Part shown: positions 1 through 64,000 of the stretch, one piece after another | Position numbering within the stretch: the stretch's first letter is position 1 | Layout of the letters: every line of letters starts with the position of its first letter | DNA from: Minutocellus sp. GHC0000111 | Lineage: Eukaryota | Length of the DNA: 64,000 bases | Reading direction: 5' to 3' | Assembly: GCA_977018835.1 (NCBI GenBank) | Contig: OZ361256.1 | Coordinates: 5,146,001 to 5,210,000, forward strand | Program-made: the position numbers and the translations under genes | Notes under the pieces: model-generated | Seen by the model: only the letters and a program-made list of their open reading frames with translations | What the model was told of the DNA's origin: nothing | Database searches by the model: none

Positions 1-74
1 CGAGAGACAGTTCTCCAACCAAGCAAGCATGCAGAGGAAGTGCCGCGTCACATCATGGCTGTCAACAAACCCTA

Positions 75-1932
75 CGAAGTCGTTTCGCGAGAAATCGAGC
101 GCAGGGTCGGGACCAAAACAGCGACTTTTTGGGCCCGCAACCGCCTGAATCTTAGATCTACCGGCATTGAATACATGTACAATGCAAAGTACATGTATTG
201 CAGCAGCTAGTATCCAGATCTACAATCCAATCTAGTATTATTAAACACAATATAACTTAAAAGCACCGCAGGACTAATTATCCATGGTTGGATCAGCAGG
301 AGGAGGAGCGATAATTTTCCCATCTATCCGAACCATGCCATTTTCAGTCGGCCTGAAATCCTTTCGCACCCCAACATGAATGCCTTCACCGTTTCCAAGA
401 AAATCATTGTTGCCTTTTGCAACGATTACCTTCTTTGCAATTCTATGAGCCTGGATGTATGCCGATGCGATCTTCCAGTTTTCCAGCCCCATCCAAACTT
501 CCTCCGCTGCATCCCAAGTCTGATCCTCTGTCAAAACCTTCAGCCCCTCCCGATCGCGGCACAACATTGTATGCTGCTTTGACATGCAAGGGAAAACAGA
601 CAGATCAAGAACATTCATATGGGGCATTTGCGGGGCCTGAGGTTCCCAACGCCATCCCTTGTCCCGACAGTATCCTTCCACATATTCCACAAATTCAGTC
701 TCGGCATGGGGCCCAGCATTGTCGCCCTGGAAAATAGGGACATAGCCTTCAAACTTTCCACCAGGTCCGACCAAAGCCTCAACATCCGGAAACATCTTGT
801 TCTCAAATAAAGCTTTCAGTGGGAACTTGGGATTATCAAGGGTGCCATGGCTGCATCCAGTCACCGCGCAATCCACAAGGTGTAGATCGTCTTTCTTCCG
901 AACCACCGGGCCGCAATATTTGATTCTACCATCTGCCTGCCGCACCGCCTCCCTTACCATCTGCCTCGCAATTTTATGCGCCTGAGCCCGAAAAAGTCCA
1001 AGCTTGAACGCAATGCCGCCATTCTCAATGCTGTCAATAAAAGCCAAGGCAGTGACAGCCACCACCATGCACTTGTTGATGTGATTTCGGTGATATGCCG
1101 AGAAGGACCGAGGATCAATACCCAATTCTGCAACTTGCTTGGCATGCGATCGAAGAACCAAGCCCCAAAACCACTTCTCATCGAACATAACAAGGAGAAA
1201 CTTGCCACCGCCGAGCCCCCAATTGTTTCGGAATTTCCGCGCAAATGCCAAATGTTTCTCCATCTGATGTGTAGTAAGGAGAGGGATGATCCTTTCGGCA
1301 TAGTACCGGAACCCTTCCCGCGACATTATCCACCGCCGTATTGCCGAGTAGGAACACCAAAAGTTGACATCCACCTCCAGCTCCCGCCAAGATTCCCGAG
1401 GATTTCGTATCAGAGCATCAACAATAACATCTCGAATGTATGGCTGCATAGCCAGATGAGATCTCCTCTTCATCTCCCACATCGCCTTCTCAGATGCAGG
1501 TAGAGCACCATACGCCTTCATCCATCCCGAAAATCGTGCACCATGCTCTGCGCTGGACAGCACCGAATAGTCCACCTTTGCCTGCTCCCTGCACTTGGCA
1601 ATTGCAAAGAGACATGGTGCAGTATACCGCCGGGTCGCCGTTGCAAGATCGTCGATGACAGAACGGAAGGCGGCCGAATCAGATGAATCATCGGCACTCG
1701 TTGGGAAGCAGTATGCCGGTCCAACCAAGTGCGACGAACGCGTCCATTTGATTAGAGCCGCTGAAATCTAAAGTCTTATCCGAATTATTGTTTCACATGA
1801 AGATAAATCAAAATTAGAGTAAAAATAGCCATTTTCTTAAATATTTCAGCATGACTATTCTTCGAGGCTCTTTTCAATCCCCTCGAAAGCAGTCAAAAAC
1901 CGGGCGCTCGATTTCTCGCGAATCTGACCTCG
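75..1932 (-). mobile_element. Tc1/mariner-superfamily DNA transposon (plant-mariner-like), about 1.86 kb
   Basis: Imperfect TIRs: 75-102 cgaagtcgtttcgcgagaaatcgagcgc and 1904-1932 (reverse complement cgaggtcagattcgcgagaaatcgagcgc). Flanked by TA at 73-74 and 1933-1934. Encloses a transposase ORF. Confidence 0.88.
274..1728 (-). CDS. DD38D mariner-like transposase with N-terminal HMG-box-like segment
   Basis: Motifs FDEKWF, FQGDNAGPH and QAPQMPHMNVLDLSVF parallel plant-mariner DEKWF / QQDNAxPH / QPPNSPDxNxLDLxxF. 38 residues lie between the 2nd and 3rd Asp. The ORF has no ATG at its 5' end, so the start is uncertain. Confidence 0.85.
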   Translation of the reverse strand: MVGPAYCFPTSADDSSDSAAFRSVIDDLATATRRYTAPCLFAIAKCREQAKVDYSVLSSAEHGARFSGWMKAYGALPASEKAMWEMKRRSHLAMQPYIRDVIVDALIRNPRESWRELEVDVNFWCSYSAIRRWIMSREGFRYYAERIIPLLTTHQMEKHLAFARKFRNNWGLGGGKFLLVMFDEKWFWGLVLRSHAKQVAELGIDPRSFSAYHRNHINKCMVVAVTALAFIDSIENGGIAFKLGLFRAQAHKIARQMVREAVRQADGRIKYCGPVVRKKDDLHLVDCAVTGCSHGTLDNPKFPLKALFENKMFPDVEALVGPGGKFEGYVPIFQGDNAGPHAETEFVEYVEGYCRDKGWRWEPQAPQMPHMNVLDLSVFPCMSKQHTMLCRDREGLKVLTEDQTWDAAEEVWMGLENWKIASAYIQAHRIAKKVIVAKGNNDFLGNGEGIHVGVRKDFRPTENGMVRIDGKIIAPPPADPTMDN

Positions 1933-2141
1933 TACATGTAATAGATCAAGATATTGTTTGCAGTTTTCTAGAGTTAGATATTGATAAGGTCACAGTACGG
2001 TTGCAAATATGCACGTGAATGTGTTCATTTCTCTCATTCCTTGGCTGCTTGGCTGGCACGTTCAGACTCTGCCACAGCAGCAAGCAAATTGCTTCTTCAT
2101 GACGAACCCTTCTCATAAAAAGAAACTCCGCTCTGCTGCTG

Positions 2142-4192
2142 CTATGGGTAGTGACGCTAGTAAAAAAAGCACAAAATTTTGCAAAAATTTATTTTTTTCG
2201 TAGAAAACCTCGCACGCCATAAAAAACGTCTCCACCATGGGAATTTTTTCCGATGCTGCCGCTCGGCGAATTCCGCGTCCCTTGCCTTCATATGGCTGAG
2301 ATAGCAGGGACTTTTCATATGAGCCGCTTCCCCTCTCAAAGGGCTTTCGTGTGATATGAAAAGTCCATGCTAGTTCCACATCTTTCTCGAGATTTCCTCT
2401 CATCTTTATACACCCCATAAATGTTCGTTGAAACGGACGTTTCCGCGTAAAAAGCATGACGTTTTTTTCTCTTCAACCTCACAATCGAGGCAACTATCGG
2501 ATGGGCTCCACCATTCGCTCCCACAACCTCATTTCTTGGTACTTCTTCCACCAACTATCGTCAAAAGTATTCATTCGCACAACATTATGCGAATCTGCGA
2601 TTTTGGAGCTCCCAGCACATCTCGTGTTGTGCTTTTCCTGCACAACTCGGCAAAACGGCTTCTGACGACACCCTCTGCATGGCATTATTGACCCACGACC
2701 GACCTTTTACCCCAATCAATGTCGATATTTGCCTCCTAAATCTTCGTCCAATGAGATACAATGTACGCTTCTGATGCCGAACACAACTGTTCTGGATTTT
2801 GGGGTGGTTTGGCGTTGCTGCATCTGCGGCGGTCGGACGGCGTCGACTCTCCACGACCGCCCAACCAAGAGGGACATGCAGCATGGATGTACCGAGAGCA
2901 GATGCCCAATCTGGCATTATATTCTTCGACGAGATATGGTATGGTGTGTTGCCAAGAGCGTGTTTGTGGTCTGGGTGATGGAAACATCGGCACCGGCGCA
3001 ACGATTGTCACTTCGTTACGGGGGAGCAGAATCGCTCTGTGCTCCCTTCCCACAAAAGCAAGAGTAGTAACGAAGATGCCAATTACCCATCCATCGTGAT
3101 TCCGACCCTACCACACAGTGTTCGATATTAAAGATCATTGGCCATCGACTGGAGACGATCGCATTCGTTTCCGGCGTGCAGAAAAGGGAGGAGGAGTGCC
3201 GGTCCTTTCGGAATTGAATGTCTTTCGTCCTCGTTCATTTGTTTTGATCTAAACTGCAAGTTTGCCACTCTCAACGCAGTAGAAAGCGATCGACACGACC
3301 GTGATGGCATTTTGGTAGCTCCTACTCCGTCTTGGGGCGGCGGAGGGGAAATGTATCGAGAGCAACGGTGAGAATTTGCAATCAATACCTTTTTGTTTAC
3401 GCAGAACAATAATTCATGTTTGTTCATTGCCTGTGGAAGGTGCTAGTTCGGCCACGACCGTATCCAAACTGCTCATTCGGTGGATTCATGTCAGAGATGG
3501 CATGACACATGGTTTTACTAGCTATTTAGGCGGTGTTGATGATGACAGAACGTCGTGGTGATGTGGTTGGGATTTCGTCAGGCCAGAGTGACGATGCCAG
3601 GTAGAAAGCTAATAAATGAAACCAAAGTTCGTAGCCAATATCTACTATTTGTGTACCAGGGGCGGCATAGACCCATCTTCTTATAATTATGATGATATAA
3701 GCCGTTTTCCGGATGATACGGGGCCATGTTTTAGATGAAGAATCAATTGCAATCTCCAGAAAACAGGTGGAAATCGGGCACTTCTGTATCTTCTTTATTT
3801 TTATTTACCAACACGTGATTTGAGGCCACTGAAGATATCAACGTATACAAATGGATAAGAGAAGGCATATGTGATGTATTGGCGGCATATCTAGATTCAG
3901 CATGTGGGGCATTGCTCCGTATCTTAATGAGCAAATTGGCTCGAGGGGAAGAAATCGAATATGACAATTTCGTATTTACAAATATGAAAAATATTTTTTT
4001 GAATATGGAAAAAGAAACTTCGTTCTTCCATCGTATAAGATGTGTCCCTTTCCAGAGGCCGAACGGCAGTGAGATACAAAAAGATGTCGAACTATGATTA
4101 ACTCAACATAGTGTAGAGTAGTTTGGTGGGGTCAGTTGTCATGAATTGCATTTTGGTAGCACGGTGAATTTTACTAGCGTCACTACCCATAG
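2142..4192. mobile_element. Non-autonomous TIR DNA element (about 2.05 kb) inserted in a (CTG)n tract
   Basis: Perfect 25-bp inverted repeat gctatgggtagtgacgctagtaaaa at 2141-2165 and 4169-4193. Flanking direct repeat is ctgctgctg (2133-2141 / 4193-4201) or gctgctgc, depending on the boundary chosen. Internal 13-bp inverted repeat at 2308-2320 / 2354-2366. No long ORF. Confidence 0.8.
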
Positions 4193-4367
4193 CTGCTGCT
4201 GCTGCTCCATTTCGGACGGCACCACGGCACCAAGTCACACAATTGGACCGTGTGTGGCTGGGACGCCTACTTATGCCGGACCTTCGGCACTGCGATACTG
4301 GCACCACACCCTCCTCATCGGTGGATACACCCCCGGCCCACTACAAGGCCTTCTGCGATAGCTTTCC

Positions 4368-6632
4368 ATGAAGCGCTTGTTCAAGAAGAAGAAAAGCCGC
4401 CGCAGCTCGAGCGAGGCAGAGCAGGATGTACCACCGGCACCACCTCAAGTCCACGGCGTCGGTTTTGTGTCCGACTATGAGCAAGTGGCCAGTGCCAACG
4501 ATAAGGTCCTCGCAATACTTGGTGTTCACGACGGCCCGCCAGCCGGAACTGGAACGCCGGCAAGGCGGTATTCTGCCTCGGCATCTAGCATGCTGGATGG
4601 CTCCCAGGACAGCAATCCAGACCGAAGGTCAACGCTCACGAAGGAGGCGTCCCGACAATCACTCCACAAGACGGTAGCTCGGGGGCTCGGCCTGGGTGGG
4701 CGGAAAAAGTCAAACGAGAGGGCCTACAGCGGCAGTACAAATCTAACGTCGGTCAAAACGTCCGACCATCTGATATCGTCCGATCATAACAGTGATAATG
4801 CAAGGAAGAGAGGAAGTCGAGGTGGTGACAGCCAGCGCGATATTGAGCACGAGCGGTCACTTGGCCTGCCGGTCGAGTCGTCCGATGATCAGCCTGTCTC
4901 GATGATGAGAAGAACTCAGATAGATCATACGCAGCTTCTTTTTGAGACCAACTTTGAGGAATTTGCCATGAAAGAGCGACTGAAGGATTGGGCCAGCTCA
5001 TTCCGCCGGACCGACCCTCGATACCAAATACTCAAATACTTCAATGATGTCGCCACTAGCGGTGTAGACAACATTGAGGAGGACGGAAACGTAACACGCG
5101 CCGAACTCTTGAGTCCGATCTTGGCCATGTGGCGACGATGTGCGGCATTTACGGTTTGGCGCCCGACATCTACTGAGGCAATCCAAAAGATGATGCTCGG
5201 CCGTGGCACAGGCAAGGGCCTCAACATCAAAGGAAAGAGTGCCAAGGGCGGAGACTTGAGTGGCTACGTCCCCTTCGTGCAGATCAACGATGACAATCAC
5301 AAATCTTCCATTAAGATCCTTCCAAAAGATGCGGAAATTCGAATCTTTTACCGCAAGAGAGAAATTCGAGATGAGGCCGCAGAGAGTCTTCGTGAAATTT
5401 CCAAGCAGATGTCCGAAGCTGTCAAGGAGGCGAAGAAAGTACTGGAGGGCGAAGCATCGACACCGGAGTGCAGCAAAGAGGAAGCCGAGAGGCGGTTGAC
5501 ATGGTGGGATGCATCCAACACGGACGTTGCCCTTATCGATGATTATGCCAGCAACAAAGGCTGGGGACCATTCGCCAAATCCTTTGGAGTGGAGATATCC
5601 GAAAGGCTAATGTGGGAGGCTTTTGTGTGCAGACAAGATATTACACGAGAGGCCGGGTCAATCTACGACACTGGGAGGCGTTCAGAGCCAGCCTTCCAGG
5701 ACATGAATTTTGGTTCTACTCGTGTGTGCAAAAAGGGTGACCCAAGAACAGTGATTTGGCAGCACTCCGACCCCAAAAAAGGACAGGGTCCTCTCGAGCC
5801 CCGCACCCTCTTGGTCGCCTACGAGGAGAACAGGCTTGTCCTACCTGTAGTGTCAGACTTTGATTGCTTCCTCGTTGGAACTCGCGCGGTGCAGTTCGAG
5901 AAGCCCATTCCCAATGAGCAAGTAGATATGCTGAACTGGTGCATCGATAATATAGAAGGAGTCCTCGACGCGCCGGGATCTGATCCCTGGTCCAAGAGAT
6001 GGCTCGATGTGCTGAAGAAGAATAAGCCAACAGGCAAAGGTGCTCACATTCCTCGATTTGGATATGGAGATCCCAAAACTTATTCTATTATGGAATGTGC
6101 GGTGGGAAGGTTGGGCCAATCTGGCGCTGTCCGTCACGGAGCCGAATGTTTCAACTACTATTTCCCGCAAGACCTTGACGACGAGTACTTGGTCATTCTT
6201 GGTGATGCTGACGCAGGAAAGGTACCCTGGATATACGTTAACGAAGAACAACTCCGCGATCTCTTGTGCGAAAAGATCGACCAAGGCTTCACATTCCCTC
6301 TCAATCCGAAGTGGGTTCTGTGTGACCCTGGTTGGAAGAAAGTCTATGATAAGCTCCTCCTCAGTCAGAAGAGCAATGTGCAGGCCTCTCTTGATTGCTG
6401 GTACCCGCCAGAATCTGGCATACGAGAGAGAATTGAGTCTATCTACAACAAGCATCAAGTTGGATTTGGTATATTAGGCGAGGATGGCATGTCGAGTCCA
6501 GCACCGCGACGACCCCGCTTTGAGAGGAGGCAAGAGGCCGGCACAAGACACCTCGAACTGGAATTGGAGGAGCTTCAGCTGTTGAATGAATTAGAAGAAG
6601 AGGACGGCGAGGAGGAAGAGGAGCAAAACTAA
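4368..6632 (+). CDS. Class II (edema factor/CyaA/ExoY-like) nucleotidyl cyclase-like protein, 754 aa
   Basis: WRPTS...GKGLNIKGKSAKGGDLSGYVPF (5211-5276), PVVSDFD (5844-5864) and VRHGAECFN (about 6129-6155) match EF motifs FRPVN...TKGLNVHGKSSDWGPVAGYIPF, PLTADYD and VNHGTEQDN in order. Confidence 0.75.
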   Translation: MKRLFKKKKSRRSSSEAEQDVPPAPPQVHGVGFVSDYEQVASANDKVLAILGVHDGPPAGTGTPARRYSASASSMLDGSQDSNPDRRSTLTKEASRQSLHKTVARGLGLGGRKKSNERAYSGSTNLTSVKTSDHLISSDHNSDNARKRGSRGGDSQRDIEHERSLGLPVESSDDQPVSMMRRTQIDHTQLLFETNFEEFAMKERLKDWASSFRRTDPRYQILKYFNDVATSGVDNIEEDGNVTRAELLSPILAMWRRCAAFTVWRPTSTEAIQKMMLGRGTGKGLNIKGKSAKGGDLSGYVPFVQINDDNHKSSIKILPKDAEIRIFYRKREIRDEAAESLREISKQMSEAVKEAKKVLEGEASTPECSKEEAERRLTWWDASNTDVALIDDYASNKGWGPFAKSFGVEISERLMWEAFVCRQDITREAGSIYDTGRRSEPAFQDMNFGSTRVCKKGDPRTVIWQHSDPKKGQGPLEPRTLLVAYEENRLVLPVVSDFDCFLVGTRAVQFEKPIPNEQVDMLNWCIDNIEGVLDAPGSDPWSKRWLDVLKKNKPTGKGAHIPRFGYGDPKTYSIMECAVGRLGQSGAVRHGAECFNYYFPQDLDDEYLVILGDADAGKVPWIYVNEEQLRDLLCEKIDQGFTFPLNPKWVLCDPGWKKVYDKLLLSQKSNVQASLDCWYPPESGIRERIESIYNKHQVGFGILGEDGMSSPAPRRPRFERRQEAGTRHLELELEELQLLNELEEEDGEEEEEQN

Positions 6633-6749
6633 ATGTACTAAACTTATTCGTCACAACTTGTTAAGATTTTCTGGCCGTTGGGTTTCGCTGTTGCCTGCCT
6701 CCTAGCTAGCACGTAGCGGTGTTAATTCTTCTGCTGATTTTTAAGACGC

Positions 6750-7955
6750 TTATGTTATGTTTGCACGTACGAGTTCGTAAGCTTTGTGACTATTCGCAAA
6801 CGCCAAAATATCCGCCAGTTTGGGACCAATACCGGTGATTTCCTTAAGCCCGTGGGTCCCTCGAGGGACAATTCCTCCGAATCTACTGCACATCTCTTTT
6901 GCAGCCTTGACGATATGCTCGGCTTTGACATTGGCAAACAGAATTGAAGGGATTTGCTTTGCAATTTCTTTTGGATCAGCCCTTGAAAGATTCTTGGCAT
7001 TGAGGGCGCCCCCATCGACCGCATCTTCCTTCTCACCAAAATACTTTCGCAAATTATCCATCGCTGCGCGAACGATTGGCTCTCTCGATTGCGCATGGAG
7101 CCGTGCAGCAACCAGAACTTGAAATCTTCGTACTTCGAGCGATTCATTCGGATCGCCTAGCGACTGCCATTTCGCTCGAATCTCTTCTTGCTGTTCTTTT
7201 GGCAACTGGCAAACAGGAACATAATCATTGCCGTCGCATTTGTTTTTCGTCGAGGTTCTGCGTCTCTTTTTATAATCCTTCTGCTTTCCCTGTGGTATGT
7301 TCTTGCTACCATTCTTCTCTGTGCTTCGTTCCTGAGTAGGTACATCGAGTGTGGAGATGGGCCTCTTAGGTTTGTCATTCCTCTGTCTCACAGGAGGCGC
7401 ATCGCCACTGCCAAAGGCAAACGAAGCAAATGGATTCAACACATCGGTACTGCTCGTAGTAGGGATCGCATTGGATTCACCAGCATTGGCTTCAGTGTTT
7501 GTCTCATCCTCACTTGGAATCTCAGCATTGCAACCATCAATGTTTCCGTTCTCGGCAACGTCTCTGGCTGCATCGTCCTTTGCATCGTTTTCCTTCACTA
7601 AGGTGTCTTCTCCGGGCATTTCAATGTGTTGATGTTCTGGTGCTGCGTCCAACTGTGCGAGTATCTCCGGCATTGGTGCTGTTGTTTGTGCTTGTACCTT
7701 GGCGTCCACTTTCCGCTGATCACCCTCTGCCTCGTCGTCCTCCTCCTCGCTATCATCAATGTCAATGCAGACAACGTCACTACCGCCGCTCTTAGCACTA
7801 GCCACGCCCCGGGGAAATATTTGCCAACCGTCTTTGTCGAGTTCGATGCCATCAACTGCCATTACTGACTCATCTTTGCTGCCGTCCTCGTTCTGTTGTT
7901 TTGGTGGCCCATCCGCGCACTTTGCAGGGGCAAAGAATCGACTAATTCCTGACAT
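6750..7955 (-). CDS. HhH-GPD (endonuclease III/NTH1-like) protein, C-terminally short
   Basis: RRFQVLVAARLHAQSRE, FANVKAEHI and HhH motif LKEITGIGPKLA, after a long acidic disordered N-terminus. Ends about 20 aa after the HhH. Start placed at MSGISRFF. Confidence 0.75.
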   Translation of the reverse strand: MSGISRFFAPAKCADGPPKQQNEDGSKDESVMAVDGIELDKDGWQIFPRGVASAKSGGSDVVCIDIDDSEEEDDEAEGDQRKVDAKVQAQTTAPMPEILAQLDAAPEHQHIEMPGEDTLVKENDAKDDAARDVAENGNIDGCNAEIPSEDETNTEANAGESNAIPTTSSTDVLNPFASFAFGSGDAPPVRQRNDKPKRPISTLDVPTQERSTEKNGSKNIPQGKQKDYKKRRRTSTKNKCDGNDYVPVCQLPKEQQEEIRAKWQSLGDPNESLEVRRFQVLVAARLHAQSREPIVRAAMDNLRKYFGEKEDAVDGGALNAKNLSRADPKEIAKQIPSILFANVKAEHIVKAAKEMCSRFGGIVPRGTHGLKEITGIGPKLADILAFANSHKAYELVRANIT

Positions 7956-8621
7956 TATTGAGATCCTAATGCATTGGCGCTTGATGCCGTGATAGTCAAA
8001 GCCAACAGCCATTCAGAGTACCGGCATGTTGCGATGTATGTTGCCTGCCTGTTGACCTGCCAACTAACTGCCAACTCAACTTGACCGACGACGATGATGC
8101 CAATGACATCAGAAAGAAAGAGCATTGGCCTTGGAGAGAGCTCGGAGTGAAAGTACGGCGACTTCCGCACGAGATTAGGGTCCTTGGTAGGACGTCAAAC
8201 TCGTGAGACAAAATTCACAAGGACGGCGAAGAATCGATGTCGAAGACAAAGATGGAAGGATACACCTTCCCCGTAGAATGAACGTTGATATGTCGCAGAC
8301 AATAAACCGTAAAGAGAATAAAGTAAACGAAGAGAGAAGATCTGACTATTACTAGTCGATCCGTAGATTCCTGCTTGTCTAGTACAAAGTTGGCTTTGCA
8401 AAGTTGACAAAAACTAAAAAAATTATGATGCGAGAAAGACGAGACGATTGTGCTGATCCAAGACCGACTCCGCCTTGGATCGGCGATCTTGTAGCGATCT
8501 TGGATTGTTTCATCTACGATACTACTGAGCCAAGCATGCTGTACTTTGTACAGTATCAACGCTCAACGCGCTACTTGTCTCGGGCAGCTGAACTGAGATA
8601 CCGTCGTTTCTGTTTGTGCCA

Positions 8622-8679
8622 AAATGACAACAGAAAGAAACATCGGCTTGCAAATGACAACAGAAAGAAACATCGGCTT
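8622..8679. repeat. Tandem repeat, 30-bp period, 2 copies
   Basis: aaatgacaacagaaagaaacatcggctt at 8622-8649 and 8652-8679. Confidence 0.9.
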
Positions 8680-9172
8680 CTCCAACTCTCGGCTCGCTCA
8701 TCGGCATCAGGACATCATCATTTACAATAGAGCTGCTCCTTGCTGGCGGCTTGTCGCTCACTCTCGTGGACTTGGCTGCTGCCCAGGAGGGAGTCAAAGC
8801 TAACGAACATGGTTTTGATGGTGGCCATCGGCGCCGCCGCGTATACATGTAAGTGATGGCATTTCTCTGTCCATTAATTCAATACGTGCTGGCGCACCGG
8901 CGTGCCATTCTCTCATCCATTTGGCAGGGGCTTTTCTATCCCTGCGTTCATACTTGTAACTCACCTCGTTCAACTGAACTCACTCAAATGATAATGGTTG
9001 ACCAGACGCCAACAAGAATAACGGCGGGGTTGGTGGCGATGGGGACTCTTCTAGCCTGCCCCCGGCCGAGCCTCTTGAACCTGAGTTCCTAGCGACCCTA
9101 AAGCCGATCAACCTACTGCCCCTGGAGCGTACGCTGACTCTCTTTGAAGCTCCCAATGCTACGATAACTTTC

Positions 9173-10699
9173 ATGGATGGCTCGCCTCAGGTTGCCACCG
9201 ATTGGCTCCGTTCGCGAGTCAGTGAGGTTGTTTACCGAAATCCGTGGCTCGGTGGATATCTCGGCAAAGACAAGAGCCGTGGTGGGGCAGTGTCGTTGTT
9301 TTATGACCCTTCGAGTCATGAAGTCAACACTGATGTATTTACCTCGTTCGAGCCAGGAACTATTGAATTGACCCGAGAAACCAAATGCGAGGAATTTGGG
9401 GAGGTATTTGCAGGTCATGATGTGGTTGTGAGATGCAATGCTGATTTGGTAGGTCGGAATCAGCCCATCTTTCGTGTGTGCGTCATTCCAGATGCAAAGG
9501 AACCGAACGATAAGTTTGCTCTCGTTGTCAGTTTGTCTCATGTGGCTGGCGATGGTTACACGTTTCATAAGATTTTTAGATTCCTATCGACGGATTGCAA
9601 CACGACTGATATCGAGGAAATGAATCCCATTCGAAAGCGTGAATTCACAGAAGCAGTTTACGATCTATGCGGTAGTGAGGAAGCATTCTACGTCGATAAA
9701 ATCTCAAGGTCTCCCATTTGGTCAGCGTTCACAAAACAGGATGAGACTGTGATTGTTAGGGCGGCTTTCTACATAGATGAAAGTTGGGTCGAGGGCCAAA
9801 AGGAGGCCTGGGAGAAAATGTCTAGGATGGAAGAAGCGGAAAAGCTTTTGCTTGGCAATGATAGTGCCAAAGACACAAAAACAAATTTGCCCCCCCTCGG
9901 TGAAGATGATGAAGTGACTTCTGATGGTGATCAAGACATACCCGCACTGTCTACTCAGGCGCCATCCAAACCAAAGCCACTGCCGACCAACTTCAAAGTT
10001 TCCTTTGCTTCTCACCAAACCGCTTCGCACATTACAACGAATGATATTATTACAAGTTGGTTCTTCAGGATGTGTGATGCAACTATCGGCCTTATGCCCT
10101 TCATGCTTCGTGAACGAATTCCACAATTCAAATCAGTAGACGCAGGCAATTATTCCATCACGATACCCTTTCCTCGAAAGGACTATCATTCTCCGATGCT
10201 AATTCGCGATGCGCGGCCCACGGGGCGTCGGGTTAATACCGACATACCACTTCCTCCTCATAGAGCAGAAAACCGTTATGGGATTTCCATCGATTGGAGA
10301 GGAGTAGGATTCAAAAGGGGCGGGCTGAAGCTAGGACCAAAGGGCGAATGCAAGCAGGTGTTGCATTTGCCGTGTTATCAGTCGCAGGACTACAAGTATA
10401 TCCCCAAAAACTTCAGTTCCATTCACCTTTTCAATGCCGGACCTGATGGGGAACCAGCTGTTTCTGTTGTCTGCCCAGATTTTGTCATGGAGCGCGTGCT
10501 TCAATCAGGAATTGTCAAAAGCATGATTAATGAAGGACAGATCAGTACATGTGAGCAAGATACGTTTGTCGAAGCAGTTGTTGAGGCGAAGGAGGGTAGG
10601 CGTACAAGCGTTTTTGCTGGTTTGCTAGACCCTGAAGCTGCCAAAGCCCTCAATGCTGCAAGCGTTCTCAGCACTATCGCCGATGAAGATGCAGAATAA
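9173..10699 (+). CDS. CoA-dependent acyltransferase-fold protein (HxxxD); 5' end probably further upstream
   Basis: 508-aa ORF with LSHVAGDGYTF (HxxxDG). The frame stays open upstream of the Met (KPINLLPLERT...), suggesting unresolved upstream exon(s). Confidence 0.65.
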   Translation: MDGSPQVATDWLRSRVSEVVYRNPWLGGYLGKDKSRGGAVSLFYDPSSHEVNTDVFTSFEPGTIELTRETKCEEFGEVFAGHDVVVRCNADLVGRNQPIFRVCVIPDAKEPNDKFALVVSLSHVAGDGYTFHKIFRFLSTDCNTTDIEEMNPIRKREFTEAVYDLCGSEEAFYVDKISRSPIWSAFTKQDETVIVRAAFYIDESWVEGQKEAWEKMSRMEEAEKLLLGNDSAKDTKTNLPPLGEDDEVTSDGDQDIPALSTQAPSKPKPLPTNFKVSFASHQTASHITTNDIITSWFFRMCDATIGLMPFMLRERIPQFKSVDAGNYSITIPFPRKDYHSPMLIRDARPTGRRVNTDIPLPPHRAENRYGISIDWRGVGFKRGGLKLGPKGECKQVLHLPCYQSQDYKYIPKNFSSIHLFNAGPDGEPAVSVVCPDFVMERVLQSGIVKSMINEGQISTCEQDTFVEAVVEAKEGRRTSVFAGLLDPEAAKALNAASVLSTIADEDAE

Positions 10700-10804
10700 C
10701 ATGAATATAGGGTTTATAACGAATACCTGCACATTAAAATCAACATTAGCTGCTAGCTCGTACAGTCCGGAATTAATTTTGAATGCCCTTCTGCTCGATT
10801 CTCG

Positions 10805-12337
10805 TTAGTAATCGAACTCATTGAAGGGAAGGGCGGCCCCGGCTTGTCGCCAACGCGAGTTTGCTCCGAAATTCAATTCAGACACCAATACGTCCACTCG
10901 GAGGTTTTGTCCCTTGGTCACAGACTCATTGCCAAAAGGGTCTAAAAATGATTTGCTCAGTTCCAACTGGCCTTTGAAAAAGTAGCACAGCAGCATGGTC
11001 GCTGGAATCGATAGAGTGCCCAGCTCTGGGTAAATAGCCAGCGGCGAAAGGATCACCAACGAATCTGTTAGGACCTGGAGCAATTGCATGTATGCCAAAG
11101 GCATTCTACCCGAAGTTTGGTCGCCAATTGTAAAGTATTCGGCCCTCAGCTGCGTAATCTGTCTCAAAATGTTTTCCTCCAAACCATTTCCACCGCGTAG
11201 TGCACCACTCTGCAGTCCGTGCATGACATGAAGCCCAACCCACTGAAGTAAAACATAGCAATACTGCGTTGGACTAAGGCCTGAGTTGAGAAGACTCTCT
11301 CGTTCTTCCTTTGTGATTTCGTCTGCTTTCACTAGCTCCTGCAATCCTTCGGGGCTTAATAATAATGGGCCGATTGCACGCTCTTCAATGTCATCGGCGT
11401 CCAGATCTTCGTTTGATGCGTCGACGACGCCATTGGCTCCCGTCGGTGTCGCAGCCCAAAAGAATGTATGCGAAAGCTTTACCATGTGTGTCACTTTGTC
11501 CACCACAACTTCTCCTCGGCTACTGTATCCACTGGTATTGCTATCGAACGCAAGAATCTTTGATGCATCACAATCCTCTCGCTCTGCTCCGACAGTGACC
11601 AACAGACAAATATCGTTGATGCGGCCTTGGATGGCGCGAGTTGTAAAGTAAACTGTCCTCCAATGTTTGTAAGCCTCGGCAGTAAAGAACGTCAGTAAAA
11701 ATGTGCAGAGTGTCAACATGTAGCTCCACAGCTTGTTAATGCCCTGCAGTTGCTGAATTATAGGGTCATCTGCTGGAGGTATTAATAGGACCGACCACGA
11801 TGATCCCGAAAGATTATGAACCGCCACATCCAACAATCCCGATGTCAGCCCAGCAATCAGGACCGGCACGATCACCAACTTCAACACTGTGCCTTGATAT
11901 TGCGACCAGAGCCACAAAGCGTCAGGTTCGTATTCTCGAATGATTGCCCTGTTGGCAGAGTCTGCTACTGCCCAATCTGTTAGCTCATTCAACTGTTTTT
12001 TTGACCAGCCAGGGAAGGATGGCCTGCCCTCATCAAGAGCTTCATCGAGTGCACCCTGGAGGGATCGCGACGATACCTTTGGCGCCGTAGAGAACAATCG
12101 CGTCGTTTTCGCCGCCGGGTCGAATGTGCGATGATTACTGTTACTCAAGATTGCTGCTGAAGAGAATGCCAATACATGGACTCCTCTCCCTGCTGCTGTC
12201 AATCCAAGCAATGTGCGATGATTATTGTTGGTCGAGATTGTTGCTGAAGAGAATGCATGCACTCCTCGGCTCCCTGCTGCTGCCAATGCAAGACATGATG
12301 CGACAGCTGGTGTGATGAGTGATAACAAGCCGCACAT
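10805..12337 (-). CDS. Bestrophin-like anion channel, predicted plastid-targeted
   Basis: TM segments, LLTFFTAEAYKHW...RAIQGR, PLAY and FLDPFG motifs. Signal peptide ending VHA-F followed by a Ser/Thr-rich transit-like region. Confidence 0.8.
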   Translation of the reverse strand: MCGLLSLITPAVASCLALAAAGSRGVHAFSSATISTNNNHRTLLGLTAAGRGVHVLAFSSAAILSNSNHRTFDPAAKTTRLFSTAPKVSSRSLQGALDEALDEGRPSFPGWSKKQLNELTDWAVADSANRAIIREYEPDALWLWSQYQGTVLKLVIVPVLIAGLTSGLLDVAVHNLSGSSWSVLLIPPADDPIIQQLQGINKLWSYMLTLCTFLLTFFTAEAYKHWRTVYFTTRAIQGRINDICLLVTVGAEREDCDASKILAFDSNTSGYSSRGEVVVDKVTHMVKLSHTFFWAATPTGANGVVDASNEDLDADDIEERAIGPLLLSPEGLQELVKADEITKEERESLLNSGLSPTQYCYVLLQWVGLHVMHGLQSGALRGGNGLEENILRQITQLRAEYFTIGDQTSGRMPLAYMQLLQVLTDSLVILSPLAIYPELGTLSIPATMLLCYFFKGQLELSKSFLDPFGNESVTKGQNLRVDVLVSELNFGANSRWRQAGAALPFNEFDY

Positions 12338-12615
12338 TTTACTGGTACTCAAATACTCAAAAATGCTTGAGTAGAGTGAGGGTGCTGTCTGCAGCAGTCA
12401 AGCAAGTGTCAGTGACAAGGCGGCCGCCCTCCAGTGCTACCGGAAGGGCTCAGCGGCGCTTTTCATTGCCTTGTCGCCATGCCATCGCCAGAGCGGGCGG
12501 AGGCAGAAATAAATGAGATGCCTCATTTCTGAATGACGTATTGCAGTGTCGCCAGCCAGATCTTTTCAATGATCATGGCTGCTGATGCCGCCAAGCTCAA
12601 AGCCCGCCGGCCAAG

Positions 12616-15600
12616 ATGAGTCAACCTTCTTCGTCACAGAGGCAACGGCGAATTGCAAGTCACACCAAGATGCTTCTATTATTGCTCTCTCTTGCCATTG
12701 CATCCTTGCCATCAGCTCTGGTGGGGGTTGGGGCTCAGCGGGTGGCGAATGAACAGATCTTTCACCAACAGGTGAGCTCAGCCCTTGATGCCGTCCGATC
12801 TCTCTTGGAATCGTCCAAATCACCTCGGCGCATCTTGGATCCATTGGATGTTGATCATCAATATAGCGACAAGTTCACTCTCGCAGAGTTTCTGGTCAAT
12901 GTTGCCGTCGCTGCGTCCGTCAACGCCCTTGATCGACTAGGCATCGACGAGGGAATGATGCTTCGCCTTCGCCAACAAGCCCAGGATGAGAACACCATCC
13001 AGCTTCGTTTCTCGGCAAATGAAACATGCTCCTTCGTCGAGAGGAAGGTAGTGGAAATCGCTGATCCTAGCCGGAAGGAGACGTATGAGACCACGGCAAC
13101 AGGTGATCCCCAAAAGGTAGAGGAAAGGACCACAACAACCAGAGCTGTGAGGGAAGTTATTGAATACCACTGGAGATTCAATGTGGCTTATCAAATGGCT
13201 GTCTTGACCGGATCTATCGATTCGATTGGACTCTTGTCTCGTACAGCAAGTGAGACTATTGTTGTGACGGGCAGTGAAAGGACGCCTTGCCAGCTGCAGT
13301 ATTCTCCGCCGAACATAGATGTCGATCTCGGTTGGATAGTGGAGCAGCTACACGTATCTGCTGATACTGGTGCAGAACACCTCACGAGTTCTTTTCGGAT
13401 CAATCGAGATGCGTCGTCGTGTTTGACCCCCAGAAGAAATGAGGAAGTAGAGCGAGCGATGAATTATTTCGATTCTCTGATGATATGGGCCAGGGGAGTT
13501 TCGCAGTACTTTCAGTTTCAACGTGTACATCGCATCATGCCATATCAAAGTGCGGCAAGGAGTTCAAAGAATGGCGACGTACAGGCGCAAGCCCATAACA
13601 TTGCGGATCTTTTTCGTTCGATTTCTGATGATAGAATATTTGTTCCCGTGCTTCCGCTCTTTCAAGAAGGTCCAAATCATAATGATACAAATCTGGGTCC
13701 AGACCTACCAGCTCCTGATATCGACAAGCTACTTCAGGAACAATGCACAACAATGGACTCAGCTTTGTCTATGGTTACAGAAAGGTTTCAACAGATTTCA
13801 GACAAATCAATTGCGTCTGCTTTGGAGGCAAGGGCGATTCTCATATCCAAGCATATAAATTCTCTAGCCGTGGCAGCACGAAATGCACTTTCTTACGTTG
13901 AAGACATGCTTCGGTCACAACTTGTTGCTGCCATCGGAAAAGAAATCTCAGCCAGAGACTTTGATGGGTTTATTGTCTCCTATTATCACAAATTATTTCG
14001 AGAAGATGTCGTTGCAGAGCCATTTGTTTATGCGGTGCGCCGTCCAAAGCACTATCCAGACGGTAGTTTGTCTATAGAATCTACAATTCCAGCGAATGAG
14101 TGGAGTAAAGCAGATGGCTTTGAACCGATCCTCACGTTTTCTCGAAAGATACAACCGGCGGTGGATGGTAGTGTTTTGAGCATACAGATGCCAAAAAATG
14201 CAGCAACAAAGATTCAACTCGAGGGCGATCAATATCTGCATGCTTGGGTCCGGCACGATATTGCTGGGACGGACGCACCAGCGCAAATCGTTGCAAGGGC
14301 TCGGCAATTCTCAAGCTTCCTTCTGGTTGTTGCCAACATTTCAGGATCGGGTACAATCCAACCAAATCGGCAATCATTGTCCAAAACAAAGATGAGGAAT
14401 TTATACCTTTGCTTTTGGAGCCGCTTCCAACACCAAAGGAATTTAAAGATGCGATTCAAAGCCTCTCGCCAGAGCAGAGAGAGTTTGCACAAGCATTTCG
14501 AGCGATGCAGCTTGAGTCCTCGGTTTTTGCCGTGGCTGTTATACAGCTGAAACCTCAACTAGAATTTATTCTTGGTCTTCCTCACGATGCTCTCGCCAAA
14601 GAGACAAGACTTACCCAAGACATATTGGAACTCTTCATCGATTACCAGATCAGTCCAGACCAGCTTTCATTCGACGGTTCAAAAGATGCGCTCGTTTCCG
14701 AAAAGCTGGCGAGAGTGAAGGAGAATGTTGATATCTTCCAAAAAATGGTCGACGAGAACAAAGAAAAGGCTCTTAACGAAGCTGAGAGACAATCTGATAT
14801 GAAAGCTGGAGGAAAGAAATATAATCGTGTCATGGAGTCGAGGTCAGTGGATGGGGTTGCTTGGGGTGATGATGAGCTGATGGACGATGTTGTCATGGCA
14901 GATGCAATGGAAAGCAATATGATGCGCACGGAGGCAGCTGTCCCTCCAAAAATGAAGCGACGTTCCTCCCCTCCAAAGAGAATGCTCATATCAACATCGG
15001 CTGAAGTGGACGGAATGGCAACTGCATCTGCGTCGGCATCAGCCTCGATAGATCATGTGGATCACCATCTCCGTGCAGAGCGTAGAGCGGAAGTAGTTAC
15101 GTCCTCCAAGACTCGTGCGACCGAAGGACTCGGCAACACAATTGACTTTTCTCAAATGGCCAAGGTACTTGATGCCGCCATCGATACCTTCGACATGGAC
15201 AATGTCCTCCGACCGACAAAAATATCAGTAACGGAAGAAACCAGTTGGGTGAAATATCATCAGAGGAGTCTCCTTTCTCCTCGAGAGAAGACCCAGCTTT
15301 CGAGTGATGACAAGAGACGCGAAAGGGACTCAGCGTTTGATCTACTCGATGCCTGGAGCAGAGGCGGTGCTCAGCCGATCCAATATTCCGAATTGCATGT
15401 CATTGTGGCTGCTACCCATCGGTTTGAACGGAGCATCATTGATACTGTCATTGAATCCAACATAAACCCAATCAACTCAGTTGAGAGATCGGCCTTGATA
15501 GTGGCTTCTACTCTCCATGATTTGCCTGTGACCGACTTATTGCTCGATGCAGGAGAGCAACGCCTCGCGTCTATCGAGGCACATTCGCCAGATCTCTTGG

Positions 15601-15689
15601 ACATGGGCAAACAACAGCGGGTCGATGGTGAGCAAGACGCATCCGGAACAATAATCGAACGCGAAGAAGTAGAGCCAGCGTTGCTGTAG
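12616..15689 (+). CDS. Hypothetical protein with signal peptide, split by a 1-nt frameshift near 14365
   Basis: ORFs 12616-14550 and 14244-15689 join as ...SGTIQP-KSAIIVQNKDE... if one A is added to the run at 14364-14366. Hydrophobic N-terminal segment MLLLLLSLAIASLPSALVG. Confidence 0.7.
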
Positions 15690-15759
15690 GGTCGGTAGCA
15701 GATGCTACAAGCCAAGTATTCATTTATTAGTCTTCGTCATTACTATAGTTATATTTCTT

Positions 15760-18700
15760 TTACACGCGGAGAAGCCATTTGTTCAGATCTAAAAGCTCGA
15801 GCCAAGGCATTGATTGGAAGCCACCAGCCGTGTAATACTGGGCAAATTTGTCAAAATCGATTGGGCCGTCCTTGATCTTATCAGTAGCCACCTTGACCGC
15901 AAATTGTGACCCGGCTTCGATCACATTTTGGATAGAGACAGTATCATCGCCGAAACTAGCACCACCTCGCATTTGCACTATCGAGGCTTCTCTGTGATCA
16001 TCCTCGAGGGTAGGGCTCGTCGTCACTCGGACAAGGACAGTCAAAAATGATTTAAGATACAAGGTCATGTCGGCATGGCTGAGCTTGCCATCGTTGTCGA
16101 CATCGACCAGATCAAAGGCCAATTCGAGCTTATCGCTCTTCCGACCGTTGCACAACACTGTAATACCAGCAGCAACCTCCAAGGCGCTGACTTTGTCCCT
16201 TTTCTTCGCATCGAATGTTGTGAACACCGTAGACAAGAGTTCCATTACCTGCCTTTTCGTCTCGGGCTTCGTAGGAGTCTTGCTCAAGGCAAGAACCCCC
16301 TCCATTGCCGCATTGAACTGTTGCCTATTGAGGGTTGGTGGCCCGGACCTCGGCTTAGAGGCATGTTCCATTACTCGCGAGCTCGCGGCCCCGCCATCAA
16401 TCCTGCACAAACCACTGTCAATGACGAGCTCCCGGAGGTGTCGGACGCGACGCTGGCTAATGGATACAGTGTATCCACCGTGGGGGCCGGCAGCAAGGAG
16501 ATTGTATTTGAGTGACTGTTGCGAGTGTACATGATGCGAGTGCGGAGGGGGCGGTCTCATCATCATCATTTGTTGGTTGCTAGGAGGCATCGATCCAGGC
16601 GGGAAGGACATCGGGTGCGGGTGCTGATTTTGGCGCTGGTGTGACGGGCCAGCCACCGGTGCAGGTCGCTTTAATTGCCGTTGCTGATGGGGTGCCGAGT
16701 GTTGTTGTTGCACCGGTACTCTTGCTGGAGCGCCACCGCTGGGTGTGGGAGGTGCCGGGGCAGCAGTACTGGTAGCTGGTGGTGGTGCAGTCCTCCTTTC
16801 AGTGGCAGCTGTAGCTCCATCACGAGACTTGGAACTACCAGAAATTCTTGGCGCTGGCAGATTCTTGGGGGGAGGTGGCTTACTAGCACCGATATTCTCT
16901 TTCTCCCTGGCAGTTGAGGGCCCACCGGCGCTACCGCTGTTACCCATAATGTTAGCAGCAGCAACGCCTGGAACGGGAGCGGTGCTCTCACCAAAGAGAT
17001 CGAAGTCATCGTCCATATTCATGTCGAATATATCATCAAGGAAATCATCTGCACCGCCGGCAGCTAGGATATCGTCAACGCCACCGCCACCGGCCTTCTT
17101 GTGCAGTACCTGGCGCTGTTGAGGTGGCGAAGAACGGGGAGGAAGGGGCTTCTCCTCGGCATACACCCACTTCTTCAGATCCAAAAGCTCCAACCACGGA
17201 GCGGTCTCGAAGCCACCCTCGTTGTACCATTCGCCAAATTCGTCAAAGTTCACCCGATCCTGCTTCTTACGGTCCCACTGAAATTTCATCACATCCTGGG
17301 AAATGACGTGCGCGGTGTCATAGATATAGCGGCTCACTTCCTCGGCACTGAGGTCGAGACTTTGCTTGCAACACGAAAACATCACAATGAGGAACGATCG
17401 GAGGAAGAGGAAAAGCTCTTTCCCATCCAGCGACTTGGGGGGCATGGGAGTTTCGTCCTTCTTGCCCTTTCCCTTCTTCTTCGACTTGGCGCCAGTGGTG
17501 GTATCAGGGCGGCCATCAAAGAGGCCGAATGCAAAGGCCAGCTTCATGCTCTTCTTACCGCCGCATAGAAGAATCAGGCCGCCCATGAGCTCATTGACAG
17601 CCACTCGGTCAACCTGGTGCATATCAAAGCTGAGGAAGAAGTTCTTGAGAGTGTCCTTGGCTGAGATGCTATCGGCAGTTTTTGGACCCTTCTTGATCTT
17701 GTTCTTCCTTCTCGTTGCCTTCATTATCTTGTCCATCGAGGCAACGAAGGTCGCTTGGTCCACGTCCGATGCCTTGCCGACTCCACTCTTGTGTTTGCGA
17801 GATAAAAACTCGGGCAAGGCCGGGAGCGGCTTCTTTTTGACATGTCCATAGAGTGAATTCCACAACTGCTCGGGTGTCATGGCAGAAAGACAAAGCTCGG
17901 TTACCACGGACTTGACGTAAGTGGCATCCTCTCGAAGAACGACCAGGGACTGATGATTGGCCAAAGGGAAGGTAAACATAATGCCCGCGTGTGGCTGATG
18001 ATCGCCAGGCGAAGGATAGGGTCTCTTCGGAGGCGCACGGTTGGTGTTAATGAGAGAGAGGAACTTGGTCAAGTCCAATAGCTCCAGCCACGGCGCGATA
18101 GTATAGCCACCATCGGTATACCACTGCGCAAAGTCCTCAAAGGTCGCCATCATCATGTCTTCCCTGATCGCCTTGTTTGCCCTGGCAGGGCCACCAGCCC
18201 TTCTTTGCTCCAGAGCATTGATAAACTGGTCCTTCGTCCATTGCGAGCCATTTTCAACGGCAACAAACATATCCGATCGCATTTGCTCGCGGAGCATGCG
18301 GCTTGTTGCGGCGGTCTGCTCGGCAGATTCGCTCAAAAGGGAAATACCCACAAGCATGGTCAAGTATGAGCGCAGATACCGAGATAGGCCGATGGAGCAC
18401 AAATGCCCGGTCTTGGCATCATCCAGGAGCTCAAACGCAGTTGCTAGCTTGGTACTCTTATTCCCGGCACAGAGGAAGGAGAAGCCAACGGCTACTTCCT
18501 TGGCATCGACCAGCCCTTTGCCAAGTGCCGAGCAGCTGTTGTCAAAGCAAGAGAAGAAATTCATAAAGAGATTCGTGTACGTGCCCATCTCGGCGGGGTC
18601 CAGTGCTGATGGAGCGATGTCGGCAAGGCAGCGTCCGAAGGTCTCCTGGCGCAGCAGCACACCGGCACCGGTTTGGTTGGGCTCGGCGTGACGCAAGAGG

Positions 18701-20415
18701 ATGGCCGATACATCGTCCGGGCTCATTCCCGACAGGCCCGTCCTGGTTACAAGATCCTTCAACATGCGCAGGTTGCCCTCCGTAATCCGAATCTGGAAGG
18801 GCTGAGCCGAATGCATGGCACCGGTAAAATCGAAGGAGACGACGGTCCTGGCAGATCGCGGTGAAGGCTGGGCTGGCTGTCGGGGAACGGCGGCACCCTC
18901 GAGGAATACATTGGGCGTCATGGGACCGAGGCCCATCATGTCCTCGCCACCGACCCCGGCGGCGGCTTCTTCGGCGATGACGCCCATGAGAGGGTCGGAA
19001 GCGTGCGCAGCGGCGACCGCCTCCCTCCTTTGCGCGTAACGGCTAGACTTGGCCGCTGCGGCGGCTGCGGCCCGGCCAGCGTAGTCCCACTTGGCCAGGT
19101 CGAGCAGCTCTATCCAGGGGATGAGCTTGAAGCCACCGGAGTTGTACCAGTCACCAAAGGCCTCGAAGGAAACGCCGCCGTCTGCATCCACTGCTTCTGA
19201 GGTAGACGTGCTCCGGATGTGGTCGGCAAGTCGGTCGGTGGCAAACTTGGCAATCTCGGCGATCTCGTCCTTGGCATCGTCCATCTGCCAGGGGTAGTCG
19301 GCCCCGGAGTTGGCGGACGTGACGGCGGAGTGCGGAGATGCACTACCAGTGCTCTTGGCGGCCTTGGAGGGCGGGGTGCTGGAGACGGCATCGGGCTTGG
19401 GTGCTGTTGTCGACGCTGGTACAGATGCTCCGGCCTCGATCCCTTCCTTCCTGTGGATGCAGATAGAGATGGACGTGAGGAAGGATCGAAGTAGGGCCGA
19501 GACGGTACCGTAGGAAAGAGGGCCCGGAACGACAATCTCGTCGTCACCGTCACTAGCCCCGTCGCTGCAGTCCATGGCGTCGCCCTTGCCGTTCTCTTGG
19601 CTGGAAGGAGCGTTGGCCCCATCTCCTCCCCCAAGAATGACAAAAGCGGACACCAGCTTGCCAGACTTGTCCATGTCCAGGAAGAGGAGGAGACGGGCCT
19701 CCATCTCGGCCTGGGAAACACCGTCCGCCCTCATCTGCTTGAGGTAGGACTGGATGAAGGAATCGGTGCATCGCTCGGCGGCTGGTACCAATAGAATGTG
19801 CAGAGGGGGCGTCTTCTTCGTCGACGTGGAGCTGCTGGTGTGGCCGCTGCTATTATTGTTGGCACGGCCAGGAGAAAAGGAGGGCTTCGTCCGCACCCCC
19901 TCGTCGTTGGATTCCTCCATCGGACTGGGACTGCGCGCCTGTGGCTCCTGAGGCTGCTGCTGTTCCGAAGCGGTACCGCCGGCAGTGGCACCACCAGCCT
20001 TTGAAGCTCCCTTGGCCGGTTGCTTCTTCTTTGCCTCGGACATGACGGTATCTGCAGCAGCCGCTCGTCCCGTCGACCCATCAGCAGTGCTGGTGCTGTT
20101 GACTTTGTCCGTGGCAGCAGCACTCCTCTCCTCCTGGATGGTCCGCAGAGCCTCATTGAAGGAGCGGCTGGCATCGAGCATCCGTGCCGCGTCGGCCTGG
20201 CTAATGGACAGCTTGATCTGGGTGGGCGCTTGGCCGGCTCCTGATTCTTCGTTGCTATTGTTGGTTCCCGCAGCGGTCGACGGGTGGCCGCGGAGAGCAG
20301 TATTCCCATCGCTGCCCCCCGTCGACATGGCGGCCGTGACGGCCGTCCCCTTGGTGGCCGGGGTGTCCAACATCATGGGATCGGTGCCGGAGGCTCTCGC
20401 AATGGCGGCCGACAT
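15760..20415 (-). CDS. Large EF-hand protein with four repeated calcium-sensor-like modules, 1551 aa
   Basis: EF loops DMDKSGKL, DDAKTGHL and DVDNDGKLS. Three LCxGxKSxKLxxAF segments and four copies of F.xF..[WY]Y..GG....PW[LI]ELLDL.K[WF]. Confidence 0.85.
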   Translation of the reverse strand: MSAAIARASGTDPMMLDTPATKGTAVTAAMSTGGSDGNTALRGHPSTAAGTNNSNEESGAGQAPTQIKLSISQADAARMLDASRSFNEALRTIQEERSAAATDKVNSTSTADGSTGRAAAADTVMSEAKKKQPAKGASKAGGATAGGTASEQQQPQEPQARSPSPMEESNDEGVRTKPSFSPGRANNNSSGHTSSSTSTKKTPPLHILLVPAAERCTDSFIQSYLKQMRADGVSQAEMEARLLLFLDMDKSGKLVSAFVILGGGDGANAPSSQENGKGDAMDCSDGASDGDDEIVVPGPLSYGTVSALLRSFLTSISICIHRKEGIEAGASVPASTTAPKPDAVSSTPPSKAAKSTGSASPHSAVTSANSGADYPWQMDDAKDEIAEIAKFATDRLADHIRSTSTSEAVDADGGVSFEAFGDWYNSGGFKLIPWIELLDLAKWDYAGRAAAAAAAKSSRYAQRREAVAAAHASDPLMGVIAEEAAAGVGGEDMMGLGPMTPNVFLEGAAVPRQPAQPSPRSARTVVSFDFTGAMHSAQPFQIRITEGNLRMLKDLVTRTGLSGMSPDDVSAILLRHAEPNQTGAGVLLRQETFGRCLADIAPSALDPAEMGTYTNLFMNFFSCFDNSCSALGKGLVDAKEVAVGFSFLCAGNKSTKLATAFELLDDAKTGHLCSIGLSRYLRSYLTMLVGISLLSESAEQTAATSRMLREQMRSDMFVAVENGSQWTKDQFINALEQRRAGGPARANKAIREDMMMATFEDFAQWYTDGGYTIAPWLELLDLTKFLSLINTNRAPPKRPYPSPGDHQPHAGIMFTFPLANHQSLVVLREDATYVKSVVTELCLSAMTPEQLWNSLYGHVKKKPLPALPEFLSRKHKSGVGKASDVDQATFVASMDKIMKATRRKNKIKKGPKTADSISAKDTLKNFFLSFDMHQVDRVAVNELMGGLILLCGGKKSMKLAFAFGLFDGRPDTTTGAKSKKKGKGKKDETPMPPKSLDGKELFLFLRSFLIVMFSCCKQSLDLSAEEVSRYIYDTAHVISQDVMKFQWDRKKQDRVNFDEFGEWYNEGGFETAPWLELLDLKKWVYAEEKPLPPRSSPPQQRQVLHKKAGGGGVDDILAAGGADDFLDDIFDMNMDDDFDLFGESTAPVPGVAAANIMGNSGSAGGPSTAREKENIGASKPPPPKNLPAPRISGSSKSRDGATAATERRTAPPPATSTAAPAPPTPSGGAPARVPVQQQHSAPHQQRQLKRPAPVAGPSHQRQNQHPHPMSFPPGSMPPSNQQMMMMRPPPPHSHHVHSQQSLKYNLLAAGPHGGYTVSISQRRVRHLRELVIDSGLCRIDGGAASSRVMEHASKPRSGPPTLNRQQFNAAMEGVLALSKTPTKPETKRQVMELLSTVFTTFDAKKRDKVSALEVAAGITVLCNGRKSDKLELAFDLVDVDNDGKLSHADMTLYLKSFLTVLVRVTTSPTLEDDHREASIVQMRGGASFGDDTVSIQNVIEAGSQFAVKVATDKIKDGPIDFDKFAQYYTAGGFQSMPWLELLDLNKWLLRV

Positions 20416-21278
20416 GTGTCAATTCCGTCTTGGTTCCGTCTTGACCTCCAACGAGAATCGAAAACCAGCGAATTCTTGGCCAGGCGAAAGCACAGCACGA
20501 GAGATACCGGGAATTTTGAGAGGAAGAATGGAACGAATGAATGCGGCCGGAAGAATAGACCAATCGCAAAGAACAACGATGTGAGAATTATGTTCTGGTG
20601 CGGCCGCGTGTCTGTGTGATACACGTGTTCTTTCCTCAGCTGGAATCAGATACCACAAGCCCACTAATCGCTGCGTGTTTTGTTGGGTTTGGGCTGGAAC
20701 CGTGTTGTACTCCGTCGGATACTGCCGAGGTACAATTAGAAATGCCGAGTGTGTGGCCACGGCAGAAGCAAGTCCCCTGACGACCAACCGCTTCTCCAAC
20801 CGTCCGGCCTTCAGGGGAGCAAAGAACATCCGCTGCGCCGGCCCAGCCACCGTCCACCCTTCCAAGGGACTTACCGTTCTTGGCAACGAGCCAAACAAGG
20901 ATGCTCCAAAAAACCCTCAAGTCTGACACGAGATGGGGAGGGTCGGATGTGCCGATCGATAATTCGGTCGAAGATACCCTCGCTTCAGCAAACGCAACCC
21001 GACGATGCGACGGCCCTAACGCTTATTGACGGGTATCCGAAGTAATTTGCCTGGTGCGTGGTGGTTCCGTGCTCGAGATACGCACGCAAAGAGCGGCAAC
21101 GATTTTGAAAGGGAATGGGAAATGGGGCCAGAAATGTAACGACATAAAGTCTGCCTCGCCACTTCCGGGTCCCGTGTGAGTCGGAATTAAAAGTTTCTTC
21201 ATGACATCATCTCGAAGGTTGTGAGAAAGGGAGACGAGAAAAAGGGGGGGCGGGGAAGATAGACTCTCTATCTACGTA

Positions 21279-21455
21279 CAGTCCGTTCTCACCTATAAGC
21301 AATTGAGACTCGGGCCCGAGGTCTCAAATTGCTTATTTTGGAATAAGGAATAACATGCGAATGAGGTACCAATTAGCTCTTAGAATAAGCAATATGCTCA
21401 GAATCTCAGCCCTCACCTAAGCAATTACCAATTGCTTATAGGTGAGAACGGACTG
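21279..21455. mobile_element. Tc1/pogo-type MITE, 177 bp
   Basis: Perfect 27-bp TIR cagtccgttctcacctataagcaattg (21279-21305 / 21429-21455). TA at 21277-78 and 21456-57. Internal palindrome at about 21295-21336. Confidence 0.93.
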
Positions 21456-21601
21456 TAGTACCGGTAGCTAGATGTGATGATAGGAATTCCTAGTGATGAT
21501 ACCATGACGGGCCGAGGAATCTTACCGAGAATTACCGTCTACGGTAGGAATGTCAATATTCGATCTACAGTACACAGGGGCTCAATCTACAAATGTCATT
21601 T

Positions 21602-23152
21602 TTACTGCCACTCGTTGTTGCTCTGGTCATCCATCATCCCTCCCCCCTCTCCGCCCCCAGCAGCTGATCCACCACCAGCCAATCCCTCTTCCACCATCAT
21701 TTCTTCGTCTCTCATTACAGGCCTGCCCATCATTCGATCCAGTTGCATCCGTCGAATCTCGGAGTGCTCCTGCGGTGCCTCCTTGGCTATTTGTTGCCAT
21801 TCCGATGCCACCTTGTCCCTCTTGATCAAGAGCAATTCGGCAATGTTGAGCGGATTGACAACGAGAGGATTTCCTCCGTCCTTGGAGATGACGACGGGTG
21901 GACTTAGCATCAGCTCCTCCACAAACTCATCCGCCCGACGATATCGTTGCGGTCCAACGAAGTATGCCATCCTGTCGACGTAAAAATTGTGCAAAAACTT
22001 GGTAGATTCCACTTCGTGCTCGGGTGTTTCGTCTTCCACGCCCTCATTGATCAGCCGCCGGACTGCCTCTTGTGTCGCAAGCAGAACCAACAAGTCAAAG
22101 TTCCCCCTTCGAAGCGGTGATGGTTTGTCCGACCCATCCCAGTATGGGTCCCACTCCAGGAAACCGAGCCACTGTCCCGAGAAGCCACTCATGTTTTCTT
22201 TGAGTTCGCCTTCTTCGGACAGTGAAGGAGAAGGTGATGACATGGCGTTGCCTTCGATATCGGTTGCTTGTTGACCATCCATGCCAACGCCAGTCGCTGA
22301 TTCGGTTGCCTCGCGCTCGGCCATGAGCCGCTCTCTGGACTTTTCGATCTCACTCCAATATCTGGTAAATATCTGTTGGCCCATTTGCGATATTATGCCC
22401 AAATCATGTGCGAATTCTCGTGCAATCTGCTCCCGTACCGATATCATCCTCGAACACAGACTTGCCGGGTTGATATCGACGATGTACTCTGGCACTCTTG
22501 GGTCCCAAGTTTCGATAATCAGTTCCGCATCGGGTTGCTTCAGCAGATCCAGGAAGTAATCCTCCCACGATGGGAATAATGTGGTGTTCAATGCCGCCAG
22601 ACCATGGAAGCGCAGTAGCTCACTTGGCACCTTCTGATCCATCAGATCGGAATTGTCCACCGACCTACCATCGCCAAAGTCCACATGAAATTGGGGTGAT
22701 GCCGGCTTCCAGGCCCATTCGTCCAGCACCGGTTTGGTGAAATTGTTCAGCCAGCGAATGGTATGCGGATCTCGCGTGGTCTGGAGCAAAAACATGAAGG
22801 ATTGGATGCAGCACTGATTAAGGAACGTGCGGAAGGCGCTATTTTCGTATATAGTCCCACCGTCGCCTCCGAATTGTTCGTATTCGGACGGAGTGGCGGA
22901 TAAATGCAGCATGACACCGCTGTCGGTGTTGGGTGATGTGATGCGGTTGGTGATGTGGCCGAGGGCACTGGTTGTCAGCGTCCTCGTTGATGCCTCCGTT
23001 CTTGGCGAGCACCATGCCTCGCAAGTACTCAAGACATCGGCGAGGGCCAATATTATTGCCAAAAGGGCCGCTGCTGGCTGCTGCTGCAGCTGCCGTACCG
23101 TTTGAATTCTCATCATCTTGCCGTTTTGTTCATTTTGTTGTTGTTCGGCCAT
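21602..23152 (-). CDS. Plastid-targeted protein with two RbcX-like modules
   Basis: Signal peptide AAALLAIILALADVLSTCEA-W. Segments FLNQCCIQSF..DP..IRWLNNF..EDYFLDLL..RMISVREQIA and LLATQEAVRRL..FLHNF..DEFVEELM..RRMQLDRM follow the RbcX pattern. The CDS is solid; the family call is tentative. Confidence 0.7.
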   Translation of the reverse strand: MAEQQQNEQNGKMMRIQTVRQLQQQPAAALLAIILALADVLSTCEAWCSPRTEASTRTLTTSALGHITNRITSPNTDSGVMLHLSATPSEYEQFGGDGGTIYENSAFRTFLNQCCIQSFMFLLQTTRDPHTIRWLNNFTKPVLDEWAWKPASPQFHVDFGDGRSVDNSDLMDQKVPSELLRFHGLAALNTTLFPSWEDYFLDLLKQPDAELIIETWDPRVPEYIVDINPASLCSRMISVREQIAREFAHDLGIISQMGQQIFTRYWSEIEKSRERLMAEREATESATGVGMDGQQATDIEGNAMSSPSPSLSEEGELKENMSGFSGQWLGFLEWDPYWDGSDKPSPLRRGNFDLLVLLATQEAVRRLINEGVEDETPEHEVESTKFLHNFYVDRMAYFVGPQRYRRADEFVEELMLSPPVVISKDGGNPLVVNPLNIAELLLIKRDKVASEWQQIAKEAPQEHSEIRRMQLDRMMGRPVMRDEEMMVEEGLAGGGSAAGGGEGGGMMDDQSNNEWQ

Positions 23153-23293
23153 CCCTTGGTTCGGCGTATCTTCTTTTGGGGGATTCCCTTATTATCTCGA
23201 GTATCTTCGGTATGCTAAATTGCCCCTCTATTTCTGAAGACCTCCCGTGTCAGTCACTTGAAGCACAACATAACACGTGCGCACGAAGCAACC

Positions 23294-24391
23294 ATGAGGA
23301 ACCAGGCCGCTCTCCTCGCCGCCCTCGCCCTTGTCGGTGGCGCATCTGCCGGTGGCATCCCCTCCAACGGCGTCGCTGGTCGGCCCGCTTTCGGTGGTGC
23401 CAGCCGCGGCTCCCCCTTCGGCCTCACTCAGGCCCTCGGTCTACGTGGAGGCTCCCAGCAGCTCTTCGTCAAGACCCTCACCGGCAAGACCGTTTCGATC
23501 GAAGTGGAGGAGGGTGAATCGATCGAGGACGTCAAGGCCAAGATTGCCGAGAGTGAGTGCAACTTAGTCGGCGTGAATTATTTTTATTTTGGAGAGAAAT
23601 GGGGTCCAAGCAGGCATTGCTTTGTCAGTTTGCAAATCTCGCTCACCAATTCGAGTCTTCTTTTTTCTTCCACCCACCACCAGAGGAGGGCATCCCTCCG
23701 GAACAGCAGCGCATCATCTTTGGTGGACAGCAGCTTCAGGACGGAAAAACTATTGATGACTACAATATCGGCGACGATGCCACGCTCCATCTCGTCCTTC
23801 GACTGGTGAGCATTACCCTTTGTTCTAATTTGTGTTTGTTGTGATCGGTTTAGCGATGTCTGAATTCATATCAACTTTTCTATACTCGATCCATGAAATC
23901 ACCTTCCATTGCAAACCATTCGTCAGCGTGGTGGAGTCATGGGAAGTATTGTGAATAAGCTGACTGGCCGGGGTTCTTTTGAGGTTGACGAATCGTTTGT
24001 GATGAACAATCTGGAAGGACTTTCCAGTGAAGAGAAGGAGTTGATGTCACTTTTCGTTGAGCAGAGTATATCTGGCGCCGACGAAGATGGTGGTGACCAA
24101 GATGGCAGCACTTCGGCGGCAGGCGATGATATCGTCAAGGTTAAGGGATATTATCGCATCTGTGACTCGCCTCGCAAGACATGCGACGATTCGCCTCTCG
24201 AGTCGTTTGAATTTCCCGAGCGGAGTGACGTCCCCAAGAACTTGGAGCGGGCGGTATTCGGACATGAGGGCCAGATGATCCACACCGATGGCAACGGCCG
24301 ATCGACCAAGCTTACCAAGGTTTACAAGAGGGGTGATAACCGTGGAAAATTGCTCGGTGCTCTTCGAAGGATGAAAGTCAATGAAGAGTAA
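23294..24391 (+). CDS. Presequence-bearing ubiquitin-like protein (periplastid/SELMA-type); join(23294..23552,23684..23805,23927..24391)
   Basis: Signal peptide plus transit-like region ending LRGG. Ubiquitin domain [11 protein letters not shown]...[18 protein letters not shown]...LHLVLRLRGG is rebuilt across two GT-AG introns, followed by a C-terminal extension. Confidence 0.88.
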
Positions 24392-24649
24392 GAAGAAGAT
24401 TGGAATGGATCGGATGTAATGCGCGTGTGCCATCATCAGTCGGTCGGTCAACTTTGAAGTCCACGTCGAGGCGGTACCAGTAGATGCATCACTTGCTGAG
24501 ACTTGCTTGAAGTAAGCCGAAGGCATATTCTAGCATTTTGACATCTGCGTACCTGTTAGCATTCCTCGATAGAAAAGAGGAAGAGTGGAGTGTTTTGCTT
24601 CATCCATGGAACTTTGGGTGGTCGAACTTTGATTGGGTCGTATCGTCGG

Positions 24650-25145
24650 CAGGGTTGTCTACCCGAGGAGACACCCACACCCGAATGGGTGTCGGGTGCC
24701 GGATTTTGACGGGTGGGTGGGTAGATTTTCTACCCACCCGACCAACGGATGGCGATGGGTGACACCCACCCGACACCCATCCTTACAGATGTGTGGATGG
24801 GTGGCTAGATGGGTGTGAAATTTGCCCAATCCAGGGGCCAAATTTGCAAATTTTTGCACATTAGCCACCACAAATCATGCAAAGTTATGCCAAAATTCCC
24901 CTGAAGTGGCCGCCAAGCCCTCCATGGTGAAATTTTTGCAGAAGAATTTGGCTTTGCCAAGAAAAAAATGAATTTGAGCCTCTGATATGCCCAAAATCAG
25001 ATACCCACTACCCATACCCGAAACCCGACACTTCAAGTGTGCAAATGGGTGCCTACCCGTCTACCCACACCCATCCAGAATCCGTGTCGGGTGTCACCCA
25101 ACACCCACCCACCCATGACCAAAAGTGGTCGGGTAGACAACCCTG
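24650..25145. mobile_element. hAT-type non-autonomous element/MITE, 496 bp
   Basis: 17-bp TIR cagggttgtctacccga (24650-24666 / 25129-25145). Perfect 8-bp TSD atcgtcgg (24642-24649 / 25146-25153). Subterminal ACCC/GGGT repeats. Confidence 0.95.
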
Positions 25146-25255
25146 ATCGTCGGTCTCCGCGTGAACAGTCTGTCTGTCGTTCATCATCATTCTCCAGCCT
25201 ATCAAGTACTAGTACGCCTCCAGCTTCGCCTGCCCATTCTCCCAGCAGCACCACC

Positions 25256-26521
25256 ATGGACTTCGGCTCGATGCTCAGCAAATTGAAGCGGGACGCCCAG
25301 GTGGCGTCCTCCGCTCCGGTCCCGAAGAGGGTTCGTCGCGACGAGCCTGCCGCTTCGGGCGGAAGCGCGCAGGCACAGTCGCAAAAGCAGCAGCAGAGCC
25401 GCCGCCGGTATCCGTCGACAACTCCAGTCCAGACGGTGTACTGTGTCTGTCCTCCAAAGGTTCAGACCGGCGGTCCTGAGGCGATGCATCAGCTGTGCCA
25501 TGCTCTCAATACAAACCCTTCATTTGAGGGGAGGGCCAAAATGTTGTATCTTCGGGAGGATGGTCGAGTTGGCGTTCGCCACGCCAAGGGTGTCCAGCGC
25601 CTTCCCGTCTATGAACGTTACGATGCTCCTGCTGCCGAAGGATTGCCGGGGGAATTTCATGTTGGCGGTGATGGTGATAGTGACAAAGCAGACAGACCTT
25701 CAGCAGAGAAGAAGAGTGTTGATGAAATGGCCTATACCTCAGACCTTGTGATCTGGCCGGAATGCTGGACTAATATAATCGATTGCGAAGGCATATCCAA
25801 GTTCAGCAGCTTGTCGCAGAAGACAAATGGCAATCTCTCACACCAAACAGCTATTTGGTGGCTGTCGGTCGACAACAACAATGGAAAGTACAAGGATTGG
25901 GACAGAGATGATGTTTTGCATTTGTATCAGAGCGAATATGCAAAGAGGCATCTTCAGAAGAACGGTGCCAAGCATATTGTGGCGATGACAGAATACATCC
26001 CTAACAGGAATGCCGAGGCAGCCGGCACATTAAGAGACCTGCAGGTTCTCTATAATCCGCTCAAGGGCATCCACTACACTGATGAAATTAAGAGACGCTC
26101 AGCGAGAGGCAAGGATGCCATAAATTTCACACCGATCGGCGGCGGGACCGATGGGAGACAACGCATCAGTCCGGAAGAGGTGGTCCAGATGCTTCGTAGA
26201 GCTCGCATTTTTATTGATTTTGGTCCTCACCCGGGAATGGACAGGCTACCGAGAGAGGCGGCTTTGGCTGGATGTGTAGTCATCACCAACGCCGAGGGTG
26301 CGGCACAGTACGATGAGGATGTGCCCATTCCAGCAGACTATAAGATTCGCAAATTTGATGTTGATCGCATTCATAGGCTTCTTCGTTCCTGTTTGGACGA
26401 CGAGAGCAAGGTCAAAGATTTTGATCCTTACAAGGAATGGATTGGTGACCAAAGAAAGAGAATGGATGATTGCGTAAAAGCTTTTGTCGATGAAATCGTT
26501 TTGAAGCGGAGGAGGAAGTAA
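25256..26521 (+). CDS. Putative GT-B glycosyltransferase-like protein
   Basis: TGGPEAMHQL, IWWLSVDN and IFIDFGPHPGMDRLPREAALAGCVVIT resemble the donor-binding region of GT-B enzymes. Confidence 0.65.
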   Translation: MDFGSMLSKLKRDAQVASSAPVPKRVRRDEPAASGGSAQAQSQKQQQSRRRYPSTTPVQTVYCVCPPKVQTGGPEAMHQLCHALNTNPSFEGRAKMLYLREDGRVGVRHAKGVQRLPVYERYDAPAAEGLPGEFHVGGDGDSDKADRPSAEKKSVDEMAYTSDLVIWPECWTNIIDCEGISKFSSLSQKTNGNLSHQTAIWWLSVDNNNGKYKDWDRDDVLHLYQSEYAKRHLQKNGAKHIVAMTEYIPNRNAEAAGTLRDLQVLYNPLKGIHYTDEIKRRSARGKDAINFTPIGGGTDGRQRISPEEVVQMLRRARIFIDFGPHPGMDRLPREAALAGCVVITNAEGAAQYDEDVPIPADYKIRKFDVDRIHRLLRSCLDDESKVKDFDPYKEWIGDQRKRMDDCVKAFVDEIVLKRRRK

Positions 26522-26945
26522 GATCCATTCTCTGTTTTTATTTTTCATTCTTCCGTATCCTCTCTCGGGCAGTGATTGATAATTCCAAACATACATGTAC
26601 CGGTAATTCTAACATGTAGATCTACCGCCGGTAGTCAGTCGCTAAATGTTTCGTCCCCAAGTACATTGTAGATCTCTAGAGTCTAGCCAGCTAGCATTTA
26701 TTTGATCGATGATGAGAGAGAGGTGCAGATGCACAGAGGCGTTCAGTTTCGTCTTTCGTTCCATGGGCTAATAATGAAGACATGTTTCGTTCGGGGCGAA
26801 GGCGCGCGACGGACGGCGGACGGACATACATTCGTATCTTTTCACAAATTCCGAATCCATCCATTATTCGACCGAACAACGAGCAAAAGCAATACCGGTA
26901 CTGCGAGATCGGAAGCGATCGTTGGAGATTGGAATGCTAAACGGC

Positions 26946-28475
26946 ATGAAAAGTCTTTCTCTCTTGTCCTTGGCCCTTGCATTGAATGTCACCACGTCGG
27001 TAACGGCGTGGTCGACTTCGACCTGGACCGCACAAAGCAGAAGAGAACCCGCCTTCGTATTCGCACGGAACAACATTTATGCAAATGCGCAAGGGGGAAA
27101 GCGACGTCAAGGTGGGATGGGCACGACGGCCCTGATGGATACGGAATCTGAGGAAAGGCCACCGTTGTATGTGGAAAACAGCGCCGCTGATGTTACGAAT
27201 CGGAAACTTTCCCTCGATGAGACGAATGCTGGCTTCGCATGCCCCCTGGGTGCCGATGAAACGAGGGTTGCTTCTGACGTGCCAACTCTCGCCTTGGATC
27301 CTAAAAAGCTTGAGCTCGTGCCAAGATGTGATTCTCTTTCCCTGGACGAAGACGACGAGGGAAAAATCGAGGAGTGTGCCATTACCGATACTGACTTTGC
27401 CAGGTACCCAACAGTCAAGATGATCCGAGGTGCAGGGCCATACATCGCAACTCATCGGGGTGAGCTCGCCGTATTGCATATCCCCGGAGATTTGTTGGGG
27501 TGGAGTGGCTTTGTAAATTTGATGGATGACATCGCTCTCTGCTGGTTACTTGGGATGAAAATTGTAATCGTTGTCGGATGTCGGCAACAGGTCGACGATC
27601 GGAATCGCGAGGGCACTAAGAGATCGAACGCACACATCCGTGTTACCGATAGTGATACGTTGCGCATTCTTGAAGAGGAAGCGGGGTTCGTCCGATTTGA
27701 GATAGAACGACAACTCAATCGATGCCTCCGTTTGCATGGCGGCGGCGACGTGTCTAAAACGCCCAATGCCCCGAATGGCAACGTGATGAGCGGCAACTTC
27801 TTCAGCTCCAAGCCCTTTGGTGTAATCGATGGTGTCGATTATCAGCATACGGGAAGGCCAAAGCACCTCAATGTCAAGCGCGTTGTTGATATTGTGAAGA
27901 ATGGTGATATTGTTTTATTGACACCCGTTGGCATTGGGCCGACGGGAGAAGGGATGAATGTCAACAGTGAGAGCCTAGCTTCCTTTGTGGCAGCGTCACT
28001 TTGTGCAAATAAGGTCATCTATTGCTCGAACGAAAGCATGTTGCTCAAGGATAAAAACAGCGGGAAGGCTGTTCAGAACTTTCGAGTGAAAGATTCTCTC
28101 GCACTACTAGAACACTTTGAGGTTAATGTACATGAGAACCACTTTTTAACAGTTGGCAAAGAGACTGAAAAGAGAAGTCCTAGGGAAGTGGCAATGTTGA
28201 TGAAATTGGGCTGGGCGACTCGTACCCTGCAAGACGGTGTTGAACGGGCTCACATCATTGCACCGACCAACGGGGCCCTCATAGAAGAGCTCTTTACGGC
28301 AAAGGATGGCACTGGAACGTGCATAAGTCACGACACTTATGAAAGCGTCCACCCTGAAGATGACAGCGGCGACAACGAAATGTCAAACAGGCATTTCCAG
28401 GAAGAATTTGTTTCCGCTCTCGCTGAGGAGCGTGAACCAAACTGGCCCAAAGCCATAGGTGTGGACTTCCAGTAG
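26946..28475 (+). CDS. ArgA/N-acetylglutamate synthase-like protein, AAK domain only, plastid-targeted
   Basis: PYIATHRG, DIAL..LLGMKIVIVVG, FGVIDGVDYQHTG, GVERAH and ELFTAKDGTGT. No GNAT domain before the stop. Signal peptide ending VTA-W. Confidence 0.85.
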   Translation: MKSLSLLSLALALNVTTSVTAWSTSTWTAQSRREPAFVFARNNIYANAQGGKRRQGGMGTTALMDTESEERPPLYVENSAADVTNRKLSLDETNAGFACPLGADETRVASDVPTLALDPKKLELVPRCDSLSLDEDDEGKIEECAITDTDFARYPTVKMIRGAGPYIATHRGELAVLHIPGDLLGWSGFVNLMDDIALCWLLGMKIVIVVGCRQQVDDRNREGTKRSNAHIRVTDSDTLRILEEEAGFVRFEIERQLNRCLRLHGGGDVSKTPNAPNGNVMSGNFFSSKPFGVIDGVDYQHTGRPKHLNVKRVVDIVKNGDIVLLTPVGIGPTGEGMNVNSESLASFVAASLCANKVIYCSNESMLLKDKNSGKAVQNFRVKDSLALLEHFEVNVHENHFLTVGKETEKRSPREVAMLMKLGWATRTLQDGVERAHIIAPTNGALIEELFTAKDGTGTCISHDTYESVHPEDDSGDNEMSNRHFQEEFVSALAEEREPNWPKAIGVDFQ

Positions 28476-28537
28476 AAGTTTGTCACATATTATTTAAGTT
28501 TGTATATTTTTGTCGTTGAATTATTCGAATACCGGTA

Positions 28538-28913
28538 GAGTAGAAACCTATTTAAGAGCTGGCAGATTGAAATCGGAATTTATTTTTTGGTCCGTTCCTA
28601 GTGGGATCACTTTCTATGCGTTTTTGGACAGCTGTTAACATTCTGATTTCAGGAAAAATTGTCCGGTGAAATTATTCCATGCCTATCTTGAGATATTGGG
28701 AATTTTGTTCGGAGGCCGAATCTGCCGGCAAATTTTGATCAGTACCAATTAAGAGGCACTAGTAAAACTACTAACAAAGGCTACTAAGGTAGCAATGCAC
28801 CTACTAACAGCAACCAATGTCCCTATTACTTGTTACTAGTAGTTACTAGGGGAGGAGGCCCTGTCGATGAGCTGTCTCTTATTTAGGTCTGCCTCTTAAT
28901 TCGGCAACTACTC
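28538..28913. mobile_element. Putative MITE with imperfect TIRs (GAGTAG...CTACTC), TA-flanked
   Basis: Left end ta|gagtagaaacctatttaagagctggcaga vs reverse complement of right end ta|gagtagttgccgaattaagaggcaga. AT-rich, non-coding interior. Confidence 0.55.
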
Positions 28914-28915
28914 TA

Positions 28916-29181
28916 GGACCCTCCGGCACGAAAAACCCGTTTTTTTTGGGGGTCGTCTCGGCAAAGCGTTTCCGTTGGTAGGACTAACTTCCACGCGTTG
29001 AGGCAAAAAAAGATGTGCCGATAACTCAAGAAATATCAGGAATTGAGATTTCGCGATGCCATTCTAAGGTTTCTTGCATCATGTGCTATGCTGTGTTCAA
29101 ATTTCAGCTTCAGAGAGGTCCATTTCTTTTAAAAAGTCGTTTTGCCGGGATTTTCCCCGAGTTGTTCGTGCGTCCGGGTCC
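28916..29181. mobile_element. Putative MITE with imperfect TIRs (GGACCC...GGGTCC), TA-flanked, abutting the previous element
   Basis: Left end ta|ggaccctccggcacgaa vs reverse complement of right end ta|ggacccggacgcacgaa. Shares the TA at 28914-28915 with the previous element. Confidence 0.6.
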
Positions 29182-29942
29182 TAGTAGGGCGTTTCCATGA
29201 GACCGCCGACAAAATCGGCGTAAATAGTAGCCACTAGAAAATATTCTTACGTGCACTTTTTCACGGCGATAAAAATGAAGCCACTAATTTGACCCAAGAA
29301 TCTCGGACCCAAACACAGTGACTTGTGAGTTAGTAAAGCACCCCAAGATCATTGTGTGCCAAAGTAATTTCATTGTTGATTATGGTCTACAACATCCTTC
29401 TAAGCAGTAATCAGCAATAAAATTACTTTGGTACAATGTTTACGAAACATCGCGGAGGGGGTGTCGCCTCTCTCGTGGAATCACTCTCTAATCAAATCCA
29501 CTTCCTTCCTTTCTCTCCTCTTTTGAAAAAAGACCTTACACATTAATATTAGATCTACATGTATAACAATTTTCTACGTAATTTTCTACGTAGATGTTTA
29601 TAGGATCGACATAATCAGAAGATGAGAAGCGAAGAAAGTAGGACAATCAAAGCCAGCCGCAAATAATTACTCATAGATCTACATGTAGGAATTCTAGCTA
29701 CGTAGTAGCTAGCTAGCTAGAGCTCAGCGCCGTTCTAATAATGTAGACTCTCGGCGGATGACTCATTCGACTCTGTAGATTCGACGTCCTGGCCGTCGCC
29801 GTGCCTCCCGATCCCAGCCGTGACGTGACGATGGCGTTTTCAAGACCCACGCTCGGCAGTCTTCCCAAGCACATTTTGCAATTTGGTACTTCTCCACCAG
29901 CCACCACGCCGCCCCGTTCTCTCTTTAGATTCTCACCAAAAC

Positions 29943-30612
29943 ATGTCCTCCAAGAATAGAATGACCCGTTCGTTTCGTTCGGCCTCGGCCGCCGTATATT
30001 TGGTGAGTGGCTGAATACAGGATGATAAAAGGAGATGCAATTGCAACCGCTCCCAAAAATAATTCTTCTCTAAAAGACTCGACTCGAATGAATCGTCCCA
30101 GTACTGCGAGTTGGCCTCCTGTCGATGGCCGGTGCATTTATGCCCCTCCATCTATTCTTACTTACTGACATTTCTATTTTCCCCTGCCCGTCATCTTTCT
30201 CCCGTAGATCGACATCATCGCGGCACTCATTTTTGCCTCCAAGAAGATTTATCTCAACATTCTTATCGGAATTCTCGTTTCCCTGGCATGTCTGACGATG
30301 CTTTTCGTAACGATGGAGACTCCTCCTTTCGCATTAAAGGTTCTAGACACGAAGCGGTTTTCATTTCTCTTCACTTTCCGGGGGCGGTATATCATTGATT
30401 TGCTCGTGTCGTTGTTTCTCTTTGGTATGGGCGTCTTTGGAATTGTAATGGGGGCCCTTACGTTGGCGCTGATCTTTGGAATCCGTTTCATTGGCGTGAA
30501 GAATCCCGAATCATTCAGTGAACTTTTCCGACAGCCAATCAATTTGGACGACTATGATGAAACGTTTGTAACCTACGATGGAGCCACATTGGAGTCGGCA
30601 GAGCAGACTTAG
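29943..30612 (+). CDS. Small multi-TM protein, COPI-associated/TVP15-like; join(29943..30002,30208..30612)
   Basis: GT-AG intron 30003-30207 keeps the frame. Four hydrophobic segments and an FSFLFTFRGR motif. Confidence 0.6.
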
Positions 30613-30819
30613 GCGGACAGACTGTGTGTACATACAATTGGAAATGAATAAATATTCGGATGATCGCTGCTGCAAGACGTGAGGTCCCTGGAGACTTGGA
30701 TGATATATGTTTTATACTTGGCAGCATAGAGCTCAAGCGCCTGAAAAGATTGGGCCTTGGAGCTCTTTGCTCAAATGTAGTAAATGTTTATCGTGTCATT
30801 TATTAGCTCGATTTGCAGC

Positions 30820-32307
30820 TTATGCTGCATCTTCTATTGACTCCTCTGTCGAACTCAAAACAAACTCTGCCGCGTTATTGCCCGCTACCCAGCCGGTCGA
30901 CCAGCAATTCTGGAAGTTGTAGCCGCCAGTGATGCCATCAACATTCAGTAGCTCTCCACAACAAAAGAGTCCGGGGCACTTTTTAGACTCCATCTTTTTC
31001 ATGTTGACTTCGGAGAGTAAAACTCCTCCAGCAGTCACAAATTCTTCTTTGAACACACCTTTGCCCGTAACATCGACTTCGAATTCAGATATGCATCGAG
31101 CTAATTTGCGCACTTGCTTTTTGGGTGCATCGGCCCATCGCAAATCTTGATCAATTCCACTTTCGGACACAAGCGCAGACCAAAGCCGTCTCGGTATTAT
31201 CGACGATCCATCTGGTCCGAGCAAAGGACAAGTTGATGACACCATTTTCTTCGGCGATGCACTCGTCATGGACCAAAGAGAAGATTCGATTTCTTCTGTC
31301 GATCCAAAAGTGGGTGCCCAATGTACAAGGACATGGCAATGGTAGTTTACATCGTGCAATTCTCTAGCTGCAAACGCCGACAAACGCAAGGTTGCGGGGC
31401 CTGATATCCCGTGATGTGTTATCAATAACGGTCCCTCCTGAACTATTGCTTTCTTTTTCTTCTTTCCGGGAACCGATACCTTGAGTGTAATTCTTGCGTT
31501 CTGCACTGACAGTCCCGCGAGATTGTGAAATACCCCGCCCTCTTGTATCTGCTGTTTGGTGTTGAAAACAAATAGCGATGGCACCGGTTTGACAATGGTG
31601 TGTCCAAGGCTCTCGGCGAGCTTCATTCCAATCTTTGCAGAACCAGTAGCGAGAATGAGAGCATCGAACAGTTGTGGGCCTTCTTGATCCTTGACGACGA
31701 CGGAATAGGACCCATCTTCCAATCGATCGATAGAAGCAACACGCTGCTGTGTAACAACCTGAACACCGGATTGATATGTCGCCCTTTCAATTGCATCAAT
31801 GATTGTTTGCGAGTCGTCCGTTGTTGGGAACATCCGACCATCAGCCTCCGTCTTGAGTTGAACGCCACGAGATGTGAACCACTCCTCTGCATCTTGAGGG
31901 CTGAATTGCTTGGTCATGATGCCTCTCAATTCCTTGTTGCCACGGGGATATCCAGAGAGCATGTCGATGAGAGATTTGGACGTGTCCTGCAACACATTGC
32001 ATCGCCCGCCCCCACTGATCGCTACTTTTGTCAGCGTCTTTCTTCCGCTTTCCAGCACAACTACTTTTGCATTGTTTTTTGCCCCGCTTCGTTGGAGGCT
32101 TTCCGATGCTGCCGCAGCAGCAAACATGCCGCTTGCACCACCACCGATGACGCCAATGGTCTTGGTTCGACCGCTGGAAGCAGCTGATGTTGACATTCGA
32201 ATTGATGGCATTAAAGCTGATGAGAATGACGGCAATTGCCAAAACATGGCCGATGCCATTGCCGTTGGCAGGAACGACCGACGCCATGTTGTTACTCGTC
32301 GCACCAT
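30820..32307 (-). CDS. HI0933/YhiN (BaiN-like) flavoprotein oxidoreductase
   Basis: GGGASGM, KVAISGGGRCN, GRMFP, LATGS, LITHHGISGPA, VTAGGV and GELLNVDGITGGYNFQ. Confidence 0.92.
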   Translation of the reverse strand: MVRRVTTWRRSFLPTAMASAMFWQLPSFSSALMPSIRMSTSAASSGRTKTIGVIGGGASGMFAAAAASESLQRSGAKNNAKVVVLESGRKTLTKVAISGGGRCNVLQDTSKSLIDMLSGYPRGNKELRGIMTKQFSPQDAEEWFTSRGVQLKTEADGRMFPTTDDSQTIIDAIERATYQSGVQVVTQQRVASIDRLEDGSYSVVVKDQEGPQLFDALILATGSAKIGMKLAESLGHTIVKPVPSLFVFNTKQQIQEGGVFHNLAGLSVQNARITLKVSVPGKKKKKAIVQEGPLLITHHGISGPATLRLSAFAARELHDVNYHCHVLVHWAPTFGSTEEIESSLWSMTSASPKKMVSSTCPLLGPDGSSIIPRRLWSALVSESGIDQDLRWADAPKKQVRKLARCISEFEVDVTGKGVFKEEFVTAGGVLLSEVNMKKMESKKCPGLFCCGELLNVDGITGGYNFQNCWSTGWVAGNNAAEFVLSSTEESIEDAA

Positions 32308-32621
32308 CTTGGCAATCAGAAAATGAAAAATGAACGGTTGTCGAGGAGCACGTACGTACCGTACGGAAGGAAAAGAGAGTACAAAAAACATGTCCTGGGT
32401 CGGTCAGCCGCGAGGTCGTGACTTTGCATTTGCGACGACGTCACCCGCCACTTCAATGAGGATCCGCCAGGCGGTAGATTCCCAAGTGCGGCCCGTTCGA
32501 TAACGGCAGCACATCGCCGCCCTCCCACAGCGGCGACAGTTGCCTCTTGGATGATTCATCAGGGATCAGTGTGACGGGTCGCCCCTCTACAATTGCGCGC
32601 GAAAACTAACGCTGCCACACC

Positions 32622-35600
32622 ATGTGGAACAAAAGTAAAGCATTTCACTTTGCGAAGAACAAGTCCTCGATTCTCACTACCATTTTGGAGAATGACGACG
32701 ACAGCCTGAAGCATGCTGGCGATGACGATGCCGTCGATAACGACGATGATCGTATCGAGGAGGGTTGCGATGACAACGATGATTCAGATGACGACGACGG
32801 CATCTGTGGCAAAAAGAAGAAGAGCTGGAAGGTATGCGACATTGACTGTCGAATCTCGGTGCAGACCTGTGCTGGCGTTCTGGAGTATCTTGCTATGGGA
32901 GTCCCCACGTCATCCATACCACACTACAACAACGTCGTAGATGAAGAGGATCGCGTCGAGGAAGATGTGGATCGGCAGGAACGATTGCTCACCACTGCGC
33001 TGGCCATTTTGGTGGATAGTACGAGTCAGGGACCAGATCCACTGTCTCTCTCAGCTCTTGGCTGGGCCTATGGTCTTGGAGCTGGTGGCGGTATGGGCGA
33101 CTGGGGAGCCTGCAATTATGTTCCAGGAGACATCGGTGGGGAGCTGCGTGAGTTGGAGAATACCGTGTCTTCCAAGATGCAAATTGATTACGGCGTGCCG
33201 GTATCCAACTACACCATGGATTTCCCTGCCACACGCTTTTGTACCGTCGGCGGTCTTCCTCCACACAAGCAACCTTATGCACCTGGTGCACTCTGGCAGC
33301 CTCCCATTGCGGGTATATGTGTTCCTTCGTCTTGTACCAGTCGGGATCTTCTGTCTCTCTTCGGTGATGATGATTTCCGTGAGAACTTGCTACGACATTC
33401 AGCTACAATTGAGAAATCCTTTGATTCCACAACGAGCTTGGACATTGGCAATATCACCAACGTCACCACCAGTTTAGAGTCGGTGCGTATCCCACCAGCA
33501 GCTTCGCGTCGCTACAAGTATGTCTCGTCCCTGGCGCTTTCCATTTCAACCGGTATAAAATTCAAGATGGGCATTCAATGCGCAGGGGAGACTGGTCTTG
33601 CAGAATTAGATGATGCCTTCATGGGGACTGCCTTCCGTGGATATGATTATTGGTGCACCGTCGGACTAATTATTGTCCTTCTTTGCCTCGTGGCAATTGG
33701 AACTTTAACTTCTGGTCGGACCAAGGACGGGGAACGAGTCCATAACGAGCAATCGAGAGAAAATGCGAATGGAGAAACTGCCGGTTTAATTATTGATAAT
33801 AATTTGGGAGACTCGACAAACTTAGGTGGGGAGAGATATTATGGGTCAACAGAGCGAAATGGCTCTTTACAATCCAATGGAGACATAAAAAAGAATGGGC
33901 ATCGCTTCTGTTTATCAAATCTTGATGGGTGCTTTTCGGGAACGCAGAGGTCTATCGAGAATGGCATTTCTTTGTCCCTTGACCTCCTTGGGCGCTACTT
34001 TGTTTCGTTCGATGCAACACAGTCGTTCTACGAGATAACTCGTATGTCTCGAGGTATCCGCTATGACGACGTAGCCCACCAACAGGCCACGAAAGCGACA
34101 GGTGGTGTAGCATTGGATAGGGCTTACAGTTCTATGGGTCTCTTTCCTTCGTTTCCATCTACTGGAGAGGATGGCGATGGTTTGGACGGCGATGCTGCCC
34201 CAAGATCAGAATCTGTTTCGTCCTCGCAAATCCTGAATGGACTGCGCAGCATATCGATGTTATGGATTATCTTGGGACACACAATAGGTGAGTATGGTTC
34301 GTAATTGGTGACTTTTGCAGCAATTGGCGCCAGTGCATTTTCATTCCTAGAAAAATTCTATTTATTTGATTGCTCATTGCACGTTCCTACTTCCCGATCC
34401 TTTTTTACCTATTTATCCAGTCGTCCAATCCAGTGTAGGATATCAGAATCCAATGGCCGTCCTTCCGCCTACAGGCATGATTGCCTCGACGCCCGCAATG
34501 TTCTTCTTCAGCGCACGCTATGCAGTTGATACTTTCTTTTTCATTGGCGGTTACCTTGTAATGAGCGGGATGTTGAAGGTGAGTTCGATTGCGCAATGCC
34601 TTTCTGATCCACCGTTTGATTAATTGGACCCATGGGTTACTCATTTCATCAATGCTGCGTTGTGTCCTACAATCACAGAAATTAGACCCAATAGTTCATG
34701 CTCACAACAATATCAATGAAGGTAGCGATGTTGAGCAGTGGATGTACAAATTGAAGCTCGCAAGTCCTTTCCACCGAGTGCTTGGGACTTATGCTCACAG
34801 GCTGCAAAACAGCAAAAAATCGTCTGAAGCCCCCCTTGGTGTGACAAAGTGGTTCATTCCATTTGTTCTTCATCGAGTATTACGAATCCTTCCCACTTGT
34901 AAGTCTTACGGGAACTTGTCGATTGCATGCTGCTGAGTGGAGAGGTCTTTGTATTTTTTCGTTCCTCACATACAGATTGAAATTTTTTGTCTACCTCAGA
35001 CGGTTTCGTCCTTCTCGTTTGGTGGAAGTTAGCGGTAACCTGGGGAGAAGGCCCATTTTGGCCTCGCTGGGCTACCTTTGTTGCCCAATGTGATAAGTAT
35101 GCGTGGACAAACATGCTCTTTATCAACAATCTCGTTCCATCGGATCAAAAATTTGGGGAATCAAGCGAGTGCATGTATCATGCATGGTATTTGGGCGTCG
35201 ACTTTCAGCTCTGCGCGGTCCTCACACCAATATTTGTGAGCCTCTTCCTACGGAGAGGTTGTCGTCGCCTCGCTATAATCCTCGAGCTTCTTCTGGTTAT
35301 TTTGGTAATTGTTATGACATTCGTCAACACATACCTTCGTGATTGGTCAGGGCACCTGATGGACGGCAAGCAGACTCTACAGTATGATCGAGAGGCCTAC
35401 ATCAATCCATTTTATCGGGCGATACCTTACCTCGTTGGATTCATTACTGCTCAAATTTGGCACGAGAAGAGTCGCATCTGTCCCAATCTGGGGCTACGAA
35501 GATGTGTGAGTTGTTGCGATGCGACCAAGAATTGCAAAGCCTTTTAAAAATATTTGCATTGTACTGAAGAGTAGCATGAGATGCATCTCATTCTAACCTT

Positions 35601-36174
35601 TCCTTGTCATTCCATTTCTTTCTCTCAACAAACCAAAAAATAGGCGAGCACCACCTTGTCCGTATTTGCGGCAGGACTCATGGCATCCCTCACATTCACC
35701 GGGTCGAGCGCCTATGACAACTTGCCGTGCCAAAGCTGGCAAAACATGCATACGACCGGCTGCGGCAGCGGTTGGCCGATGCACAAACTAGCCCTGTTCA
35801 ATTCTTTCATGAGACCTCTCTGGAGTCTCGGTCTATTTACTTTATGCCTCTTGGGTTTCAACGGCCAGCTCCATCCCTGGTGTGGTGGTGCGATATTAAA
35901 TTGGGCCGGCTGGGATCCCGTAGCTAAACTATCGTTTGGCATGTACCTCTTACACCCAATGGTCATAAATGTTTGGTTCTTATCCCGGTCAAGCAAGTTC
36001 AGCTATTCCCACGTTGACTTTGTCTTTTTGTGCGCAGGAATTGTAACACTTACATTCCTTTCCGCGCTTTTCGTTGGTATTTTAGTGGAATGGCCATTCA
36101 GTAAGATTACCAAAAATTTCGAGAGCTGGCTATGGAAGGGAAATTTGGCTAAAAGAACTGAGAATAGAGCATAA
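32622..36174 (+). CDS. NRF-6-like membrane O-acyltransferase (acyltransferase-3); join(32622..34287,34421..34578,34679..34898,35000..35505,35644..36174)
   Basis: ICVPSSC, LNGLRSISMLWIILGH, AVDTFFFIGG, HRVLRILP, NMLFINN, WYLGVDFQL, KLSFGMYLLHP and VEWPF. Four GT-AG introns keep the frame. Confidence 0.88.
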
Positions 36175-36376
36175 GAATCCCGAATCCAAATGCAGTATCT
36201 AATAGCAGTAATGGGCACGAAACAAACTGGTCATGCAGCAAGCCAGATGTCGAGATTCTCGGTGTGCAACGAGAAAGCTTAACATTTCATAAAACATAAA
36301 ACATAAAACTGCGTACACAGCTCCTATCCCGCGTTAGATAAATATTACAACTTCTCTTTCGTTTCTTTTGCACGCC

Positions 36377-39320
36377 TTACGAGAAAAGCATCCAACCCGT
36401 GGGTTTGAGAATAGTGTTTTGGTGCGCAGAATCTTCAGTGTCAGCCAGAGTATTCATCCATTTTGCGACCAATCTCAAAATTTGCCTTGCTACGTGGCAT
36501 AGGGTAGGTGAAGACTCTGGGCTGTTGATAACATTAATCAACACAGCAGTGAAGTTCTTGGTATTTGTGAGATTCACCAAGGTCCCTGGCTCTAGGGCGA
36601 GGTTGAAAATTGTTCTGAGCGCAATCTCTTGTTCTTCTATTGTACTCTTCAATGAAATAGACACCAATAGACTGAGTATGGGATCCGTTGCCAGAATAAT
36701 TCTACTTTCTGCACACGCCGCTGATATATTTTGGAAGGACCTCAAAGCATAGAGGCGATCGTCGAGACCTTTGACCTTGCCACTCGCCACAAGAACTTTT
36801 ATCACATCGGTGTTCGATGCAAGCATTTCATTATTGCCAGAAAATCGAGTCAAATGGCATAATATTTCGAGAGGTCGCTTATACATTGGAGATCTTGGAT
36901 TCCTGCACAAAGAAATGATTGCCTCCAAAAAGGCCTTGTCTTTGCACAAAATTGCGGAAGAAGCGCAGTCTTTGGCCAAATGGGAGAACGCAGCGCAACA
37001 GTTGACACGTGAGAGTGATAAATTTTCTTGATAGCGGGCATCTTTGCATTGGCGAATGGTCATCGAGGCCCGTGACGAAGAGCTATTCGCCTTCTTCATA
37101 CTTCCACATCTCGACGAATTGCCTCGGCTTTGACTTTGACTTCCTCCATTGGAATCGGAGTTCATTGAAGAAAAGGAGGCAGACACACCATCATTCTTGT
37201 TGCTCTTGTCGCGTTGATCATATCGACCGCTCATAATATCGGCTAACAACAAAATAAAGCCATCGGTCTCGACGAGAGGCATCTTGTTTTGCTGCATCTT
37301 GGACATCATCACTAGGCTTCGACAGGCAGCAACCCTTGCTTCTCCTTTATCTTTCCTAATGACATCAATGAGAGATTTGATCAAGCCCGGATGTTGCGCC
37401 AGAAGCACCCGATTTTCTTTGACCTCTGACAAGTGCGAGATAGCTATTGTCGCTCGAGTTTGAGCTTCAAGGTGTACATCTCTTTCTTCTCCAACTTGGC
37501 CCCCGTCATTAATAGCAAGAATAAGAGCATCTACGAGAATGCGAGTTCTCGCAAGTGCTGCTGCCTTTTTCTTGTTTGAGGCCATCATTTTGATCGTTCC
37601 ACAGGCATTGCTTCGCCTCCCAATAGAAGTACTCAACATAGCTGCGATCAGTGCCGCCTGCTCAGGCGGTGGGTCGATCCATTTGACTTTCACGGGTACA
37701 ACATCGACTGTATTGTCAGCTAAAATATGTTCCGGGCTTTTGGTATGGGAAATAGTGGTCGCGACATTTGGATCCGAATCGGCTCTTTCGGCGCATTCGT
37801 TTGTTACGGCCATCCTCTTTTCTCCTTTGTCGATACCACTTGTCCCACCACCATTTCCTTCATCGGGTACTGTGACCTCTGTGTACTCGGAAGAATCGTC
37901 ATTCTTGTCAATATTGTCAACATCTGCAACAGTGTCCTTTTCTTGAAATCCACGCCGCGCTTGCAAGTCCACATTTGGTTCTGATTGGTACGTGACCTCA
38001 GTGAATTCTGAATTATTGTCGTCGTCGCCAAAGCTATTGACCTCAGCAATCGCGCTTGAAACAGTTTCATCTCTCCTAACATGATCTGGTCCACGGCGCT
38101 GGACTTCAGAGGGTAAAAAAAATATTAGAGACTGCTCTTTGGGGCGCTTTTGGAGGTTTGTTCCGTGTCCTCCTGCCCCTGGTGGAGATGACAGAATGGG
38201 GTGCGAACGATAGGTCTTCGACGGCACTAGGAGCGATGCTTTCAGTGTAAATGCCAGATGGATTCTCCGTCACAAAGGAGGATTGCATTGTTCCCATATC
38301 AAAATCATCGTCTTTCGAATAATACGATGACTCATCGCTCTCTGTCAAACGAAAGCTCTCCTTCGTATTGCTACTTTTGCTTCTGCTCCCACTTAGATCC
38401 TCTGACTGGCTAGATTCATCACTGAGGCGAAACATGTCGTCTTCGAAGTCCCAACTAGCCGATGAAGCTGCGAATTTCTTGATATCCATATCCTGAGCTA
38501 GCTGTCTGGTATCCGAAATGAGCTTCTTGGCGCTTTGAGCTGTCTCTTCGGCGTAGGCAATGCCAGCCTTGACTCCATGGATCACCTCTCTTCCCCCGGG
38601 TGCATTCTTGGCTGCCCTACCCGCGACGTTGCCGGCGATTCCGATGCCCGCACGAATGTTCTTGTCAAGTTCGTCGTCGGCCACCAAACCCATTGGTAGA
38701 CCGCCACAATCGCCAAGGTGATTCCGTGCAAGAGTGTTGAGATTTCGGATCGGTAGGGGAATTCCTGTCTTGGCAGATATGGCATTGTTGGGCGCAACAC
38801 CAACATTGCTGGTGGCAGAAGGTTGATTTGCCTGCTTCATCAAACTGACAGATGTGGGGGCAGTATCTCGAGTCAGCGAGATATCGTCGATTGCACTTTG
38901 CCGCTCACATTTGCTCATCTTTGGATTTTGGTGGGAATCGGAAGGAGTGGTCTCTTCTCTTGCTTCTTTGTGCTGCTGCTTGGTGACAATGTCAGTGTGA
39001 TCGGCTTCCTCGAAAGAATCGCGGAGGGCCAAGATGTCATCGTTATCATCTTCTTGGTAGTGGCTCGGACCAGCGTCGCCGTTGTAATTGCCTCCCACCA
39101 AAGTCGACGACCTCAAGGCTTCCACATCATCCCTGGGATGGGAGGCACTCGCCCCCTTCTCCATTATCGTACCGGTCGTCGCTGGCATCGTCGTGCCTGC
39201 TTGGATCTCAATCTCGATTTCATTCGGCACATCACGTGGTGCGTTTGGAGCCTTCATTCTTCGGGAGCTTAGATGTGCGAATGCCTTCTTCTTCTTCTTT
39301 GGGCGTTTTGCTTTTGCCAA
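36377..39320 (-). CDS. Armadillo-repeat protein with long disordered N-terminus; frameshift at the A8 run 38115-38122
   Basis: The C-terminal ORF has ARM-like repeats (ACGTIKMMASNKK, AISHLSEVKENR, LEILCHLTRFSGN). Removing one base from the run joins the upstream ORF (...VSNIF-LPSEVQ...). Start uncertain. Confidence 0.65.
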
Positions 39321-39409
39321 TCTCTGAAGAATGACGAAGAAGTCAAGTCGGTTGGGCTGGTGGCGGTGATTGACTTGATGATGGGAAACCCTCGCAGAAA
39401 GCGAGACCA

Positions 39410-39465
39410 GCCAAACTTCCGGGTTTCATGTTTCAGCCCTACTAACGGCCAAACTTCCGGGTTTC
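39410..39465. promoter_or_regulatory. 18-bp direct repeat in a divergent promoter (ACTTCCGGGT core)
   Basis: gccaaacttccgggtttc at 39410-39427 and 39448-39465, between head-to-head genes. The same 10-mer occurs at 21161-21170 and 46994-47003. Confidence 0.5.
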
Positions 39466-39556
39466 TCTAGTCAGTGGCGCGGCGCGTGGCGGCGAGGGGG
39501 GGCGGCCAGCTCAGCCCCCGGGCCGTGTCCTGAGTGAGTTCGTCATTTTCTCAACC

Positions 39557-41278
39557 TTGGCTGCTCTTCGGCGCCGCCCCTTTGCCTATGCGTCGGCGTC
39601 GGTATTAGCAACCACCGCCGCATATGCTAGCATTGTGGAATGGGAGACGGAAAGCCGCGAGCAGCGGTATCTGGATGAGACGACCAACTCCTCGACAGCC
39701 TCAATGATGACGACCCGGCCTTTTAACGGGAATGCACAGATCAAGAGACGGTTCACCCTCCAAGCGATCGATGGAGTGACTCACATTGAGCGCCGTCCAA
39801 CTGCGGACATGCAGTCGTCTGGTGCCTCCTCACCTTCTTCGTCGTCGTCGCCGCCACAGCTACCGCGCCAATATAATGCACGGCTAATTGAAGAGTATTG
39901 GAGCAACCGTCCCATTACGGTGGCATCTCGATTGTTGGAAATTATCACCGAATTGTCACCACTGGCATGGGCCTATGTTCGAGACTTCAAGCTATCCTCT
40001 GCCGACGACCGAACAGAGGAGGAGAATAAGTCTCTGCAGCACGAACAAGCCTCCAAACTGCGACGTGCACTGACCAGACTCGGCCCGGCTTTCATCAAGA
40101 TAGGACAGCAATTATCCATCCGGCCAGATTTGGTGCCTCCGTCTGTTCTGGCAGAACTTCAAAAGTTGTGTGATAGTGTCGAGCCTGTCCCAGATGAAGT
40201 ATCATTGGATGTGTTGAGGGAGGAGCTGGGATGCAGTACGAAGGAGGAATTGCTGGACAAATTTGAGGGTGGACTACTCAAGAGGGTTGCCGCCGCCAGC
40301 CTGGGGGTTGTGTTTCGAGGCACGATCAAGGAATCTGGTGAGGTGGTAGCGATCAAGATTCAGCGTCCTGACATGGTGAAGCGACTTAGCTTGGATTTGT
40401 ATCTGTTGCAATCCTATGGAAAGACGATGGATGCCATTTGTGACGTGCTGACGGAACAGATTCCCTATCACGAAAAGTTTATCAATGCATTCGCCGAGGG
40501 TAGCTACATGGAGCTCGACTACGAGCACGAGGCTGCCAATCAGTTGCGATTCAAACGAGAATTTGAACAGAGACGGTGCCAAGTGTTTGTTCCGGATGTG
40601 CTTGAGGATTTCACCACGAGGCGTGTGATTTGCACTCAGTGGGTTGACGGAGTGAAACTTGTGGACGCTCCGAGGGATCAAATCCGCCGATTGATACCTG
40701 TTGGTGTGGAGATTTTCCTAACGCAATTGTTGGATATTGGCGCCTTTCACTCAGATCCTCATCCAGCAAACCTCTACGTGACTACAGAGGGTAAGCTATG
40801 TCTACTCGATTTTGGTTTATGCGCAGAAATTGACGAACGTTCAAGGCGCGCCATGACATCGGCGATTGTCAACCTCCTTTCTGGTGATTTTCATTCCCTA
40901 ATATCAACTGATGCCAAGGAACTTGGCTTTCTACCACACGATATGGATGTGACGGAGCTCAAGCCAATTTTGACCAAAATTCTCACCAAGGGCTTGCTGG
41001 AATCTGGGTCGAACTTACACGATAGAAAGCGCAAGCTCATGGATATCTCGTCAGATTTGAACGACGTTTTCTTTCGGTACCCTTTTTCAGTTCCGCCCTT
41101 CTTCGCGCTCATTACTAGAGGCTTAGGCTTGTTGGAAGGCATTGCGCTATCCGGCGATCCTGACTTTGATATTTTCAGGGCATCCATGCCATACGCTACG
41201 AAGCGAGCTGTGGAGATATTTGGTGCAAACATTTTGAATGTGCGGAAACTTCAAAGGAGACCAACCATTGAGAACTGA
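39557..41278 (+). CDS. ABC1/UbiB-family atypical protein kinase
   Basis: LGPAFIKIGQQLSIRPD, AAASLG, VAIKIQRP, ELDY..EA.N, FHSDPHPAN and LLDFG. The ORF opens at TTG; first ATG at 39704. Confidence 0.93.
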   Translation: MAALRRRPFAYASASVLATTAAYASIVEWETESREQRYLDETTNSSTASMMTTRPFNGNAQIKRRFTLQAIDGVTHIERRPTADMQSSGASSPSSSSSPPQLPRQYNARLIEEYWSNRPITVASRLLEIITELSPLAWAYVRDFKLSSADDRTEEENKSLQHEQASKLRRALTRLGPAFIKIGQQLSIRPDLVPPSVLAELQKLCDSVEPVPDEVSLDVLREELGCSTKEELLDKFEGGLLKRVAAASLGVVFRGTIKESGEVVAIKIQRPDMVKRLSLDLYLLQSYGKTMDAICDVLTEQIPYHEKFINAFAEGSYMELDYEHEAANQLRFKREFEQRRCQVFVPDVLEDFTTRRVICTQWVDGVKLVDAPRDQIRRLIPVGVEIFLTQLLDIGAFHSDPHPANLYVTTEGKLCLLDFGLCAEIDERSRRAMTSAIVNLLSGDFHSLISTDAKELGFLPHDMDVTELKPILTKILTKGLLESGSNLHDRKRKLMDISSDLNDVFFRYPFSVPPFFALITRGLGLLEGIALSGDPDFDIFRASMPYATKRAVEIFGANILNVRKLQRRPTIEN

Positions 41279-41367
41279 GGAGTAGAGTCACTGTACTAGT
41301 ATATGTTATGATACAATTGTAAATGAATTCAATGTGCACTCTATTCAAGGATTAGATTTCCTTCTGT

Positions 41368-42813
41368 TCATGAGATCAAGTGAATTAATATCGGGCCAAG
41401 CGCGAGTGCAATAGCAGTTGCAGATGCGTAGCCAAGCACCCCAATCAACAACGCCGGGAGGACCCTCCTCGGCCACTCCTTTCCCTTCGCCATCGCAGCT
41501 GCAGTGGTCGGTCCACCAACATTAGCGTTTGAGGCAAGGAACAAATCCCTGCTATCAAGACGGAACGCCAACTTGCCTAAAATAAGCAAACATGCAAAAT
41601 GAACCGCAATCTGAAGTGCCGAGAATAAGAATAAGCTCGGTGCTTGCTGAAAGACCTGCTTGATTGATCCCGCAGCACCCGAAACTGCGAAGAACATCTG
41701 CATAATCAATACTCCAAGGGCTGCGCCCGAAGGAACCAGTTTTGAAAAAAATCGTGGGAAAATTGTGGCCGATGCCACTGTCAAAAGAGAAATCAGAGGC
41801 AAAGACGAGGTGCCTGGTAGTACTTTTCTGGTCAACATCCCCCCAAACGTTACCAGACACGACGATAAACAAAGCGATGTTCCAATCGATGACAATGTGA
41901 TGCCAATTCCGCCATCAGATGGCACATCTTCGATACTTTCTGGGTCTATAACGTCCATTTCGGAGTCTTTGCTTCCTCCCTTCTGACTCAAATCATCATT
42001 TTCTTCGCCGGTCTTGGCCAAGTAGAAGAGGAAGCTGAAATATATTGCCACGACAACGTTATCGGCTGCAATCGCCGCACTCACTGCGCTACTATGGACA
42101 TTCAACGAGTCTGCTACTGCCACGAAATTAATCGCGCCGCCTATGTGGCGTGCCGCAAGAGCACATGCCACTCTCCATCCCTGATCGATCCCAAGAGATT
42201 TGAGAGGGATGAGAGGAAAAGCAACCAAGGTACCAATAATCGTTGACACAGCGCCAACCACAAACGCCAACAACAACGAGCCAGTATCGGTTACAATTCG
42301 ACGAATGTCAGAGTCGAACAGAAAGAGCGGAACAGCCAATGGAACCAAACTTTTGTTGACCAGGTTGTACACTGGTGAACTGAAGGGAACGACCCCCATG
42401 TTGGCCACCAGAAGAGCGAGAGCCATAGTGACTATGTTGGCCGATAGGGCCTTCCCAATCTGCGTTCTTCGTTCTGTTACAATGCCAGCCATTGTAAGCA
42501 GTAGGACCGACCACAGTACAAAAGATGGATCTGCATGCAGGGAACTCAGGGCTTTCAACGCCGACGGTGATGACGGTGACTGAATTTCATGTCGACGCCG
42601 AACAGATGGAAATGGGAACAAGACACCTTGAGATGGGAGGGGAGTGTGGGTGTCAGGGATTGTGATGCGAGGTGTCGAAGCAACCGGCGGCGCAAACGCA
42701 TAGGATGTGCTGATTAATGACGAAGGGAGGATGCATATTGTGATCAATGCAATGGATTTAGGCGCAACAGCCACGCAAAGGGCGGCAGCCCCGGTTGATC
42801 TTGTCCTCCTCAT
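41368..42813 (-). CDS. DUF819 (YjcL-like) multi-pass membrane protein, predicted plastid-targeted
   Basis: PLAVPLFLF, HIGGAINFVAV, IAADN and LASNANVGGPTTAAAMA. Presequence with SYA-FAP. Confidence 0.85.
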   Translation of the reverse strand: MRRTRSTGAAALCVAVAPKSIALITICILPSSLISTSYAFAPPVASTPRITIPDTHTPLPSQGVLFPFPSVRRRHEIQSPSSPSALKALSSLHADPSFVLWSVLLLTMAGIVTERRTQIGKALSANIVTMALALLVANMGVVPFSSPVYNLVNKSLVPLAVPLFLFDSDIRRIVTDTGSLLLAFVVGAVSTIIGTLVAFPLIPLKSLGIDQGWRVACALAARHIGGAINFVAVADSLNVHSSAVSAAIAADNVVVAIYFSFLFYLAKTGEENDDLSQKGGSKDSEMDVIDPESIEDVPSDGGIGITLSSIGTSLCLSSCLVTFGGMLTRKVLPGTSSLPLISLLTVASATIFPRFFSKLVPSGAALGVLIMQMFFAVSGAAGSIKQVFQQAPSLFLFSALQIAVHFACLLILGKLAFRLDSRDLFLASNANVGGPTTAAAMAKGKEWPRRVLPALLIGVLGYASATAIALALGPILIHLIS

Positions 42814-43000
42814 CTTCCTCTGCTCTTGCCGCTTTGGCTCTGTGGATTTTTGTGGACGAGCTTCGAGTTTGGTTTGAGCAGCGACCAAGCTACCCCAAGG
42901 AATGCATGCACTTTGAGCCGGACAGACCCTTTCAACCAGACACAACACGTGCAAGCAAAAGCAGGGAGCAGATACCGCTGCCCCGCACGGAAAGAGAAGC

Positions 43001-43744
43001 ATGTTCGCAGCACGGAGAGCGGCCTCGTCCCTCGCTAGGGGACCGGCCGGTCGGATGATGGGTCGGCAGACTGTGGTCAGGCAGGGTGCCCAGCAGCAAC
43101 AACGGAGGAACATGGGCGGTGGAGGGTGAGTTTTTACGGAGCTTTCCGTTGGTCGTGAACTAACAACGACGCGGTGAAACGAGGAGCGGCTGCTGCTGGT
43201 GTCAGGGATGTTCGGGAGCGGTAGCGATGAGGTGTGGCTCCCCCCCCCCGTGGGTGGAGATACGTCGCAACATCAAACCAAGGGATTCGCTCTAAGGCTG
43301 TTGAACAGCTTATGTTTGGCCGCCAGATGGGTGGCCGTTTGTCCGCACCGATTCGATTCTCCTGATGTCGATTTTTAACTAACCACACATCTTTCCAATT
43401 TCCTCACATATGGTGCTGCCGCTGACGACATAAATAGCCACTGGATGGAGGTTTCGGAAGTCCACACACGAGTCGGAGAGGCATTTGGTTTCATTTGCTG
43501 GATATGGGTATTCCACCGGGCGAGAAATGATCTGCCCGTCGTGTTGGGATGGCGTCACCCCTGGGAGCATGCCGAGGATCCCTGGGCCGTTTCGGACCAT
43601 GTTGATAACGAGGAGGTTGTGGAGCAGGATTGGAATGAATTTATGACCAAAGCGATAAAGCCCGGAGAGGATGACGACGACGATGATGAGGATGATGACG
43701 ACGACGAAGATGATGATGACGACGACGACGACGATGAGGAGTAG
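43001..43744 (+). CDS. NDUFB2: Complex I accessory subunit NDUFB2/AGGG-like; join(43001..43125,43438..43744)
   Basis: Arg-rich mitochondrial presequence, RRNMGGGG, and WIWVFHRARNDLPVVLGWRHPWE like plant NDUFB2. The GT-AG intron keeps the frame. Poly-Asp tail. Confidence 0.8.
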
Positions 43745-43919
43745 AGCTTTTTAATACACTCAAAGCAAGTTGGCTCATGTCGAGTCGACCCCCACGGTCA
43801 TAGCCGCCTCAAGAAATATGCAAACATGTAAAATATGAATAATACTACCGTATGCGAAAGCTGCATTAGATGAGTAGATCTACAGACATCTGTTGGTCGC
43901 TTGAGTTCAGCCATAATCC

Positions 43920-44528
43920 CTATTCCCCTACAATGCAAGTGCGCTTCGTTCCCGTCACTCCCTTGAAGCCACTACCCCTCATCAGATAATATTTCAGTGC
44001 CAGTAGCACTTCGACTGGTCGTTGGGGCTGCCACCAACGTATCCGTCCCGTCGCCTTGTGCGCTGCGAGCAATGAAGCTGCGGTGGCGGCAATGACCGGC
44101 CAACGAAGGAAAAACGGAGGTCTTCGTCGGAGCAGATATTGTTCAATTTGCTCATAAGACTCCAAGATATGATATTTCGACCAATCGGCGTATGCCTCTC
44201 GGCATGCCATTGCCGACACTACCGACATGGCTGCAACAGTTGTGGAATGTTGCTGGAGTTCAATCGCATGGCGAAAGTATTGTCGCTTCACATGTTCGTC
44301 ATCGCTGGGCAGAACTGACCATTGCAGAGCGGCTTTCTGTGCTTGCAAACCATAGAACGCAAAGCATCCGCTGGCCATCCCGCAACACAGAGGGATGAAT
44401 CCGTTGCGTATCGCGCCCTCTATTGGTGGCAACATCGTATTATTGTAACGTTCTGGTCGTTTTTCTTCCTTGACTTCTTCGAGATGGGATAGGATGATGG
44501 GAACGACCGGTACCTTACGTAACGCCAT
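43920..44528 (-). CDS. Hypothetical protein with hydrophobic segments
   Basis: ORF of about 200 aa filling the gap, divergent from CDC123. No recognised motif. Confidence 0.4.
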   Translation of the reverse strand: MALRKVPVVPIILSHLEEVKEEKRPERYNNTMLPPIEGAIRNGFIPLCCGMASGCFAFYGLQAQKAALQWSVLPSDDEHVKRQYFRHAIELQQHSTTVAAMSVVSAMACREAYADWSKYHILESYEQIEQYLLRRRPPFFLRWPVIAATAASLLAAHKATGRIRWWQPQRPVEVLLALKYYLMRGSGFKGVTGTKRTCIVGE

Positions 44529-44612
44529 TACCAATGACCTCTCAAATTTCCGCGTGCTTTGCTGGCGATGGCCTTGGCATGTGGCGCACGCATGCGCCAC
44601 AAATTTTCAGCC

Positions 44613-45797
44613 ATGGACGCCCTCCGACCAACCACCACCGAAGCACCTGTGGACGGCAACGACGGACCGAGAGTTTCAAAGGAGGAGATTCTCGCATGTC
44701 AGTTCTCCTCCTGGTATGACGATTTCCGCAACTTGTCCGGCGCTGCCAACAAAAACTGCACGATCAAGAGCGTCATCGTTCCCCTCCCTCCCATCTTCAT
44801 CGAGTACCTCTTAAGCGATGGGGTTCGTCTTCCCGATGGTGCCACCAAGCTGTCGTCTTGTGCGCCAGCTCACGAAGACGATGGATGGTCCTCTGACGAA
44901 GGTGGTGATAATGATGATGAGGAGGAAGACAGCATCGATGGGAAGCGCTACTCTTTTCCCGAGTTGAATGGGCAGATTTCCGAGGGCATTGCGTCTCTGG
45001 GCGGTGCCGTCCTTCCCAAGCTGAATTGGTCCTCCCCGAAGGATGCCACGTGGGTCAACAATGGAACGATGAAGTGCGAGACTCCAGGGGACGTTTACAT
45101 TTTGCTCAAAAGTTCTGACTTTGTAAGTCATGACATTCAGCACACGTTCGATGGGGCGACGGGCAACGATGCAGAGGCTGACAAAGCTGACGGAGATGAT
45201 ACTGGTACTCCATTTCAATTTGAGCTGGCACTTCGCAAATGGAGCAATCTGCACGCCAGCCAGGAATTCCGCTGCTTCGTCTCAGATCACGAATTGGTGG
45301 CCATATCGCAGAGAAATCACACACAGCATTATCCTCACTTGTCGAGGGAGTCCATGACGATCCGGTCGCGCATCGTTGACTTCTTCGTTGATTCGATCCA
45401 GCGCAGATTCGCATCGGGAAGTATTGCGAAATATGTGTTTGATTGCTACGTCGACAAGAATGGACGTGTTTGGCTGCTGGATTTCAACCCCTGGAGTATC
45501 CGAACCGATTCTCTTCTATTTGACTGGGACAACCTCCAAAAGATGGCTGCCGATGTTGCTACTTCTGGCGAGGGCGAAGCAGGAGAAGTGGAGGACGAAG
45601 GAAAGACAGACGATGCAGTATCATGCGAGAATGTGCGTCCCTGTATAAAGGTTGTTGAGACGGAGCTCGAGGTCCATCACGACCCCATTGCATCCTTTCG
45701 AGCCCCGATCGACACAGTCGACCTCATGTCTGATGCTGACGGAGCGAACTCATTTCAGAATTTCATGGCCATGTGCGAGAGACCAAGTGAAATGTAA
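44613..45797 (+). CDS. CDC123: Cell division cycle protein 123 (D123 ATP-grasp)
   Basis: CQFSSWY, PKLNWSSPKDATW, LLKSSDF, LRKW, EFRCFV, ISQR, LLDFNP and TDSLLFDW. Confidence 0.93.
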   Translation: MDALRPTTTEAPVDGNDGPRVSKEEILACQFSSWYDDFRNLSGAANKNCTIKSVIVPLPPIFIEYLLSDGVRLPDGATKLSSCAPAHEDDGWSSDEGGDNDDEEEDSIDGKRYSFPELNGQISEGIASLGGAVLPKLNWSSPKDATWVNNGTMKCETPGDVYILLKSSDFVSHDIQHTFDGATGNDAEADKADGDDTGTPFQFELALRKWSNLHASQEFRCFVSDHELVAISQRNHTQHYPHLSRESMTIRSRIVDFFVDSIQRRFASGSIAKYVFDCYVDKNGRVWLLDFNPWSIRTDSLLFDWDNLQKMAADVATSGEGEAGEVEDEGKTDDAVSCENVRPCIKVVETELEVHHDPIASFRAPIDTVDLMSDADGANSFQNFMAMCERPSEM

Positions 45798-45839
45798 TGT
45801 AATGCACGATAGGGAATTATTTGCTTGGATCTTCAGTAG

Positions 45840-46826
45840 TTAGAGCGAATATATTACTTTATTTCTCCCAATGAAATCAAGGTGATGGATAGTGAAGTGA
45901 CTACCAGTCGGGGACATGTCGAGCAAATATTGACAGAAGGCGGAGTAACTCCGAACTGGATCCCCGTGGCGTTTCTGTTTGCGATCAGGAAAGAGTGTGG
46001 GCATCACACAACAAGGCAATATCGCGAATGGTACTTTCAATCGCAAGGCTAACTTCACAATTGGCTCGGTTGCTTGATCGGGATGCAAGCCGCAAATCAT
46101 CGAACAATTCCGTATTGTCTTGCCAACGCCATCTTCGCGATCTGTTAAGTGGCTACCATCTCCGTCGAGAGGATACGCCAAAACCCCAAACGGCGCATCC
46201 TCCCCACATCTAGGATTTGGGTCCACCAATGTGCTGGGAACTCCTAATCCGTGGAGTGTCCTGCTGATCTCCCCATTTCCCCCTGCCACGTCCAAGACCC
46301 CAGAACCAACAGAAAGTCATTCTTTACCATACGTGTCCACCAACCAGTGCGCGAATATTCGATGCCGTTCGCTCTTTAGATTCACAAATGTGAGTTGGTG
46401 TACAAGACTTGCTGTGTTGTTCTCTTCTTCTGAATCGTCTTTACTTCGTACCTGCAGTACCGCCTCACATTCCAACAACCTTTGTCCCTTGCGGTTCAAT
46501 TCAATTCTGCGATTGACTCGGACCACCAGCACTCGATCGTCATCTATGCTAGCCCATGATCCCTTTTCCAGCTGGTCAATTTCGTCATCCCCGGGAACAA
46601 GGCCTCTCGCGAGGCTCTTCACGTCCTTCAACTGGCCATCACCGTCGAAGCAGAACTCAGTCCCTGGACGGACATGAAGGAGGCAGCTCTTGCCAGGGGA
46701 CAGAACATTGGAGGACGAAGAGGCACAAATGCCTTCGACGACGAGGAGACTCCTCTTTCTACTGATGAATAGCTTCACCTGTCGTGCTTCCAGGGAGACT
46801 GTAATGCCAGAGGCGGAGCTGGACAT
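45840..46826 (-). pseudogene. SAM-dependent methyltransferase-like gene interrupted by an in-frame TGA (46317-46319)
   Basis: Reads ...FAHWLVDTYGKE*LSVGSGVLDVAGGNGE...GLHPDQATE...PFAILPCCV in a single frame. Confidence 0.65.
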
Positions 46827-47094
46827 GATGGTTGCTGATGTTGTTGTAGCTGCTTTATTGTGGCGGCGATGACTGATCGATCTGATCACCATGCACCACG
46901 CTGCAATATGCTGCATGGCTGGAGGTGCCATCACTTGCTGGAGGCGAGCGACGTCGCTCACGATGGTTGGCGGTTGGCGGAACCGCCAAAAGAACCCGGA
47001 AGTGCCGACCGACCGGCCCACGGAGAGTCGAGTCTCCGTGTGGCCGACCGGGCAGTTTCCTCCTGCGGCGAATGAAAGAGGGCATGCCAATACC

Positions 47095-47739
47095 ATGGTA
47101 TATTCTAATATGCAATGTCTGTTCTTTACCACCTGCTCCTTATTGAGGTCGGCATCTGCTTTCAGCGGCGGTGCCAGTATCTGCGAGCTCGGCCGTTGTC
47201 GACTAAGAATGAACGCATTAGCAGCATCGCCTCCACTACACGCGCACGTACGCCCAATTGGTCGAACTGATGGTTCCAGCAAGCGTACTAGTATCGGTGC
47301 CCTGCATTTATCATCCTCGGCCAATGCCAACGATGGTGTTGACTTTGATTCATTGCTAGATATGGACGTAGTGCTGTTCAAAAGACGGAACAGCGAGAAG
47401 GAAGAATTGGAGTTGGGAGCCATGCAAGAAGACGGTACCGTAGCGCCGATATCTGCATGGAGCCTTGAATCTGCTTTTGCATCTGGCTCGTCCGATTCCA
47501 TAGAGTTTTTGGTGGACGAAGAAGATCGATTTCCGGGGTTGACTGCAGATGATGTAGTGATTGTATCCGTGGTGGACGAATCATTGATAAGTTATGGTTC
47601 GCGACAAGTTGGAGGTGGCAAGGGACCGGGAAACCCACATGGGGAAGAGAGTGAGCTACTCTATTATGTGGAGAGGAGTGTCATTGAAGAGGATGATGTA
47701 GAGGTGGTGATAAAGCCTGAGCTAGAGATCCTATGGTAA
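47095..47739 (+). CDS. Hypothetical plastid-targeted protein
   Basis: ASA-F presequence; C-terminal domain with GSRQVGGGKGPGNPHGEESE. Confidence 0.7.
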   Translation: MVYSNMQCLFFTTCSLLRSASAFSGGASICELGRCRLRMNALAASPPLHAHVRPIGRTDGSSKRTSIGALHLSSSANANDGVDFDSLLDMDVVLFKRRNSEKEELELGAMQEDGTVAPISAWSLESAFASGSSDSIEFLVDEEDRFPGLTADDVVIVSVVDESLISYGSRQVGGGKGPGNPHGEESELLYYVERSVIEEDDVEVVIKPELEILW

Positions 47740-47775
47740 GCCCCATGGTGAGCAGTAGACACATCTTTTGTGATT

Positions 47776-47889
47776 TATATATATATATATAGGATTTGAC
47801 CGTTGGTCTTTGTAGCAACGATCACCTAACTCGCCTACTAGTGACATTCTTTGCTGATTTGTAATATATATATATATATATATATATAT
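47776..47889. repeat. Two (TA)n microsatellites
   Basis: Runs at 47776-47791 and 47864-47889. Confidence 0.95.
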
Positions 47890-48615
47890 CTGTGATGAAG
47901 GGGATAGAACTCTACACGTACTAGTATAAGATTCAATTGGAAGCAGCACACATGGTCACGGTTGCACATGACTGCGTGATTCATCATACTACGAAATAGT
48001 AGGAACACCAAACAAGCTCATTAAAAAGGTGAAGCGACCGCAAGACAAGAGACCACCGTGATCTCGACGGCATCCACAACCTTTTTGAAGCAGTGCAAGA
48101 ATGCAAGCGAACGAGCTAAGCGAACGGCAAGTCAAACATAAACTTGCCTTCCTAGTCGAAAGAGCTCATCGGTGTGCAAAACACACAAGTGGGCATGCAA
48201 CTCGTCAACGTAGCGTTTGATTGGATTCAATGTTCTCTCAAAAAATAATTTGCCTCCCATGACACATCAAGCAATGAGAAGTGCATTGAAAGTGGTACTT
48301 TACAAATATCGGAAAAAATAACCTAATAAAATAAATTTTCCTCTGTTCACTTACTCAATTTCATCGACAATATTGGCTCTCTATCTCAAATTACTTTTGA
48401 ACGGGAAAGAATTTTCCACTCGAATGGAAGGAGTAAGATGATCGCGCTGCAGTGCAAATGTTAATAGACTGCAGTACCCCGGACTGATTGAACCAATCTG
48501 CCACAGCTGTAACCAAAATTTCCGCCAATCAATAAACCTCCTTTCTTTTCTTACCTAGCCATATCATTTGGCTTTTACCTTTTGCAGATTATTCTTCCAA
48601 AACCAATACGCCATT

Positions 48616-49878
48616 CTATGTCCTCCTAGACAAGGCCTTGCTGAGGAGGGCCTTGTACCGAGCCAGGCCGGCCCTGCGCTCCTCGGGACAGGTCTCACGG
48701 AACTTCTTCTTGTCCTCGTCACCATCGTCGTCGTCGCTGCCCTCGTCCATCTCCTCGTCGCCGTCGAACACCAGCGTCAGTCCACCCTTGAGCTTCTTGC
48801 CCTTGCTGGGGCTGGCAGCGGCAGACGTTCCAGCAGCTGCCGCATCAGCACCACCGTTGCCGCCGGTAAGTGATACGCTCACCTTGGGAGCACCATGGCC
48901 ATTGCCATTGCCACCCAACGTCCCTCCGATGGCCGTGGCGGCCGGAATTGACGACGCACCGGCAGAAGCGGCACCCCCACTGCTGGTCCCGGCAGCACCG
49001 ATACTGGTCGTCACGGCCGACGCAACGGGTGCCGCAGTGGGCAACGCCATGGGCTGAGGAATGAGCGGAACGGCACTCTGAGGAGGAGGCGGGGGAAGGC
49101 CAGGAACCGATCCAGGTGGCGGGGGGAGACCAGGAACACTTCCAGGAGGCAACGGCGGTGGAGGGGGGGCTCCTCCGTACACGCCTGCCGGGCCCGGTGG
49201 TGGCGGAGGAGGCGGAGGAGGCATCGGCATGCCTCCCATCCCGGCCGGCATGTCGGGCGCGGGCTCGACGGTGAAGCAATCCTCGTCCATCTTGAAGTCC
49301 TGATACCCGTGGGCGTTGACCAGCATGAAGGCCGCGCGGCAGGCGCAGTCGATGGCGGCATCGCGGGTCTTGCCCCTGCCCCAGCTCAGGGCCTGGCCGC
49401 CGATGCGGGTGCAGAACACGTAGGGCTTCTCGGCCGTGCCGTAGCCCTGCGAGGGGGGGAGACGAACGTACGCCGCGTCCGACATCCGATGGGCCTTGGT
49501 GTAACGTGCAAAGGATTCGATGGAGCGGTAGTACGAATCCGGACGGTACTTCTTGACCAGGTACCGCTCGGCGTCGGCCGGTTCGTTCGAGTTGCTGGAG
49601 TTGGGACGGGACCGTTTGCTCGAAGCCGCAGCAGCAGAAGCAGCAGCCGATGCGTCGGCTGACGGTGGTGGAGGGACCGGAGACGGGCCGCGGGAGGAGT
49701 GGTGAGCATGTGCGCCATGTGCTGCTGATCCATAAGCATGCTGATGCGGTGGGGGAGGATACGCGCCCGGTGGAGGCGGGGGATAGCCCCCGTAGGCACC
49801 TGGCGGCGCCATTGGGGGCGCACCGCCAACGGCAGGAGCGGCACCGACGTCGCCTTGCTTCCTCTTCTTGCGTCCCAT
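48616..49878 (-). CDS. Proline-rich protein with a dsRBD-like domain and ZNF207/BuGZ-like termini
   Basis: MGRKKRK start, KPYVFCTRIGGQALSWGRGKTRDAAIDCACRAAF (dsRBD-like), poly-Pro, and C-terminal CPEERRAGLARY. Confidence 0.75.
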   Translation of the reverse strand: MGRKKRKQGDVGAAPAVGGAPPMAPPGAYGGYPPPPPGAYPPPPHQHAYGSAAHGAHAHHSSRGPSPVPPPPSADASAAASAAAASSKRSRPNSSNSNEPADAERYLVKKYRPDSYYRSIESFARYTKAHRMSDAAYVRLPPSQGYGTAEKPYVFCTRIGGQALSWGRGKTRDAAIDCACRAAFMLVNAHGYQDFKMDEDCFTVEPAPDMPAGMGGMPMPPPPPPPPPGPAGVYGGAPPPPPLPPGSVPGLPPPPGSVPGLPPPPPQSAVPLIPQPMALPTAAPVASAVTTSIGAAGTSSGGAASAGASSIPAATAIGGTLGGNGNGHGAPKVSVSLTGGNGGADAAAAGTSAAASPSKGKKLKGGLTLVFDGDEEMDEGSDDDDGDEDKKKFRETCPEERRAGLARYKALLSKALSRRT

Positions 49879-49919
49879 GGCGGCTTTCGATCGATTTGTG
49901 ACAAGGCGCTAAGCTGACG

Positions 49920-49985
49920 ACAAAACGCGGGACCAGCAGCAATCTTGGCACAAAACGCGGGACCAGCAGGGAAATCCCAGCACAA
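49920..49985. repeat. Tandem repeat, 30-bp period, in the 5' region
   Basis: acaaaacgcgggaccagcag at 49920 and 49950, plus a partial third copy. Confidence 0.85.
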
Positions 49986-50142
49986 GAAGCAACCGCGAAG
50001 CAACGCTGAGAGGTCAAGGCAAGGGTGATACCGATACCGTCCCACCCCTTGCGTTTACGAGTATCCACACGGTCAATAGATCGCCTGCAAGATCCATTTT
50101 AAAATTGTTGTCACGCATAATTTTTATTTACAATAATAAAAA

Positions 50143-51140
50143 ATGCGCCGCAAATTGATTCTGGCCACCTCGGCCCTCCTCAGCGGCGGCGCCGGCAGTC
50201 TTGCCACCGCCCAGGAGCTCGACACGCCCGCTCCGTCGCCACCACCGACGCCCACCCCGTGGAAATGCGTCAACCCCGACGCCCCCGAGACCGACGACGG
50301 CATCGTCCATCGCGGGTCCAGAACCACCGTCTGCCTCACGGTCGGTCCCGGCACCAACTGGGCCGAAGGCGTCGAGTACACCCGCTACGTCTTCCGGCCA
50401 ACCGCGGACGAGTATTCCGTGTACCGTGTCCCCAATTCCTTTCAGGACTTTGTCGTCGATGAACAGAAGGACTTTGTTCTGCCGTACATGAGCATATTCG
50501 CCGCGTCCGGTGAAGCGTGAGTTTTGAGTTTTAGTGGAGGAAATGTATATTGCGTCGGGTGTTCTGAATTGAGTTGCTGCGTTGCATTGCGCTTATCTAA
50601 CTTATACACATCCGCCACTTTCGACTCTGGACAAACAGCCTGAGTTTCTTCCGCCGGTATTACGACAAGGATCTGGGCCTCATCTACCCCTTCCTCACGG
50701 CCATCATCGACGTGAAGGACGGCGTCATCACCGGCATCTCATTCGACGATGCCTGCATCTTTTGCGATTCCAAATCCTGCTCGGAGAACACCTATGGATT
50801 CGACGGAGAGCTGGCGGACGTCCAGCAGCCCACCAAGGGCTGCGCTCTGTCCAAGGTGGCATGCGATGCCATCCACCTGTCGGGCGGAACGCAGTGCGAC
50901 CTGCAGCTGTACGTGGTGTGGACGGGCACCGATGACGATGGCAATGTTTTGTCGAGCGCCGATTCCAGGTTTAGCAACTTTGAACCGAAGCAGCTGCAGA
51001 ATCGGTTCTACGATCAGTTGGCCAAGCTGGACATTCGGGATAAGATCCCGACGTGGGATGACATCAACCCCTTCCCCAGCTGGGAGGACATTACTGCACC
51101 GTTTGACAATATTGATTTGAATCCTTTTGACAGGGAGTGA
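50143..51140 (+). CDS. Secreted Cys-rich hypothetical protein; join(50143..50516,50639..51140)
   Basis: Signal peptide; GT-AG intron keeps the frame; CDLQLYVVWTGTD motif. Confidence 0.8.
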
Positions 51141-51483
51141 TGAGTTGATGAGTGTGAGAAGAGAGAAATGACTTGATGGGAATCGGATTAGAGGATGCAG
51201 CGCAGGAGAGATACCGATATCTGTAAGAGCATCTTAATGATCTAAGGACCGATACATGGATAATTGACTGAATCGAATCATCGGTTGCAATCGTCGCTCT
51301 GCTCCTGCACGGTGCCCTTCGAAAAGAACGGGACCATTTATTTGTTTGATGATGACATCAAACAGAAACCATTTCCTTAACTACGTACGTACGAGCAAGT
51401 TCCCCGCCCCCAGCCACACATCTTGTGTCGTATCTTCTTGGCTCCAAACCCCTTGCCAAACCAACGCGCTATCGCCACCCACC

Positions 51484-53466
51484 ATGGACCTGCTCGAAAA
51501 CTACGGCAGCAGCAGCGACGAGGAGGGAGGTGACTCCTCTCCCGTCGCCGCCGCTCCGAAGCAGGCGCCTACCGCGGCCGCTGCACCTGCACCAATTCGC
51601 CGCCTCAATGCGGCACCGACGCCCTCCATGCCGGCGGCCATGAGGGCCAAGGCCCGCCGGTTGGGACAGCACCCGACCGGCTCCGCTGCACCACCGGGCA
51701 GCAGCACGGCGTTGACTTTGCACCAGCCCTCCCGCAATACCGGCGGTAGTGCCGGCAGTGGTAGCAACCAGCTTCTGATGAACAACCCTCTCGCGTCGGT
51801 CCTGCACGCACCCATCCAGGGACCGGCGGCGTCCGATCCCAACAGCGGGGCCAAGCCACAGTCGCGCGGTGACGTCGGGACGGCGGTGCACAACGATGCC
51901 TTTGACGAGGCCACCTTCGAGGAGGAACGGAAGCGCTTCCAGAGGACGGGCACTGCCATGGCCCCGACGGCGACGGGAGAGGTGGTGTCGCGCGGTACTT
52001 GGGGTCACGATCGGAAGCGATGTGCCGACGATGCCAATAGCGGACCGCAGGGACCACACCAGCAAGGAGTCATGACGGATGGTTTGGAACAGCCCAAACG
52101 CAAGCGGGATCGCAAGTCGAAAAAGTCGGAGGATGCCAAACTCAAGGAGCTGGTGGAGGGGTCCGACGACGAGGCGACATATGGGATCTGGGGCCCACCG
52201 TCGGCCGAGGAGCGGGCCATGAAGGACAACCAAATATCCGACCTGGCCCGCGGCGTCGAGCTGTCGGAGGAGCAGATGGCCGAGCGTGCGCACATTGCCG
52301 AGCGGGATCGCCGTCGCGGAAAGAACGCCGAGGATGCCGAGGCCGACGAGGCGCAAAAGTTCGACCGCCTCGTCGAGCGGAAGATGTCGCATCTGCTCCC
52401 CCTGAGGATGGAGGGAGAGGATCCGAAGGCCATCGAACCCAGTACCATCTTCCACGGAGAGTCCGAGCTGGACTACCGCGGTCGGTCCTGGACGGCCCCA
52501 CCCGCCGGTACCGACTCGGCCGAACCCAACGATGTGGAGGATCATCAGTGCTTTGTGCCGAAGAAGTGCACCGGCAGACTCACGGGTCACAACAAGGGCG
52601 TGCATCGGGTCCGGTTCTTCCCCCGCACCGGTCATCTGCTGTTGAGCGCTGGTTTGGAGGGCAAGTGCAAGGTTTGGTCGATCGCTCAGAAGAAGGTGAT
52701 GCGAACGTATATTGGTCATTCGGCCGCCGTGCGGGATGTGCAATTTAGCGACGATGGATCGACCTTCCTTTCGGCCTCGTTCGATCGGTTCGTTCGGCTT
52801 TGGAATACGGAAACCGGCGAGGTTCTTGGTACCTACACCAATCGTCGTGTTCCCTACGTTGTCAAGTTTTACCCACACGACAACAACACGTTCGTGGTGG
52901 GATGTTCCGACAACAAAATTGTTGCCTACGACAGCAAGACGGGAGAGATTACGCAGGAGTACAATCATCATCTTGCTCCCGTCAATACCATCACCTTTGT
53001 GGAGGATCATGGCACAAAGATGGTGACGTCGTCAGACGATAAGAAGGTTCTGGTGTGGGAATGGGACATTGGCGTTCCCATCAAATACATTTCCGACCCG
53101 ACCATGCACTCCATCCCCGTTGTGACGCTCCACCCGACCTTGCAGTACTGGGCTGGACAGAGTCTGGACAACCAGATCGTGGTATATCAGGCCAAGGATC
53201 GCTTTGCTCTCCAGCGGAAGAAGAAGTTCACTGGCCACACCGTCGCGGGGTATGCCTGTGACATCACCATCAGCCCCGACGGTCGCTTCCTGGCCAGCGG
53301 CGATGGTGATGGCAAGGTTTACTTCTGGGATTGGAGACGGAGCAAGCTGCTGCAGAAATACCGTGCTCATGACAATGGACCTGCCATTTCCTGTGCGTGG
53401 CATCCCGTCGACCCTACCATGGTCGTCACCTGCGGATGGGATGGCATTATCAAGATTTGGGAGTAG
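51484..53466 (+). CDS. CDC40: Pre-mRNA splicing factor PRP17/CDC40 (WD40)
   Basis: DYRGRSW, CFVPKK, GHNKGV, HLLLSA, QEYNHHL, WEWDI, QSLDNQI, FTGHTVAGYAC and CGWDGIIKIWE. Confidence 0.95.
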   Translation: MDLLENYGSSSDEEGGDSSPVAAAPKQAPTAAAAPAPIRRLNAAPTPSMPAAMRAKARRLGQHPTGSAAPPGSSTALTLHQPSRNTGGSAGSGSNQLLMNNPLASVLHAPIQGPAASDPNSGAKPQSRGDVGTAVHNDAFDEATFEEERKRFQRTGTAMAPTATGEVVSRGTWGHDRKRCADDANSGPQGPHQQGVMTDGLEQPKRKRDRKSKKSEDAKLKELVEGSDDEATYGIWGPPSAEERAMKDNQISDLARGVELSEEQMAERAHIAERDRRRGKNAEDAEADEAQKFDRLVERKMSHLLPLRMEGEDPKAIEPSTIFHGESELDYRGRSWTAPPAGTDSAEPNDVEDHQCFVPKKCTGRLTGHNKGVHRVRFFPRTGHLLLSAGLEGKCKVWSIAQKKVMRTYIGHSAAVRDVQFSDDGSTFLSASFDRFVRLWNTETGEVLGTYTNRRVPYVVKFYPHDNNTFVVGCSDNKIVAYDSKTGEITQEYNHHLAPVNTITFVEDHGTKMVTSSDDKKVLVWEWDIGVPIKYISDPTMHSIPVVTLHPTLQYWAGQSLDNQIVVYQAKDRFALQRKKKFTGHTVAGYACDITISPDGRFLASGDGDGKVYFWDWRRSKLLQKYRAHDNGPAISCAWHPVDPTMVVTCGWDGIIKIWE

Positions 53467-53526
53467 TGCAGTATCCTTCTCTCCAGGATTTTGCTAAACA
53501 GAGGTATAAGCTTAAAGTATAATCTT

Positions 53527-54747
53527 CTAAAATACTCCAGTTAGCCATGCTCTTGTGAGCGAGAAAGTGTTGCCCAACCTTCCAAGACGACTGCTCAATC
53601 CATCCTGCGCGATCAAATCCTCATGAAAGAGGTCATATTGAACGCCGTTGAGCTTGGTCAAATAACTCAAAGCACCAACGGCTGGCAGTAGAGTCGCTCG
53701 ACCATCCTTGGGAACACCGCCCTGCATCTTACGCGCCTCGGATAGATACGCACCAGCCACGTGCGCCATCTCTCTCACGGCCAGCTTCAAGGCTTCGACG
53801 GCAACCTTTTCCGGTGGGCTTAGCTCGGCTCCACTGAAGCGATCGGGGGGGCTGAGCAAAAATTGCATAGGGACATCGTGCTTTGCCATAATGTCTGCTG
53901 GGATGGCAATCTCACCAAAGTTGGCACGATACACCAACGATCGAAGCGCGGTGATGATGCCCAAACTGGCCCCAATGCGGGATGCCACCTCGTCGGCCTT
54001 GCCATCTCGAACGTCACAGCACTCCAGAGCAAGATACAAAAGGCTACTGGACGTTGCCTCTCCATAGTGGACCAAATCTCTCATCGTATCGTATTGCGAT
54101 ACATCGAGATCATGCTCCCGAGCATCAATCATTCGATCGAGGAAGCGACGGGTGAGGTTGACATCCTCGGAGGCTCGAGTCAGCTCTCGAACAATCGGAT
54201 TGTGCTTGCGTGAGGCCGAGTAGGTTTGCGACAAGAATCCCGCCGAGCTGGGTTCAAAGGGCTTCGATGATTCGTCACCATCGTCCTTCTCTTCGTACAT
54301 TTCTGCGACGGCATCACGCCACCATTGCATCCTCAAGCGAGAGGCCAGGGTGGTGTCCATCTCGCCCATATCTCCTCCGCCGTCTCCGCCAAACGCCGAC
54401 GCGTCCACCGACGAAACCGACGCCTCGGACCGCGGCCGTCTCCGTCCCAACCCACCGCCGTCCTTCACGCTGGCAACTTCCACATTGAACGCGCGGATGG
54501 CAAAGTAGGCGTCCCGCGCCGCCGTCGAGGGCATGAGCAGCCCGCACAGATAGCCGTCGAGGTCGCGACTCTGGACCAGCTCGACACAGTGCTTGTGATC
54601 GTCTTTGTGCTGCTGCTTTGTGTCTTCGGTCGAGAAGTGCTGACGAGATGGAGCCGTGGCTGGCTTTGACGCCAGGAGTTGACGTCGAAGGCCCGGCATT
54701 GGCTGCCCTGAGCGGGATACTGCCGCCCGGAGCAGAGGGGTGGCCAT
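53527..54747 (-). CDS. NDUFAF6: Complex I assembly factor NDUFAF6 (squalene/phytoene synthase-like)
   Basis: Mitochondrial presequence, HCVELVQSRD, AIRAFNVEVA, RMQWWRDAV, IDAREHDL and YGEATSSSLLYL. Confidence 0.9.
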   Translation of the reverse strand: MATPLLRAAVSRSGQPMPGLRRQLLASKPATAPSRQHFSTEDTKQQHKDDHKHCVELVQSRDLDGYLCGLLMPSTAARDAYFAIRAFNVEVASVKDGGGLGRRRPRSEASVSSVDASAFGGDGGGDMGEMDTTLASRLRMQWWRDAVAEMYEEKDDGDESSKPFEPSSAGFLSQTYSASRKHNPIVRELTRASEDVNLTRRFLDRMIDAREHDLDVSQYDTMRDLVHYGEATSSSLLYLALECCDVRDGKADEVASRIGASLGIITALRSLVYRANFGEIAIPADIMAKHDVPMQFLLSPPDRFSGAELSPPEKVAVEALKLAVREMAHVAGAYLSEARKMQGGVPKDGRATLLPAVGALSYLTKLNGVQYDLFHEDLIAQDGLSSRLGRLGNTFSLTRAWLTGVF

Positions 54748-54930
54748 CGCTCGTCAATGTACTACGTAGTAGTTTGGTGGGTTTTGGTTTGGTACCAGCT
54801 CGTATGGTGCGGTGGTCGCATGCGCAGCTGGTGGTCGCGTCGTCTGGTCGGTTGATTGAACACCCGGATTTTTGCTGACGTGCTGACCACCACCTCATTT
54901 TTTCTCGCGAAGACCCCCCCCCAACGATGA

Positions 54931-55083
54931 CGACAGTGGCTCGAGAAGTACTACAGTAGCCAGTTGAGAAAACTACATACCAGGCATGAAGCGGTTTCTA
55001 ACCTTCGACAGTGGCTCGAGAAGTACTACAGTAGCCAGTTGAGGAAACTACATACCAGGCATGAAGCGGTTTCTAACCTTCGA
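54931..55083. repeat. 75-bp tandem duplication spanning the start codon of the downstream gene
   Basis: cgacagtggctcgagaag...catgaagcggtttctaacctt at 54931-55005 and 55006-55080, with one mismatch. Confidence 0.92.
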
Positions 55084-56881
55084 TCCGCTCAACCTGCCAT
55101 CCTCTCGGCGATTGGTTGAGCGCAGCAGTACTCAGGGACGCCAAGATGATGGCACATCGTCGCGATCACCCGAGCTCGACATGACGGGTCACTCGGCCAG
55201 CAGACATGATGACTACGACAGTCGATCGCCCGAGCTCGACATGACGGGTCACTCGGCCAGCAGGCATGACTACAACAGTGATAGTGATAGCTGCAATGGC
55301 GACGCATCAGATGATACTTGGGGTGTTGGGCTGCGAAATCGCCGTCGATCCTCGACAAGTGTGCAAGCACCCTCTCAACTTCATCGTAGCAAAGAAGAAG
55401 TAGAGGGTGCTGGCACACAATTTCAGGTACGAACAAAGCTGGGCCAGACTGTGCATTGGACGACGCAATACCACTACTCGACAGAGGAATTGGAGCAATA
55501 CCGACATGTTGGCGACGTGGAGATGGACCGATTGTTGGATCTGTGTGCCAGTGAAGGCCTTGAAGGGGCAGGACGATTCGATGATATTGTTCGAGTATCT
55601 GCCGAGGCAGCCGAGACACTGTCCTCACAAGACCAATCGGCATCGGCATCACCGGCCCGGCAAGCATTGGCAGACTTTCATCGTCGGTATTCCTCGCCGC
55701 CAACTTTTGTGGACTGGGACCAACTACAGCGTGGCATTGACATTTTTGTCACATATGCGCTGGCCGCCGGAACATCTCTCTACTATCGATCGCTGGTAGG
55801 TGGCTTCTCAATCCCCAAAATTACTCAAGTTTTATTCGCAACAAAGTACTTGGCTCCGCCGAGTCCTCCAGAAAAGGTCAAGGAGAGATTGATGGACACC
55901 GGTGGTTTTTTGGCTGCATGTTTTGCCCCAGTATCGAGTGCAAATTCATTACCAGCAGCTGCCATACGACCAGGTGGGCAGGGTTGGGAAGCCGCATTGC
56001 GAGTGAGACATTTGCACGCCCGGGTCCGCCGTTCGATACTACAATCCAAAACATTGGACTGGGATACAACTGAATTCGGAATTCCAATCAATCAAGAAGA
56101 TATGGGTGCGACCGTGCTGGCGTTTAGTGTCAATGTGCTTGTTGGAATCGAATTTATTGGCGGCCGGGGTCTGAGTGAAGAAGATCAGAACGATTATCTG
56201 GCCCTTTGGCGATATTTGTCGTGGCTGTTAGGCGTGGAGATCAGTTTCGACGACACAGTGAAGAAGAATCATTTGCCCCCGCTTGATCCCTGTGGTGGAA
56301 GGAAAGCTGGTGAACCGGCAAGAGCAGAATCAGACCCGATAGCGCACTCTTACTCGTTGTTGGAGAGCATTATTTTTCATTTGCTCAATCCTACTGACAT
56401 CTCCAAGAAGGTTGCTTCTCATCTGCTAGACATTGGTCGTAATTCCAAGGAAGAGAGAAGGCGAGGAGTAGTCAAGAAAAGTAGGGCAGACAAGCACGCA
56501 GAGGAAGATGCAGCTCGTCATCGAACATTTGGATTCCAATACAGGGCATTCATGTGCCGACGAAATTTGGGAGAGCCACTGGCCAATGCGTTGGACCTCC
56601 CGTGTCCCCCAAAATTTTCTTTCACATATAGCATTTTGCTTTGTCTGTCATCAATTCATTTGATGCTCATGCGAGTCTACACTTTGGCCACAATGCACAT
56701 CCCATTTCTTCGAACGAGAATCAATAAATGGCATGCTAATGGCATGGCGAAGTTCTTCGGAGTCTGGGAGAGGGAACACAACAAGCGAATGCGGAGAGCG
56801 AATGCAGAGGATAATGATGGAGATGCAAAAGCGAAGAAAGGCTCTTCTTGTCCCTTTGCTCTTATAATGCAGCCCGAATAA
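55061..56881 (+). CDS. MpaB/rubber oxygenase-like (DUF2236) heme oxygenase-domain protein
   Basis: VDWDQLQRG, SLVGGF, RLMDT, LRVRHLHARVR, PINQEDMGAT and YLALWRYLSWLLG. N-terminal 60-bp-period repeat (55163-55269) encodes SRSPELDMTGHSASRHD twice. Confidence 0.85.
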   Translation: MKRFLTFDPLNLPSSRRLVERSSTQGRQDDGTSSRSPELDMTGHSASRHDDYDSRSPELDMTGHSASRHDYNSDSDSCNGDASDDTWGVGLRNRRRSSTSVQAPSQLHRSKEEVEGAGTQFQVRTKLGQTVHWTTQYHYSTEELEQYRHVGDVEMDRLLDLCASEGLEGAGRFDDIVRVSAEAAETLSSQDQSASASPARQALADFHRRYSSPPTFVDWDQLQRGIDIFVTYALAAGTSLYYRSLVGGFSIPKITQVLFATKYLAPPSPPEKVKERLMDTGGFLAACFAPVSSANSLPAAAIRPGGQGWEAALRVRHLHARVRRSILQSKTLDWDTTEFGIPINQEDMGATVLAFSVNVLVGIEFIGGRGLSEEDQNDYLALWRYLSWLLGVEISFDDTVKKNHLPPLDPCGGRKAGEPARAESDPIAHSYSLLESIIFHLLNPTDISKKVASHLLDIGRNSKEERRRGVVKKSRADKHAEEDAARHRTFGFQYRAFMCRRNLGEPLANALDLPCPPKFSFTYSILLCLSSIHLMLMRVYTLATMHIPFLRTRINKWHANGMAKFFGVWEREHNKRMRRANAEDNDGDAKAKKGSSCPFALIMQPE

Positions 56882-56928
56882 ACACGAGAACTCACACACA
56901 AGACAAGCTAGATTATACTAGCTAGCAT

Positions 56929-59608
56929 CTACTTTTTCGATATAAAAAGAGGTCCGGCAACCAAAATAGTGGTAGAGAGAAGTTTGATCACAACGTGTAG
57001 AGAGGGTCCTGCGGTGTCTTTGCTGGGTCGCCGACAGTATCCCCCGTAATACTTGCCTTGTGGGCCTCAGAGTTTTTACCCCCAAAATGACCGAGCTCGA
57101 CGTATTTCTTCGCGTTATCCCAAGCCCCGCCTGCTGTATCGAGGAACAGGGCCATTAGGATACCAGAAACTGTGGCAAACATGAGGTAACTGGCAAGTAC
57201 CTCTGCACCCAGTAGCGGCTTTACTGGAGTAGAGTGTTCGCCCACAATACGAAAAAGGACCCCAACCAGTATCGGCGTGCACACACAAACTAGACCCGGA
57301 AATCGCATCTCTCTCAATGCAGCCTTGGTCACTAGCCCAACGCATCGTTCATAGTCCGGCTTCGACTTGTAAGTCATAATGTCAGGATCATCATGGAATT
57401 GTCGCCGCACCTCCAAAACAACTTCATGAGCCATCCGACCTACCGCAGACATTGATAATCCAGTAAAAAAGAAGATGATCATCGATCCAATGAGCCCCCT
57501 ACAAGGACTTCCGGAGTAGCAATGTCAACAGTTTTGAAAGGAACGCCAGAAAATTCGGAAAATTCGTCAAGGAACGCTCCAAAGAGAAGAAAACAAGCCA
57601 TGGACGCAGATCCGATGCTGTAGCCCTTGGTTATGGCTTTCGTTACATTTCTCGCAGCATCAAGGCGATCGGTAGTATCGCGGACACTTTCCGGCTGCTG
57701 TGACATCTCTGCTATACCACCAGCATTGTCAGCCACTGGTCCATAATTGTTCATTGATAGTATGTACACGGCGTTGCTTAAGATGCCCATTGTCGCAACG
57801 GCCGTACCAAACAAACCTGAATTTCTCCCGTCTTCTGTAATCCCTGTGCTTGCACCAAGATGATATGCCGTCAACACAGACAAGGCAACCGCAATTGTCG
57901 GAATAAATGTAGCCTTCATGCCAACAGAGATGCCCACAATGATATTGGTTCCGTGCCCAGTAGTGCTGGCCTCTGCAATGCTTTGAACCGGACGATACTC
58001 ATAGTCCGTGTAGTACTGCGTGCTGAGGACTATGACATACGCGCAAATCATACCCGTTATTCCACAGAGAAAGAATTTGAACGATGAGCCAGGATGTGAT
58101 GGATCCTCCAACAACCAAGAGGTAATGATATAAAAGCCAACTACCGACAAACCCAATGCAACTCGATAGCCCTTTTGTAGCTGGCTCAATGGATTCGATT
58201 CTGCATGCGTCTGCCCGCCTACAAACGCTATCCCGATGGAAGATACGATGATGTCCATTGCGTGTACAATAAGGGGAAAGAATGTAAACTTGGCCGCAAT
58301 TGCATCAGGCAGGCCTGCTTCCGTCGACAGGGTGCTACCCAAAATCATGGATGCAATAATCTCAGCGCCGACGCTCTCAAAAACATCAGCAGAACTCCCT
58401 ACGCAGTCTCCGACCATATCACCTACTAAGTCGGCGATCGTCGCGGGATTCCTTGGATCATCCTCTGGTATACCTGTCTCAACCTTTCCAATTAGGTCAG
58501 CGCCAACATCGGCGGCCTTGGTGTAGATACCGCCACCTAGTTGCATAAAAAGCGCAACAAACGATGCTCCAAATCCATAACCAACTAGTAGCATGGGTAT
58601 ATCGGATGAGGATAGATCCTTGGTGTTTCCAAATAAAAAGTGAAGTAAGGTGTAGAGTGATGTCACACCAGCGATGCACAAAGTCAGATTTAGGACGGCA
58701 CTAAAGGCACCTCCTCTAAAGCAAATGACGAGGGCTTCGTTGTACGATCTTCTTGCTGCACTAGCAACGCGGATATTGCTCTGCGCAGCAACCCACATCG
58801 ACACGTACCCCGCCACTGCTGAACAGGTAGCACCAAACACAAAGCCCATTGCCGCGACTGCTCCCAAAGTAGCGTTTCCAAGAACAGCAACGCCGGATGG
58901 AGTGTCGCCGATGGGACGAAATTGATAGGAAAACAAAATCAGTAGCGCCAGCGGTGCTGCAAATTTGGCGATGGCCGTGTATTGAACATGAAGAAACCCT
59001 TCGGCTCCTTCTCTAATGGGATCAGAAACGGCTCTCATTTCTGGCGTCCCATCGTCACACTGAAGGACTGCTCGCGCAAGGAAGAGACTGGCAATCACTC
59101 CGAATAGCACAGCTCCATACACCAAGCATAGGATAGCTGCCGTGAGGGGTAGGATCATGAATAGAATCATCGTCGCCACAAGTAACAGTCCACTATATGC
59201 TTTCAGAGATTCGTTTGAAGTTCGAGTATTTTCCAGATAGGCGTGCGATATCCTGGTCATCTTGTTCTTTTCGGCGTCACCAGAAGCCAGGACGAGACCT
59301 CCAGAAGAGGCACTACCCATTGATCCTGCCGTCAATGGGGCCATTTCCATGCCGCTTGATAGTGGGATCTCCATCTTGATTGTGCTGTTGGAATAGCCCC
59401 CGTTGCTAGGATATGGGTATGGGGGAGGGGGCGTGAGCCCAGACTGGTGAGGGGGCGGCGGAGGTGGGGGCAGGGGCGGAGGCGGTAAGTAGGCCCCCCT
59501 GCCAGTCGTTCGCTTGTACTTGCCGGTACTCTCGGTAGGGTCGGGAGTGCCACTTTCGAGGTCCGCCACGTGGCCAACCACGGGTGCTTTGATGTTTGCA
59601 CTGAACAT
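56929..59608 (-). CDS. Membrane H+-translocating pyrophosphatase, K+-independent (type II-like); two 1-nt frameshifts
   Basis: GGGIYTKAADVGADLIGKVE, IPEDDPRN, GPVADNAGG and GGAWDNAKK; Lys in NVTKA. Frame restored by +1 nt at 57495-57499 and at 57019-57021, giving GDPAKDTAGPSLHVVIKL. Confidence 0.92.
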
Positions 59609-60086
59609 TGGGGGATGAGAACAAGCGAAATATTACATGTCATGTATGAAAAACCAAACAAAAGGCATGAGATAAGAAAGATTCGATTCTCATTTTTGTT
59701 TTGGGCACCGCCGGACATCACGGGCATCCGCATCCGCGCAGCGCCCAGAAGTGAAACGCACGATGCAATGGATGCTGTGCATATAAAGAATGGAAAAGGG
59801 ATAAAGTCTTTCGGGTTATGTCTCACCTTTGAAGAGGGGCTCCTCGTCTCATCGGGTCGTTTCACCTTTTTGCCGTATCTTTTTTGTGAGCGTTCGCAGG
59901 CGGCAAAGATCTACGGAGCTGACTCACTCGACTACCGGTACTATGGCGCTAGCTAGCGTACTCTACTCTACCTAGGTACTCCTACGTAGCTTAGTAGATC
60001 TACTACTATACTAGGCCTACTAGCTAGCCAGCTAGTAGTACTACATCTAGAAGTACATGTATTATTGTGTTGGATCCACATTTTTT

Positions 60087-62275
60087 TTATCTATTCCACC
60101 ACAACTCTTGAGCATCCAAATCTCGATCGCCATCAATGTGCTTCATATATATATCTTGCTCCTGCGGCTGTAATTGTAGACAGCCCGACGGCTGGGAGGT
60201 AGCTGGTTCACTCCAACCTCTGCAAACCCACGCTCAACGAACCATTCCATGGTTTGAGTGCTCAGAACAAAGACCTTATTAGCTCCACACTGAAGACACA
60301 AACGTTCGAGGTAGCCCAAGATGGCATCACCTCGTCCCTGCGATCGATAGTCTCGGCTGACGACCAGACAACCAATTTCAGCGAATCCACCTTCAAAGCG
60401 CTTGAGTTGTCCACACGCCACGATGAGATTGTCACGAGTGTAAACATAGTAGGATCGAATGTCACGTTCCATCACATCCCGAGGACGGGGCACCAGCGTT
60501 CCGGCCTTGACGAGAGGATTGATCAAATCATAAATACCTGCCACATCGTTGACGTTCGCGGGACGGATACCCTCGTATAAGTCGCGACTGATTAAGGTGC
60601 CAGAGCCATCGCGGGTGTAGAGTTCCTGCAGGAGCGCTCCATTTGTTGGGGCCAGAATGTGAGCACGCTTGACACCCCGATCGAGCGCCGAGACAGCCCA
60701 TCCAGCCTTGAGGAGCGTTTCAACAGTAGCTGGAGACTGAATCATATCATCACGAGACGGTCTGTCCTCCTCGGTCTCATCGATTCCGGTATCATCTACG
60801 GTTGCAAAGCCCTTGGCATGGATCTTGACACGATAGTGCTGGAGAAGGTTACGTGCGTCGGTGACGCGGAGATTCTGTATGATCTTTCCAGTCTCCTTGT
60901 TTCGGAAAGCTGTGCCTCGGACGGTGAAATACACAATCTTGGATGCACCGAGCGATCCAGCTGCAGTAGCGGCCAGGCTTTCCGAGTTTACGTTAAAGAT
61001 CTCACCAGACGGGCTCACACCAAGGGTAGTTAGGAGGACGATATCGTTGGCTTGGTGGACCTGACGGATCTTCTCCACCTCAATTCGACGAGGAAAGCCA
61101 GTGTACATGTAGTCCACGCCATCGATGACGCCAAAGGGCTGAGCGCTGTAAAAGTTGCCACTCACGACATTGCCACTGAACTCATCCTCGTGCGCACTCT
61201 TGACCACCCGAAGGCTTCGGGCCAGCTGTCGTTCGACCTCGAACCGGACAAAGCCGGCCTCTTCCTTGACGATCCTGAGTGTTTCGGCATCGGTAACGCG
61301 GATCGAGGAGTGACGGATGGGATCGATGTGCTTGTGATCGAGGCGGGCATCAATCTGATGGCGGCAGCCGATGACGATGACGAGCTTCATTCCCAGCAAC
61401 CACGTTAGGGCAATGTCGTCGATCAGATCGTTGATACCGTCCCACTCCAACAAATCGCCGGGGATGTGAAAAACGGCCGTGGTACCGCGATGGTTGGCAA
61501 TGTAATTGGCCGAACCGCGGAACATCTTGACAAAGGCGGGGATCTCCGGCGGGGGTGCCTCCACCTCGGTCGTTGCAGTTGTACTCGTGGTAAGTTCCGT
61601 GTTAGCAGTGCCTGCATCGGAAGGAGCCCCATCGTCTTCGTCATCGGCAATCGTCTCCAATTCTGCCGCAGGCAGTCCATTCAGCACTCCGCCACCCACC
61701 TTATGGGAGGGGACGGTGACAAAGTCAATCGCCGCTGGGTCGATGGCCAAGATCTGTGCCGAAGTTCCGATCGTATCAACATCGTTGGCGTTCAGTGGGG
61801 AGCCGACGCTGTTGATGGCTGCCGTATCATTGAACTGATTGGCGTTACCAGTTGTGGTCGCCGCCGCCGCACCGTTATCGTCAGGTATTCCCTTTGTTAC
61901 TTCCTCATCACCAGAAGCCATAGATGGCTGGTCCTCCATCGACACCTGCAGGCAGGGACCGCGAGACCTCGTCCCCTGATGCGGCGATATCCAAATGCCC
62001 CGTCGATGGTGCTGTTGCTGAAGTTGATGTCGCTGTCGGGCCACCACGGAGTTGGTCGACGCCACCATTCCTCGCCTGGCACCCATCTGAAATGCCGCCG
62101 TGGATCGAACGACCGCAGCTACCGTCACGGCCAACGTCGCCATTGCGTAGATGGGACGACGCCGGCGGCGACGATTGGGGTAGGTGACCGGTGAGACGGC
62201 AACAGCAGAAGCAGCGGAAGCCAAGGTTCTCGTTCCGTAGGATGCGGACAAGGAGATGCTGGTCGTATCTTGCAT
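60087..62275 (-). CDS. argA: N-acetylglutamate synthase (ArgA-type, AAK + GNAT), plastid-targeted
   Basis: AAK domain (YIANHRG, FGVIDGVDY, QELYTRDGSGT) plus GNAT domain (IRPANVND, AEIGCLVV, RSQGRGD, LSTQTMEWF, RRSK). AAF presequence; alternative start at 62143. An extra AT at 60145-60154 hides the C-terminus ...KIYMKHIDGDRDLDAQELWWNR*. Confidence 0.92.
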
Positions 62276-62622
62276 GTGATGTGTTTCTTTCTCACTCGCT
62301 GGAGGTGAGGGGAAGTGCCGAGCTTCTATGCGCAAAGCCAACCTCTTGTAGAGCTTAGCGTACCTAGTAGGTATGTGCTGATCTGCCGATGCCTCGTGCA
62401 ATGCAGACACGCGGCGGAGCAAACTGCCGTTCCGTTTGATACCGCAGAAATTCAGTGCTCTTTTGGACGGCAGGAAAGTAAAACCCGAAATCAATATTGG
62501 AGTTTTCTCACCATAACCCATTCTGACTCTCGGCCGCTCGCGTCGCATCGTGCCTCGTGTCTCCTACGAGTAATTGCCCATGGCGTTGTGTATCTGCCTG
62601 TCACTTCAGTAGTAGTAAATAA

Positions 62623-63585
62623 ATGGCACCCCTCCACCTCTTCATCGTGAACAAGTCGGGCGGTCTGATTCATCACCGACCGCTCGGACCGCGGGCCCCC
62701 CAAATCGGAACCAACGAGTGGTTGCGAATAGGGTCGACCTTCCACAGCTTGCACGCCATCGCTGCCGAGGCAAGTCCTGTGCGGCTACCGGGCAATAAAA
62801 ATCCCTGTAAGTAGGATTTTGAATAAGTTATGCCTTGTTTGGATGCGATTCGATAATGTGGGTATACAGCTGGAGGAGGGTGCGCGTGGTGCTATGCGCG
62901 CCTGGTCGATGCGGCATCGCATGCGCGATGAAGCCACGAACCTTCCCCCGACCAGAACTACGTACCAATAAATTGTAATTTCGGCTGCGTTCTGCCATGG
63001 AAAAACTATCCGGCCTCTCAACGAGCGGCCCATGGATGCATTCTCCGCCATACGTTTTTAAGCCAAGACCGATCTAGCCGAGCAACTATAGGAATCGCCC
63101 CAAGTTTAGGCCTTTGAACTTGCCTGGGGGCGTGTCGAACGCTCGTGACACCTCGTGCATGTTGAAGTCATGTATTCATGTGCGGCATATTCAATTTAAC
63201 TACTGTATTCATGTACCATCATACCTCACATCTCTCATCTCATTCATGTTCTCCATTTTCTACAACTGCTCATAAAAATTGACGTTCAGACGGAGCGGAT
63301 GACGGCATAGAAGTCATTGAAGCCGGCGGGCTCGTCCTGTGCTGCCTGCAAACCCGAACGGGGGTGAAATTTGTCATCACGGCCGAACCGGGCACTCCGG
63401 AACTTGACCTGATGCTGCGGGAAATCTATGTTTTGTATTCCGACTGCGCTCTGAAGGATCCATTTTACGAGCTTGAGATGCCAATCCGTACCGATTTGTT
63501 CACCAGTGCCGTGGATTCCTTGCTGGAGCGCTTCGAAAGTCGGAGCACCAAGAGCAGTGCGGATCGGCCGATTGTACGGTTCTAG
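62623..63585 (+). CDS. TRAPPC4: TRAPP complex subunit 4 (Trs23/synbindin); join(62623..62806,63290..63585)
   Basis: IVNKSGGLI, TNEWLRIGSTFHSLHAIA, QTRTGVKF and YSDCALKDPFYELEMPIR. The GT-AG intron keeps the frame. Confidence 0.95.
62982..63153 (+). ncRNA. H/ACA box snoRNA, snR34/U65-like, intronic copy 1
   Basis: Two hairpins with internal pockets. ACA at 63148-63150 lies 15 nt after the 3' upper stem. Pocket strands complement LSU rRNA UGGC-U-U-GUGGCAG and UCGGC-U-C-UUCCUAU. Confidence 0.8.
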
Positions 63586-63658
63586 CTCGGGATGAGTGTC
63601 AGGTGAGCATCCAATAAGCATTTTATCTATGGAGTTGTTTGAACAAAACCAATAATCA

Positions 63659-63830
63659 CGGCTGCGTTCTGCCATGGAGAAACTATCCGGCCTCTCAACG
63701 AGCGGCCCATGGATGCATTCTCCTCCATACGTTTTTATGCCAAGACCGATCTAGCCGAGCAACTATAGGAATCGCCCCAAGTTTAGGCCTTTGAACTTGC
63801 CTGGGGGCGTGTCGAACGCTCGTGACACTT
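63659..63830 (+). ncRNA. H/ACA box snoRNA, snR34/U65-like, copy 2 (putative 3'-UTR intron 63603-63954)
   Basis: Near-identical to copy 1, 677 bp downstream. ACA at 63825-63827. Flanked by donor cag|gtgagc and by a pyrimidine tract and TAG. Confidence 0.78.
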
Positions 63831-64000
63831 CAATATCGTGAAATATGCATGCGTGGCTTTCTCTTTTCTTTATTTTCTTTCTCATGCCTCACACAAATAA
63901 ATCCTTTACTCCTCTACACATGCGCCCGGCCGGTACCTCCTTCCCGCCCATTAGGGAGTAGGGTTCCTGCCCTTCGTGTTACGTTAAGTTGTACATACAT

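Follow-up and report, generated by a model that had tools for sequence, protein, structure and literature searches.

An intronless diatom gene for a protein with a predicted class II nucleotidyl cyclase fold and its large algal family

Introduction

Regulated synthesis of cyclic nucleotides (cNMPs), together with receptor, channel or phosphodiesterase (PDE) partners, is in eukaryotes normally the task of the class III adenylyl and guanylyl cyclases. Their fold is non-homologous to that of the class II cyclases, which a 2022 review defines as secreted by bacteria only (PMC9223806). Class II includes the oedema factor EF of Bacillus anthracis, the adenylate cyclase domain of Bordetella CyaA and ExoY. 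The catalytic roles of the class II residues are given in section 5.4 of the same review and the ExoY residue assignments, including a Lys at the position of EF H351, in PMC10553838. In algae, EF-like structures were reported in 2023 as an unannotated cluster with a partial Anthrax_toxA match and proposed as possible toxins (Barrio-Hernandez et al., PMC10584675, Fig. 5b). The passage on this cluster reads the proteins as toxins, whereas we favour endogenous signalling; residues, taxonomic spread, fused domains and regulatory motifs are not treated in it. By its description, the cluster of Fig. 5b is very probably the same family as the one analyzed here.

The window under study is a stretch of 64,000 nucleotides from the diatom Minutocellus sp. 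(contig OZ361256.1). It carries a gene whose product, P0001, is compared below with the bacterial enzymes.

Results

Gene and protein layout

The gene and the regions of its 754-aa product are as follows:

4368..6632, + strand: class II nucleotidyl-cyclase-like protein gene (P0001), 754 aa, intronless; single ATG-to-stop ORF, no RNA joints
4368..4406, + strand: polybasic N-terminus, aa 1-13; from the sequence, with basic N-termini also in close relatives
4467..4526, + strand: short helix, aa 34-53, conserved in the subclade; model helix 36-50 and alignment
4923..6482, + strand: folded core, aa 186-705; pLDDT mostly 85-98, structure matches, dN/dS 0.047
5157..5276, + strand: motif I region, aa 264-303; R265 = EF R329, K283 = K346, K288 = H351, K290 = K353
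5229..5843, + strand: CB/LID-equivalent subdomain, aa 288-492; separate model, pLDDT 95
5844..5864, + strand: predicted metal-binding DxD, D497/D499 = EF D491/D493; profile and structure alignments
6132..6188, + strand: switch B, aa 589-607, H590 = EF H577, N596 = EF N583; profile alignment
6282..6371, + strand: switch-C-equivalent segment, aa 639-668, a conserved family-specific motif; VIA ranges end at 645-669
6537..6629, + strand: acidic C-terminal helix; corresponds to the initial half of the C-terminal motif seen in the family, with the basic second helix missing

An earlier reading of this DNA from the sequence alone had called the gene intronless, which is in agreement with the RNA contigs: the gene is present in the RNA libraries and no joints occur inside the ORF. 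The contigs of X1-X3 leave 3274-4224 and 6554-8200 uncovered, a gap that was given no weight. The same reading had described a protein without signal peptide, with a disordered N-terminus and an acidic tail, and all three features were recovered. The best hydropathy within the first 60 aa is 0.45, with no signal-peptide-like stretch, pLDDT is below 50 at residues 1-35 and 51-183, and the acidic tail is found at the C-terminal end. Around the short helix, aa 1-185 are Ser/Arg-rich and otherwise disordered, and the polybasic N-terminus is a possible membrane or docking signal. According to the model, the folded core holds a class II cyclase CA subdomain, an enlarged LID and family-specific flanking helices. 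Comparison with the orthologue in a relative (L003) gave an overall dN/dS of 0.068, indicating purifying selection, with 0.13 for aa 1-185, 0.047 for aa 186-705 and 0.022 for aa 481-668. NCBIfam assigned none of its families to the four proteins searched, and Rfam had no match within positions 1-12000.

Predicted fold

Pfam Anthrax_toxA (PF03497) matched the protein with 20.3 bits (E=5.9e-4) at a curated cut-off of 25 bits; a relative, P0485, exceeds this cut-off with 29.3 bits. The sequence-level doubt is removed by the structure, which matches class II chains only. In a VIA comparison with 48,161 chains, the top seven rows were all class II cyclases (Z 12.5-7.7) and the next, unrelated one scored 2.8; class III chains were absent from the VIA rows. 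EF was matched with Z 12.5 (rmsd 3.2 Å, 230 residues aligned), CyaA with Z 12.2 (235 residues, model 214-667 on 8-363) and the ExoY chains with Z 9.8-10.9. In Foldseek, class II chains fill every row to rank 24, with 18 matches at E<=0.001; the TM-scores by query are low, at 0.14-0.22, with an rmsd of 15-20 Å. The protein shares only 12-16 % identity with the toxins (16 % for EF), and only about 230 of the 520 core residues align. The confident model matches EF, CyaA and ExoY only, and the protein has a predicted class II fold made of CA and CB subdomains with the catalytic groove between them.

EF was also the best PDB match starting from the single sequence (E=0.002). A family profile aligned with the EF chain in the PDB with all three motif blocks collinear, the first with E=5e-6 to 3e-5 and the DxD and switch-B blocks as weak extra stretches. 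The huntingtin match of profile A1 was rejected as an artefact of low-complexity columns. For the LID modelled alone, VIA rows 1-7 are class II chains (Z 3.2-4.0), and in VIA its borders are in register with the toxins (286 to EF 349 and ExoY 84, 496 to EF 490 and ExoY 211). It comprises about 205 aa compared to about 140 in EF; 63-76 residues align to the LID of the toxins, and about 135 of the 205 are without counterpart. Foldseek found nothing for the LID model at E<=0.001, the DxD-to-switch-B piece alone matched no class II chain, and the ESM Atlas gave only scores below 0.9 in unrelated clusters.

With EF (PDB 1xfv, 1k8t) the protein shares the CA-subdomain fold, the LID borders and the order and spacing of the R329, K346, K353, D491/D493, H577 and N583 equivalents. 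It differs in the replacement of H351 by Lys, in a LID that exceeds that of EF by about 65 residues and for the most part cannot be aligned with it, in the absence of a PA-binding domain and of a signal peptide and in being encoded by a eukaryotic nuclear gene. ExoY of Pseudomonas (5xnw/7p1g) and of Vibrio MARTX (7p1h, 8bjj) has the same fold, the Lys at the EF-H351 position and the same LID register (K288 = K86, D497 = D212), but in contrast to ExoY, P0001 is not injected and has extra N- and C-terminal helices. The CyaA domain (1yrt, 1zot) shares the fold; here, the RTX haemolysin part is missing and the calmodulin-type site of the family is a separate C-terminal helix, itself absent in P0001. 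As an algal nuclear gene product that is encoded in a syntenic position and lacks a signal peptide, P0001 stands outside the bacterial toxin group as defined in PMC9223806, while sharing the same core.

Active site

The class II motifs had been proposed to follow the order seen in EF, and the family profile bears this out for all three blocks. Likewise, both Lys (K283, K290), the DxD (D497, D499) and the switch-B His (H590) are indeed retained. The other His of EF, H351, is replaced by Lys (K288) as in ExoY, so that the His of the EF/CyaA subgroup is absent. Conservation was analyzed in 273 complete homologous domain units taken from 302 proteins, and 270 of these keep all ten checked residues. 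K283 is present in 273, K290 and R265 in 272 each (the equivalents of K346, K353 and R329, in this order), D497 and D499 in 271 each, the switch-B His in 272 and its Asn in all 273, with the H590-N596 spacing as in EF; the Lys at the EF-H351 position is found in 273/273 units. Among further representatives, 79 of 88 fit all three motif patterns. In switch B, 11 of 18 positions are at least 90 % conserved across the family. The switch-C-equivalent segment, whose VIA range ends match the switch C region of the toxins, reaches this level at 9 of 30 positions. Taken together, the alignments suggest that the catalytic side chains converge on one pocket.

A large algal family

Clustered at 50 % identity, the family comprises at least 716 clusters with E<=1e-30. 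The representative search listed the best 150 of 1516 matches, and among the matches listed the named members come from diatoms, dinoflagellates and one haptophyte genus. The class II core seen by the earlier reading in this alga is confirmed, and it is not peculiar to this alga but belongs to a very large family. Some genomes hold an expanded set of members, which are named 'hypothetical' or by a fused domain, e.g. 'PKAR'. P0170 is labelled 'Alexandrium'; we rejected this label, as the protein clusters at 90 % with Thalassiosira pseudonana, a diatom that has one member (XP_002289312). Within the diatoms, the presence of the gene is vertical.

Among 390 proteins, 82 carry a cNMP-binding domain, 27 a DEP and 23 a PDE domain; further fusions involve Ion_trans, LRR, PH, ankyrin and Macro domains. 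Of the PDE domains, 16 hold the metal-binding motif, six are cut short and one is without match. These fusions are a property of paralogues and do not occur in P0001 itself.

A search beyond algae gave 39 pattern matches in viral contigs, none of them a relative, no match at E<=0.001 in BFVD and an insignificant best class II match in plasmids (E=0.9). The GTDB pattern scan yielded 26 stretches, one of them a relative. We rejected this relative as alga-like DNA that had been merged with a bacterial bin: it sits where bacterial genes meet DEP-repeat DNA, and none of 400 other genomes of the same phylum matched (1/401 searched). The proposed domestication from a toxin is unsupported, because neither a rooted tree nor a close bacterial relative was found.

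The C-terminal tail

In 184 of 288 family tails, the protein ends in a basic helix with a median net charge of +5. The strict spacing of the 1-8-14 class, defined by hydrophobic anchors at positions 1, 8 and 14 (PMC4076516), occurs in one register in 136 of the 184 tails, while no other register has more than 14. The 1-8-14 spacing is a loose pattern, and 149 of the 184 tails had been selected with a pattern in which position 8 and the charge are fixed beforehand; of the remaining 35 tails, 17 match. At the level of pattern, the family tail fits Ca2+-dependent calmodulin targets of this class.

P0001 has no 1-8-14 window with a net charge of at least +3, neither in the tail nor elsewhere, and the basic helix is not encoded in other frames past the stop codon. 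Loss of the helix in the P0001 subclade is placed with UFBoot 100, the sister pair retains the helix, and two complete transcript-derived orthologues share the P0001-type ending. Since this subclade lost the calmodulin-type helix, the earlier description as 'cofactor-activated' suits the family better than P0001. Tail loss was not significantly linked to gain of CNB/DEP domains (sign test, p 0.5; 10 tree changes with about 2 independent informative events). No calmodulin gene was found in the viral contigs scanned. Both the basic 1-8-14 tail helix of the family and its loss in the P0001 subclade are new here.

Function

The predicted class II fold and the intact catalytic set make it likely that the protein acts in the diatom cytosol as a source of cyclic nucleotides for the cell's own signalling, with cAMP or cGMP as the probable products. 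An endogenous cytosolic signalling role, already put forward by the sequence-only reading, is strengthened by relatives that are fused to PDE, PKA-R-like cNMP-binding, DEP, ion-channel and LRR domains. By analogy to the chemistry of EF and ExoY, the NTP would bind between CA and LID, D497/D499/H590 would hold the metal and K283/K290/R265 the phosphates, and the 3'-OH would attack the alpha-phosphate with release of PPi. Most family members may well be gated by Ca2+-calmodulin via the basic 1-8-14 helix. With about even confidence, we propose that the helix-less P0001 subclade would be calmodulin-independent at that site and controlled via the conserved N-terminal region, with the basic end, the short helix and basic-x-Ser sites as candidate elements.

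Compatible with signalling is a second possibility, which we regard as rather unlikely: in line with the sequence-only reading, the same enzyme could be activated in the manner of the toxins, with calmodulin or actin binding the core at its switch A and C surfaces despite the missing tail helix. Every characterised class II enzyme needs such a cofactor (PMC9223806), and the switch-A- and switch-C-equivalents hold conserved Trp, Gly and Pro residues (8/63 and 9/30 positions at >=90 %). However, profile alignments gave no sequence match of these segments to the cofactor surfaces of the toxins, the family evolved a separate calmodulin-type helix, and even this pattern is missing in P0001.

That the fold serves another role, as a cyclic-dinucleotide nucleotidyltransferase, in target AMPylation or as a nucleotide-binding scaffold, appears improbable. 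The large LID portion without toxin counterpart, the family-specific helices flanking the core and the low identity to the toxins would fit such a role, but all residues named catalytic for cyclisation are retained and the relatives are fused specifically to phosphodiesterases acting on 3',5'-cNMP and to cNMP-binding domains.

Even less probable is an algal toxin or defence effector directed at grazers, parasites or competitors, as proposed in the passage of PMC10584675. It would agree with a fold otherwise known only from toxins, with the family expansion and with LRR and Macro fusions, which are readable as immune-type. In contrast, P0001 lacks a signal peptide, only 2 of 120 first-search matches have a signal-peptide-like start, and the Pfam matches of the scanned proteins include no delivery domain. 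Strong purifying selection and the conserved gene order also speak against an effector, and a fused PDE would destroy the product.

The locus and the neighbouring TIR element

Upstream of the gene, the window contains one further feature:

2142..4192, no strand assigned: non-autonomous TIR element; inverted repeats of 24 nt without mismatch, flanked by a direct repeat of 9 bp

The element has no long ORF, loose ends were seen at its borders in other runs, and it ends 175 bases before the ATG, exactly the distance noted earlier. In L003, the orthologue is followed by the same HhH-GPD gene and preceded by an F-box gene, with no TIR element upstream. The element is an unrelated recent insertion outside the cyclase system.

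Bacterial contamination, which the sequence-only reading had taken into account, or a recent transfer by way of the TIR element is largely refuted and only very faintly probable: the gene is intronless, lies close to the element and has a relative in one GTDB genome, but it is located outside the TIRs in a gene order conserved in L003 where the element is missing, its sequencing depth equals that of the neighbours in two samples (141 vs 158; 193 vs 186-213), its GC3 of 0.57 falls inside their range of 0.45-0.65, its sequence is nested among diatom sequences, and the GTDB relative lies at a junction of bacterial genes and alga-like DNA, with no match in 400 other genomes of that phylum.

Discussion

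Class III cyclases share with P0001 the proposed role of regulated cNMP synthesis and differ in needing a dimer of catalytic domains. With evenly balanced confidence, we propose that class III is accompanied in diatoms, dinoflagellates and haptophytes by a second cyclic-nucleotide signalling system based on class II. It would consist of a Ca2+-calmodulin-gated cyclase in single-chain modules, and P0001 would be a derived helix-less form. As part of this proposal, the module partners would be a phosphodiesterase, so that one chain both makes and destroys the messenger, a PKA-regulatory-like sensor for feedback, or an ion channel. The boldest version, which we hold to be improbable, places a eukaryotic class II signalling enzyme at the root, from which EF, CyaA and ExoY would have inherited their dependence on host cofactors; the direction of transfer is unrooted.

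A family with an intact active site in three major phytoplankton groups would overturn the bacteria-only definition of class II. It would provide non-toxic natural enzymes for studying activation of this fold, and the origin of the calmodulin and actin dependence of the toxins becomes a testable question. If true, the signalling of diatoms, dinoflagellates and coral symbionts would include a so far unannotated source of cyclic nucleotides.

Gene, locus and host

The 754-aa cyclase-like protein P0001 is encoded in the window among the following features:

84-1922: second TIR element, transposase ORF flanked by 24-nt arms (92%)
274-1521, minus strand: Tc1/mariner-type transposase ORF inside the second TIR element
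2142-4192: non-autonomous TIR element, 24-nt perfect inverted repeats, 9-bp CTG-repeat flank
4368-6632, plus strand: P0001 gene, single ORF
15760-20415, minus strand: 1551-aa ORF with repeated EF-hand-like segments, recognized by eye

As the sequence-only reading had proposed, the gene is intronless, with no joints in RNA contigs, and lies close to a TIR element, the last base of which (4192) is 175 bases ahead of the ATG. Judged by TSD length, we take this element to be MULE-like; its loose ends imply other copies and RNA contigs cover part of it. Downstream, positions 8140-8690 are probably a small mobile element, because this high-depth repeat has several loose ends and is skipped by one contig of sequencing run X18. 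A bestrophin-like gene region (10888-12372) is also skipped by one X18 contig and has about half the depth in that run; it is a hemizygous deletion or insertion.

The P0001 gene is real, constrained and probably transcribed. Read depth over the gene equals that of its neighbours in two samples (one possibly the source of the assembly), and its GC3 is ordinary for the window. A large part of the ORF is represented, at 95-100% identity, in contigs from RNA libraries (five runs, two studies). Such contigs prove neither transcription nor its level, but the cluster that contains an 82% identical orthologue includes complete transcript-derived proteins. The dN/dS ratio is 0.047 for the core (residues ~186-705) and 0.022 for residues 481-668. 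At locus L003 of a relative, the orthologue is 86% identical and shares the downstream HhH-GPD gene, with an F-box gene and no TIR element upstream; locus L002, which may be of the same organism, has this order together with the next gene. Named relatives in the first homologue search are diatoms and P0001 is nested among diatom sequences (diatoms vs rest 100/100, 38-sequence tree), from which we infer a diatom host.

Fold and active site

The class II motifs had been reported in the order of anthrax oedema factor (EF), and in a profile of 60 relatives the three blocks are indeed collinear with EF (E=5e-6), blocks 2 and 3 weakly. EF is also the best PDB match by phmmer (E=0.002), and Pfam Anthrax_toxA matches at E=5.9e-4, under the family cut-off. 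In an AlphaFold model built with 103 sequences, confidence is high over a core spanning roughly residues 186-702. Foldseek returned class II chains alone down to rank 24 (18 matches at E<=0.001), with low TM-scores and an rmsd of 15-20 A. Using VIA-align against 48,161 chains, the top seven were class II and the next reached Z 2.8; the scores were Z 12.5 for EF (rmsd 3.2 A, 230 residues), 12.2 for CyaA and 10.9 for ExoY. The LID, or CB subdomain (residues 286-496), modelled alone with a pLDDT of 95, matched the same seven chains first, weakly (Z 3.2-4.0, 63-76 of 211 residues). Its ends are in register with the toxins (286 = EF 349/ExoY 84; 496 = EF 490/ExoY 211), which together with the few aligned residues indicates that the hinges are kept and the distal part is rebuilt.

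The retention of both lysines, the DxD and the histidine was borne out (K283 = EF K346, K290 = K353, D497/D499 = D491/D493, H590 = H577), and R265 and N596 correspond to EF R329 and N583; residue roles follow section 5.4 of PMC9223806. EF has H351 where P0001 has K288, but ExoY, described as active in PMC10553838, also has a lysine there. Three homologue searches yielded 302 proteins and 273 complete domain units, 270 of which keep all ten checked residues; the three motif patterns were matched by 79 of 88 further representatives. P0001 has the predicted structure and the residues of class II nucleotidyl cyclases, and it is predicted to work like one. In contrast to P0001, the class II toxins are secreted and bacterial, and PMC9223806 restricts the class to cyclases secreted by bacteria. 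The N-terminus of P0001 has no hydrophobic stretch, in line with the claimed absence of a signal peptide, and the expected disorder (residues 1-35 and 51-183 at low confidence) and acidic tail are present.

Family range and earlier work

The first homologue search found 938 family proteins among 7,993 scored candidates, a further search 91 longer ones, and a third, with another query, 397 shorter ones among 7,998. An unfiltered profile search gave 1,516 clusters (50% identity) at E<=0.001, the best 150 of them listed, 1,213 at 1e-10 and 716 at 1e-30. In the proposed homologue survey, named members belong to many diatom genera, dinoflagellates (Polykrikos, Biecheleria, Symbiodinium, Effrenium, Durusdinium) and one haptophyte genus, Chrysochromulina. 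An unrooted tree of the 273 units comprises diatom (194), dinoflagellate-name (59) and haptophyte (20) clades, labelled after named tips, which are a minority. Limited scans, blind to distant forms, revealed no credible prokaryotic or viral members of the algal clade. On L001 (G001:C54, positions 1-11449), a contig of a GTDB genome, bacterial shikimate-dehydrogenase and AcrB genes adjoin DNA of algal appearance that bears a class II cyclase gene encoding multiple DEP domains; this contig is probably chimeric.

Algal EF-like proteins have been glimpsed before and their existence is not new: PMC10584675 describes an unannotated algal protein cluster whose structures partly match EF, and proposes toxin systems for it. 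Its members very probably belong to the present family, an overlap that may bear on novelty. No paper on an algal class II cyclase family was found in the literature searched, whose coverage excludes most subscription journals. None of the papers searched describes an active site kept intact over hundreds of clusters, fusions to signalling domains, a calmodulin-type tail or the loss of this tail in the P0001 lineage.

Domain fusions

Of 390 family proteins examined, cNMP-binding domains are present in 82, DEP repeats in 27 and a class I phosphodiesterase (PDE) in 23 (E about 1e-70 at full length, metal motif in 16 of the 23); Ion_trans, LRR, PH, ankyrin or Macro domains occur in others. Forms from the dinoflagellate clade look like a cyclase to which a PKA regulatory subunit has been joined. 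P0001 itself stands alone, the fusions belonging to paralogues. Partners that bind 3',5'-cyclic nucleotides or break them down have been joined to the family repeatedly, for which a cyclase used inside the cell is the simplest explanation; judged from these paralogues, P0001 is probably an endogenous cNMP cyclase.

Several architectures stand out. In P0188-P0203 and others of the dinoflagellate clade, the cyclase comes immediately after a PKA-R-like inhibitor site and a pair of cNMP-binding domains; two of these also have Ion_trans in precomputed Pfam. P0185 and P0186, in the clade of the haptophyte sequence, are channel-cyclase chimeras with the cyclase between two Ion_trans domains. P0182 and P0183 have ~400-680 residues inserted in the LID and a C-terminal Macro domain. 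Tandem cyclase domains are found in P0010, P0012 and P0016, the second unit of P0016 having lost several motif I residues as a possible pseudo-enzyme.

C-terminal tail and regulation

Of 288 tails at least 45 aa long, 184, spread over all three clades, contain a two-part motif immediately beyond the core, in which an acidic helix precedes a basic one (median charge +5). One register of the 1-8-14 anchor spacing, strictly defined as in Table 1 of PMC4076516, fits 136 of the 184, a count partly built into the choice of seeds (17 of 35 non-seed tails match), and any other register at most 14. Among fusions with a tail, the basic helix is kept in 23/23 with PDE, 2/51 with cNMP-binding and 0/8 with DEP domains, a pattern with few independent events behind it. 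On balance, these tail sequences suggest that the family would typically be gated by Ca2+-calmodulin.

The P0001 tail consists of the acidic half alone, followed by the stop, as in its close relatives (clade UFBoot 100); the sister pair of this clade keeps the basic helix, and a search past the P0001 stop found none encoded. By analogy with the toxins, P0001 may be activated through the switch A/C surfaces of its core. As to control through the N-terminal region, this part is constrained (dN/dS 0.13), with a conserved helix (34-53) and six basic-basic-x-Ser/Thr sites. There is about an even chance that the P0001 subclade represents a derived form which would be controlled otherwise than by calmodulin, perhaps via this region.
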